The notes beneath the pieces were generated by a model that had not been told where the DNA came from, searched no databases, and saw only the letters and a list, made by a program, of their open reading frames with translations. DNA of 64,000 nucleotides, taken from Camelus ferus. Its lineage: Eukaryota. Location of the stretch: assembly GCF_009834535.1 (NCBI RefSeq), contig NC_045696.1:33358001-33422000 (forward strand), given 5' to 3'. Both the position numbers and the translations under genes were made by a program. Positions 1 through 64,000 of this stretch are shown here, piece by piece; within the stretch, counting starts at the first letter, position 1; each line of letters begins with the position of its first letter.

Positions 1-668
1 ATCTGTTTTGCTGACTCTTTATTGGCTTCTGTCAACAAGGAGTTGAAAAAGAGTGGAAGGCTAGAGAAGGAAGAAAAGATATCCCTTCTTTGCCCTTAAT
101 GCTTCTGCCAACATCACTACACAAATATTTCTGTTAAGGTTCATTCATCATCATTGTTCCTTCTTGGTTGCTTTCTGTCTACTTCTTGTCTCTGTGAGCA
201 TGACCCTAGCAACGTTTAACCCAAGAAGCACACAGTTCCTTTCTATCAAAGAGGAATCAAGTTTGCAGTTTTTTCTGCATGCATAGACTCAGTCTGATCA
301 TGCCCCACTCTGAGACACCAATAGTAGAGGCTAGAACCCCCTTCTTAAATGTCCCGCCTGCATAACAGGCAATTAAGTTTCTTCCTCCAAGGTCAGAAAC
401 TTCAGTGACATCGTCTAACACCTCCTCCTCCTCAGAAGCCAGAGTTTCAGCTCTGTGGGGCTCCTTGTCTAAGCTTCTGTCTTAATAATTTAAACCTCTT
501 CCTTTTATCCTCCAGTCTTAGGGGTGGTAGGTGTTTCACTTTAGCGATGATAAACTTAATATTTCTTCTTGTCTTTTAAGTTACCTTTGTATAGATTCTC
601 TATTTAAATTCTCTCTGTTCAGGTATCTGGTGTGGTTAATTTCTTGTGACTAGACTTCGACAGAGGAT
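1..668 (+). mobile_element. Old ERVL-class solo LTR (LTR33/LTR41-like), start lies outside the window
   Basis: Motifs ctgtgagcatgaccctagcaac and ctccagtcttaggggtggtag, and the end tttaaattctctctgttcaggtatctggtgtggtt...tgactagac, resemble the LTR33/41 3' end; recognised by eye. Confidence 0.5.
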
Positions 669-964
669 AGCGTTACCCACTGGATAGATTGTTTCCATTT
701 GTCCAGCTGAAATTCCTGTAAGAAGGAATTTATTTGGCTTAGAATATCTTTTTCTGCTAGCATCCCACATTTTGACGGATCTTGGATTACGAGCCTACTC
801 TTAAACATACCTCATGTAAATGAGGGTAATGCAGTAAAAAACACCCAGTACAACTCATGACCACCTAAGGCCATATTTTGAGTGAGGTCATAAATGGAGC
901 ATCTTTTAAGAGGCTAGGAGCATATCAGGAACTGCGACTCACAAGTTTAGAATAAGCTACTCGC

Positions 965-1055
965 TCCTCACTTGCAGGGGAATTGTGGGCATTAAATGAA
1001 CTGTAGGCAAAAATGCCTTATATGGTAACTGGTATGTGTTTGGTGTACTGTTCTT
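965..1055 (+). mobile_element. MIR fragment
   Basis: aattgtgggcattaaatgaa...aaatgcctta...ctggtatgtg resembles the MIR core/3' region. Confidence 0.45.
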
Positions 1056-2621
1056 TAATTCTTTTATCTTTCAGTTTGTTGTGTACATGTAGGAACAGGT
1101 ATCTATTCACATATATTTTTTCCATAAACTTAAAGAACTAGTGTGGACAGAATGGAAGACATATGAGAGTCTTCAAGCCATTGGTGTGCACCATTGGCTG
1201 TTATCTCTTGGATGGTTATAAGTCCTGGGCCAAACTGATCTAGATACTGATTATACTCCTGGGAGATTGGATACTGGTGCCTCCAAACTAAACTCCAAAT
1301 AAATTACATATGTATCTGCTCTGCTTATAAACACTTGTTTAATCCTGATGCTCCAGAATTCCAAATGTGAAACAGGCATGACCTTTGGGTAATATTGTGA
1401 TTATGTCATGGGACTTTCCATTTTTAATAGTGAGGTCCATTAGCATCTATTTATGGGTCCATCAAAAGCACTGATAATTACTTTTTTTCAATTTTGACAA
1501 ATTAAAAAACAAACAGCCTTGCTAAAACTCTGTGCTTACTGCTTCAAGGAATGAGCAGTCAACAGTCTTTTAGAAGCTGCTCAATTTTGTGCCAAAGCCA
1601 TTCTTCTGAATGAACCGTACACAGTTCATTTCAGATATATTGATTTCACCGATTCTACTGCAGTGAAAAGATAAGGAAATGGGATATCAAGGTTTAATTT
1701 CTCAGTCAGTGAAGTCTTTAATAATTTCTAGAGGTTCTCCTTTATTGGATTTCAAACTCGGCTTTGCTTATTAGATTTATAGAGTTCTTTTCCTCCAAAG
1801 AACACAGAACTCGGTTCAAAGGCTTTGGAAATAGTAACATTTAATATAGTAAAAGTGAAAAGACACATATTAAAAATGAGAAGGTGCTGTGTAGGCAGGA
1901 GGGTTGGGATGAAACAGTAGAAAAACTAGGTAACAGAAAATTTGCAAATCCTGTCAAGGGTGTTTTTGCCAACTCTCTGAAAGACGGAAGAAGTAATAAT
2001 CTGTGAGTCTCCACATAAAGAGAAAAAGAGATAAAGACTCTGTTAAATTGATCATGCTTTATCCACTCTCTGTTTTTTTTATTTTGCACCATTATGGATA
2101 AAACTTGATGTGGAACAGCTTAACTAGCAAATCTACCTGTAATTATATACTCTTCAAGGTTTCAAGCTGCTAAATGGGAGACAGAATTCAGTAGTCTGAC
2201 CTCTTTCTATTTATGCTCTTATCACTTTCTCTCTTTTTCTTTTTTATGTTCTTTCATCCTCAGAAAATCCATTTAAATGTCAAGGACAGATGGGAAAGCA
2301 ATAGGGCAGTGAGATCAGTTGATGCAATTCCTTTTTAGTAATTATGCTTAAGAAATATAAATTGGGAGCTTGTACCAAGGATTTCAAAATAATTAAATCC
2401 ATGCAAGTGCTGTACAGAAGAAGTATGACTTTCATTTAGTAGATCATATTCTAAAAATCTTCACTTTCCAAAAAACTGCAAGTTATTGATAGAAGATGGT
2501 TAACTACTATGTGAATTTAATATATATCATATCATCAATGAGGAGAGTTAATTTCTCATTTCATGTAATTACTCTTTTAATTAATTTTCAGAATATTTAT
2601 GCATATGTCAGAATTGGATAC

Positions 2622-2739
2622 TAATAATTATTAAATGTCCCTAAATAACAGTCACTGTTCTAGATGCTTGATAATATTTATCTCATTTACTCTTCACTAA
2701 AACCTTATAGATTTGCTATTTCCACTTTTCAAAGATGGA
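2622..2739 (-). mobile_element. MIR fragment
   Basis: cactgttctagatgcttgataatatttatctcatttactcttcac...ccacttttcaaagatg matches reverse MIR core. Confidence 0.5.
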
Positions 2740-4231
2740 TTGGAAGTACTTTCACTTCCTATTCCTCCCACTACATAGAAACCCCAAGATGCTGTATGAA
2801 AAACAAACTCTGAAATGTGGAGAGAAGACAGACTAACTAGGAGCCCTAGGACCCAAGGAATGGTGATGAGATCACAGGTTTTCTTTTTGTCCCATTGTCC
2901 CCAGACTTGGTACTGGAGAAGCTAGCAATCCAGAAATGCCAATAGTCACAGATAAACAAACAAAAACTGGCTCTCCTCAACCAAAGGACAAGGAAAAAGG
3001 CCAGTGCAATAGGACAGAAATATTTGAGTTAAAAATCATCTATTTCAAGCAAACATCACATAAAAATCTGTGGCCCTATTTCCATCCCCCAGCAGCTAAG
3101 GCTGAGTGGGGAGCCAAGACTTCCACATCCATCAGGCTGCATGAGGCACCCAACCTACTGCTGGCGTTACATCAGAGAAGCCTGATTAAGGAGCCAGATT
3201 TCTCATCTCCCCACTCAGGGTAAATGGAGATCAGATGGGGAGCCTGCACTCAACCTTGCCCTGTGAAAATGAGTTACCCTCCCTGCTGGGGTGACATCAG
3301 AAAAGGCTTTGTGGAGAGACAAGTCTTTCACCACCAGTTAACATTAATGAGCTCTCACTTCTCACCAATCAGAATGGCCATCATTCAAAAGTCCACAAAT
3401 GATAAATGCCGAAGAGGGTGTGGAGAAAAGGGAACCCTATTACACTGTTGGTGGGAATGTAAATTGGTGCAGCCACTGTGGAAAACAGTAATGGAGATTC
3501 CTTAAGAAACTAAAAACAGAGTTACCATATGATCCACCAATCCCACTCCTCTGCATATATCCAGGGAAGACTCTAATTTGAAAAGACACACGCATCTCAG
3601 CGTTCATAGCGGCACTGTTTACAACAGTCAAGACATGGAAACAACCTAAATATCCACCAACAGATGATTGGATAAAGAAGTTGTGGTATAAAAAGATTAA
3701 AAAGCTAAAGAGCTAACCTTTTCTTAGAAGCAATAATCAGAACATAATATGTAAACTAAAAAAAATGTTCAGCATACTGTATATATGTATTTACATGCAA
3801 TAAATGTGTATGTGCAGTCAAACTGTAATAATTCTACCTAATAAAACTGAAAAAGGAGGAAAAAAATAGATGTATATATTTTTAATTAAGTTTAGTAACA
3901 ACTAGTTTGTTATGGCCCAAGAAACTGTAGAAAATATTGAACAACTCAATCAACAGAACATTCCATTTCTATAAAATTATTTTGCAATATCTTCCTTAAT
4001 TAGCAAACTGATTTGTGTGTTAGCATCAACTCTGACTACACTGGAACGGTTAATCCTCTTATCTTATTTACATTTCCAACACAACATCTTGTAATTTTAA
4101 TGCACAGTAGTTTGAAAATCTATGCATTGCCTTAAATAACAAACTTTTCTCCTGACTATAACTCAACATAATGGTCCTTCTCAACACCTGCATATGATAT
4201 AATCTGTATACAAGCGCACAAGGACAAGACT

Positions 4232-5846
4232 TTCAGTTACTGTACACAGCCCTACAACTATCACCACAATCCACGTTTAGGACTCTTATCATCACATCAA
4301 AGATTTCCTTCTGCTTATTGCAATTGTATTAGAGTTCTCAAAAGAAACAGAACCAATAGGATATATAGATAACAGATTTATAAATGTATAGATGATACAT
4401 GTCTACATAAATACACAGTATATAAAGAGAAGACTTACTATAGGAACTGGCTCATACCAACAAATGCCACAATCTGCTGTTTGCAAGCTGGAGAACCAAC
4501 AAGCCAGAGGTGCAATTCAGTCTAAGTCTCAAGGCCTGTGAATCGGGGGCTGAAGATGTGAGACCTGGTCTGTGTGTGAAAGCCTGAAAACTAGGAGCCC
4601 CAGTATCCAAGGACAGAAAGATGGCCATCTCAGCTCATGCAGAGAGAGCAAATCACTCCTTTTCTGCCTTTCTGTTCTCCTTGACTCTCAAAGGATTGGA
4701 TGCTGCCCTCCCACAGTGGGGACTGCCATCTGCTTTACTCAGTTCACCAGTTCAGATGCTCATCTCTTCCAGAAACACTATCACAGACAGGCTCAGAAAT
4801 AATCCTTTTCCAGCTCTCTGGTCTTTTCTAGAAAAATCATATTGCCTTTTCTAGAAATTTCATATAACGTATCATGCATGAGATAGTCCTTTTTATCTGT
4901 CTCCTTTCATTTAGCATGGTTTGTTTGCGATTTGTCCCATGTTGCGCATGTCTTAGAGGTGTTTTTTGTTTTTTCCCCTGAGAATATTCTGTTTTATGAA
5001 TTTACCATATTTTGTTTATCCATTAAACAGTTGATGAACAGTTGGATGATTTCCAGTTATGGGCTATTATGAATAATGGGATAATGAATATTTATATAAA
5101 AGTTTGCATTACTATTTCTTTTGAGTAATAAAATGTGGGTCATGTAGTAACTGTATGTTTAACTTTTTAAGAAAGAACCAAACTATTCTAAAATGACTGC
5201 AGTGTATGAATGTTTCAGTTTTACATCCTTGCCAACATTTACTATTAGTCTTTTAAAAATTTTTATCCATTTTAGCAGTATCTCTTTTGGTTTTAATTCA
5301 CATTGCCCTAATGGTGTCTCATTGTAGGTTTAATATGCATTTCCCTAACGACAAATGATGCTGAGCTATTTGTTTATCATCTTTGTAAAGCACCTATTCA
5401 AATATCTTGCAATTTTTTTCTGATGAGGAGGTTTTATTATTGAGTCATAGAGTGTTGTATTTATTTTGGACAAAAGCCCTTTATCTGATATATCCTTTGA
5501 AAACATTTTCACTATTTTCTTACTAGTATGTTTGAAGAACAACATTTGTAATTTGACTAAGTACTATAAAATTTTCATTTATTGATTGTGCTTTTGACAT
5601 CATATTTAAGAACACCTTGCCTACCTAAAAGGTCACTTAAAGACTCCTATTTTTTAAAATAAGTTTTGTACCCCTTACTTTTAGGTCTACAACCCATTTC
5701 AAGTTTATTTTTGTTAAGTGTGAGCTAACGGACAAGGTTAATTATTTTTATATGGATAGCCAATATTACTAGGACCATTTTTGAAAATACTATTATTTCC
5801 TTTATTCATCATCTTGTCTTTATCAAAATAAATAGATTGCATATGT
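4232..5846 (-). mobile_element. Old L1 (L1M-type) 3' region, antisense, carried inside the 3691-5855 insertion and interrupted by MLT2
   Basis: tttgtttatccattaaacagttgatgaacagttggatgatttccagttatgggctattatgaataa and downstream sequence are typical of a reverse L1 3' end and ORF2. Confidence 0.75.
4325..4821 (-). mobile_element. MLT2-type ERVL LTR
   Basis: tgtattagagttctcaaaagaaacagaaccaatagga...gcaagctggagaacc...ctgctttactcagttcacc...ccagaaacactatcacagac. Confidence 0.85.
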
Positions 5847-5865
5847 TAAAAAAAAGAAGTTGTGA

Positions 5866-5866
5866 T

Positions 5867-5898
<32 letters not shown>

Positions 5899-5906
5899 TA
5901 CACACA
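5866..5906. repeat. (TA)n(CA)n microsatellite inside the L1 3'UTR
   Basis: Seen directly. Confidence 0.9.
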
Positions 5907-7332
5907 ATGGAATACAACTCAGCCAAAAAAAAAGGGGGGGAATGAAATGCCATTTGTAGTAACATGGATGGACCTAGAGATTATCATACTAAGTGAAGTA
6001 AGTCAGAGAAAGACACATATCATGTGATATCACTTATATGTGGAATCTAAAAAAAAAAAAAAAAGACACTAATGATCTTATTTACAAAACAGAAGAATAC
6101 TCACAGACATAGAAAACAAACTATGGTTACCAAAGGAGAAAGTGAGGGGAGGGATAAATTAGAAGTTTGCAATTAGCAGATACAAATTACTATATACAAA
6201 ATAGATAAACAACAAGGTCCTGCTGTATAGCACAGGGAACTATATTCAATAGCTTGTAATAACCTATAATAAAGAGGAATAAGAAAAAGAATATATATGT
6301 TTAACTGACTCACTAGGCTGCACACCAGAAACTAACAAAACATTGTAAATCAACTACACTTTAATTTAAAAAATAAAACTTATGAATAGTTTATTTCTGG
6401 ATAAAATACTTTACAAAAGATTGTGGAAAAAAAAATTCATAATGAGCCCTCCGTCTTCCAGCAGGGACAGTGGAAATCATGTGAGGAGGAGTAACAGGGA
6501 TTCTTGCCCCTCCAGGCTATTGTGGCCTCCCCAGCGGCATTATTGGCAGCTGAAAATCTCACTCCCCACTACGCAATAATGAGGAACCCTCTCTCCAACC
6601 CCAGGTGTCAGTGGTAGCCAAGAAGGGGACTTGGACTTCCACAACTACCTGGAAGTAAGGAGGTACGACTCACTCCCTTTCCCCTTCTGGAGTGATGTCA
6701 GAAACACTAGTTAACATAAAGAAATAAAAGAGTTAAGATACAGAGTCTTATAACAAATTACTCAAAATGCTCAATTTTCAAATGAAAATCACTTATCTAA
6801 AGAACGAAGAAAATTTCGACTTCAATGAAAAAAAGCCAATCAATAGATATTATCACTGGCATGTATGTCAGATACAGTGGACACATCTGACAAGAACTGT
6901 AAAGCCATCATAAAAATATTTCAACTGGCAATTATGAGCAAGATTAAAACTAATCAAAAATAGAATATATCCTCAAAGAAATGGAAAGTATCAGCAAGAA
7001 AATAAATGCTATAAAGAACCAAATGTAAATTTTATAACTAGAAAATATAGTAACAATAACAACAAAGAACCCAAAATGATGGGCTTAACAATAGAAAAAC
7101 AAAAGAAAAGAATCAGGGAACGTAAAGCTTAAAACAATAGAAATCACCCCATCTTAACCTTACACAAAGTAGACTGGAATTATAATGAACAGAGCCTCAG
7201 GAACTTGTGGGACAGTAAAAAAGATTTGGCAACCATATGATTGTAATCCATAAAAAGAAGAGGGTGAGGCTGAAAAAGTTTTCAAAGAAATAGTGGCTAA
7301 CAATTTTCCACATCTGGCAAAAGGCACAAATT

Positions 7333-7588
7333 GACAACAGATAAAATTGGTGAAGAGGATTAAAAGGCACAAACTTCCAGCTATAAAATAAATAAGTCAT
7401 GGAGATGTGATGTACACTTAGGGAATATAGTCAATAATTTTGTAACAACTTTGTATTGTGATGGATGGTAACTGGATCTGTTGTGGCAATTATGTCTTAA
7501 AGTATAAACATATTGAATCACTATGTTGTACACCTGAAACTAACATAATATTTTATGTTAAGTATAACTTAATTTAAAACATATTTTT
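7333..7588 (+). mobile_element. Short L1 3'UTR insertion (L1MA9-like) within the old L1 ORF1
   Basis: caaacttccagctataaaataaataagtcatgg...gaatcactatgttgtacacctgaaactaacataat; approximate TSD aaaag(g/a)cacaaat at ~7319-7331 and ~7589-7601. Confidence 0.8.
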
Positions 7589-8970
7589 AAAAGACACAAA
7601 TCAACAGATTCAAGAAGTTTAGTAAACTCCAAACAGCACAAAACTAAAGAAACCAATGCCAAGAGACATCATAGTCAAAAGTCTGAAAATTAAAGACAAA
7701 AAAAAAATAATAAAAGCAGAAGATAAAGGGGAAAAAAGGTATTTAGATCAGAAGGGAAAAAATAAAACTGTCCCTATTTGCAGATGACATACGGTCTTTG
7801 TCTGAAGTCCAAAGTGATCTACAAAAGTAATTCCTAGAACTAATTAGAAGGTACAGCAAGTTTTCAAGATACAAGATAAATATACAAAAATCAATTGTAT
7901 TTCTTTATACTAGCAATGAATAGATAGACATCAAAATTTAAGAATATAATACAATTTACAATTATTCAAAAAAAGAGAGAAATATTCAGATATTAACCTA
8001 AAAGAACAAGCACAGTACTTATATATTGAAAACTACAAAATCCTAATAAAATAAATCAAAGAAAGTATATAAGTAACTGGAGAGACATATTTGTCCATAT
8101 ATTGGATGACTATCCATAGTAAAGATGCCAGTTCTCCTTAAACCATTATACCAGTTTAACACAATTCTTACCAAAATCTTCTGCAAGACTTTTTGTAGAT
8201 TTAGCAGGATTATTCTCAAAGTTCTGTTTCAAGGTTAAAGGAATTAGAATAGCTAAAATAATTTTGAAAAAGGATATTGAAGTGGGAGAAATTACTCTAC
8301 CCTATATTAAGACTTTTATGTAGCTATAGTACTCACGAATCATGGTATTGTTGGAAAGAAAGAAGCGTAGATCAGTAGAGCAGAAAAGAGAACCCAGAAG
8401 CAACATTATATAAGAGAGCCTTTTTTTCCAAAGGTGCAGAAGCAATTTAATGAAAGAAAGATAGTATTTTCAACAAATAGAGATGGCACAATCGACATCC
8501 ATAGGCCAAAACTTTTATCAAAGTCTCACAGGTTATACAAAAATTAAAATGGACCATAGAGTTAAATATAAAATGTAAAACTATAAAAATTTTAAAAGAA
8601 ACCATGTGAAAATATTCTTGGGCATAGATTTTGGTGAAGTAGTCATAGACATAACCTCAAAGGTACAATCCATAAATGAAAAATTAATAAATTGGGTATC
8701 ATCAAAATTAAAATCTTTTGCCCTGTTAAAAGGATGAAATGAAAAACTCCAGATTGGGAGGAAGTATTTGCAAACCATGTATCTGATAAGAGACTCACAT
8801 GTAAGATATATAAAGAACTTTGTAAAAAAATACCTAAACAGTCCATCTGAAAAATAAACAAAAGGCATTTCACTAAAGATGCTATACAAATGGCAAATAA
8901 GCACATGAAAGATGTTGAACATCACTAGCCAGTCGGGCCATGCAAATTAAGACTAAGGAGATATTACTAC

Positions 8971-9508
8971 TGTGCTGGCGTCCACAAGACCAGGTCACTG
9001 ATTCACTAGAACTGATTCAGCATATATTCAAACTACAGCTGTGATTTATTGGAGTGAGATGATAAAAAGCACAATCAGCAAAGGGAAAATGTGCTTGAAA
9101 AGAATTCCAGTTGAAATCAGCTGTGAGCCTACAACAGTTCTCTCCCAGTGTGGTCACCCAGGATACACTTCCTTTGCCAATGAGGTGTGACAACACATGT
9201 GAAATGCTGTCTATCAGGGAAGCTCATTAGAGACTCATTAGAGACTCGGTGCCCAGGTTTTTAATTGGAACCTGGTCATACAGGTACACTCTGCCTAGCA
9301 TATTATCAACATTCTGGACTCCCGGAAGGAGAGCGGGTGTTCAACATAAACCAAAATGTACAAACAATTTCCCTACTGTGAGCCATTCTTATTAGGAAAT
9401 GATGGGAACCCTTTTTAAATCCAAGTTCCAAGATGCCAGCCAAGGGCCAACCTTACAAGCAATTTAATAACAGCAATCTCAAATCTGCTATGTTAGTTCT
9501 TCTGTACA
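8971..9508 (-). mobile_element. MER21-type solo LTR
   Basis: TG...CA termini; ccaagttccaagatgccagccaagggccaaccttacaagc...ctgctatgtta; 5-bp flanks actac/acaac; host L1 resumes on both sides. Confidence 0.8.
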
Positions 9509-12500
9509 ACAACATACCTATTCAGAACAGCTAAAAATTAGTAACAATGCTAAATTCTTGCAAAGATGTGGAAAAACTGGATCCCTACTATGTTCCTGAT
9601 GAGAAAACACAATGATTCAGCCATTCTGGGAAAACTAAGTATACGTTTACCATATGACTAGTAATTGTGTCTGAATATTTCTCCCAGAGATGTAAAAACT
9701 TATGATCACACAAAAATAGACACAGTTGTTTATAGCAACTTTGCAATAGCTCTAACCTGAAAACAATCCAGATGCCCTTTAATCGGTGAATAAACAAACT
9801 AGCACATACATACAATGAAATATAACTCAAGAATGAAAAAGAGTGAATTACTGATGTGTGCGACACTTGGACAGACTTCAAAGGCACTATGCTGAATAAA
9901 AAACCGCAGTCTCAAAGGTTACAACTTGTATGATTCGATTTATAAAACATTTTTGAAATGACAAAGTATGGATATGTAGAACAGATCAGTGGTTGTCAGG
10001 GGTTATGGATGGTGGGCAGGGAGAGGACAGATGTGACAAGCTAGCAAACATAACAAGCTAGCAAAAGGAAATCTTTGAGGTGGTACCAGAGTTCAACATC
10101 TTGACTGGTGGTGGTTACACTGCTCTACATATGTGAGAAAACAACATCGATTAGATCAATTCCCCAGTTTGATTTTGTACTATAATATGCAAAATGTAAC
10201 CAACGAAGGGAAACTGGGTGGAGGCTACGTGGGAACTCTCTGTACTATCTTTGCATCTCTGTACTGTTACTGTGAATCTATAATTATTTCAAAATAAAGA
10301 GGTAAAAAGCTATGGGTTACTAATTACCCTCATTTTAGAGATATCACAGTAGTGTTTCTGCCTCGATGAATTTCTAAAGTGCATGCTTGAGCAAGAGTAC
10401 AAACTACCCCTATCTGAACTGAAACATCAGTATCTTATTTATAAAAGATAAGCTAATATGTTATCCTACAAATTAAAAAGGAAACATTTTAGAAATAAAG
10501 AGGAAGATTAAAAGCCATAATTTCTTACCAGTTAACTTAAATCTGGAAAAAAGTAGGGTACGATTGCTATAAAGAAAAACTTTTCAATTGTGCCCACATT
10601 TTTAATGTCTTGATCCTATATTATCTCCTAAGCATTAGAGTAGAGCCTTTTTATACTTTTTAAAAAACTTAATCTTCAAAACAAACAAAAACTCTGCAAA
10701 GCAGACATGTATATGTTACGTATAAAGGAGACCAAAATGTTTCTGAGTCTAAATAACTCACCCAAGATATCAGAAAAAGTTCTTTGTGTCTATATATCAT
10801 CCTTTTTTAAATTAATGTACTTTTTGACATTAGAAGACTAATATAATTGGTTGCTTAATATAATAAACTAATTATAATTATATAATATAAAATGATAAAT
10901 TACTATATCTTGATTTAATATACCAACAGCTATACATATTATTCAAATTTATCTTCAGTTTATGTATTTTAAAAAAAATCTCTTGAAATCAAACATAAAT
11001 TTACTCTCTTCATAGGTATTTTACTATTTTTCTTTCTAACAAGAATTGATAAAAAAAAAATTCCAAGCAAAAAAATTCTATCTTTATGAAGCATTACCTA
11101 CAAAATCTAAAAATTAAAATAAAATAAAATTTTATTGAGAATATTTAAATTATAATATATCAAATAAAGGATTTCTCATATATTAGAAAATGGAAAATGC
11201 ATGCAGTATTGTGTTAAGCAACCAAAATTTACAGTTATGATTATACTTATGAGTGTATCACCTATATTAGTAAGAACTAAAAACTGTATATCTGAAAGTC
11301 ATTAAAATTTTTGAATGGTAGAATTTTCTTAAAAGTTTTAGTTAATACTGTTTCATTATTTTTCAGTACTATTTTCTAGAAATTGTTTAAAGGATATTAA
11401 AGAGTTTTATTTGATAGCATTTAATTTAGAGAGAATAATTGGTATAATGTAAAATCTGTTTAGTCTTCTAGACACACTTTTGTGCTCTGTACAGTATGCC
11501 AGTATTCAAAAGAAAAAAGCACTGCCATTTAGAAAGACTGGGGATAAAAATTTACAAACTGATATTTATAATAGTTAATAATATGTATAACTGAGTATTC
11601 ATTGAACAAAATATAATGAATATCACAAATACTTTTGGAGCCAATTAAAAAAGACAACTAATACGATGTTTGAGTCACAGTGGAATGGGGTCATAAGGGC
11701 TCTGAATAATTTTAGAAAGATTGCTTTTTATTTCAATCCTGAGGTTACAAGACTGCTTTAGAATAGGCTACACAAATTCGCATACCATTTATCTCACTTA
11801 CCCCTATTTTGTCTTTCCTAATTTCTTTCCTTAGCTTCATAATTAAGCAGATTTGGTTTAGAAGTAAGAGTTGGGCAGATAGGGCAGGTTTATACTTCCC
11901 CATCTCCTCTATCGACCACCACTTTACATCTTTATAGTATGAACTCTCAGCTGTATGTGAAGACTTAGAGCTGCGAAGAAATATAGGGAGTTGTGTTGGG
12001 GGTGGCAGGGTTGAGGGGCACCAATTAATTATATTTCTAGAACTTTGCTGAGGAATGTTGATACTAACAAGAATGAAGTCTAGAAATAGAAGAATAAATT
12101 GTGCAGCTTTTCACCCATCTTGAATAAGTATCTCTCTCACTGTCCAAAAGACACAGAAATCTAAGACTTCAAATGTATTATATAAAATAAATAGCAAAAG
12201 CTATAAAAAGTTTCTAATTACAGAAGTTTCTGAAGTCTGAATGCCACTCTGGAAAAAATACATTTAAAATTCCCATATTTCACCAATTTTTGAGTTTATT
12301 TTGATCTTTCGTGGAGACTTTTCAGCAAGAACACCATAGATTTTTTCAATTACTGTCTCCAAGAGTAAAAATGTAGAACATATATTTAAACCTTGCCCTT
12401 ATACTGGCATTACAAGAAGGCACAAATCACAATTGGTGGGACAGGAGGGAGTATTTTACTTCAACAGGCAAAACTCCATCCGTAGTTAAGAAAATGTATG

Positions 12501-12659
12501 ACTGTGGACTAATTTTGTTTACAAAATTTGGACTTTTTCTCCTTGCTACTGTATTTAACACTAGAATAAAGAAATAAACTTGATTAGTGAAAAAGTAGCA
12601 AATATAAACTCTACAATTAACATATGAAAACTGAGTTCCACCACAACATTGTTTTATTG

Positions 12660-13490
12660 TATTCATTTACTTAACTAGCGTTTGTTGGTACTTCTTTACT
12701 GGGCACTACGTAGGTGTTAATAAAAATAAAAAACATAGATGGAAATGACCGCTGAAGTTATTTTACCTGTTAGAGTAAAACAGGAGACCCAGAAACCGAA
12801 ACATTATATTACGAGGTTTAAAAAAAAAAAAAAAAAGTTCTATTTGGTTACATAATACAGTTCTAAGGGAGCACAAAGAATAGGACAATTAGTTTTTCAT
12901 GTGTATTACAAAGAATACCACAATGAGGAAGTGGTATTTGGGCTGGATCTTCAACTATAGCAAGACTTCAATACAGAAAATAGTAGGGGGGAGATAAATG
13001 CAGGCAAAGGGGACAAATTGTACCAAGATATATGATTATGAAAGAGCCTAATATGTCTGGGGTGTGGTAAAAAGCTTCATGGACCACAGTGTAAATGATG
13101 GGGTCAGAAGATTGGAGAGATTTGTAGCAAATGAAGTTGAAATATGTAGATCAGGTTTGTGCTGCAAAATTTATGCCTACATTTTAAGCCTAGCCAAGGG
13201 TTTGCATTTTATTCTAGATGCTCAGGGTGCCAACAGAATTTTAATACTGGTAAGTGGATGACTTATTTGCATTTTAAGTATGATAACTGGAGTGGCAGCA
13301 TGACAAGTCAAACAGAACTAGATAAACTGGTTGTAAACAAACCAGCTAGAAGTTTGTTTTAAAATATTTGAAGTGGCAGAATATAAAGGCCGAAACTGAG
13401 GCAGCAACGATGAGAGGAGAGAAGAGAGAAGAGATTTTTAGAGACACATCAGAGATGCGTTTCATAAGATTACAGTTGAAAGACTTGATG
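12660..13490 (-). mobile_element. L2 3' region
   Basis: attcatttacttaactagcgtttgttggtac...ggcact..., gaggaagtggtatttgggctggatctt and aagggtttgcattttattctagatgctcaggg are diverged reverse-L2 motifs. Confidence 0.65.
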
Positions 13491-15234
13491 AACAGTATTA
13501 CCATGAAGTGAAATCAAACAAATCTCTTTTAATTCCATTCTTGGGATTTGGAATACAGTATTTAGATTTAGCTGCTCCTTCCTTCTAATCCTTATGAGAC
13601 TCTTCCCTAGATGGCAGACATTAGCAATTGACTATTGAATAAATGAATAAATCAATATAAATATAAATAAACTGTGTACATTTACACTATTTTTTTAAAT
13701 TTAAAATGTGAGTAACTAGGTGTTTTAGTTAAATATCTGGCAACGTATTTTAGCTTCCTGTCAGATTAGAATAGAGGCTCCATCGTTAGCTGTGTGGTCC
13801 ATATTGAGCTTTATTGCCACTATTTCCTGTCTCATCACATAGCTTTGTACTATCTTTCTGATGTTGATTGCCGTCTCTGTGTCATGTCACTCAATTGCAA
13901 ATGCTGTGCCATTAGTAGATTTGGTAAATTTACAGTTGTATATTCTAAAATATTTATGAAATTTACAAATAATTTGTCAAGCCAATGTTTATTACCAGAA
14001 AATCCTATTATTAAGAAAATTTCCTTCAACATCTTATTTAGGGACAGTCCAATAGATACCCTATGTATATATTCACATTTCTGATTAGAACATTTTTCTC
14101 ATTTCATATGGCTGGGTATTTTCCAAATCTTTAAAGCCCATATCAAATGCTACTTTTTACAGTCTTTCCTCACTTACCTAAATGCATGTACTCTGTTAAC
14201 TCCTCTGAACTCCCATAATTTTGGTACCTCTCCCATTGAATTTATAATATTTTCTATTATATTTATTTTAACTATATTATCTCACTAGTATATTCCTTGA
14301 GAGTTAAGATAGCATCACATTCAACTGTTTCTTCTTTGTAGATACTAGAAAAAAGCTTTCCTCTGAGACGATGTGTGGACTTCGGCTTTTAAAATAGTTA
14401 GAATTGCCAGGCAAATCAAAAAGCACTGAAAATAATAATATAGTTCAAAGAATCTATCACACATTTACAAAAAAAGTAAAAGATAGAAGTCACTTTTATG
14501 TCTTGTGCACAGAATTGGTAATCTGTTATTTCATGATTTACACATTGAATTATTATAGCATCAAATTTTAAAGGATGTAGTCAATGATGGCACTTTTGGG
14601 ACTGTTAAATAATCCTCCTTGACTAATAAAATATTCCAAAATTGCAATTCCTTAGAAAAATGTAGTGTTATCACTCACTCAAAATATACTTCTTTGGCCA
14701 TGGGTTAATAATACTGAATAGGTGGTGGGGTCACAGTACTATTCCTTCTACTTTTGTAAACTTTTAATTTTCACAATAAAATACTAAAAACAGTTTATCT
14801 AAAAGGTCTTTACATAACATCTTTGGATATCACTTTACTCATTTTAAATATATAGTTAGAATGGAATATCACTCATATTTCTTCAAATAATCTGTTATTT
14901 ATGGTCTAGTTTATAAAATATCATTTTGATAACAGGTATGAATTAGTAAACTAAAGAAGTCGTTGGGGGATATTAATTCTTATGCACTGCAGAGGAGGCT
15001 TTAAAACTTTTATGTCAACAATTGTTAGTTCAATTATCAACGTATCAACATATTATCCATATATGTATCTACACCTGCCCCAGAGGAATCATTTTAGAAA
15101 CAATCATACTATAACATATAGATTCTATACAAATGTCTCAGGTAACATACATCTGTAATTCTTAAGGAAATGAAGAACATTTAAAACTGAAAGATATTTA
15201 ACTCAATAAAGGCTTGAACAGATGGAAAGTTACA

Positions 15235-16060
15235 CTGAGACAGAAACATGTCTCATCCCCCAAACTGCTCCCTCTCCTTAATGGATCCACTGCTTGGTTA
15301 CACTGCCTAGCATTCCTGGTGGTGGTCATGTGACTGAACTCAAGTCAAAGGAATGCTGGCAAACATAACTGCACCACTGACATAGCCTACCCCATAAAAC
15401 GTTTCCCTTATAATCCTCTTACATGCTTTCCCCTCATCCATCAGCTGGATATTGACACTCAGGTAAACCACAGAGTTTAACTGCTGAAGATGGCATAACG
15501 TCCAGCAGCCTTGGTCCACGAATCATTGTGTGGCGAACATGTTTACCTCCATCACCTTCCCTCACCTCTAACCCTGTCAATCTGGCAGTGCACTGAAACA
15601 TCAGATGAGCAAAAAATAAACTTTTACTGTTAGGTCACTGAAATTTTAGGATTTTCTTGTTTTGGCAATTAGCCTCATTTTAAAGTAATTGGTACCTTAA
15701 ACAGAGTTCTGTCATAAAATCTTTAACTTGTCCCTGGATTTGCTGTCAATTGATGGGCAGAGAACAAACAAACAGAGCAAGCTGGAAGGCTATAGCACAC
15801 TGTTACTGCTCTGTAAAACATTTGATAACATTATCTTCCATAATAAATTGGAAGGCACATCATGGGCCTACTGAATTGTGGCTCTACGGGAAAAGGCTGA
15901 AAATAACAATAGTGGTAGTTGTGTTCCTGATTATTGACTACCTTTACAATGCCTCCACTAAATGAAATGAACTCTGGCAAGAATTGGCCAAGAAGAAAGG
16001 AAATAAAAGATTCTAGAAATGAAGGGCCTTAGAGGGTTAGAAACGCCAACTGATAAAGAG
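15235..16060 (+). mobile_element. MaLR LTR (MLT1I/J-like, to ~15690) followed by the start of its internal sequence
   Basis: ggtcatgtgactgaactc...gaagatggca...aataaacttttactgttaggtcactgaaattttagg; then aattggtacc and MLT1-int-like sequence. Confidence 0.6.
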
Positions 16061-16231
16061 TAAATGATATTCAAGTCTTTTCAATATGCTTCGCAAAACG
16101 CTAGGCATTGTTCTGTGATACTGCATGCCTATGTTTTCTTTATAGATAATAAATAAATTAGACTTTGGGGAAAATAAAATACAGAAGTGAATACATTCCT
16201 CAAATTTAAAAAAAGTGAGGCATGATTTCTG

Positions 16232-16365
16232 TGTGTGTTAGTTTTCTTTTACTGCAAAATAAATTGCCACTGACACAATGGCTTAAAACAACACTCGTTT
16301 TATTAGTTCACAGTACTCTAGGTCAGAAATGCAGCATGGTGTGCTGGGTTGTCTGCTTAGGGCAC
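16232..16365 (-). mobile_element. MLT1 LTR fragment
   Basis: tgtgttagttttc...tggcttaaaacaacactc...ttattagttcacagt...ggtcagaaat. Confidence 0.6.
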
Positions 16366-17189
16366 TGCAAGAAGGAATAGAAACATATGATCATTTAAAA
16401 TGTATCTATGGTTAGTCTTTTAAATGCAGACTAATTTCTCTAAAATTGCCTGTTGGCACCGTGGTATGCATGCTTGAAAAGTCAGAGTGTTCAGAGTAAA
16501 TTAAAAGTTTAAGTATTTTGCATATTATTCCTATCCTTTGTCTCTTAGAAATGTTACCCACATTCAGCTGACAGAGGGGAAAATGAAGTCTAAGAAGGGT
16601 GACTTGCCGGGCTTTATTAAGGTGAAGTATGTGGAATGCATTGCTACTATTCAAGCACTCACATTTCCTTAGCTCACTCATCTGGCCGGCTTCCATTTTT
16701 ATGTCCTAAACTCTACAGACTGAATGAATGCATGACTGCTGTATCAGGAAGCCTGTGCAAAATACTTGACTTCAGCAAATCTTTGACAAGCACCGTTCAT
16801 TAATCTTTGTTTCATAATTCTCACCAGTATGCATGCCCTGCCTTTTTGTCCCTATCTGCAAGTAAATTGGTTTTTAAGAAAATGAAGAGGTCAGCAGAAG
16901 ATGTTGGAGCACACATTTTTCTGTTGAAACCAATCAGTAGACCTGGGCAGTAATGTAAATGGTTAAAGTTAGTAGAACTTGTCCATAATTCAACTGAATC
17001 ATCAATTTATATTAGCAACAATATTGTTTGGATGCTCATGTAGCAACAAAAATTTAAAAAAATAGTAAAAATACAGAAAATTTTTAGCCTACAGACATTT
17101 ATAGCCTTAAAATATATTTATGTAAAACAGAATTCAACTGTAGTGAAATGTTATGAGTAGCAACTGGTTTTCATATCCAAGAAAAAAAG

Positions 17190-18400
17190 TTACCTTATCT
17201 TTTCTATAACAATGGATTAGGTACCTTGAACAAACCCATGTAATAAGAACAAATAGAAAATCATGAAAATCCATATCAAAAACATATGTTGTAAGATACA
17301 CAGCTACATGGTAATAAGCAGTTGCAGAGTCAGGATCTGAAAGGGAAAAAAACTTTTATATAAACATTTGAGGCCTCTTTTTTTGTCTTACTGGGCTTAG
17401 AATTTGAGAGAAACTTTAATTATAAGGCTAAAAGGGAAAAAAAAATATAAAATTCATAACCTACCAAGGAGTAGGAGCACTGATGAATGCAACAGGCACT
17501 GTGAAAGAAAAGCAAAGTTCTATACCTTAAATGTACAGGTTAACTGGAAATATGCCATTCTTACTAAGACTGAAGCACAGCTTTAAATTATCTCAAACTA
17601 ATTTGGATTAAGTTGATTTGGGATTGCTATTGACCTTAGTTTTCTGGGAGAAGAAAATATAAATGTGAAGAACTCATATTATGTCAGAGGTCAAGTTATC
17701 TCTACTATTTTTGTCTACAATTTCCAGCACTTAATCAAAAGTAATTATGCATACAGAGCCAGACAATTTGATGTTAGAGACAGATTCATACGGAATCTAG
17801 ATGAGGAAAGTATTAAATGTAGATTAAACAAACAAAACTCTGCTTAAGATGTTAAAAAAATACAAAAGGGATTTGATAATTCCGGCAGAAGGCTTGATCT
17901 TTCAAAAAGAACCAAATGGAACTCCTGGAGATGAAACATACAAATAACAGAAATTAAGACTGTGAAGGATGACATTAATAGATTAGTCAAAGCTGGACAA
18001 AAATTAGAAAATGGAGCTATGGGACATGAGAACGGCTGAGGATAAAAGCACGGAGAGATGAAAAGAATATATAAAAATGTACAAGAGATATGGAGGATAT
18101 AATGAAATGTCTATCATATTTGTAATTGGAATCTCAGAGGAGAAAGTAAAAATGAAACATGCGATATTTGAAGATACAATGGCTGAGAATTATCAGAATT
18201 TTGCTGAGTGATATCAGTCACGATGAACTCAAATTTAGATAAATGCAAAGCAAACCACACCTAGATGTAGCATAGTAATTTTGTTGAAAACCAGAGAAAA
18301 GAGAGAGAAAATGTACAAAACTACCAAAGAATACAAAAGCAAAAGTAAGACAGACAGATGAATCTTATAAAGGAGCAAGAAATACTGGAATAGTGCATCT
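17190..18400 (+). mobile_element. Ancient L1/HAL1 5' region with ORF1 remnant
   Basis: aaccaaatggaactcctggagatgaaa, tgtaattggaatctcagaggaga and atatttgaagatacaatggctgagaatt are ORF1-type motifs. Confidence 0.65.
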
Positions 18401-18559
18401 TCTTCTTTAAGATCTGTAATGCCATTTCTGTTATATTTTCACAAATAAATGGTCAGTTTATTTGTACTTGATCACCAATACTATAATGTTTTTATTTAAT
18501 AAAACTACTAATATATCCTCTCCCTCCTTGGACTTCTTTTATAGGAAAATTTTGCTTCT

Positions 18560-20545
18560 ACTTGGCTCCTTGTTCTAATATTAAAATGTAGAATCAGCCT
18601 ATCAGTTTCTAGAAAATACCTGGTTATGATTTCATTGACAGTGACAACTGAATCCCCAAGTCAATTTGTGGAATAGAGTCTTCCAATGCTTTAAATAAAT
18701 ATTTAATTCCTTACAATAAAGCTCTTGTATAACTTTTTTGAATTTACTTCTAAATAGTGTTTATTTTTAAAGTATTGTAAGTTATGCTTTATTTTAAATT
18801 TCCAACTTTTTATTAATGAAAAGAAATTCAATTGACTTGTGCTCATTGACCTTTTTTCATTGGTCTTGTAACTACAAAACTTGCTAAATATCTTATTAAA
18901 CAAAATTTAAAAAATTAAATCATAGAGTTTGTGTGTGTGCAGGGGGTGTTTTATAGAATTCTACTACTATTCAGTATGGTCTGTGGACTGAAGTTGATCT
19001 ACTTACTGTTTACTACTGATAGATAATCTGGCCTGCTTCCTCCTCTGCCCCTTTAAGAATTTGTTGTATTTTGTTTTCTGCAATATTTTTAACATGTCTG
19101 TGTGTGAGTTCCTTTTTACTTATTCTTTTTTCTAATAAATTGGGCTCTTTGATTCTATAGCTTGATGATTTTCATCAGTTCTGAAAATGCTTAGTGATTA
19201 TTGTTCACATTTCATGTCTTTCCCATTCTTTCTCTCTTCTATTCTGAGTTTCTACTTACATGCATGTTAGACCTTAAAGATTCGTCTTCTATTCCCATTG
19301 GATTTTTCATAGGTATGTGTTCTCAAATCTGGATAATGTTTAATGACCTCTCTTCCAGTTTACTAATTATGTTTTCTGTTTAGTCTAAATAGGTGTAAAA
19401 CCATATAGTATTTTACTTTTAGTTAATGTGTTTTTCACTTCTAGACAATCCATTTCAATATGATTTTTAAGTTCACTGTTATTTTTAATGGTTTTCTCTG
19501 GCTTAAATATATATTAATATATTTTAAAATAGTTTTCATATATAAGTTTTATATTTATATGTTATGTATATTAGATATTTTATATTCTATGTCTAATATT
19601 TAATATCCAAAATCTTTTTGTGCCTCTTCCTTGTCTGTTTCTGTGGTTAAACTTACATGGAATTGTTTTCTTGAGTGCCTTGACTGCTTTGACTGTGCAC
19701 ATGTCATTATACAAGAAACAAAAATGTGAAAGCATAATCTGAAGCTTAAGGAAAAAGGTGTCTTTGTCTACCAGCTGACTGTGGTTGCTGCTAGTAGACC
19801 CAAACAGTATGAATGGGATGGCTCTCTTTAAAGAATTTCTGTATTCTGTTAGCCATGTGATTTTATTTTACACCTTCAACACCATATTCAAATTTGCCAG
19901 TCTCCACAATTATTCTCAAAAAAGAAATTTTTTTATGAGCCAAATTATCACAACCAGCCTCAAAAGTATGACTCATAAATATCAGAAACAGTAAGTCCTG
20001 CATTGAACTTTTTATTCACATATGTATATTTATTTATATTACATTTTATGTATAAAATTTAAGTTTATTGATTAGCTTCTTTTTCAAACCTACTTAGACC
20101 TTTTTGATAGTCTCTTTGCTTTCTTATACTTCGAATTCTATATTTTATTTCTCTAAGCATATTAAATATATTTTTATATTATGTATCTGATAATTCCATT
20201 AATTACAGATTTTAAAATTCTGATTATAAAATTTTTGTTTCGATTAACTGTCACACAGGGTGCCTATTATCTACCTATCACTTTTGATAATGTTCTATCC
20301 TTAAAATAAATTTTGGAGATTTTTTGAAGGCCTTAAAGTTTTCTTCCTTCCTTCCTTCCTTCCTCCCTTCCTCTTTTCCTCCCTCCCTCCCTTTCTTTCT
20401 TTTTCTTTCTTTTTTTCCTTCCTTCCTTCTCTTTCTTTCCTTTTTTCTCTCTTTCTTTCTTTTTCTTTCTTTCTTTCTTTCCTTTCTTTCCTTCCTTCCT
20501 TCCTTTTCTTTCTTTCCTTTCTTTCCTTCCTTCCTTCCTTCCTTT

Positions 20546-20609
<64 letters not shown>

Positions 20610-21240
20610 TCCTTCCTTCCTTCCTTCCTTCCTTCTTTCTTTCTTTCCTTCTTTCCTTCTTTCTTTCTTTCCTTCTTTCTTCTTTCTATCTTTCTTTCTT
20701 TCTTCGAGACTGTGTTGCTTCTCTAGGTAAATAGGGGCAAGGACCTGTCTAGGACAACTTTAAACTAAATCTTTAGCTTATAGTTTGAGTACTACATAAT
20801 AGAGTCAATTTTGATATCAAGTATATTTGACAGCAGACTATGTTTAGGAAATCCCAGGAGAGATTTGGGTTTTTTAGGCAAAAAAAAAAAAGTGTCCCAA
20901 ACAACTTCTGAATTTTAGTATTTTTTTGAGTTTTACCCAGTTGAAGACAGTACTTTTCCAGAATTCCAACTTTATGAAGAGTTTTCTGATTGAACCTCCT
21001 GTCCAGGATTTGCCCTATTTATGGTTTTCAGCCAGTTAAAATGAAAACTTCAGGCAGGCTACCTTCAACCAAGGGTCAACAGATGCTCATAAAGCAATTT
21101 AGTGTTTACTTATATCTCCTGAATTGCATTTCTTATATTTTTGAGATTTTTACAATACCTTGATTTCTGTAGCAGCATATATTTTTAGGAATAAATTTTT
21201 GAAATTTATCCAGTATGATTATTATTTCATATTGGAAAGT
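18560..21240 (-). mobile_element. Several ancient L1/HAL1 fragments, antisense, interrupted by a microsatellite
   Basis: T-rich decayed reverse ORF2/ORF1-like motifs, e.g. ttgatgattttcatcagttctgaaaat and gacctctcttccagtttactaatt. Confidence 0.5.
20339..20705. repeat. Compound (TTCC)n/(TTTC)n polypyrimidine microsatellite, ~365 bp
   Basis: Seen directly; almost purine-free on the plus strand. Confidence 0.98.
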
Positions 21241-24200
21241 TTTAGATTGTTAAAGTAGAAACAGGATTGTCTAACATATAGAGACCTTTTGAGATGGGAC
21301 GATTGAATGAGAGCATAAATTTAGTTGAAATTTCAACTATAGAAATTTTGGACCTTTATTGGACTGCATTTCTTTTTAACATGAAATGATTTTCTTCCCC
21401 TTGGGACCACAGCTATACTTGTAAAACTAAACTACTTTTCCTTTCCTTGACATAGTAAAAAGCCACTTATCTTCTAATTGTCACTTCTGCCTATTTTTTT
21501 TTTATTTAGATATTATGTTTCCAATTTCATTATTTTGGAACATTTTCCTGAATGAAATAACTTTAAAATTTATATTGAACATTAATACAAAAACATGGAC
21601 TCAGTAAATAGAATTTTACTATTTCGGGTGGAATACAATTATTTAATATATCAAATAATACATTTTCTCAAATAGAAAGAAATTACAAATAAAGAGGCCA
21701 TGTGTAGTGAATTTGCAATGTCCTTCCTAGCTCTTTTGTTGCACAGGAATAACAGAGTAAAAATAATTCAAGTTCTTCCATTGTGTTTAGACTTCCCAGT
21801 GAGTAATACTATCTCTTCCATTTTGTCTTTGGACTCCAGTGTATCTTTTATGTTAATTTATCATGTTTAATAGGTGAGAGGTTTGTGTTTTGTCTTAGAA
21901 AAGAACTGATAAAATTTGCATTGTACAATACCCAAGAGATGACGATGAAATTTTTTTCTTTGTTCATTTTTATATTGCAGTGTTCCGAAATGTATTATCG
22001 ATGGAACTCAACACAGAAAGACGGCCTAAGAGATCATATTGTTCTTCATAGAATAGTAATCTGTTACATACTGCAAGCCTACAGTTCGTGAATGCCTTTA
22101 GTGATTAAGAATACACTGAAGTAAAACAGGTTTTGGCATATTGGTATTACATGTAAAACACAGAGGAAATTAAGAATATAATTTAGTATAATTTAGTATC
22201 CAAACTCCCTGAAATTCACTAAATTATGATATATTGAAATTCTACAGGAAAATTAATTCTATTGGAAAATTAACAATATATGTATCAATCTTTATTGACA
22301 AGATATTTAAATATATATTTAAATAGATTTATTGACAAGATATTTAAGTAGATTCTTTTTGATATTTGTAATATTTCACTAGAGATAGTTTTTATGTCTC
22401 TAAGTAGAACTTCCTTTGAACACCTTTTTAGATAAATAATAGATTTTTTGGTAGACATGATAAAAAAACAAGGCATGACAAAGTACGACTTGTGTGCTGA
22501 TAATAGTTTATATCTGTATATCTCTGCATAATTAACAAACACTTAACTTTTTGCATCATGTGTCACTGTTAATATATTAATGTAATACCCTAACTAATGG
22601 AGGGAATTACAGAATTCTGGCAGGTTGACTGGTGGTGCTGGTGGGTATATGTAAGTGTATGCAGTTCCGTGATTCCCCAGCTTCCTACTCCACTTACAGA
22701 GGTCAGTCACCCAATATGGCCTTTATTCAACACACAGCACAAAAACTGACTGAATGTTGATGAAAAATTTAGGCATCACATAAGCATAGGTGCCTATTCA
22801 CTTTTGCAGACTAAATTTCAATTAAAACTCTAAAATTACACAGACAGGATATCTGTATCTACATATAGATATAAAGGTATATATCCATACTTAACTATCT
22901 ACCTATCTATCTTGAGGCACTTGAAGTAAAATGAGATATTTATATATTTTAAATCCTGTTGGACTTTAGTCTGAAAATTCTTAATGCAGTTTAATTTTTA
23001 AGTATAATGGGACAGCCTGCAGCCTGTAATGACCCAGAGTTCACTCAGTTTTTGCCATTACCATTTTAATTCACTTTTGTACTACCTATTCTAGTCAATT
23101 TCTTGTCATTGTAAGGATAAAAATAAATTCATTTAATTTTAATATAATATTTTTAGAAAGTAGCAAGAGGTATTACAATCACTGTTTTAACGCCTAAGTT
23201 GTACTCTCAATCATGTGACTGAATGCACTTTAATAATAAAATATATTAATTTATAATTGACGGGATGTCAATCATAGATTTTGGATATAAGTCATAGATT
23301 TATATTATAAATCATATAATATTTAATGTCCAAATATTAAAGTTTTACAGTTTCATTTTAGCCAACAGAAAACTTCTGGAATTATTTAAGATCTCCATAG
23401 GTTTGTATTAAAGACACATTCTAGATCTTCTCGTTGCATACCTACAAAGAAAATAGTTAATTAGATTAAATATGATTTTTCCAGAACATGCTTAAATGAA
23501 AACAAAATGATGAGTAACGTTCAATGTTATCAGAGTAGAAGAGAAAAGATATATAATTTACCCATTACACACCACTTAAATTGTTCTGTTCATTTCTTTA
23601 TAGTTAGAAATAAATATTCATTAGGAATTCAAATGTATTTATTTTTGTAAGAGTAGTATTATACTTACAGATAAAAGAGAACAAGATATTTTTGAACTTG
23701 TCAACATAATCTTATCTGGACTTACAAAGAATTGAATTAAAATAATTCAATAATCAGAAATTAATCTAACCATTACAATAGTCTGGTGAGATATTATTTA
23801 TTTGAAAAATGTTATTGGAATTTCCTGTATAAAATTGAGTTTAATTTTTTTTTTAAGTTCAAGTAATGCATGGAGACTTTGTGTCTATCTTCATAAAGAA
23901 AGCAAGTTTGCTTACATAAAGACTGAAAATATGCTTGTAAATAAAAATCATACTGTAACACAATAGTTATATAGTTTTCTATCTTGGTGACTGTCAATAA
24001 AAAGGCTAGTCTGCCCTGGATTCTTTAGATGGAATTCAATCCAGGGGCAGAAAGTTGATTAATTAGCCCCTCTTCATTCTTATTCAGCAAGGGCACTATG
24101 TAAAAATCCAAGCTGTGTACATGCAAAACACTCAGATCTCTCTTCTCTCATTTAGTCTCATAATACGTGTACTGAGAAAGGAACAGACTAATGAACAATG

Positions 24201-24499
24201 ACAGGGTTTGGAGTGGGGAGTTCTTGCCTCTCCTCTTTGACCTACAGTATCTAACAGACCTCTTCCTTCAGGGAGAGAAGTCTATAGGACTCTGACACCA
24301 GGACAAGGGCAACATGGAAAGAAGGAAAAGAGAAGTAGATTTCTTTTTTGCCTTGTTAGGAAGTTTAGCTGAGGCACCACACTTGACAGATCATGCCATT
24401 TTACAGAACCTTTGCCTTTCAAGCTATTAATGAACTGATAAAAGGCATAGGTTAATAAACTCTCCTTGCTCACTTCATATGGCTGACAATTACTCCTCT

Positions 24500-25200
24500 C
24501 TCTCACTTGCAAAATCTGCTAATGTTTTCTCTTAAATATTTCTTAGATCTATCTCATTCTCTCTACTCTATTAGCACTGCACTAATGCAGACCATTATCA
24601 ACTTGTGCATGGATTATTACAACAGCCTCCCTGCCTGCAGTCCTAAACCCTTCAATTTATCTCTCTGCCAAAACGCCAGAGTAATGTATCCTCAAATACA
24701 AGCCATCACAAAATCTATTGTTCTCACTTACAGTACAAAGTTCAAGCTCTTTACTATGAAGCATCCTGCATGGTACCTGATATGAGCTACTCAAGTATTT
24801 GTTTAGGGAATTAATGGAAGATCAATGAACTAAGAACTGAAGATAAGGCACTATTTAATCAGAGTCCTACTTGCTCCTTCTTCACCTCTTAGATTTTTCC
24901 GTATGCTTTTGCCCCTCACATAATCCCTTACATAGAATCACTCCCTCCCTCTTTGCCTTGCCAATATTGAGTCATCTGTAAGATTGAGCTCAGGAATCAC
25001 TTCCTCTCTCTTCCCACAACATTTCAGCCATTGGGACCCTCCTCACATACGATTCCATATTAGCCTATGTACATGTCTATCTTTGTGTCTCTAGCTCCCT
25101 TGCACTTTAATAATTTATTTTCATGTCTGTCTCTTCACCTAAGCTAATTTTCTTGAGGACAGGACTGTATCATTTACAAATATCTTTGCTTTCTAATATG
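24500..25200 (+). mobile_element. L2 fragments
   Basis: accattatcaacttgtgcatggattattacaacagcctccc...gccagagtaatg and cttgaggacaggactgtatc. Confidence 0.65.
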
Positions 25201-25576
25201 AAATCCACTCTTCCCCTCATATAAAGTCATTACCTCATATATGCTTATGGAAGGAATGCATGATTGGACAATCTAATTCACATTGAGTGGTGATTGTATT
25301 TTCCCAGACTGTATGTGTGTGGGGGAGGGGGAGTTAATGAATATAATTTTTCCCTTTTTAAATTTGTCCTAGTTATATATGTAAACATGTTTTACTGTAA
25401 TATATACTAAACTGAAAAATTATATTTATGATATATTTTATAAATATTACCACTTCTTTGTTTCTGTTCAGAAAATAGCAAAGAGGTTGAACAATTTACA
25501 AACATATTTTAAGGGCAAATCTTAAGGGCAAATCCTAAATTGATCTTGTTATGCTTTATTCAAAAGTTTATTTTCT

Positions 25577-26153
25577 TTTTTGTATTATTACTATTTATTT
25601 TCTGTTTTGTATTATTATTATTTATTTGTTTTTTAAGACTTTTTTATTGAGTTATAGTCATTTTACAATGTTGTGTCAAATTCCAGTGTAGGGCACAATT
25701 TTTCAATTATACATGAACATACATATATTCATTGTCACATTTTTTTTCACTGTGAGCTACTACAAGATCTTGTATATACTTCCCTGTGCTATACAGTATA
25801 ATCTTGTTTATCTATTCTGCATATGCCTGTCAGTATCTACAAATTTTGGACTCCCAGTCTGTCCCTTCCCACCCCCCTCCCTCTTGTCAACCACAAGTTT
25901 GTATTCTATGTCTATGAGTCTGTTTCTGTTTGTATTTATGTTCTTTTTTTTTTTCTGTCCATCAACAGATGACTGGATAAAGAAGATGTAGCATATTTAT
26001 ACAACAGAATACTATTCAGCCATAAAAATGACAACATAATGCCATTTGCACCAACATGGATGTGCCTAGAGAATGTCAGTCTAAGTGAAGTAAGCCAGAA
26101 AGAGAAAGAAAAATACCATATGAGATTGCTCATATGTGGAACCTAAAAAAAAA
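25577..26153 (-). mobile_element. Young lineage-specific L1 3' end with 5' inversion (twin priming)
   Basis: ~25635-25953 is antisense L1 3'UTR, nearly identical to 55870-56180; ~25955-26153 is the adjacent upstream L1 segment in sense orientation; flanks aaaa(g)tttattttct at 25562-25576 and 26150-26163. Confidence 0.9.
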
Positions 26154-26289
26154 TTTATTTTCTGATTCACACATCTGACTGGGATTAAGATTTTGTATTG
26201 AATATCATACATATATTTGGTCAATAAAACCACTTTGCATCATGATATAGAATTAAAATTTTAGTATGCTGCTTAAAGTACCTCCTAAG

Positions 26290-26912
26290 CCATTCATGAT
26301 ATATTAAGGTGCTGTTGTACATGTTAGGAATATAGCAATTCATAAGATAAATAATATTCACAAATATGGGATATATTTTATAAAGTGAGATGGAAATAAA
26401 ACATGGAAACAAACAAAAAGTATAGTCACTCAGAAAGCGATAAATTCCCAGAAGGAACTCGAGTATGACAGGTGTGGTACTGGGAGCTAATTTAGCTAGC
26501 ATGGTCAGAGAAAAAATTTTGGGCAGCAGGACCATGTGCTGAGACTGAATGATAAAATGAGATTGCCACAAGAAGGTACTGAAGAAGAGCCTTCCAGGCA
26601 AAGAGAGAGCAAGTACAGAGTCTTAGTTAGGGACGGACTTTGTGGTGTATGTAACAGAAATGTTAGCATGACTAGAGTCATGTGAATCAAGAGAGGAGTG
26701 GTAAGGGAAGGGGCAGAGAGGAAAACATGGGTTAAAATTAATTTAGATTGCATTATTACTGCAGGAACAGCCATTGGAAGGTTTTCATCAGGAAAATAAT
26801 AAGAATATAGTCCAAAGAACCTCCTGTTGCTTTAGATATGATATATGGAGACATCAAAGGAATGAAAGATGACTCCCAGGTTCTTGGCTTGAGAAACTGG
26901 GTGATTGGGTGG
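26290..26912 (-). mobile_element. L2 (L2a-like) 3' region
   Basis: gaagagccttccaggcaaagagagagcaagtacagagtc, agccattggaaggtttt and gatgactcccaggttcttggcttgagaaactggg. Confidence 0.7.
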
Positions 26913-27299
26913 TGTCTTAGCTCTGACTACTATAACAAAATGCCATAGATTAGGTAGATTAAACAACAGAAATTAATTTTCTTGCCATTCCAGAGGCTGA
27001 AAATTTGAGATCAGGGTACCAACATGGGTGGACTCCACTGGGTGCCCTTTTCTTGGCTTGCAGCAGAAGCTTCTTTCTGTATCCTCACAGTCCTGGCTGT
27101 GCCCTTACATGAGGGGAGGGGGATGTTCTAATGTCTCTTCTTCTTATAAGGTCACTAATTCCATCATGGGAGCTTCATCTTCATGACCTTATCTGAACCT
27201 GATTACCTCCCAGGGTCCCACTTCTCAATACAATCACACTGGGGATAAGATCTTCAACATGTACATTTTAGGTGGGGCACAGACATTCAGTCCTTAACA
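26913..27299 (-). mobile_element. MLT1A-like MaLR solo LTR, near full length
   Basis: tgtcttag...actataacaaaatgccataga...aaacaacagaaatt...cttcttataaggtcactaattcc...acattcagtccttaaca. Confidence 0.85.
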
Positions 27300-27344
27300 G
27301 GGGAGAACTATGCAGAAGGTAGATCAAGAATTGAGTTCGTACAT

Positions 27345-27540
27345 TTTGGTCTACTTTCACTCAGCATAATCATTTTGAGATTTGTCTATGTTGTATATAC
27401 CAATAGTAAATTCCTTTTTGTTGCTGAGCAACAAAACAGTAATTCATTGTATGGCTTAATCATTTATCCATTCACCTATTGATGAGTATGTTGGTTGGTT
27501 TCAGCTTTGGGTTATTACCTATAAAACTAGTTTGAACAAC
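27345..27540 (-). mobile_element. Old L1 3'UTR fragment
   Basis: ctttcactcagcataatcattttgaga...tttatccattcacctattgatg. Confidence 0.6.
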
Positions 27541-28814
27541 AACAAAAAAGAATTAAGTTAAAATAATCTTGAGCTTGAGAAGCCTATTATTAAAAAATCA
27601 AATGAATTTATCTTCTAAGGGCTGTGTTAACAGACCAATTATAAGAATCTTAAGATAGCGTAATGCATGTTAAGTTATTAATACATTCTGTGACTTAATG
27701 TGTTACCTTTCTTAAGTAATATATTTGCATTTTAATGAGTTTCAGTAAACACTTTGACCCAGATAAACTGCTTTAATACTCACCATACAGCCACGTGACA
27801 GGCTGAGAGTTGAATACTATAATAGGCAATCATCATGCTGAAATATATGGGCACTCCATGCAATATAGGTCTCATTGATATGTAGTGCAGGAGCTATCTC
27901 ATCTCCTTCCTCAAGATCACTGCCTACACATTCACAATTCCAGAAGGCAGCCTTGGGGAATAGAATTCCCCAAATATGCTCATTAAAAACATTTCTGATA
28001 CAATTTTTAAGATTTGTGAACTTATTCACTAGTTAATTTGGGGCCATCTAATTTCACTCAATGAATAAAGTTAACAGGCTTCTATCTAATAATTTAGGAG
28101 ACAACGTATTATTAGGATGTTCTAAAATATCAATGGATGAAATGTTGAGGATACATAACTAAGCTTTTTATGTTGATATTGTTATAAACAAAAGGAAACT
28201 TTTATTCTCCAAATAGTCTACTTGTTATATTTATAATGTCAGTCTAGTTTCTCAGGGTCAGAAAAAAATCAGTAAAATCATAATAAAGACCTGGCCCATG
28301 TTCATCTCCTAGACTGAAATCAGTAATTTGGGACTGAGAGCTTATTTGAGAGGCCCTGTTGACCTGGGAAGAGTGGGAATAGACACCAAGGAGACGGGAG
28401 GAAAGAGGACATGAAAGATAATGTCAGTGTTTTTCCCACCCTCACCTACCCAAAGTCCAGTTGACACTGGTCAGTAGATGGACAAATTCAAGGTTAAACC
28501 TTGTTTGACTTATTTCTGAATAGTGAAATGTTGCCTATACTTTATTACATTCCTCTTAAGGCAAACACTTGATTTTCACTTTTCCTATATTTGGGATTAT
28601 GTAGCTATTATAACTAAAAATGACTTTGTTACACAGCTCCAAATACATGCTCTCAACATCTAATACTAGGATATTTAAAATAGCTTATTTAAGGCTGGAT
28701 CTGAGAAGAGATTCTCAAAAATTTGTAGGATATCTTGTAACTGTATTGAATTAAAATTGGACGGGTAATTATGATAATTTAAAGAATTTAGAAACGTGCT
28801 TTATTTAATACAGC

Positions 28815-29040
28815 TGTCAGATAGCTACTGCTCTATAAAAACACACTTAAAACTTTAATAGCTTAAAACAAAACAAAAAATCCTTTATTATTTCTCATAA
28901 GTCTATTCTAAGTGGCCTGGGCAACTCTACTGATCAGGGAAATCCTCAACTGATTTAAGCTTGGCCTGCTCAGACCTCTTGGTCTGCTAGCTGGCAAGGT
29001 GGCTAGAGTCTGGCTACACAGAATAGTCAGCCTTGCCTAG
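28815..29040 (-). mobile_element. Old MLT1 LTR fragment
   Basis: tgtcagatagctactgct...atagcttaaaacaa...tttattatttctcataagtct. Confidence 0.45.
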
Positions 29041-32000
29041 GGGTTACATATAGTTTACAGGGATGAATCTGAAAATAGATTGCATTTGAATAAACTAAAT
29101 ATCCAGATCACCCTTTAACTGTTCGATAGAGTGGACAGAAGTATTTATTTAGTTGAATTAGAAAAAAAGAAATATTCAAAATTTTAATTGTTCTCTATGT
29201 TTTGTAGATGAGCCAACAGTTTTATAAAGTTGATATAGTCTAGCTAAGTTTCAATAAATTTCCTGAATATTAATTTATGAATTATGAGAAAGTATTTCCA
29301 AATGACTTAATTTGGTATAATCTGAACGGGCTTGCCAGAGGTAAGCAATATGTTTCTTAAAAAGTGTACGTAATTAGAGGAAGGATAAATTCACACAGTA
29401 TCTAAAGAAAATAATCAGTTAATGATATATCAACAAAGTTATAATATTAGTTAAAAAATCTTTTTTAATTAGGAAAGTAATATAGAAATTATAGAGATTA
29501 GAAAATATAGAAACATAAGGAATGTGAACATCATTCATAATTTTATTATGCAGAAATTAACCAAATTAACCATGGGTTAATTAACCATATCATATAATGG
29601 ATCTAGACATAAAGTAAAAGTTGCTTTTTATTTCATTACTATTACATAATAAACACAATTCCTAGAATATTAGGCACAGAAAAATGTGTTAAATGAAACC
29701 TTTCCCCAGGTATGCAAAATGATTTAAGTTTTTTTGACCTTCGTTCTTTCTAAACATTTATTTTGCTTTTAAAAGCAAAGCTGAGATGAAGGTAAATATC
29801 TGCATTTGTCACTCAATACTCTCTGATAAATTTCTAAAAGCCGACTAATGGTTCATGTCCTTACCCTGCATCTCTTCAACCCAGAGTGTTTCTCTATCCC
29901 TCTGTCTCTCTCTTCCATCCTCATTCTAACTATATTTGAATCTCCATTAATTTGAGAAGCCAAATAAGCCTTGAATTATTTTTCTTTGCATTTTATCGAT
30001 TACTAGGGAGATAATTTTTAAAACTTTTTTTGCCATTTCTTTTGTGGCAAATTATGTGTTTATGTATATTTTAGCATTTTTGTGTTGGATTTTCAAGCTT
30101 TGATTAGAAGAGAACTTTCTGTATTATAAAAAAATTAATATTTTATCTAAAATCAACTTCCCTTATCGTTCCATTTTTTTTCTTTTCAGAGTTGTTATGC
30201 TAAAAATACCCTCTTGCCCAGAGTGTAGAGAAGTCATAATATTTTTTCTGATTTTCTTAATGACAGAGATACTTTTTAAAATGTGATGTTGCATGAATTT
30301 TTATTAATATATGTAGTAATAACAAGGGCATGGCAGAAACCATAGAGTTGAAATATTAAATAAAAGATGAAATGATAATAAGAGAAGTTTCAAAATATGA
30401 AATATGATGCTAGTGGGTCACTGCACATAAGAATTCAGCCTGATGGGAACTGCATACCCTGGCGCCTTTATTCTTGTGGCTGATTAACTGTCACGTGTGG
30501 CAACTTGGTAGACAGCACATTATCATAAAGCTTTCAGTATCACACTCAAGGCCAAAGTATATCATAGCTATTTCTTCTCCTTGAAGACCATTTGAAACCA
30601 ATAGCTTCTCTTTAACTCTCTACATCTCTCTAAATACTGCACACATTGCACAAGTCAGAGAGTACCTTAAGTTGGTAAACCATTTCATTTTACTTTATAT
30701 TTCCAGAGAAATGACCCAAGCACAGAGTTTCTTTATGAAGACTTATGCTTTAATAAGTTCTGCCAGAATGCAGAATCAGAAAGGAAGTAGATTTGGGGGG
30801 GTTCACATTTACGTCAAGGTCAAACAAATTAGAAACTAAAAAATAAATTGCTATTTATATAGTAAAAAGAGTCTCTTTAATAAAGTTTTCTAAGTAGCAG
30901 AATCTTTTGTGACACAGGTTAGTGTATTTATGTTTCACATCCTTTGTAAGAATTTAAAGAAAGAAAATATTCATCTGCAGAAATTTTTGTTTCCTCAGAG
31001 AATAATGAAGCAAATTTTCACTTCCGTAATTGATAAGCGAACAATGGTGTGCTCCTGTTTTATCATATACTGAAGAACAAACTAAAAGGGAAAATATGTG
31101 GAAGACAGTTTAAGCTTAAATTTTTTTCCATATATTAGAAAAAAATGTATTATTTAACTAACTAGGAGAGAGGGATTAAAATTACTTGAGAAATAAGATA
31201 AACACTGACCTTAAAGTCAAATAATAAATGGCTTTTGAAGTCTCTTTATTTTCTTCTATAACACTATTGAGGAAATGCAGACTCTGTTTATATAAAAATC
31301 CTTCATTTTATTATGTTCACGTTTCTAAAAAATTGACATTGATGCATTTTATTCAAAGCAGAATGGATTAGGAATTGCTGCATTTATTTACATTTTCACA
31401 GTCAAACTTGCACACGAAAATACTGAATACATAGGACTTTTTGATAAATAATGACTATTCATTCATAAATAATAATTTTAATTGTTATTTTTGGAAGATT
31501 ACGAGAGAATCAGGAAGATCTAAAGTCATTTTAGGCAAGAATGAATAGAATAAAATTTAAATAAGAGGCTGAATAATGATAAAAGAACAATTCTCACTGA
31601 GTTTATTTAGTTTGGAAGTCAGTCACACAGACATAGTGACAATTTATAGTCTAAGGTTGGGCACACACCTATCATCCAAAACAAGATACTATTTTTCAAT
31701 TCATTATGAAATTTTAGGTTAAAAAAGTATTATTTTTTAATGAGGGACAAATATGATATGGAAAGAGGAAATATAATTCAAAGCTAAAAATTTCACAAAG
31801 CAAAGACCTGAAAAAAAAAAAAAAAAAAAAGCCTTGGAGTTCTCCAGCTTGAAAAGAGGCTGACAAAAAAGAAAAATAAAATAAATATAAAGACAACCAA
31901 ACCTTAGCTCTTAAGGATACTTGGGGCAGGTGACAGAATTTCCTTGTGACACCACAAGGGGACAGAGCAACAGGACAGAAAAGTAGGACAAGATCTGGAA

Positions 32001-32461
32001 ATTAGACAAGGTCATTGTCATTGTTATGAAAAAGTTCTCAAAAGTGTGATCTTGTTCCTGAAAGTAATTCATATTTATATTTTATTAATATCAATATAGA
32101 ATCAAGGATAACAGACAAAAATTTCCTAAAGTTCTTTGAATGAGGCAGCAGAGAGCATCGGTGTTCACCATTTGAGATTTTGAAGTCTGAGTATCAGTTT
32201 TACTATTATAAATTTTTCACTGACATTTTTAATATTGTTTGGAAATATGCATATCTGAAAAAAATTTTAAAGTAGTGATATGTTATAATAACAACTAATA
32301 TATTAAGTTCCACATTTAGAGAGGGTAAACTGTGAAAGAGAGGGCTATTTGCAAGAGACTAATTTTTATTTAAAGCCATGGAAGCAATAATCTATGATTA
32401 GAATGACCATGTAATTTATCATTTAAGCCAAGATATTTTTAGGAATAAAAAATGTACTAAA

Positions 32462-35228
32462 GTTCACTGAAGAAATAAAAGAGGAAAATAAAAAATACCT
32501 GAAGACAAATAAATACAAAGACATAATAATCCAAAATTCATGGGACTCAGAGAAAGCAATTCTAAAAGGGAAGTTTATAGTAATACAAGCCTACCTTATG
32601 AAACAAGAAAAATCTCAAACAACCTATCCTTACACAAAAGGAACCAGGAAAAGAAGAAAAAATAAACCTCAAAGTTAGTAGAAAGGAAGAAATAATAAAG
32701 ATCAGAGCAGAAATAAATGATATAGAGACTAGAAAAACAATAGACAAGATCACTGAAACTAAGAGCTGGTTTTTTGAAAAGATAAACAAAATTGATAAAT
32801 CTATAGCCAGACTCATCAAGAAAAAAAGAGAAAGAGCTCAAATAAAATTGTAAATGAAAAAGGAGAAGTTAAAACTAACACTACATAAATACAAAGGATC
32901 ATGAGTTACTACAATTGCATGCTAATATGATGGGTAACATAGAAGAAATTAACAAACTCCTAGAAATAATATTTTATCTCTCAAGACTGAATCTGTAAGA
33001 AAGATAAAATATGAACAGACTAATTACCAGAGATGAAACTGAATCAGTTAAAAAACAACAGCAACAACAACAAACTCCCAAAAACGTCCAGGACTAGATG
33101 GCTGCACATTTCACAGGTGAATTCTAACAAACGTCTTTCACAAACTATTCTAAAATATTATAGAGAAAGGGATGCTTCCAAACTCGTTCTGTGAGGCCAG
33201 CACAACCCTGAATAACAAAACTAGACAAAGATACCACAAAAAAAGAAAATTATAGACCAATACCACTCATGAACAGAGATGCAAAAATCTTCAACAAAAT
33301 ATCATCAAATCAAATTCAATAATACATTAAAAAGATCATACATCATAATCAAGTGGGGGTTATCCAAGGGATGCAGGGATGGTTCAACATTCCCAAATCA
33401 ATCAGTGTGATATATATACCACATTAAGAAACTGAAGAATAAAATCATATAAACATTTATGATAAAAGCTCTCAATGAAGTGGGCATAGAGGGAACATAT
33501 CTCAACATAATAAAGGCCATATATGATAAGCCCACAGCTAATATCATACTCAATGGTGAAAAGTTGAAAGCATTTACTTTAAGCTCAAGAACAAGACAAG
33601 GATGTTCACTCTCAACACTTTTATGCAACATAGTGTTGAAAGTACTAGCCATAGAAATCAGAAAAAGAAATAATGAGAATCCAAATTGGAAAGGAAGAAG
33701 TAAAACTGTCACTGTTTGCAGATGACACTATACTATACACAGAAATCTTAAAGATACCACCAAAAATCTACTTTTGATAAGTGAAATCATCAATGAATTC
33801 AGAAAATTTTCTGGATATAAAATTAATATACAGAAATCGGTTGTGTTTCTATACACTAACAACAAACTATCAATGCTATCAGTGAACTATCAGAAACAGA
33901 TATTAAGAAAACAATCCCACTTACCATCACACCAAAAAAAAAAAAAAAACCTAGGAATAAATCTAATTAAGGAGTATAAGACTTGCACTCAGAAAACTAT
34001 AAGAACTGATGAAATAAATTAAAGACAAGAGTAGCAAATGGAAAGATGTATCATGTTCATGTATTACAAGAATTAGTAATGTTAAAATGACCATACTACC
34101 CAAGGCAATAAATAGATGCAATGTAGTCCTTAATAAAATACCAATGGCATCATTAATAGAACTAGAACTCATAATTTTAAAATATCTATGGAAACACAGA
34201 AGACCCTGATTGGCCAAAGCAATCCTAAGAAAGAAGAACTAAAATGGAAGAATCACAATTCTTGATTTCAAAGTAAATTACAAAGCTACAGTAATGAAAA
34301 CAGTATGATACTAACACAAAAGCAAATATATATCTATAGAACAGAACAGAGACTCCAGAAATGAACACATAGAAATGTACACAGCTCACAAATTAACTCA
34401 CCACACATAGATGGTGGGTTAATCCATGACAAAGGAGGCAAGAATATGCAATGAGGAAAAGATAGCCTCTTCAATAAATGGTGATGGGAAAAGTGAACAG
34501 CTACATGCAGAAGAATCAAATTGGGTGACTATGTCACACTATATACAAAAATAAACTCAAAATGGATTAGAGACTTAAATATAAGACCTGAAACCATAAA
34601 TCACATAGAAGAAAACATAGGCAGTACACTCTTTGACATCAATCTTAGCAATTTTTTTTTTCTTGGATATGTCTCCTCAGTCAAGGGAGACAAAAGCAAA
34701 AATAAGCAAATGGGATTACATCAAACTAAAAAGATTTGCACAGCAAAGGAAACTATCAACAGAATAAGAAGGCTGCCTATTTAATGGGAGAAGATATTTA
34801 CAAGTGATATATCTGATTAGGCGTTAACATCCAAAATACACAAAGAAGTCATACAACTCAACATTAAAAAACCAAACAACCCAATTAAAGAAATGGGCAG
34901 AGGCATTTGCAGCAACATGGATGGAACTGGAGACTGTCATTCTAAGTGAAATAAGACAGAAAGAGAAAGAAAAATATCATATGATATTGCTTATATGTGG
35001 AATCTTAAGGATACAAATGAACTTATTTACAGACTTACATAGAGAACAAACTTATAGTTACCAAGGGGTTAAGGGGGTGGGAAGGGATAAATTAGGAGTT
35101 TGAGATTTGTAGATATTAACTAGTATATATAAAATAGATAAACAACAAGTTTCTTCTGTATAGCGCATGGAACTATATTCAATATGTTGTAGTAACCTAT
35201 AATAAAAAAGAATATGAAAATGAAAAAA
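32462..35228 (+). mobile_element. 5'-truncated L1 with degenerate ORF2 (RT domain), internal deletion and shortened 3'UTR
   Basis: ORF track peptides [56 protein letters not shown] and YTKINSKWIRDLNIRPETI; FADD codons at 33715-33726; multiple frameshifts and stops. Confidence 0.95.
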
Positions 35229-35959
35229 TGTGCAGAGGACCTGGATTTTTACATGGAGTTGTCTGTGGATCATAAATTATAATTCTTTTTTCAATCTTGT
35301 GAAATTCTACTTCTTTTTCTTGACATTTTACCATCAAGATCTGCCTTTGCAGTGCTGAACAGAAGTTGTAGTTTCTAAGTATTTATTTTGTTAGATCACA
35401 GAGAAAAGTTTTTCAAAATTTCTTCCTCAAATTTGATGTTTATCATTGTTGCTTGGTAGATTCCCTTTAAATGGTTAAGAAAATCTCCTAGTTATAGTGT
35501 GCTAGGAGTTCTGATAATACATTGATGTTGAATTGCTTAAAAAATAATTTTACATACGTGGAGCTACTCACAATTTTAAACATTAAAAAACAACGTTACA
35601 TTTCTGGCTAAATTAACTTTCAATGTACTTTTAATTCATTTGCTAATCTGTATTTTTGCATTTATGCTCATGAGTGAGATTGGCCTGATATTTTTCCTCT
35701 CTTGTAATATTCTCATGGTTTAGGATCATGCAAATCCTAGCTTAGTAAAATGAGCTAGGGGCTGGATTTAAAGAAAATTTGTTGTGTATTTGATGTTATT
35801 TCATTTAAAATGTATAAAATACACTATGTTGTTAACTCTCCAGTGATGTAAAAGGGAAGGCCCTTTGTTCAGGTTTTCTGTTTGGTCATAGTGAGTAGTT
35901 GGTTCCAAATACCCATTCTTCTATTCTCAAGAGCTCAACACTACATAGAAGAGCAATAC

Positions 35960-36470
35960 GTACCAAAATTCTTAAAAATATGGGAAGTAACTTTGACCCA
36001 GCAAATTCATTTATGGAAATTAATTTTAAGAAAAGACTATAAAGATCTTAGATATTGTAAACAGAATGATGTCTACAAAGACAAAATTTGTACACAGAGT
36101 GACTTTCATTTCAACATTACTTAAAGAATAAAATACAACAACATGATGTGTATGACCATGAATAAAAACTGATCCAGTAATTGCATCTTCCAATAATGGA
36201 AGATTATGTATTTAATTAATCTTCGATTCTATATAGATGTATATACATATATATGTGTGTATCTGTTTGTAATGGTAAGATAACATTGCATAACTGGACA
36301 AAGTAGGTATAAAATGATATGTAGATTAAAAACAACTTTATTTCTAAGAAGTGGCCATATATATGCATTAAAATGCCAACATATTAGACAAAAATATTAA
36401 TAGTTTTTTCTCTGGATTGTGAGATTATGAGTGATTGCCACTTTTTACTTTATTACAGATACTTTATACT
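35960..36470 (+). mobile_element. Ancient L1 (L1ME-like) 3' fragment
   Basis: ctttgacccagcaaattcatttatggaaattaatt and aatattaatagttttttctctggattgtgagattatgagtgatt. Confidence 0.45.
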
Positions 36471-36818
36471 GTGGTTTATGTCATTTGTAAAATATATTAT
36501 GATCTTATCAGAAAAATCAATAAAGCTCTTTTAATGTTTGAAATCTACAGTAAAAAATGTATCTTTTTGAAGACCAGTTTTTTTTTTTCACCACAGTATT
36601 GAAAGTATAATTAGTATTAACTTGTGGAAGTTATTGGAGAAGAAAGTTTGGCTCAATATAAGAAATTACTTTTTAATAATTATAACCTAACAAAAATGAA
36701 ATGACCTGCCTTATTAGTCTTTGGGAATTTTAGTCAGGGTTTCTACAGAATACAGAAATAATCACATATTTATTTGCTGGAAAGATTAAATTCTTAAGTT
36801 TCCTATTTTAACACTGAG

Positions 36819-36900
36819 GATATATATGTATACACACACACACACGTGTATACATATATATAGATATACACATATATATATATACACATACATATATATT
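36819..36900. repeat. Mixed (TA)n/(CA)n alternating purine-pyrimidine microsatellite
   Basis: Seen directly. Confidence 0.9.
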
Positions 36901-37174
36901 CTATATCACTTGAGTACATTTTCATGAAATGTGTACAATAAGTGAAATCAAAATATATTTTGTAAGAGATAGCAGAATATGCAACCAAATATCATTATTC
37001 CTATACTTCTCCCCTTGGAAGAAAACCATTCTAGGAAACCATCAAAATCAGTGAATAAATAGAACATAACCTTGGATGTATTTGTTACAAACACATGACA
37101 CCACAGAAAATGAACATTAAAGGTACTTTGGCTTTGAAAGTGTGAAGATTATAAACTTTATACATCATTACGTG

Positions 37175-37228
37175 ATGCTCACTTCGCAGCATATATATTA
37201 AAATTGGAAACAGAGAGAAAATGTATGG
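37175..37228 (+). pseudogene. RNU6: U6 snRNA 5' fragment (3'-truncated pseudogene)
   Basis: atgctcacttcgcagcatatatattaaaattggaa matches the U6 5' end GTGCTCGCTTCGGCAGCACATATACTAAAATTGGAA with 4 transitions and a 1-nt gap; weaker match continues ~20 nt; 3' half absent. Confidence 0.8.
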
Positions 37229-37924
37229 GGTAAGACCCAGATTAATTTGTGTCCTCTTTTTCTTCTGTATTCTCTCTGCTTTGTTTTACTTAAACTAGTG
37301 ATAAGCTTTAATCCGGGAAAGTCCCAAATATTTTTAAAACTATAATATATTCATGAAAAAATGTGAACGAAGGTTAATGGAAGTAGAGACAAATCATTTT
37401 CATCTGTATTTGTCTGGTGTAAACATCCACCCACTCAACATAAATTTGCTAATCTTCTCTAATATTGAATATACTAAAATACATTTACAAAAACTTCCCA
37501 CAAACTGCATAGAAATTGGGATGCAGGGTTAGGCAATGCATTTAGAGCACAATTCAAGATAAGCCTTTAGAAAAACAGATAACTTTTCAGTTGAGTTGAG
37601 AAGATAAACAAACAAGAGATAATGTTTTGATAACCTAAAAAGCAGTTCAGAAAGGAAAAAGAGAAAAGCACTAACACTGATTTTGAAAAATATTGGAAAG
37701 TTGGTTTGACTTGCAGTTCTCTAACTTTCAATTACACTGATAAGACTTCAGACACATATAATAGCAATCCTAATTTTAGTACATTCACAGGAAAAATAAA
37801 AATTCAACTACCTTGCTACAAAGATAAAATTAGGCAATTGTTTCAATAATATACTGCATATATTTTTATTTGCATCTCAAGTAAGTGAAATTATTGTAAT
37901 ATATCAGTACTATTAAAAAGCCTA

Positions 37925-38153
37925 AATTGGGAGTTTGGGGATTATCCATATTATATATAAAATGGACAAACAAGGTCTTACTGTATAGCACTATACTCAA
38001 TATCCTGTAATAAACCATAAAGGAAAAGAATATGAAAGATAATATATGTATATTTATAACTGAATCACTATGCTGTACATCAGAAACTTACCCAATATTG
38101 TAAATCAACTATACTTCAACAACAAAAATATTTTTTTAAATTAAAAAAAAAAA
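37925..38153 (+). mobile_element. Short L1 3'UTR insertion with clear TSD
   Basis: aacaaggtcttactgtatagca...taactgaatcactatgctgtacatcagaaact...tgtaaatcaactatacttcaa; TSD aaaaagccta at 37915-37924 and 38149-38158; TT/AAAAA endonuclease site. Confidence 0.9.
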
Positions 38154-39143
38154 GCCTAGACCAAGTTCATAGATTGAAAGAGCAACCACTTTGTCCAGAT
38201 ACAAGAGGCTGCACAAGACAGCGTGACACGTTCCACCTGCCCGTACTTTCATATACTGTTTTAGGAAGAGCTTGCATTAGCAGACATCATTGATAAACAT
38301 TAGATTTGCCAAATGCTAACAGTGACTGAGAGTTTTAATATGTCTCTTTGTTATTTTGAGTATGAGGTTATTCAGTCACTAACGAGGGTGTGTGTGTGTG
38401 TGTAAGTCGATTTTCAGACATGCAGCAGGCTCCAGTACTCAGGATAGGGAAGACTTTTGACATTGTTCCTTGCCTCCGTCTCCTTTCCTAGATTCCCTTC
38501 TCGCTTTGATCATTTCCTCTGCCTTCCTCCTGAGATCCACTGCGGTGCTTCGCAGATGCAAGTAACTCTGAGCACAGTTCTTACACTTCTGACCTGAAAG
38601 GAGAAGTTTTTATCTACCCTTCCTCATCCTCCTGAATCTTCACACATTCCTGAACACCCTCTGTGACCACCAACATCAGCTCTCCCTGAAAACAGAAAAT
38701 AAGTCTACCACCGAGATTCTCTCTCTTTTCAAGACTCAAGGTCCTCTGATTTTCTTTTAGCCCCAGTAAAGAAAGCACAGGAGTAAAATGTTCAGTGCCA
38801 TTTGTGTCGGTGCTTGGAAATGGCTTTCAGTTCTCTTTAGAAAAGGAGAGCGAAAACGACACTTTAATACGTGCACATCCATGGCTGAAGAGTCGTGAAA
38901 CGTATCTCAACTGTTAATATACCATAGAATCAATTTTGTGAGGCAATATTTTTACCAAACAATAGAAATGAAAAGCTAATATCAGAGTGAATGTTGGTTA
39001 GTATTATTTTGTAAAAATTTCATTTTGGTTACACGTGCACAAGCAACAATCACACAGTTACGGTATACGGCTTTGTGATGTAAAATACATTTCTTACTCT
39101 ACTCAGTCATAAAGGGCTGAAAGCCATTACTTTAGGGCATTCC

Positions 39144-39360
39144 TAGTGTTGAGCTATTCAGTGTGGTGGCTACCAGCCACACAAGGCTATTTTATTTAAA
39201 TTTACATTTACTAAAGTTACATAAAATTAAAGAGTCAGTTTCTCAGTCATACTAGCCACATTTCAAGTGTTTAGTAGTCACGTGGCTCCCGTATTGGGCA
39301 ACTCAGATACTGAAATTTTTCATCTATTGGAGTTCAGTTCTATTGGACTGTGTTGCTCTA
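39144..39360. mobile_element. MER3-like hAT-Charlie non-autonomous DNA transposon
   Basis: cagtttctcagtcatactagccacatttcaagtgtttagtagtcacgtggct...gttctattggactgtgttg, followed by ctctaga. Confidence 0.8.
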
Positions 39361-39569
39361 GAAAGAATCTAATGCTATATTGATAGTATTTTCTATATCT
39401 GTGACCTATACATAATAAATAATGTCTAACAGCTAATGAAGTCTGCATTGGATTTGTCTTTTGCTACTGTAAGTTTTAAGCAATAGTACTTAATTGGTTG
39501 AATTGGGTAGTATTAACCTATCCAAAAAATCCCAATGTTTTTATTATAGTAAGACCCAAAACTATTACT

Positions 39570-39810
39570 GTGACAGTAACAAATAATGGTTAAAAGCATA
39601 GACTCTGCCTGGGCTGCTCAGATTTAAATTAACTTTATACCTGGGTAGTCTTGGATAACTTAACATTTAATTACTCCCCAACTTTCTTACCTATAAAATG
39701 GGTACTATGTGAATAAACAGTATTATCTATTTTTTAGTACTGAAATGTGTAGAATGAACTTTATATTACAAGCTTACATTTATAAAATGCCTAGGCGATA
39801 AAAAGTACAT
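39570..39810 (+). mobile_element. MIR
   Basis: aatggttaaaagcatagactctg...tttcttacctataaaatggg...tataaaatgcctagg. Confidence 0.55.
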
Positions 39811-40189
39811 TAAGGGGTCATTATTTTTAAGTCTTTTTGTGTGTACTTTGTATCATATATAAATGTGTTTACCTGAATTCACGGATCTCCAAAATATGTC
39901 AAGTAGTTTGTGAAAATGCACAGGTGTGATTCAAAGCTATTTTAATTTGATATTGACTTTAAGTTCTCCTTCCTATGTGTGAGTTCTGGGCACATATTTA
40001 TATGTTACAAGTAAAAGAAAACTGCTGGGAGTTTCTGTGTTTGAACATTATTTACTTTTAGTATTTTTTTTTTGTAATGTAATTTAAATTATTGCTTACC
40101 CATAATGATAAGATGGAGCGGAGAAGTTGGAAATTAAAAAAAAAATGTAGAGCTAAATTGAAAATTGGTAATCATTTCCACTTTAAGAG

Positions 40190-40440
40190 ACAGATTAGAT
40201 TCAGAGTATATTAAACTATAAGCTTCATATTTGGCAGGGCTGATTTCAAATCCCAGCTGCCTCATTTACCACATAAGGAAGGGGCAAGTTATTTGCACTA
40301 AGCCTCACTTTCATCATCTAGAACATGAATCTAACAATACGTACATCCTGCAGAATTGTGATATGAAGTGAGACAATGCATGTAAAATGCTAAGAGCAGT
40401 TTTCACCATGAATTAAATGTTCAACAAATGTAAACCATTA
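40190..40440 (+). mobile_element. MIR
   Basis: tttcaaatcccagctgcctcatttac...ggcaagttatttgcactaagcctcactttcatcatctagaa...gtgagacaatgcatgtaaaatgcta. Confidence 0.7.
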
Positions 40441-41154
40441 TATTATTTGAATAACAGTAATTACCTCTTTGAGTAAGCACTTAAACATCTGAAGAGTTTG
40501 ATCTTTTTCTTAATACTGAATTGAATTTTCTGTTTCTGGTTCGTTGTGTGATTTTGAAGAAATGACTTAATGTCTCCAGTCCTTGGATTCTACTGGAAAT
40601 AAGGCAAGTGGATTGGGTCCTCCCTAAGATCATTTCTGAGCCTGTGGCTTGTGATCTCAAAATAAACAAAGACTATTATAAGGAATGATGTGATATAGTA
40701 GTCATGAGGGAAACTGAATATATTTGGGCATATTTGAAATTTTGACAGCTTTAAAACACAAACGCTCTATCAACACCAGCTTGCTGAACAGTTTTTATAG
40801 CTTAACAAAACATACTATTCTGCATATTTTACAATGTTCTTCTCTTAAGTAAGTCTTCTAATTGCTTTTACACTTGCATCTCTTATGACTCTGGTAGGGA
40901 TGGATTTGATATGAATTATATCTTAATTTACAAGGAATAACCAAGTACTTATAATTCATCAAGAAACTACAGAAAAGTTTATATGGTTTCATTGGGATCT
41001 CTGAGGTAGCCTCTTTATATGGCACCCACCCTTTTAAGAAATGTGAGAAGTAAAACAAAAATTAAAGATGGAAGCCAAAATATAATCTTTATTTCTTATA
41101 GAAGTTAGAACAGAAAACATAAAAACATAACTTGTTTTGAGAGATAGGCTGTTT

Positions 41155-41325
41155 AAAAAAGTATTTATTTATTTTAAATTTATTTTTATTTATTTATTTT
41201 TATTTTTTGGGGGGTAATTATGTTTTATTTATTTACTTATTTTTTAATGGAGGTACTGGGTATTGAACCCAGGACATCACGCATGCTAAGTGTGCACTCT
41301 CCCATTGAGCTATATACTGTGCCCC
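41155..41325 (-). mobile_element. tRNA-Ala-derived SINE (camelid vic-1-type)
   Basis: Reverse strand reads ggggcacagtatatagctcaatgggagagtgcacacttagcatgcgtgatgtcctgggttcaatacccagtacctcca plus an A-rich tail; A box TAGCTCAATGG, B box GGTTCAATACC; TSD aggctgttt at 41146-41154 and 41330-41338. Confidence 0.9.
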
Positions 41326-42787
41326 GAGCAGGCTGTTTTTTTAAACAAATCCTAGAATTTTAACCCATCAGGTTTCAAAAGGTAGCAAACAATGGGCAGA
41401 TAAAATTGGAGAGAAGGAATAGAGCAGAATTGTGAACTCAAGCTTGTGATGTCTAGAAGCTGTCCCAAGAAGAAGAGAAAGCTGTCATGTTATTCTTGCC
41501 CAGGTTATTCTTTGCAAATGTATAGAGAAACACTCAATCTTTATCCAGATGCAGGAAAGTAATAAGGACTGAGAGACAGCCAAGTGTGTTTAGGAAAATA
41601 GTTCTTCCTCATGGCAACCAGGTTCAACAAGAGTTTTGCAAATGTTCCATCATTCAGTGAAGTGGGAGTGGATAATTTAGTCTTTATCTCATTGTTAAAC
41701 TGAATAGGGAGGCTTAGCAAAATACAGAAGACACACCCTTCATGTGATAAGGGTATTTTCAGAAAGGAATAAAGGGTGAGAATTTGTTTTCATATTTCTA
41801 TTCTTCAATAGGTCCACTATTGTGCTCTGCAGATAGCAATTTTTTGGATAAACTTGCAAAACATTACTGAAGTAATATATGGAAATATTTCCAAAATGAT
41901 ATTTTCTCACTGACTCTAACTAGTTTATCAAATTTCAATAATATATATAGGAATGCCTGCCTTTACTGTGCCTTAAAGACCCAACTCGAACCACACATCA
42001 TGTGTCCTTTATTTTGTCAAAGTGGTCTTTGACAAATCTTATGAGATGAACGTCACAAAAAAAACCTCCTAGTTTTGAGTTCATTTTGTGGTTTTTTGTT
42101 TGTTTGTATGTTTCACTTTATAAAGCTACTAGCAGGAGATCTGGTGGTTGGACGTCTACCAACAAAACCTGGGCTGGATCTCCACAGTTCAAACAAAGGC
42201 TGCAATGAAGTAGTCTTAGAGTGCATTCTCCATTCTGATGACTGGCTAGACATAGCAGTAAAATAAAAGACAGTTCTACAAGTCTCTATATTATTTCACT
42301 TAATTTCTTCTCTGAGAAAATAATTGCTGCATTGGACATGTCTAACTAGTGAGGACAAGTAGGTATAAGCTATACATCAACTCATCGAGACTTCTGAAGA
42401 GGGAAAAGGTTAAACATAATAAAAATTGCTGCAGTTCAGAAAACATAATTGAAAAGGAGTTTTGGAGTATTCTCTATTAGCAAGATATAGAGAATAGTTC
42501 TCCCAGTTCAGAACACCAAATATACTAAATAAAACATGAAGATAAAACATGCTTTTGTTTCAAATAAAAGAGCTGGAGGGAAAGTCAGGAAAACAACTGG
42601 AAAAGAGAAATAAAGTGGAGCCCTGAAGGATGAAGGGATATTGAGTAGCATTTACCCATATGGCATCTGCCAAACCCTAGTGACTCATAATATGACATTA
42701 GCAGGGTGTACACGTATGTGGGATCTGTGACAAAATCCTCGGTCTAAGGGAGAATGAAAGGTCAGGTTAGAAACCTCCCTACAATCA

Positions 42788-42818
<31 letters not shown>

Positions 42819-42819
42819 T
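42788..42819. repeat. (CA)n microsatellite, interrupted
   Basis: Seen directly. Confidence 0.9.
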
Positions 42820-45800
42820 AGGATTCTCTGATGCCACAGTGAGTAAACCTAGAAAAAACTAGAAGGCAATAAGGTGTTTAGTTTTCTGTCTTGGTCTTGG
42901 TTCTAGGTGGAACAGAAAAAAATATTAATTTTCTTTTTTTCTCAGTAATTATCTGGATGGTTTACAAATATTATGTTGGATCTCAAGTTTGTAAAAATCT
43001 GTCTACAAATTTTGTCCTGTGGCAGAATTTAAAGTAAATTAGAGATGAACACAATTAGTATATATAAAACATTAGACTAATTTATAAAAAAAATTCAATG
43101 TATAAATCATTGGGTGTAATATTTGGTTTGATTAAAATACTGGCTTGGTTTGATACAAATGCTATTAATATGTTGCCCCAAATTATACAGTTAATTAGAA
43201 AATATCTCAAGGAAATTTGGAAATAACAATTGCGTTCATATTGCTTGTGTGGGTTAGAAAGTTTTAGCTAAAATAAAAGTCTGTTTGATGTCATTAGTTT
43301 GGGAGATACTAATGTATTGAGGACTGTAACTCCTGAATAATAGAGTAGTTCATTCTGTTTTTTGCATTTTGAAATTATGATTTATGCATGTCCTTGTGCT
43401 CGATAGCACTAAGCATTGCTCCTTCATTAGTGGTTCCCACTGAAAGTTATGTTTATATTCAAAAATTCTGCCCTGGGATGGATCATATTGTGTGAGAAAT
43501 AATTACAGGGCAAAAGTGGAGAGCCACTGCTTAAAATGTATTAGAAATTATCTGCTTGATGTGCATCCCAGTTTCCATAGTGTGAGTCTGTCTAATTATC
43601 CCTGGGGATCTGCTAGGCTCTCTGACTATTAAACAGATAATTTTTTAACATTGAGAAATATTTATTTTAAATCAGTTAGTTATGTTGAGCCAGATGCTGT
43701 AAGAAGAGTGTTTCTTACTAAAATTACCTAACTGTTTAAGGACACCTGAGCACTACCTGTTAATTTGATCAGTCCATTGATGACACGGAAGCAGCCCTAT
43801 TGCCCTGAAATGTGGTTGGAAATGATGAAGTTAAATTTCTGTTCTCCCCAGTGTTGAGGTTGCTACTTCCAATAGACCATACTTTGGAGCCTAGTTATCA
43901 TTTTAAATATACCAATTACGATAGCAAAGCCTTACAAAATTCCTGGTTAACCTCACTGAGGACAGGTTGATGGATGCAAACAAAGTTCAACCTAATTTAC
44001 ACACCTGAAATCCCTATGCACATAATAGCTCTCTTTGGTGCATTCACTTAGCTTCTGAAAACACTTTTTAAAAGCCCTGCTATTCAGTTTTCTGCTAATG
44101 AAGTACAAGGGCACTAGTGGCTGCCTTTATTACTTAATTACTCTGTCTAGTTATTAAGGTTTTGGAAGTATTTTGAGTTTAGCATTTTTGCACCAAACTG
44201 GGAACCAAGGAGGTATTTGAATTAAAAGTAGAAGACAAATGTTTCTACCTAAATTGTTTTTGAGGTAAAATGACTGCTCACAATTATGGTTTATAAGCAC
44301 ATCAAATATTTGAAAACTTGTTAGTACCTTATTTATAATGTGTGTGTAAAAAAACAGATTAGGAATAAATGGATTTATTGAGGATAAATATTGAGAAGAG
44401 ACAAGGAAAGCTTCAGAAGGTGTCATGCCAAATGTATACCCTCAAGGCTTCACGTGGATGAGGAAAAAGAGACGGTACATTTTAAATTTATTCTAACAAA
44501 CTTATATACTACTTTTTTCAAAAAATTATGAACTTAAGGCAGCATTCAAAACTACAAATAATCTAATTAAATTTTTTTAGTTGAGAAACAAAACAGGTTA
44601 AAGAAATCAAAGTCTGAAACTAATCTCCAAAACAAAGACCTAACCAGAGCACACAAAAAGCAAAGATTAATACACAAAATATGGCCAGAGGTCATTGTAC
44701 ACTTGCTAGATTTTAGCCACAAACCTGTCCATTAGCTTATTAGCAACCAGTGAATATAAGGAACCCATTATATGTATCCCAGTGTTCCAGAGATGAATAT
44801 AAACTGATTTCACGTGAGTACAATTATTCCTAGCTGTGATATATGAAAGTTTTCCTGTGAGTCAAGAGGAGTTACATGAAATTATGACAAACATAATTAT
44901 AATACGGAGGCATAACATGCAACAATCATCTAAGCTCAGGATAGACTTCACTTTCCCTTATGAAAATTGGTAAGACTCAAATGGAAAGACCATCCATGAA
45001 TAGGACGAGACTTTCCTGAAAAGAAAATAAGTTTGATTTCATGCCAACTCTGAGGGTCAAACTTCTAGGCCATATATCATACTTATATTGGTTTTACCCA
45101 AATAATATTGGATTTTATTCAATGTCCAATGCCAGTTAAGTTATATTGTTAAAGTATGATATTATTTGTTAATTCAGCTAGACACTAGAAGATAACTTTT
45201 TCAAATGTATCAATAGGATATTGAACAAGTCAATTTTCTGAAGAATATGTTTACTTAACAAACCAGCTAAGGAATCTAGCTCAAGTAATTGCCCTTTTTT
45301 GGTAACAAGTATAGACCAGCGTCATTTCTCTGCTAAGATTACTTCTAGTTCAAGGAAATAAACTATTTTATTTGCATATAGGAGACAGAGGAACTCTCTC
45401 TCCACCATGCAGAGGTAAATGAACTTTATTTCTTTAAAGATATTATCAAGGTATCAATACAGACTGAAATTATGGAATTCCAGAACACTTTTATATTTTA
45501 TCTCATATTATAAATCCATCAAGAGAAAATTCTTCTGATTCTGAGTTTATGTTGGTATATTAAGACATGTTTTATATGATCTTTTCAACACAAAGATTTA
45601 TTTTGAGACAAACTGAAACATACCCTTCCTTTAAAGAATTATAAAGAAGCTCAGACTTGTGGCTTAAAGAAGGAGAAACTGGAAGACATGTTCAAGGGAA
45701 TACCTAATTAGCAAGAAAAGTTCAAATTTGAGAGTATAGGGATTGAGGTGGAACCATCCATCCAGAAGCACCATATTCACAGAGTTACAAAAGCCACTAA

Positions 45801-46231
45801 ACTAGTGAAGTTAAGAGCTCACCATTCAGAAAAGGTCCTTGAAGAGTTTAGAAACAAACTATGACATAGGACATTACTGAGTAGATTAATTAAAAAAACA
45901 AAACAAAACTCTGTTTTTTAAGGGCACACTGCAGAAATCAGTCAGAAAATGAAGTGTGAAGCCTGGGCTTTTATATATCAAACTGGGAAAGCAATTTCCA
46001 CAGGCAGGAATCAGATCTAACCTACTGTGGCCTCACTCACCAAATTCATGCCTTAAGTAACCAAGCCTTAGTTCTCACTTCATTACCAGATCTGAAGGAT
46101 AAACAGACTATTTTCACATAGATTTCCCATACTTGAGGTTTTTTTTTTTTTGGAGGCATTAATAATGGATAGTCAGAGTTAAATTTAAGATCCTCGGTGG
46201 CTGCTTCTGAGTTTTGATGTATATGGCAATT

Positions 46232-46745
46232 GTATCTATCAAGGTTCTTAGCTGGAGGCAACAGAATCTGACTCTGATTATTATTTAAGCAGAAAATAAA
46301 ATTTTTAAAATAGAGTGAAGAGATCACAGAATACCAGGAGCCTTGAGAACCAGGTATAGAATAAGAATGAGAGAAAAGATACTGGGCTGCAGTCAGGACA
46401 TTAGCCAAAATCATACCAAAGGATGGGAACAGGCCTCTAGTACTGTGTACTAGAGGAGGAGGTGCCTATGCTTATAGGCTGCTCCTGGGCACATGGCTAC
46501 TGGTGCCCCGGAAACCAGCATGTGTCTGCCCCGCAGCCACCATTGAGCATCAGAACTCATTCTCTGCTCTTCCTGTTTCTTTAACATTCTGTCTGTATAT
46601 TTCAATTCAGAAACTGTAGAGGGTGTTTCTGATGTAAAAAAAAAAAAAAAAATCAAGGTTATGAGTCTCATCCTAAATGCAAAGGGAGATTAAAATGCAA
46701 TCACAGGGCATTTTCAGTTTCAAGTAAAAGAGAAGCTCTGCCTCG
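46232..46745 (-). mobile_element. Ancient MaLR LTR (MLT1K-N-like)
   Basis: tgtatctatcaaggttcttagctggaggcaacagaatctgactctgattattatttaagcagaaa. Confidence 0.5.
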
Positions 46746-47519
46746 CCATCAACAATACCTAATATTTAGTGAGTGCATCTTCTGTGTTAGGCACTGTTGG
46801 GTGAGTTTCGTCTCATAATGTGGAGAAATCATTAAACTAGGCGAGATTCAGGCATCAAATACGCAGAGAAGGGTGAACTAGACACTTCATTCATATTCCA
46901 GAATACATTCCAAATAGAGAGGAGATTGTTGTGGAATAATTTATGATGCTGCTTCCCCAGGGTAAAAGTAAAAGTAAAAGTTCTCCCTCGGTTGGTCCAA
47001 TATGTCAAAATACAGCACCAGGACGTTCTATAAATACTTTGGTGAAGGATTTTCCATTCAGTCAATGTCTTTAGAAAAATGGCTTCTGGAAAGTCAGATT
47101 TTTCTTTCTTTGATCACTTCAGAGAGAGCCCAATGGGCCAGTTGCATCATGGCATTCAAGACCCCAGAGAGTAGTGGCGTTTGCCAAACTGCAGTGTCAG
47201 CTGCCTACCAGTGGGACAGCAATGCAAAGCCAACCCCCTTTAACACCCTTTGCATGTTGAAGCCAGAACCATAGAAGTAAAATCTAACGTTTATAAGGGA
47301 TTATACGATTTCAGCCTTTTTTTCACTCAGCCAAATTCTATCCCAGTGTCTGAAAAAGTAGATCAGGGCACGCAAGACAGAAACTGAGAAAGAAACTGAG
47401 GGGAGCAGTATGGAGGAAAGGAGAAAGGAGGGCGGGAGGGTGGTTAGACAAAACAAGAGAACACAAGAGATCTGCTTTTAGAAGACAAAAACAAAACAAA
47501 AAAATGCTTTTAACATTTA

Positions 47520-48110
47520 AATTATTTAACAATGCTTTGATCATACAGTCTCCATCCACCCACTGTCTTTACTTCCTTAACCACATTCACTCAATTCTAG
47601 CTCTCCAAACCTACTTGTTGAAAGTCATCATTCATATCTCACTCGTGGAATCTAATTTGAAATGTTCAGTTTTGTATCTTAAGTGTGTTTGACCAGTCTC
47701 TCTTTTTGGAAGCTCTGTTGCTATGCATAATCCCCTAGTTTCTCACCCATCTTCCACTGGCCCTATAAGTCCCCCAGGCAAGCTACTCCTTTGACCAACC
47801 CCACCTTACATGTAAGTCTTTAGAATCCTTTCTCCTGTTCTCATCTCATTTACCTTTCTTTGTGGGTGGTTTCATCCACAACCTCACCTGCCAATAATAG
47901 ATCTTGTGAGTCCCAAATCTTTGTCCAACTTTTCATTCGTGAGTTCCAGTCTACTAAGGCCAACTGTCTACACACTAGATATTTATAACTGAAGGTGTCA
48001 TAGCAAATGTAGCATGCTGAAAACTGAAATGACTTCCCTCTCCATTCCTTCCATGAAAGTGGTACTTCTATGATAATCTTGGTTCAATGATAAATATTGT
48101 TGTTCGAGCA
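47520..48110 (+). mobile_element. L2 fragment
   Basis: gtcccaaatctttgtcc...gagttccagtctact...ccaactgtctacac...tagatatttataactgaaggtgtcatagc...aaaactgaa. Confidence 0.6.
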
Positions 48111-48349
48111 GCTGATTATACAAAAGCAGAAAATTTAAAATTATGAGACAGGAAGTCAAAAGAAAGCTAAAAATTTAGTAATCCAGAGTTTAAAATTTTG
48201 TCATACAAACCAGATACATAGTGTAATTGAATATATTTTTAAATTTTGTTATCTACTATGTGAAGTTTACTATTATTCCACTAGTTTATAAGTGTAGGAC
48301 CAGATCAGCTTTTCCTACCATTGTTATTCTAATTCCTACAATAGTTGTG

Positions 48350-48560
48350 TGTTAATAAGTGTTTGTGGAGTAATGATGAGATTATAATGATGATGACGAT
48401 GACAATGATACTGAAGATATTTTGAGGTAAAAATGTGCTTACCATTTTTCCGGCACATCTTAAGTGCTCTATAAATTTCACTGGATAGGGGATAAAAGAG
48501 TACGAGTTTACAAAGTCATGAATCTCTAAGTTATAGCTAGCTCTAGGCTTTTGGTGGAGA
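48350..48560 (-). mobile_element. MIR fragment
   Basis: tgtgcttaccatttttccggcacatcttaagtgctctata. Confidence 0.4.
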
Positions 48561-49162
48561 TTTTTACTTCCAGAGAGGGCTTTGCCAGGCATGGATGTGC
48601 ACAGTAGGAAGAAAAAATAGTTGCTAATATTCTAGAAGCATGGCTCTCTGAGAGTGGAGAGGGTAGGGAAGTTGGGGGATAGGAGATCTAGGTTCCTTTT
48701 TCACCCCTATCCTGGCTTCTCAATCCTCCCAAGGGAATGAAGAAGGAAGAGAAGACTCATTACTGTTCTTAATTCCTTTGTGCCAATCCCAACCACTCAG
48801 AAACACCAAGAATGATTTCAAGGAAATAATATGAGAGACTGTAAGTGTGTGAATGTATGTGTAGGAATGGTAGAGACAGTGTCTAATAAGTCAGTAAATA
48901 GGTGGTAAGTGTCACTCAGTTCCTGGGTACGTAGGTGGCCAGTTTCTCAATGTTTGTGAAGGAAGAATACACATGAGAAGAAGAGCCCCAAGTGTTTCTG
49001 CTAGATCCAGACTAGATTGGTGGCATTACTTCATATGTTATACATACACACATATCATTATCATAAAATCACCATTATAGTTCTTCAATCTACTCTGCTA
49101 TGTAAGAGGGCAAACAATTTAGCAGGAATTAACAGTGCAGAGTTAGATTTGTAACTAAAATA

Positions 49163-49382
49163 CAGTTGCTCCTTCACCAACATGGGTCCAGTTACATGTG
49201 GATTTCTTTCAACAGCAAATACTACAGTACTACAACAGCCTCTCTGTTGGTTGGATCTGCAGATGTGGAAGCATGGATACAGAGGAACCGCATATACAGA
49301 GGGCGACTCTAAGTTACATGTGGATTTTTGACTGCTCCGAGGGTCAGTGCCCCTAGCCCACATGTTGTTCGAGGGTCAACTG
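49163..49382. mobile_element. MER8-like Tigger (Tc1/mariner) MITE
   Basis: Terminal inverted repeats cagttgctccttcaccaac / gttgttcgagggtcaactg; TA on the left flank, CA on the right. Confidence 0.85.
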
Positions 49383-49675
49383 CAGTATGAAAGTTATTTT
49401 AAAAAGTTCCTGTGAGAGGTACCAGGAAGTGGAATGCAGAACAGCAGTGAAAGCCAGGAGAGTTTAGCCCTAGATTTTAGTGGAAAGCAACGTTGTGAGT
49501 TAACAAAGGGGGCTCTGACTGTGAAACCCTTGCCTTTGCTCCTGCAGCATTGCTAACCTTTATGTCACACAAGAAACCACCGAGGATATTTAATATATTA
49601 TTTAAATGTATGATAGAGTTTTGTTAGTTTATCCAGTTAGCCCTCTGCAAAATTGCTGGTTAAACACCAAACCTC

Positions 49676-50870
49676 AACAAGAAATCTTATTCACTGCTCT
49701 GGGAATGTAAAACGGTACAGCCACATTGGAAGACAGTCTGGCAGTTTCTCACAAAGCTAAACATAGTTTTTTACCATATGATCCTGCTACTGTGCTCATA
49801 GACATGCACCCAAATGATGTGAAAATTTATGTTCACACAAAAACAGGCATGCAAATGTTATGGAAGCTTTATTCATAATTGCCCCAAACTGTAAGCAACC
49901 AAGATGTCCTTGAATAGGTGAATAGACGAACGAACTGAGTATCACTTTACTTAGTGATAAAAATGAGTGAGCTACCAAACCATGCAAAGGCATAGATTAA
50001 TCTTAAGTGCATATTGGTAAGTGAAACAAACAAGTCTACCGATCTACATATAGTCTATACCACTCATACGACATTCTAAAAAAGGCCAAACTATGGAAAT
50101 GGCAAACAGATCATTGGCTGCCAGTAGTTCACAGAGAGAGAGTTGGATGTTGAGGAGATAAAGTACAGGGGATATTTGAGGACAATAAAACCATTCTATA
50201 AAATATTGTAATGTTGGATACATAACATTATTCATTTGTCAAAATGTATAGAATTTCACAATACAAAAATTAAACATTAAAGTATACAAATTAAAACAAA
50301 AATATTAAGAAGGCTGGGGATCCCGGAATGGAACGGAGAACCTCATAGAAGGATCTACCTGACTCTATTGCAGACGTGTACACCCCTACTGAAGGATATG
50401 AGGGATAAAGATGCTAATGCAAATACCTCTGAAAATGAGCAGAGTCTAAAAGATTAAGGCAAAAGGAATTTTACAGATGCACTGTAGTCTATTGATAAAT
50501 TTGTTTCCCATGAAGGTACCAGTCAACTATCCTGAAACCACCGTACACGCATGTTAGAATTGAGTAAATAAGTTAATAGGTGTCTATAATGGAACTTGAG
50601 AGCTTGTTTGGAGGTTCTAGCAGAGGAGCACAGCTACTCCTATACCCTGACAGAAAAGAACGGTCCTCCTCTATCAGGAAAGGTCGTCCTCTATGACCAA
50701 GCACGCAGCTTCAGGAGGGACGCACGTGAAGCATTGAGAGAGGAAAAGGGACACCTGCCTAACCAGCCAGATCAGCCGAATCAACCCTGGAGATCAGTGG
50801 GGTGACAGACGTCTCAGCCAGATCACCCTCACATCCTAGATGTATAATGTTGGGAGGCAGATTTCTCACT
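49676..50870 (+). mobile_element. L1MC-type 3' end with long 3'UTR (L1MC3-like)
   Basis: gggaatgtaaaacggtacagccacattggaagacagtctggcagtttct...ttatgttcacacaaaaac...gcaaccaagatgtcctt. Confidence 0.75.
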
Positions 50871-50879
50871 GCTGTTCAA

Positions 50880-51420
50880 TTAGAAATAGAATTACCATAG
50901 GATCTAGCAATTCCACTTCTGGACATTTACCTAAAACAACTGAAAGCAGGGATTTGAACAGATATTTGTACCCCCATGTTCACAGCATCATTATTCACAA
51001 TAGCCAACAGGTGGAAGCAACTGAATGGAATGTCATTCATCTTAGAAAGGAAGGAAATTGTGATACATGCTACAAATGATGAGACCTTGAAGACAATATA
51101 CTGCATGAAAGCAGCCAATCACAAAAGGACAAAAACCGTATGTTTCTACTTATACAAGATACCTGGAGTACTCAGATTCATAGAGACAGACAGCAGAACG
51201 GTCATTGATGGGACCTGGGAGGAGGAGGAGGGAGGGGGGAAGTTATTGTTGAAAGAGTTCAGAAATTCAGTTTGGGCAGATGAAAATTTTGTGGAGATGG
51301 ATGGTGGTATTGGTTGCACAACAATGTGAATGTACTCAATGCCACTGAACGGTACACTTAAAAATAGTTAAAATGATAAATTTCATGGTATATATATTTT
51401 GCCATCATAAAATAAATAAA
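50880..51420 (+). mobile_element. L1MB-type 3' end
   Basis: agaattaccataggatctagcaattccacttctgg...ggagatggatggtggtattggttgcacaacaatgtgaatgtactcaatgccactgaac...aataaataaa. Confidence 0.85.
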
Positions 51421-53599
51421 TACATCGATTGTTAACCCATGGCATGAAACAGCTGGGGGGTCTGACATGTACATCTAGCTACTGTTACTACATCAGTCAT
51501 TCAAAAAGATTCATGTACTTAAGTACCTAGAAAAAAAATGGGACTAACACATTGATATCAGGATTTTAGTGCTGACACATTTTCTAAGAAATTGTAATTC
51601 TGTGAATAAGGAAACAAAAGCAAACAAAAAGAATGTAAGGATTAAGTATGTACCAGCAGATAACAGCTTTCTCTCTCATCAGTAATATAGAAGGAAGACA
51701 CTCCATTAAGCAAACATATTGCCCTCTTTGGTACCTCCACCTGCCCCTTAACCCATATTATTACTTGCATCAATCTTGAGTCACACAGAATCACTTAAGC
51801 CTCTCCGAGCTACGCTCTCTGACTTTTAACATTGTACACTTCCCTCCCCTCGCATATCTGTTACTCCATAAGTAATTTGGATAGAAAACCTGTCTAGCAA
51901 AAGGCCTATTTAGTTTCACTACCGCTTTTACTCATTAAGCTGGGACAGTAAAAGAATAAAAAGCCCATAACAATAACAAAACTGAACAGCTTATACTCTG
52001 TAAAAGCCATCGGTTGCTGCATATTGGAAATCTTATATTGAAAATCTTAGAAAAATTCTAGTTTTGAATGCTGTTGTGGAATCATTTTTGCATTGTAAAA
52101 TACAGACTTAGAGCTGTATATATGTGGGTATGTGTACAACTTCTTTCTCCTAAAACTCACACAGGAGTTTCAAATCTCCAGTGACCAGAGTACTGGTTAT
52201 ACATTTATCACACAGAGATGGGAGCCAGCTCACTCCTCAATGTGACGTGTGTTGAACAGTGGCAACTCTCACTTCGTGAAATAAATTGATGCAGAGGTAA
52301 GTACATCTTAAAATAACACTGAGTCAGGAAAAAACTGCATAAGAACATAACCTTAATGAATAACTGTTCATAAATAATTCTCATAGAATCTGATAGATTC
52401 AGGATTTCTTTTGCACTCTTTTTAGGTAAGTTGGAGGAGATGAGTGTAATTATGGAGAATGGGCCAGATGGCATATTTGAAACCCAGTGGGATAAACCAG
52501 ATGGAATGCTGTTATTTTGCCCATTTATCTATGAATAGAAAATAGGTAGGGGGATGGTCTTAGAGCCTGTTGATAATAATGACTTCCAAAGATTTCCTGT
52601 TGTTTCTGTGGCTGTGTGTGTGTGTGTATGTTTGATGTAGCTACAGTAATTTAAAACAGAAGAGTGAGTGGAAGGCAGTTTGTATCACTTTGCAGATTCC
52701 TTCTGAAAAACTGTTTAAAAAAAAAGATGTACCAATTTAAAATAATTGTAAGTTAAAAGAAAGCGAACTGTTAAAACTTTTGAGCTAATTGGACTTTGTC
52801 GGTGTAATATTCTGTAGGATACGCTTTGTGTGACCTGTGACTCTGTGTGTGGTGTTTGCAGATCTAAGAGAAAATGAAAACAGAAATTAAGTTCAGAAGG
52901 GAGGACTTTTACATACGGAAATGAAGTCTTGAGGATTAAAGACCTGGTGGCTTACTGTGATTTTACCACCTGTGGGACTGTCTGTACATTCAAAGGCGTT
53001 AGTCCTTTTCAGTCTGCACCTTGGAGAAGGGGCAGTGCTTTTCAATCTTTTGTCTTGTTTTGAGGGGGGTAGATTTTTGTTGGTTTTTCTTTGACTCAAA
53101 TAACAAATACATTGGTAGCATAGACAGTCAGAACACACACACACGCACACAAAACAAGAGACAAAAATTTCAGCAAACGATACACTTACTATAAATCATG
53201 CACTGTTGTAGTTTCTACTATATTTTTATTCTCTTCTCATTATTATTTAAATGCCACCTTAAATTGATTTTATGACTCATTTATAGGTTACAATTACAAA
53301 AGCATTGCCATAGAGAATCTGATAAATTAAAATGATTTTGCTAAAATGCTTATCTTTAATCTTCAATATCTCACCTCTTTTTTTTTTTTTTTGACATTTC
53401 TGATTACCAGAGTCAAAAGCTCCTAAAATAATCTTTCCTCTCATTGAAAACTGTAATAGTTATTCGTTGGTTGTACTATTATAGTTTATTTTGCTGCTCC
53501 TTGTTCATTTAAGTTGAAGTTTTCCTTAAACCAGTGACACTTGTTAAAAAGTTGGCATGTTAGTTAAGGAGCAGCAAACAAACTGCAAGAAATGGTATT

Positions 53600-54260
53600 T
53601 TTTTTCTAATGAAGTAGCATTGCCTCGCCTCACGGAAGAACTAGCTAGAGCAAGTTTTAGGCGGTGGGCTTCCTGTAACTTGTCAATTGTTGTTTTCCTG
53701 AGGTTCTAACCTTAAGGAGATCAAAGAGCAAGACAGGCAGAGCATGCATTTCGGCACTGATCTCGGACCGTAAAGACCCAGCGAGCCAGGCAAGTGCGAT
53801 TCACACCGGTTCAACCTCCCTCTCCCTTTGCCACCTCTTTGTGCTCCAGCATTTTTCAAGTTCAATTCCTTGTTCCTGCCCCGCTTATCATTGTACTTTT
53901 ACTTTAACCTTGAGCTCAGCAATCCCAGTTGGTATAGCTCTGTTACTTGAAGCAACAAGCAACTTTTCCTTTCAAGTTAGCAACTCTTTGTACTACTTTC
54001 CTGATGAAAATATTTTCCAGCTGGAAACTGCTCTAATTCCCTCATCAGACTGTAGTTTACGGTCCTGGATTTCCGGAGGCCTTTCCCACCCCCAAGGCGC
54101 TTTTGAATAGATTGCTTTATTCACTTATCTATAGGGTGCCTTCAAAATACCCCTGTGAAGATATGTGCCTTTGCGCCTGTGAAATCTTTCTAAGCAGAGT
54201 TTGACTGAACACAGCCAACGGTAAACTAGAATCGGGATAACTAGCAACCTCGGAATTAAA
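53600..54260. promoter_or_regulatory. Candidate promoter/enhancer (CpG-retaining non-repetitive block)
   Basis: 17 CpGs counted in 53625-54252 in an otherwise CpG-depleted window; ETS-like cggaag and cttcctg; ctagcaac RFX-like half-site. Confidence 0.3.
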
Positions 54261-55824
54261 AAATTAAAGAGATAAAACAATCTAATGGACCATTTAAAAG
54301 ACTCATTGTGCTCTTTTATGATCTTTGCTTACTATTTATACCCAATTACCTTGTGGCAGGATATGGATTGTGCATCCATTAAGCATGTGCTAAATATACT
54401 TTGGTGTAAGTTCTGATTATTTCTCTAAACTTTATTCATGTTTATAGAGCTTTCATCGTCCATTGCTCACTTAACATCCACTCATAATTTTAAAATTACC
54501 AGGAAATGGCTGTAAACTTAGGAATTAAAGGCATCTTGCCACCAAATAGGAGTCTAGATCCCTGAGTTCTAGATGTGACTCTTTCAAGAATGAGATGTAT
54601 AAGTTTGGGGCAGGTTAGAGAGAGGAGATTTGCATTGGCCATTGTGGTTTAGAAAGTATGAGTAAAAGGGAGGATTAGCCAGCAAGACAATAAACCATTT
54701 TTAGATACTGTCTGTCTGAGTAAGTATTTATTCAATAATTTGGTTGAAAATTTTGCCTTAATTGATCTCAATTTAGATCTTACAAATCGAACTTAGATTT
54801 TACACAATCCACATGAATGTACAATGGATAAGAGAATCAAAAACTTCAAGTTCTTGTTTTTGGTTTATCTTTGTTTCATGGCTGTACTTTTCTTTAGTAT
54901 TCTTCTTATGGTTTCAGTGTGGAAAGAATGCATTATTCAAAATATCTGGTTTTGAATTCTTTGGAACAACATAGTATTCATTCCAATTTTATAGGTTTCT
55001 CCATTGGCTAAAGGAAATATTCAAAGTGCATATCACATAGCAATATACTTATAGTAAATTATTGCAATGTATAAAAATAGAATGATTTTAAAATCTAAAG
55101 AAATAGATTTTAAAGTGTCCTGAGAATTTGATTAGCTTGAATCAAGTAGAAAAACAAATAAACAAAAAGAACCCTTTATTCTAGATTGTATTTTAGGTGG
55201 TAATTTAATAACGTGTCCACGTTACTTGTGATAGTTTTCAAAATGAGTGGAAATATTTAGACAAGTGATGTTTTCTAAATGACACCAATACAAACTACTA
55301 ATTTATTTAGGGTTATGTTTAAAATTTCAATTTTTATTTTTATGCCTCAGATCCCTTAAGAAGCTTTGCCACTTATGTCAGGAGAGGTTAATTGTATCCT
55401 CCTATGGTAATATTATGACAGCATTTAACATTCAAAACTGGAATCTTTTACTTTTCAAAATAATTTTATTTTTGGCAACCTATACTTTTTTTTATCATTG
55501 TAAATCAGACTTCTCTATAGACTAAAATTATATTAATAGTTTGTGTTCAACTTATTTTTTAACCTTATATTTAATAGCTTGTGTTCCTCATTTTTTTTTA
55601 CCCATTAAATCTTATTTTTTCTTCCTATCAATAGTTTTTGTGCTCTATGTCTAAAAATTAGTTTGATTATTCCCTTTAATTACAGTGTTTTTGAGTTTTG
55701 GCCTCACAGAATTTGAAACAGTTTTCTTGTTCTGTTTTACTAGTTCCCATGACAATACTAGTATCTTCCTCTTTCCCTTTCTTACCTTGAAAAAAAACTT
55801 AATTGATAGATATCTCTTGCTCTT

Positions 55825-57002
55825 TTTTTTATCTATATCTAAATATATTTATGGGTACATGTATTTTTTTAACATTTTTTAATTGAGTTACAGTCATTTT
55901 ACAATGTTGTGTCAAATTCCAGTGTAGAGCACAATTTTTCAGTTATACATGAATATACATATATTCATTGTCACATTTGTTTTTGCTGTGAGCTACCACA
56001 AGATCTTGTATATATTTCCCTGTGCCATACAGTATAATCTTGTTTATCTATTTTACATATGCCTGTCAGTATCTACAAATTTTGAACTCCCAGTCTGTCC
56101 CTTCCCACCCACCGCGGCAATCACAGGTTTGTATTCTATGTCTATGAGTCTGTTTCTGTTTTGTATTTATGTTCTTTTTTTTAGATTCCACATATAAGTG
56201 ATCTCATATGGTATTTTTCTTTCTTTTTCTGACTTACTTCACTCAGAATGACATTCTCCAGTGACATCCATGTTGCTGCAAATGGCATTATGTTGTCATT
56301 TTTATGGCTGAATAGTATTCCATTGTATAAATATACCACTTCTTCTTTATCCAGTCATCTGTTGATGGACTTTTAGGCTGTTTCCATGTCATGGCTATTG
56401 TAAATAGTGCTGCTATGAACATTGGGGTGCAGGTGTCTTTTTGAAGTAGGGTTCCTTCTGGATATATGCCCAGGAGTGAGATGACTGGGTCATATGGTAA
56501 GTCTATTCCTAGTCTTTTGAGGAATCTCCATACTGTTTTCCATAGTGGCTGCACCGAACTGCATTCCCACCAGCAATGAAGGAGGGTTCCCTTTTTTCTA
56601 CACTCTCTCTAGCATTTGTCATTTGTGGACTTTTGAATGATGACCATTCTGACTGGTGTGAGGTGATACTTCATTGTAGTTTTGATTTGCATTTCTCTGA
56701 TAATTAGTGATATTGAGCATTTTTTCACGTGCCTATTGATCATTTGTATTTCTTCCTTGGAGAATTGAGTGTTTAGGTCTTCTGCCCATTTTTGGATTGG
56801 GTTGTTTGTTTTTTTTCTTATTAAGTCGTATGAGCTGCTTATATATGCTGGAGATCAAGCCTTTGCTGGTTTCACCTTTTGCAAAAATTTTCTCCCATTA
56901 CAGAGGTTGCTATTTTGTTTTAGTTATGGTTTCCTTTGCTATGCAGAAGCTTGTAAGTTTAATTAGGTCCCATTTATTTATTCTTGCTTTTATTTCTATT
57001 GC
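55825..57002 (-). mobile_element. Young lineage-specific L1, 5'-truncated (~1.15 kb: ORF2 C-terminus plus 3'UTR)
   Basis: ORF track peptides [31 protein letters not shown]...TCTPMFIAALFTIA...KKKWYIYTMEYYSAIK and AIEIKARINKWDLIKLTSFCIAKET; T-runs at the left end; TSD ttgctctt at 55817-55824 and 56999-57006. Confidence 0.95.
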
Positions 57003-60000
57003 TCTTAATAGCATTAACTTAATTAAGTAATTCAACAAAACATAAATAATCATAACATGCCCTTGCAAAGCATGGCAGGTCAATTGCCCAACTGAACTAA
57101 TCAGTAAAGTCTGACATTTAAATTGATGTCTCATTGATTATGTTTGATATTAAATTTTTCTTATGAAGAATACAACATCACAATCTGAGTTTCCAAATTG
57201 CAAACAGAGGTGGTGGTCTGAGAGGACAGATAACAAAGAAAGATTTTATACACTTAATGAAAGTAAAACAAGTCCTCTTAAAGAGAAGGAAATTTCTGAG
57301 AGAAAAGAAACAGACATTATCAAAGTATATGCCACATGAATGACACTTAGAAAATTTAAATAGCATCTGTGAGCACTTTCCATTGTATAGTGAGTTAATT
57401 TGTGTTATCCTTGCCTACCTCTTGGCATTGGTTGGGTATAAGGACGAAACCCTCATCACCTCTGAGCAGCACTAATGCTATTAATTCCCAGTCAATAACA
57501 ATGGTAAGGGTGCATCACATCTCACCTGCTAACTGTCATGGTCAGTGTTGGCAGCAGTCACTGAAGTAGAGGAATGTTTGGGGTACTGCAGGAGAAAAAG
57601 CTTAGAAACTGGCTGTAGAATAGTCCAGGAAAGCTTTGACACATGCATAAATTACTCTATATTCTCAACCACACCAAGACAGGACAAGAAAGATATGAAT
57701 GTCAAAAGTAATCACATCTCATGAGCAGCTCATCTCATTTCTACACAGAATGTTTCACTGAGTTTCTCCTATTCCTTTTCAACAGCTATCACTTTTGTTC
57801 TTTCTTTAATCCACACTTAACTGCAAAATCCTTTCTCTCCATCTAGAAATATCTTACTTTGCATTTAAAGTTTTGGAGCCTCTAGCTAAAGGACATTTCC
57901 TCGCATTTGGGTTTAGAAAGTGAACACAGGCATGCTAATTATTTTTGCAATTTTATTCTCTTTAACAAGGTCCCATAAGCATTGCCCTGATTTCAAAAGG
58001 ATAAAGATATATCCAGGCTCAGAATTAGAAAAAAAGTCTTGTTGATAAATCCTTGATTCAAATGATTCAGTTTAAATCATATTAAAGTGTGGGAGCTACT
58101 GCACATTAATTAATGTCTTTAATATCAAAATGTTTTAATTCCTGGTTATTCGTAAAAATCTCTCCCTATTCACCATTTCTCTGTATTGTTTTGATTAGTT
58201 TATATTCAACTAGTTGATAATATCAATTAGTTGATATTATTGATAAATAACTATGTTTTTAATAATCTAAGACATGAATTTAAATATTTTTAATATGTTG
58301 ACAACTGAATTTTGATTATTTTCTTCACTATTTACTGCAGTTAGGTTGGCAGTTGTTATTTTTAACATCATATCTTTGGATGTCTTACACTCAATTTTCC
58401 AGACATTATGGAATTGTTCTTCTTTTTTTTTTAATAAAGGTGGTTATAAGATTGTTAGATGAACATTTTAATTGTCCTGTTTGTGTATGTTGCTGTTACT
58501 ATTTTCAGTGAAAAATTGACATTATTTGTTCAAAAACAGAAATAGAACCATAGTTTTGCTTGTTTGTTTAATGCAGTCAGTGTCTAACCTAAAAAAATCT
58601 AAGTAGAGTGATGCAATGGAAATAACAGAACACATTTCAGAAAATAAGACATAAAAGAAAATGGGTTAGAGACAGTTAGGAATTATTTAGATGGCTAGCC
58701 TCATTTTACACTTTATGTGGTTAAATTTTATATGTTTTGAAATTTAAATTGATTAATATTAGTGGAAGATTTTATATATAAATGTATACTGAGATTTAAT
58801 GGACGATTAGTAAAGTTTTATGTGTAAATGATATTAAACCCATTTTTTTTTCTGTTCTGGAAAGTAAATTTTTCATGAAATAAAGAAAAATAGATTGACA
58901 TGTTATTTTGATTGGTTAATTGTATGATTATTTTTAAAATATGCCTTTTTGAAGTAAAGCTCCTATGTTTATACATGGATATAATATTATTCTAATCAAT
59001 ACTGTAATTTCACAGATCATCCTGTCAATATGCAATGTAACTAACTTACACATTTTCACTATATATGTTTTCTAAAGGGAATGAATTAAAAGGGGCACAT
59101 TTAGGTTACTTTTCCTATAACACTTTTCCTACACAACAAAACCTAATAATTATAAACACCTGCCCTTCACAATTTCTGAATAAGTCCTATTTTTTTTTGA
59201 CTTCTATTTAGAATTTTATAGTTACATTTTAGTTGAGCAAATAAAGTGTGTTTTAAGAAAATCTATACAGGTAAGTCAGCTTAAGTTTTATCAACATTCT
59301 TTCTCATGAATGTTTAACCAGCAGAACCATTTGTTCTTCAGTATATTAATGCAAATCACTTTTCAGTGCTCTGCTTAGTATTTAGAGTTACCTATAAAAT
59401 GTGCATTTTCTCAAAAAGCCAAAAGCAAGTTTACTGAATCAGTGCATATCTGAAAGCAAATGTTTTGATCAGAAACACTATTTTAATAGTTGTATACATA
59501 GGTATGCTAAAAACTTTAAATGCTTTCTGAGCTAAAATGCATTTATGACCAGCCTGCTGGTACTGTTTTATTCAGTGATTCTGTCTCTGTCTTCTGAATA
59601 AATTGTAGGATTTGGGGACGGATAAAAGGGAGACAGGAAAGGATGCTTTTTGACACAAGTTTCAGTAAGTTATTATATACAGATCCCAGGAATCTGTACG
59701 TACACTGCCTTACAAAGAATATTTTCTGTAGGATCATCATACTTGCCAATCATGTAATAAAACCCCAATGCTCTTTCTGGACTTTCTCTCTTATTTTTTA
59801 GATGGTCTCCTTTAACACCAATCTGTAGACCCTCCCTTAGCCCCAGATTCCACAAACAATCTAGGAAGCAAGGCAATTTTATGTCAGCCATTAGGTTGAT
59901 CATGTAACCTGGTTCCCAGCACCTAAATCTAGTATTGTCTCTGGTATATAAACTCTAGTTTGATTCTCCTTTCGAATCTGATTTCTTCTGTACTGATAGC

Positions 60001-60489
60001 CCCATTTGGTACATAATTCTATCTTTCAAGAAATTAGAAATCTTTTCCTAGACCCCAGTACCTGTTGTCAGGCCTCCCTAATTCTACCTTTCCCTAAGTC
60101 TGGACCTTAGCCTTAATGCTGATAAACTTAATTCCAATGTTTAGACTTAGGAAATTCCTCGTCATGTCTGTTACTGAGCTAGGTCCAATTTCTTGAAACT
60201 CTATATGCCACAACAATTCTTACCACCAAATAAAGCTGTAATTTTAAGACCAGAATAACAAGAGAATTTGAACAATTTGACCAGCCTGGTGGGTCCAAAA
60301 ATATCACATTTATTCAAAATATTTAAAATGTTTTATCATCAGAAAATCACTGACTCCTTTGAAAGCATTATAGTCCTTGAATATATGAAGCCATATTGTA
60401 ATAGTCTATTTTTATAACTGAATTTTGATGACTTCTCTAGTTACGAATGATGTCTTCTGGATTTATTATACCTGTTATGCATATCTGAC

Positions 60490-60860
60490 AAACAAGTAAG
60501 GATCTTTCAACATACATTGCATGCCTCCTGAGTGCTGCTCATCATATTAGACACTGAGCAAATAAAAAAAAAATTAAAATACTAAAAACAGGTGGTCCTT
60601 TCAGGAGTTTTTAAACTTAGCGTTAAGACGCAGCACAAATATGCATTGGTCCACTGGACAACCTCAATGTAAGTACATGGAAAATACAGAGTTAGATATT
60701 CTGATTAAATGTAAATATCAGCTCAAATTAAAGGAGTTGAAATCTCATGAAGGCTGAGAATCTAAAGACCTAAGGAGTGGTTTATGTGGGATTGATTCAG
60801 GCAACCTTTACAGAGGGTGATGCTGTCAGGGGTTAGGGGAGATGTTAGTCATCAAGAGTC
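60490..60860 (-). mobile_element. L2 3' fragment
   Basis: ttcaacatacattgcatgcctcctgagtgctgctcatcatattagacactgag and attcaggcaacctttacagagggtgatg. Confidence 0.5.
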
Positions 60861-61682
60861 AGCATGGGTTAAAAAAGATTTTAAAAAACTTTGTTGCAAA
60901 AATTCTTCCCTTGGAAAGTTCACAGGAATAATTTTATGTTGAGAGTTATCTCACCATAGTCTGAGTGGTATCAAAAATACATGAGGAGCTTTATGCTGAG
61001 TGACATGATACATCAGAACCTATTACTGGCTCTGAGAGTGATTTAGGATTAGGAAGGATATTGTAAAACAAGAAGTTATACAAGTAGTCATTAGTCAAAC
61101 ATGGCTTTAGTGTGACGGAAACCAGATAGCAGGATGTGCTGGATATTTTAACTACATTTATAACCGGAAACCAAAATATTTATAGAGAATAAAGCAGAAC
61201 AAATGGATGGGGAAGAGTGTTTCATAATGGCATAAGTAGTTTCCTCTGAAAAAATGTTACAGGAAATTGTATTTGCCACATATCTGAATTTTGTTTCATC
61301 CAGTAATAGGATTCATTTTCATATGCATGCTCAATTTTTTTTTTTTATTTGAAACCATCAAACCTGGTCTGAGACACTTAAGAGCTCTTTTAGGGATATT
61401 ATGCTCTTAAAATGAGACCCTCTCACACAAAAGAGAAGTTAAAAATTCAGTTGATATGTAGTATTATTCAGTTTATTGAGATGGAAACTAGAGTAATTCT
61501 AAGGTTCTTAGTGTAGCCTAGGTTTTAGGCTTTCCTCAAGTAGTTCCTATTGATTTGGAAATCTCTTCACAATAGTAGGTATATTTGAAATTGTCCAAAT
61601 TAGAAAGTTTTATCAGAATAAAAGTCAAATTGAATATAATTAAGTAACACAGGGATTCATATAACTATCATTTTATTATATA

Positions 61683-61879
61683 CAGTGTTAGCTGGTAAAT
61701 TAGTTAGTAATTAATTAATTAACACCCTGATTTATAGTGTTTGCCAATTTCTATGGTATAAATACTTCCTCCATGGTCAATGTCATGCTACCAACAGTGT
61801 AATAACTGGCTTACAAAATTTCAGAATATTTAACAATTGGCGCTCATGAGTCAGTAGTACAAGCTCCTGCACACCACTA
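61683..61879. mobile_element. MER63-like hAT-Blackjack DNA transposon
   Basis: cagtgttagctggtaaat...ccctgatttatagtgtttgccaatttctatggtataaatact...gctcctgcacaccact; imperfect terminal inverted repeats. Confidence 0.75.
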
Positions 61880-62227
61880 ATAAGCAGTAATTTAACCAAA
61901 CAGATGTGGGAAAAACATCTTCACTGCACAGGATTTTGAGATTGTAGCAAGTACCATAAAGATCAAATATGCCGTCATTACTTCCTGAGTTTACTAAGTA
62001 AATGTGTAAAGGAGTACTTTTCCACCTGGGAGTTCTCAGTAAAATGATCAGACTGCAGCTAATCTGTACTTGTGTTTTCTGCATTGCCCCATCCATGGCC
62101 CCAGGGATTTCTAAAAGAGAATGGCCCAGTCTTGCTTCAGTCTTTGTCAGATGGCCATCTCCTTGGGTTTATAAATGGACTTTTATCTAGCTATGTCCTC
62201 CAGCAGTAGAATGCAAATAGGAAATCC

Positions 62228-62345
62228 TTATTGAATCCTCCCACAACCCTTCTCAAAGGAAAGTAAAACTTTCAACTTTACAGGTCAGGAAACTGAAGCT
62301 CAGACAGGTCAAATAATTTTCCTAAGATCATGCAATAGTTCAAAT
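62228..62345 (-). mobile_element. MIR core
   Basis: aatcctcccacaaccct...tttacaggtcaggaaactgaagctcagacaggtcaaataattttcctaagatcatgca. Confidence 0.65.
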
Positions 62346-62899
62346 TGCTTCCAGACTTTTCCCTTTTTGTTGTATTTCTTCTGGCCAACAATATATATTG
62401 ACTTCTGGTCCCAGCAACATGGTGGCATGAATGAAAGAGGACTTTCTACAATGAGGATGAAGAAAAAAAGAGGGTTTAAGCCAAGAGCAGAAATTCTGCT
62501 AACTGATGTTACATGAACACAGATAATACTCAATCAGATAGAAGCACTAGAAGAGAGGGGGTCAGCTTTTAATGCCCACGGAAGAATAAATATGCTTGGG
62601 CCTGTCCAAACACAGACAGTAAATTTGTATTCTATTTGTCCAAAAAAGAGATTTAAAAAATGCATGTATCTGCCTAGACTTTGAGTAAAGGAAAAAATAG
62701 TCATTAAAAGTATCCAAGACCCAGCCTTTTGTTACACTTTAACAGTGAGTCCAGTTTATATAACCCATGTTGCTGGTCCCTCTAAATTAAGAAATTAATC
62801 ACTTAATCATGGGCCTGTAAAAATTGTAAGATACCTGAAAAAGCAGATAAAAACCAATTCTGTAAAATGATTTCTCCACCTAGGATGAGTGTGTTTCCA

Positions 62900-63240
62900 T
62901 AGGAAAAATTAAAAACTTTTAATAAAGAAGAGCTAATAATAAAAAATTAAGACCCACAAGGAAATGTTCCTGAAGTGTCAACTGACATAACATAGAATTT
63001 GAAACTCCAAGTTATGATAGTAGAAGAAGCTGTGCAACATAATAAAATTAGAGTATTTAATTGATTACACATAAAAGGGACTATAATGTGGAATTTAGCA
63101 GAGATTTTTTAAAATAAGCAAATAGAATTTCTAGCACTTAATGTGTGTAATAATAACACTTAAACACTGAATAAATAGATTAGATATAGCTAAAGAGAGT
63201 CATGAGAATAGAAGACAGACTTGACAGAACATAAAATGTC
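62900..63240 (+). mobile_element. Ancient L1 ORF1-like fragment
   Basis: aaatagaatttctagcactta...aaatagattagatatagctaaagagag...agaagacaga. Confidence 0.4.
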
Positions 63241-64000
63241 TATCAATCAGGTGCGAAGTTCCAAGCATATGTTAGGAGTATACCTGACTGTAATAGTCAC
63301 AATTTACAGGAAGTTAAGAAGTTTGCTGACTATAAACAGAAGCCAAAATGATAAATAATGGCAGCTTTACTGACTCTGTACTCTTCCTAGGACATAATTT
63401 CTAATGACTCAAAAATTTCCCCTATAATGTAGCATAATATTGAAGGGATTAAATGCTCTTTTGTGCTTCAATACTTTCATAAAAATTCTAGATTTTAGAA
63501 AACACCTTTTCCATGGAACACCAAGAATATATGACATCTTTTTTTTGTGACGTTTATAAGACAAATCTTTGCCTTGATTTTTATTATTTATTTGTTGCCT
63601 TTCTTTGGAGGATTAAACATCACACTCCAAGTAGAGTATCTAGTATAGCACTTGCCCCATAATCAGAACTCAATAATATGGTAGTTCTTTTTTATTTTAT
63701 AAACAAAATCTAACATATTACAAGAGGTGGACTCACTAAATATTTTAGAAAATTTCCAATAAAATAAAATTTGTCCTACAATCGAACTTAAATGGTGGAT
63801 GTATATTCATATTCTACCATATGCAGGAGTCCTGCATCCCCAGTTAACTCCATGACACATACCAATATCCTTCAAATGCAGCTATCACCTCCTCTTTCCT
63901 ATTCCAGAACTCTCCACCGTAGCAGCTAGGTGTCTTACCAACATTTCTCTCTACAGTTTCCCTTCTTCAAACTTGTAGGTACTGTACATCTTCTATTTAA

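What the first reader, a model, noticed from the sequence alone, without database searches (positions are those of the whole stretch)
3674..5864. ~2.16 kb polyadenylated insertion with TSD: probable L1 3' transduction of distant genomic DNA
Seen: a young L1 3'UTR breaks at aaagaagttgtggtata (3674-3690) and resumes at aaagaagttgtgattata (5853 onward), a duplication of at least 12 bp at a CTTT/AT endonuclease-like site. Between the copies lie a ~175 bp segment ending AATAAA plus an A-rich tail, ~360 bp of non-repetitive-looking DNA, and an ancient antisense L1 interrupted by an MLT2 LTR. The insert ends with AATAAA (5827-5832), 15 nt, then an A-run. Elements far older than the host L1 cannot have inserted into it on their own, so the block must have been copied in. 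Established: L1 read-through past its weak polyA signal mobilises 3' flanks. Inference: the first 175 bp is the tip of the source L1 and the rest is its donor flank, terminated at a cryptic polyA site inside the antisense L1.
Basis: partly seen in the sequence, partly recalled or inferred. Interest (0 to 1): 0.75.

Follow-up and report, generated by a model that had tools for sequence, protein, structure and literature searches.

The report
Retro-copied genomic block inside camel L1
A 2.2-kb stretch of old repeat-rich DNA was copied through an RNA intermediate into a jumping element of a camel-family genome; this is an ordinary product of L1 retrotransposition, and its source locus was not found.

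Summary
The anatomy holds. A 2,162-bp block (3691-5852) splits a 5'-truncated L1. It lies between target-site duplications (12 bp exact, about 17 bp with two differences) at a CTTT/AT nick site and ends in AATAAA, 15 nt and a short A-run. The two host halves are colinear and sit inside the host's own probable TSD. About three quarters of the block is a much older antisense L1 split by an LTR-like piece. This is very probably an L1-primed insertion of a polyadenylated RNA made elsewhere (about 0.9).

Two details fail. The host L1 is not young (80-83% identical to other window copies). The first 175 bp is not a recognisable L1 3' end (1.9 bits at best, against 72-137 for the host tail), so the 'source-L1 tip' is unsupported.

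Best reading: an orphan 3' transduction (about 0.5). Close rival: a 5'-truncated retrocopy of a non-L1 transcript's 3' end (about 0.33). The donor, the empty site and expression were not tested: no genome is held and no reads were laid. A new member of a known kind; low interest.

The parts
3345..3356 (+). left copy of the host L1's own probable TSD (11/12 match to 6440-6451)
   Evidence: chance about 0.02 over 40x80 junction pairs
3357..3690 (+). host L1, 5' piece (end of ORF2), 5'-truncated, middle-aged
   Evidence: 82.5% identity to L1 56700-56150(-) up to 3690
3674..3690 (+). left TSD of the insert (12 exact, about 17 with differences); nick site CTTT/AT on the bottom strand
3691..3867 (+). 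5' segment of the insert, 25% GC, AATAAA at 3799 and 3840, A-rich end; unclassified, not a recognisable L1 3' end
3868..4240 (.). unclassified AT-rich DNA, possibly a very decayed antisense L1 ORF2 relic (inconclusive)
   Evidence: 171/253 identities to the RT region in 33450-33900; 0/300 target-wise, 5 of 40 window-wide
4241..4323 (-). distal 3'UTR piece of the old antisense L1
   Evidence: 4315-4262 aligns to 10060-10113, 41/53, 0/200 resamples
4324..4822 (-). LTR-like segment, 43% GC, one end missing; MLT2/ERVL-type by recall only
   Evidence: sequence, composition; no clear second copy in the window
4823..5847 (-). old antisense L1 (ORF2 end and 3'UTR), 66-68% identical to window L1s over long alignments
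5827..5832 (+). AATAAA polyadenylation signal 15 nt before the A-run, inside the antisense L1
   Evidence: chance about 0.03
5848..5855 (+). A8 run (5 A outside the TSD): decayed poly(A) tail
5853..5870 (+). right TSD, running into a (TA)n(CA)n microsatellite (about 5866-5904)
5871..6377 (+). host L1, 3' piece (3'UTR to AATAAA at 6372)
6440..6451 (+). right copy of the host L1's probable TSD

Best explanation
An L1-driven, target-primed insertion of a polyadenylated RNA copied from another locus; most likely an orphan 3' transduction. Steps: (1, inferred) an active L1 elsewhere was read through past its own poly(A) signal into at least 2.16 kb of flank made of old repeats. (2, anatomy shown) the RNA passed three AATAAA and was cleaved 15 nt after the AATAAA in the antisense strand of an old L1, then tailed. 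(3, anatomy shown, enzyme inferred) L1 ORF2p nicked CTTT/AT inside an existing L1 3' end and reverse-transcribed from the tail. (4, inferred) synthesis stopped after 2.16 kb, before reaching the source L1, and repair left a TSD of about 17 bp. (5, inferred) the tail shrank and the TSD copies drifted. No function is indicated. Insertion by this route about 0.9; orphan transduction specifically about 0.5.
For: TSD, nick site, signal and A-run. Colinear host halves inside a probable second TSD. In the better of two anchored alignments, old-L1 homology reaches the A-run and the run has no counterpart in L1 34375-34520. About 74% of the block (4241-5847) is old repeat, which looks like intergenic or intronic flank; 0 of 9 insert ORFs scanned hit Pfam; no strong splice motifs on the + strand. 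In human data a signal lies 10-30 bp before 274 of 349 transduction ends, canonical signals are often bypassed, and germline orphan transductions have a median of 968 bp (PMC13009371 passages).
Against: No donor or sibling copy was found: none in the window, no genome held, no look-alike in earlier findings, 0 hits for one 22-mer in metagenome contigs. No source-L1 sequence is recognisable in the insert. In 1,019 human genomes monoexonic processed pseudogenes (216) outnumber orphan transductions (48) (PMC12350158 passages). The tail is only 5 A beyond the TSD. The second anchored alignment (8375-8510) was poor and put its own T-run against the tail. 2.16 kb is over twice the quoted germline orphan median.
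Confidence: 0.5

Rival explanations
1. 5'-truncated retrocopy, made in trans by L1 proteins, of the 3' end of a non-L1 Pol II transcript (long 3'UTR isoform, lncRNA, intronic-polyadenylation or read-through RNA). The two AATAAA in 3691-3867 could be that transcript's proximal sites and 5827 its distal site.
For: Same hallmarks as the best explanation. No L1 tip. Monoexonic retrocopies outnumber orphan transductions 216 to 48 in human polymorphism data.
Against: About three quarters of the block is decayed repeat, unusual for the end of a well-expressed mRNA (own knowledge). No coding remnant in 0 of 9 ORFs scanned.
Confidence: 0.33
2. Partnered 3' transduction: 3691-3867 is the tip and first tail of the source L1, possibly of a side lineage with a different 3'UTR.
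For: AATAAA at 3840 followed by an A-rich stretch. A 51/66 local match to the young tail at 25930-25630(-), 0/300 resamples, and 10/300 for its sister copy. Two tails are typical of partnered events.
Against: Scores 34-44 against host and young tails, where the host tail scores 127-172 against four tails; 8 of 10 targets not above chance. nhmmer finds the tip with 1 of 4 tail profiles, at 1.9 bits and E 4, against 72-137 bits for the host tail. One L1 lineage is active at a time in mammals (PMC5381506, abstract start in listing), so a source younger than the host should match; exceptions exist (recalled).
Confidence: 0.06
3. DNA-level copy: a templated insertion or dispersed duplication at a staggered break, with the signal and A-run coincidental.
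For: The tail is short; A-runs of 5 or more occur 4.2 times per kb in this window.
Against: It needs a TSD of about 17 bp, an endonuclease-like site, an AATAAA at the right distance (about 0.03) and an A-run all by coincidence.
Confidence: 0.06
4. No insertion: the block is original DNA and the flanking L1 pieces are two separate insertions.
For: Continuity of the older element outside the host is only weakly shown (score 38, 3/300). No empty site was seen.
Against: One piece would have to end and the other begin at the same 17 nt of L1, with equal identity to the same reference and a shared outer TSD.
Confidence: 0.02

Closest known systems
Orphan L1 3' transduction (definitions in PMC13009371 and PMC12350158, passages read)
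   Same: TSD, endonuclease-like site, signal 10-30 nt before a tail, non-exonic-looking content, no companion element
   Different: Old and apparently shared by two organism labels rather than polymorphic; source L1 and donor not identified; longer than the quoted germline median (968 bp)
Partnered L1 3' transduction (Goodier 2000, Pickeral 2000; seen only as reference entries)
   Same: An internal AATAAA plus A-rich stretch followed by flank and a second tail
   Different: The 5' segment is not a recognisable L1 3' end
Monoexonic processed pseudogene / retrocopy (PMC12350158, PMC13756887, passages read)
   Same: Same insertion hallmarks; insertion inside a LINE has precedent (canine FGF4 retrogene)
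   Different: No parent gene, exon junction or coding remnant identified

Membership tests
L1-mediated (TPRT) insertion | Target-site duplication | tested here: met
   12 exact, about 17 with 2 differences
L1-mediated (TPRT) insertion | Endonuclease site like 5'-TTTT/A | tested here: met
   CTTT/AT, one mismatch to the consensus quoted in PMC4476161
L1-mediated (TPRT) insertion | Untemplated poly(A) tail after a signal | tested here: inconclusive
   Signal 15 nt before A8 is met. Untemplated status rests on one of two paralogue alignments; no donor to compare
L1-mediated (TPRT) insertion | Empty site in an orthologue | not tested
   No genome held; no reads or contigs laid
Partnered L1 3' transduction | Source-L1 3' end at the 5' side of the insert | tested here: not met
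   (against six L1 tails of this window only; no repeat library)
L1 3' transduction (orphan or partnered) | Donor paralogue of the flank elsewhere in the genome | not tested
   Absent from this 64-kb window; the rest of the genome was not examined
L1 3' transduction (orphan or partnered) | Source L1 or its empty site upstream of the donor | not testable with these tools
   Needs the donor locus in an assembly
Processed pseudogene / retrocopy | Matches exon(s) of a parent transcript ending at the same poly(A) site | not testable with these tools
   No annotation or genome held; 0 of 9 insert ORFs scanned hit Pfam
MLT2 (ERVL LTR) | Match to the family consensus, TG...CA ends, short TSD | not testable with these tools
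   Label recalled; one terminus seen at 4324, the other lost with about 67 nt of L1

The most novel reading that the evidence does not exclude
The insert is a fossil of a germline long-3'UTR or read-through isoform of a host gene: 3691-3867 is the gene's normal 3' end with tandem AATAAA, and the other 2 kb is an extension to a distal site inside an antisense ancient L1. It would record an old camelid alternative-polyadenylation isoform. A variant is a second-generation transduction, in which the first AATAAA and A-rich stretch is the tail of an earlier transduction.
Probability: 0.15. Interest if true: 0.5.

Novelty: new member of a known kind. Interest (0 to 1): 0.25.

Why it matters
Little on its own. 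L1 3' transductions and truncated retrocopies are common and described in humans and dogs. The two searches that covered camelids and livestock (15 of 15 and 20 of 36 papers listed) showed no title on camelid transductions, so it may be an unreported example and could serve as a presence/absence marker in camelid phylogeny. It also shows that old insertions lacking any element sequence can be found from TSD and tail anatomy alone. It would matter more if the donor proved to be a gene's long 3' isoform.

Tried and rejected
Whole genome: none held. Donor in the window: none. Laying reads and contigs gave no data, so donor, empty site and expression stay open. One 22-mer in metagenome contigs: 0 hits, a weak test. 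Earlier findings near, by sequence, in relatives and by words: nothing.

Tip as an old L1 tail relic: 2 of 6 hand-picked stretches scored high (57 and 45), but both came from the tile scan, 6 of 40 window-wide resamples reached 57, and the six stretches do not align with each other. Not accepted. 3868-4240 as an L1 RT relic: 5 of 40 window-wide, and the second RT copy gave 196/300; inconclusive. tblastx found nothing convincing in 3691-4240.

Pfam: 1 of 52 ORFs hit (RVT_1 at 33453-33722, outside the insert); I gave 9 of the 52 ORFs and 45 of the 78, two being in both lists. Rfam: nothing in the insert. Run X20 (share 0.06) and runs X21-X24 are no evidence. A shared T in both TSD copies where two other L1s have A was not used, since it may be the family state. 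Szak 2003 (PMC156586) is not held. No supplements were read.

Full report
Setting. The window is AT-rich mammalian DNA rich in L1 pieces. A tRNA-derived SINE at about 41200-41330 (Rfam tRNA hit) and the young L1 tails look camelid to me by recall. Unchecked earlier notes on this genome call it a camel. No whole genome is held.

The duplication. AAAGAAGTTGTG is exact at 3674-3685 and 5853-5864 and occurs twice in the window. It extends to 17 vs 18 nt with one substitution and one indel. I take the TSD as about 17 nt because the left copy follows the L1 at 56700-56150(-) to 3690. Chance is 3e-4 over 40x40 junction pairs. The bottom-strand nick site is CTTT/AT, one base from the 5'-TTTT/A consensus quoted in PMC4476161 (passages).

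The host. Against that reference the left half aligns to positions 26-369 at 82.5% and the right half resumes at 375 at 83.1%. The whole host lies between an 11/12 repeat at 3345-3356 and 6440-6451 (chance about 0.02). Continuity of the older element outside it is only weakly shown (3/300). Two separate L1 insertions are therefore unlikely. The host is not young: its tail is 83% and 74% identical to two older copies and 67% to the two youngest, which are 93% identical to each other.

The insert. 4823-5847 is an old antisense L1, 66-68% identical to window L1s. Its 3'UTR continues at 4262-4315 beyond a 499-bp LTR-like piece, colinear with the L1 at 9500-10310 and short of about 67 nt at the junction. 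The MLT2 name is recalled, not tested. These repeats are far more decayed than the host, so they were copied in as a block (inference). AATAAA at 5827 lies 15 nt before an A8 run; a signal falls in such a window by chance about 3% of the time. In one anchored alignment the old-L1 homology reaches the run and the run has no counterpart; the second was too poor to tell.

The first 175 bp. Against 10 L1 3' ends in the window, 8 were not above chance. The two young tails gave 44 (0/300) and 41 (10/300), and the better alignment is 51/66 in AT-rich sequence. The host tail as positive control scored 80-172 on 5 of 9 targets and nothing on the 4 oldest. With nhmmer the tip appeared in 1 of 4 profiles, at 1.9 bits and E 4; the host tail scored 72 and 137 bits in the two profiles built without it. 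A source L1 must be no older than the host, and mammals mostly run one L1 lineage at a time (PMC5381506, abstract start in a listing). A real tip should therefore have scored like the control. The test used only this window's copies, so a side lineage is not excluded. 3868-4240 may be a decayed L1 RT relic, but the match is not significant window-wide (5 of 40).

Age and distribution. One or two changes over 34 TSD site-copies give 3-6% per copy with a very wide interval (0.07-21%), and they sit beside a microsatellite. With the short tail this suggests an old event, but it is no date. Of 24 runs listed, 14 hold 0.90-0.92 of the insert's 224 sampled words, under two organism labels and six study codes. 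That loss equals about 0.25% divergence or contig breaks. So the block is real DNA in two close organisms. The query had no junctions, so this does not prove the insertion sits at this locus in them, and the best holder may be the assembly's own sample.

Mechanism. Shown: TSD, nick-like site, signal, A-run, split host, older cargo. Inferred: reverse transcription by L1 ORF2p of a polyadenylated RNA from another locus, truncated at 2.16 kb (about 0.9). Open: which promoter made the RNA. Human data give 48 orphan transductions against 216 monoexonic processed pseudogenes (PMC12350158 passages), which favours a retrocopy a priori. The cargo is about three-quarters decayed repeat with no Pfam hit in 0 of 9 ORFs scanned, which favours plain genomic flank. 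My weighting, a judgement and not a computation: orphan transduction 0.5, retrocopy 0.33, partnered 0.06, DNA-level copy 0.06, two L1s 0.02. Bypassing three AATAAA before ending is not unusual (PMC13009371 passages).

What was not done. The donor, the empty site and RNA ends were not examined: one search gave no data and one search found 0 matches in a collection unlikely to hold camelid DNA. These tests decide between the two leading readings.

Comparison and verdict. It works like an orphan 3' transduction or truncated retrocopy, both described in humans and dogs (passages of PMC12350158, PMC13009371, PMC13756887). Membership in 'partnered transduction' fails the one feature I could test; membership in 'orphan transduction' is untested. 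The camelid TE survey PMC8605555 contains the word 'transduction' once, not among the passages shown. Searches listed no title on camelid transductions. No supplements were read; those of the camelid survey could bear on family names. Unchecked earlier notes describe a retrocopied non-L1 RNA inside an old L1 and an L1-carried exon in this genome; they are leads only. Verdict: real, ordinary, a new member of a known kind; interest 0.25.

Noticed in passing
window 6378-6439: The host L1 itself has about 50 nt between its AATAAA (6372) and an A9 run (6427-6435) before its probable TSD: a possible short 3' transduction or decayed tail.
   Followed up: partly
window 50510-50836 (-): Full-length 7SK RNA match (Rfam, 205 bits), probably a retropseudogene, lying between old L1 pieces.
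   Followed up: no
window 25630-26153: Young L1 3' end in two opposite orientations (25931-25716 minus, 25958-26153 plus): looks like a twin-primed 5' inversion.
   Followed up: no
window 41200-41330 (-): tRNA-derived SINE (Rfam tRNA 34 bits); camelid type by recall.
   Followed up: no
window 37175-37230 (+): Resembles the 5' part of U6 snRNA by recall; not reported by Rfam at gathering score.
   Followed up: no
window 53600-54110: CpG-richer, non-repeat-looking stretch with a 143-codon stop-free frame and no Pfam hit; possibly regulatory.
   Followed up: partly
window 8970-9510: A roughly 530-bp LTR-like segment (recall) interrupts the old L1 at 8300-10310.
   Followed up: no
window 20339-20704: 365-bp (CTTT/CTTC)n microsatellite.
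   Followed up: no
window 32450-35230 (+): About 2.8-kb decayed L1 ORF2 and 3'UTR (RVT_1 hit at 33453-33722) with an internal deletion near 34900.
   Followed up: partly
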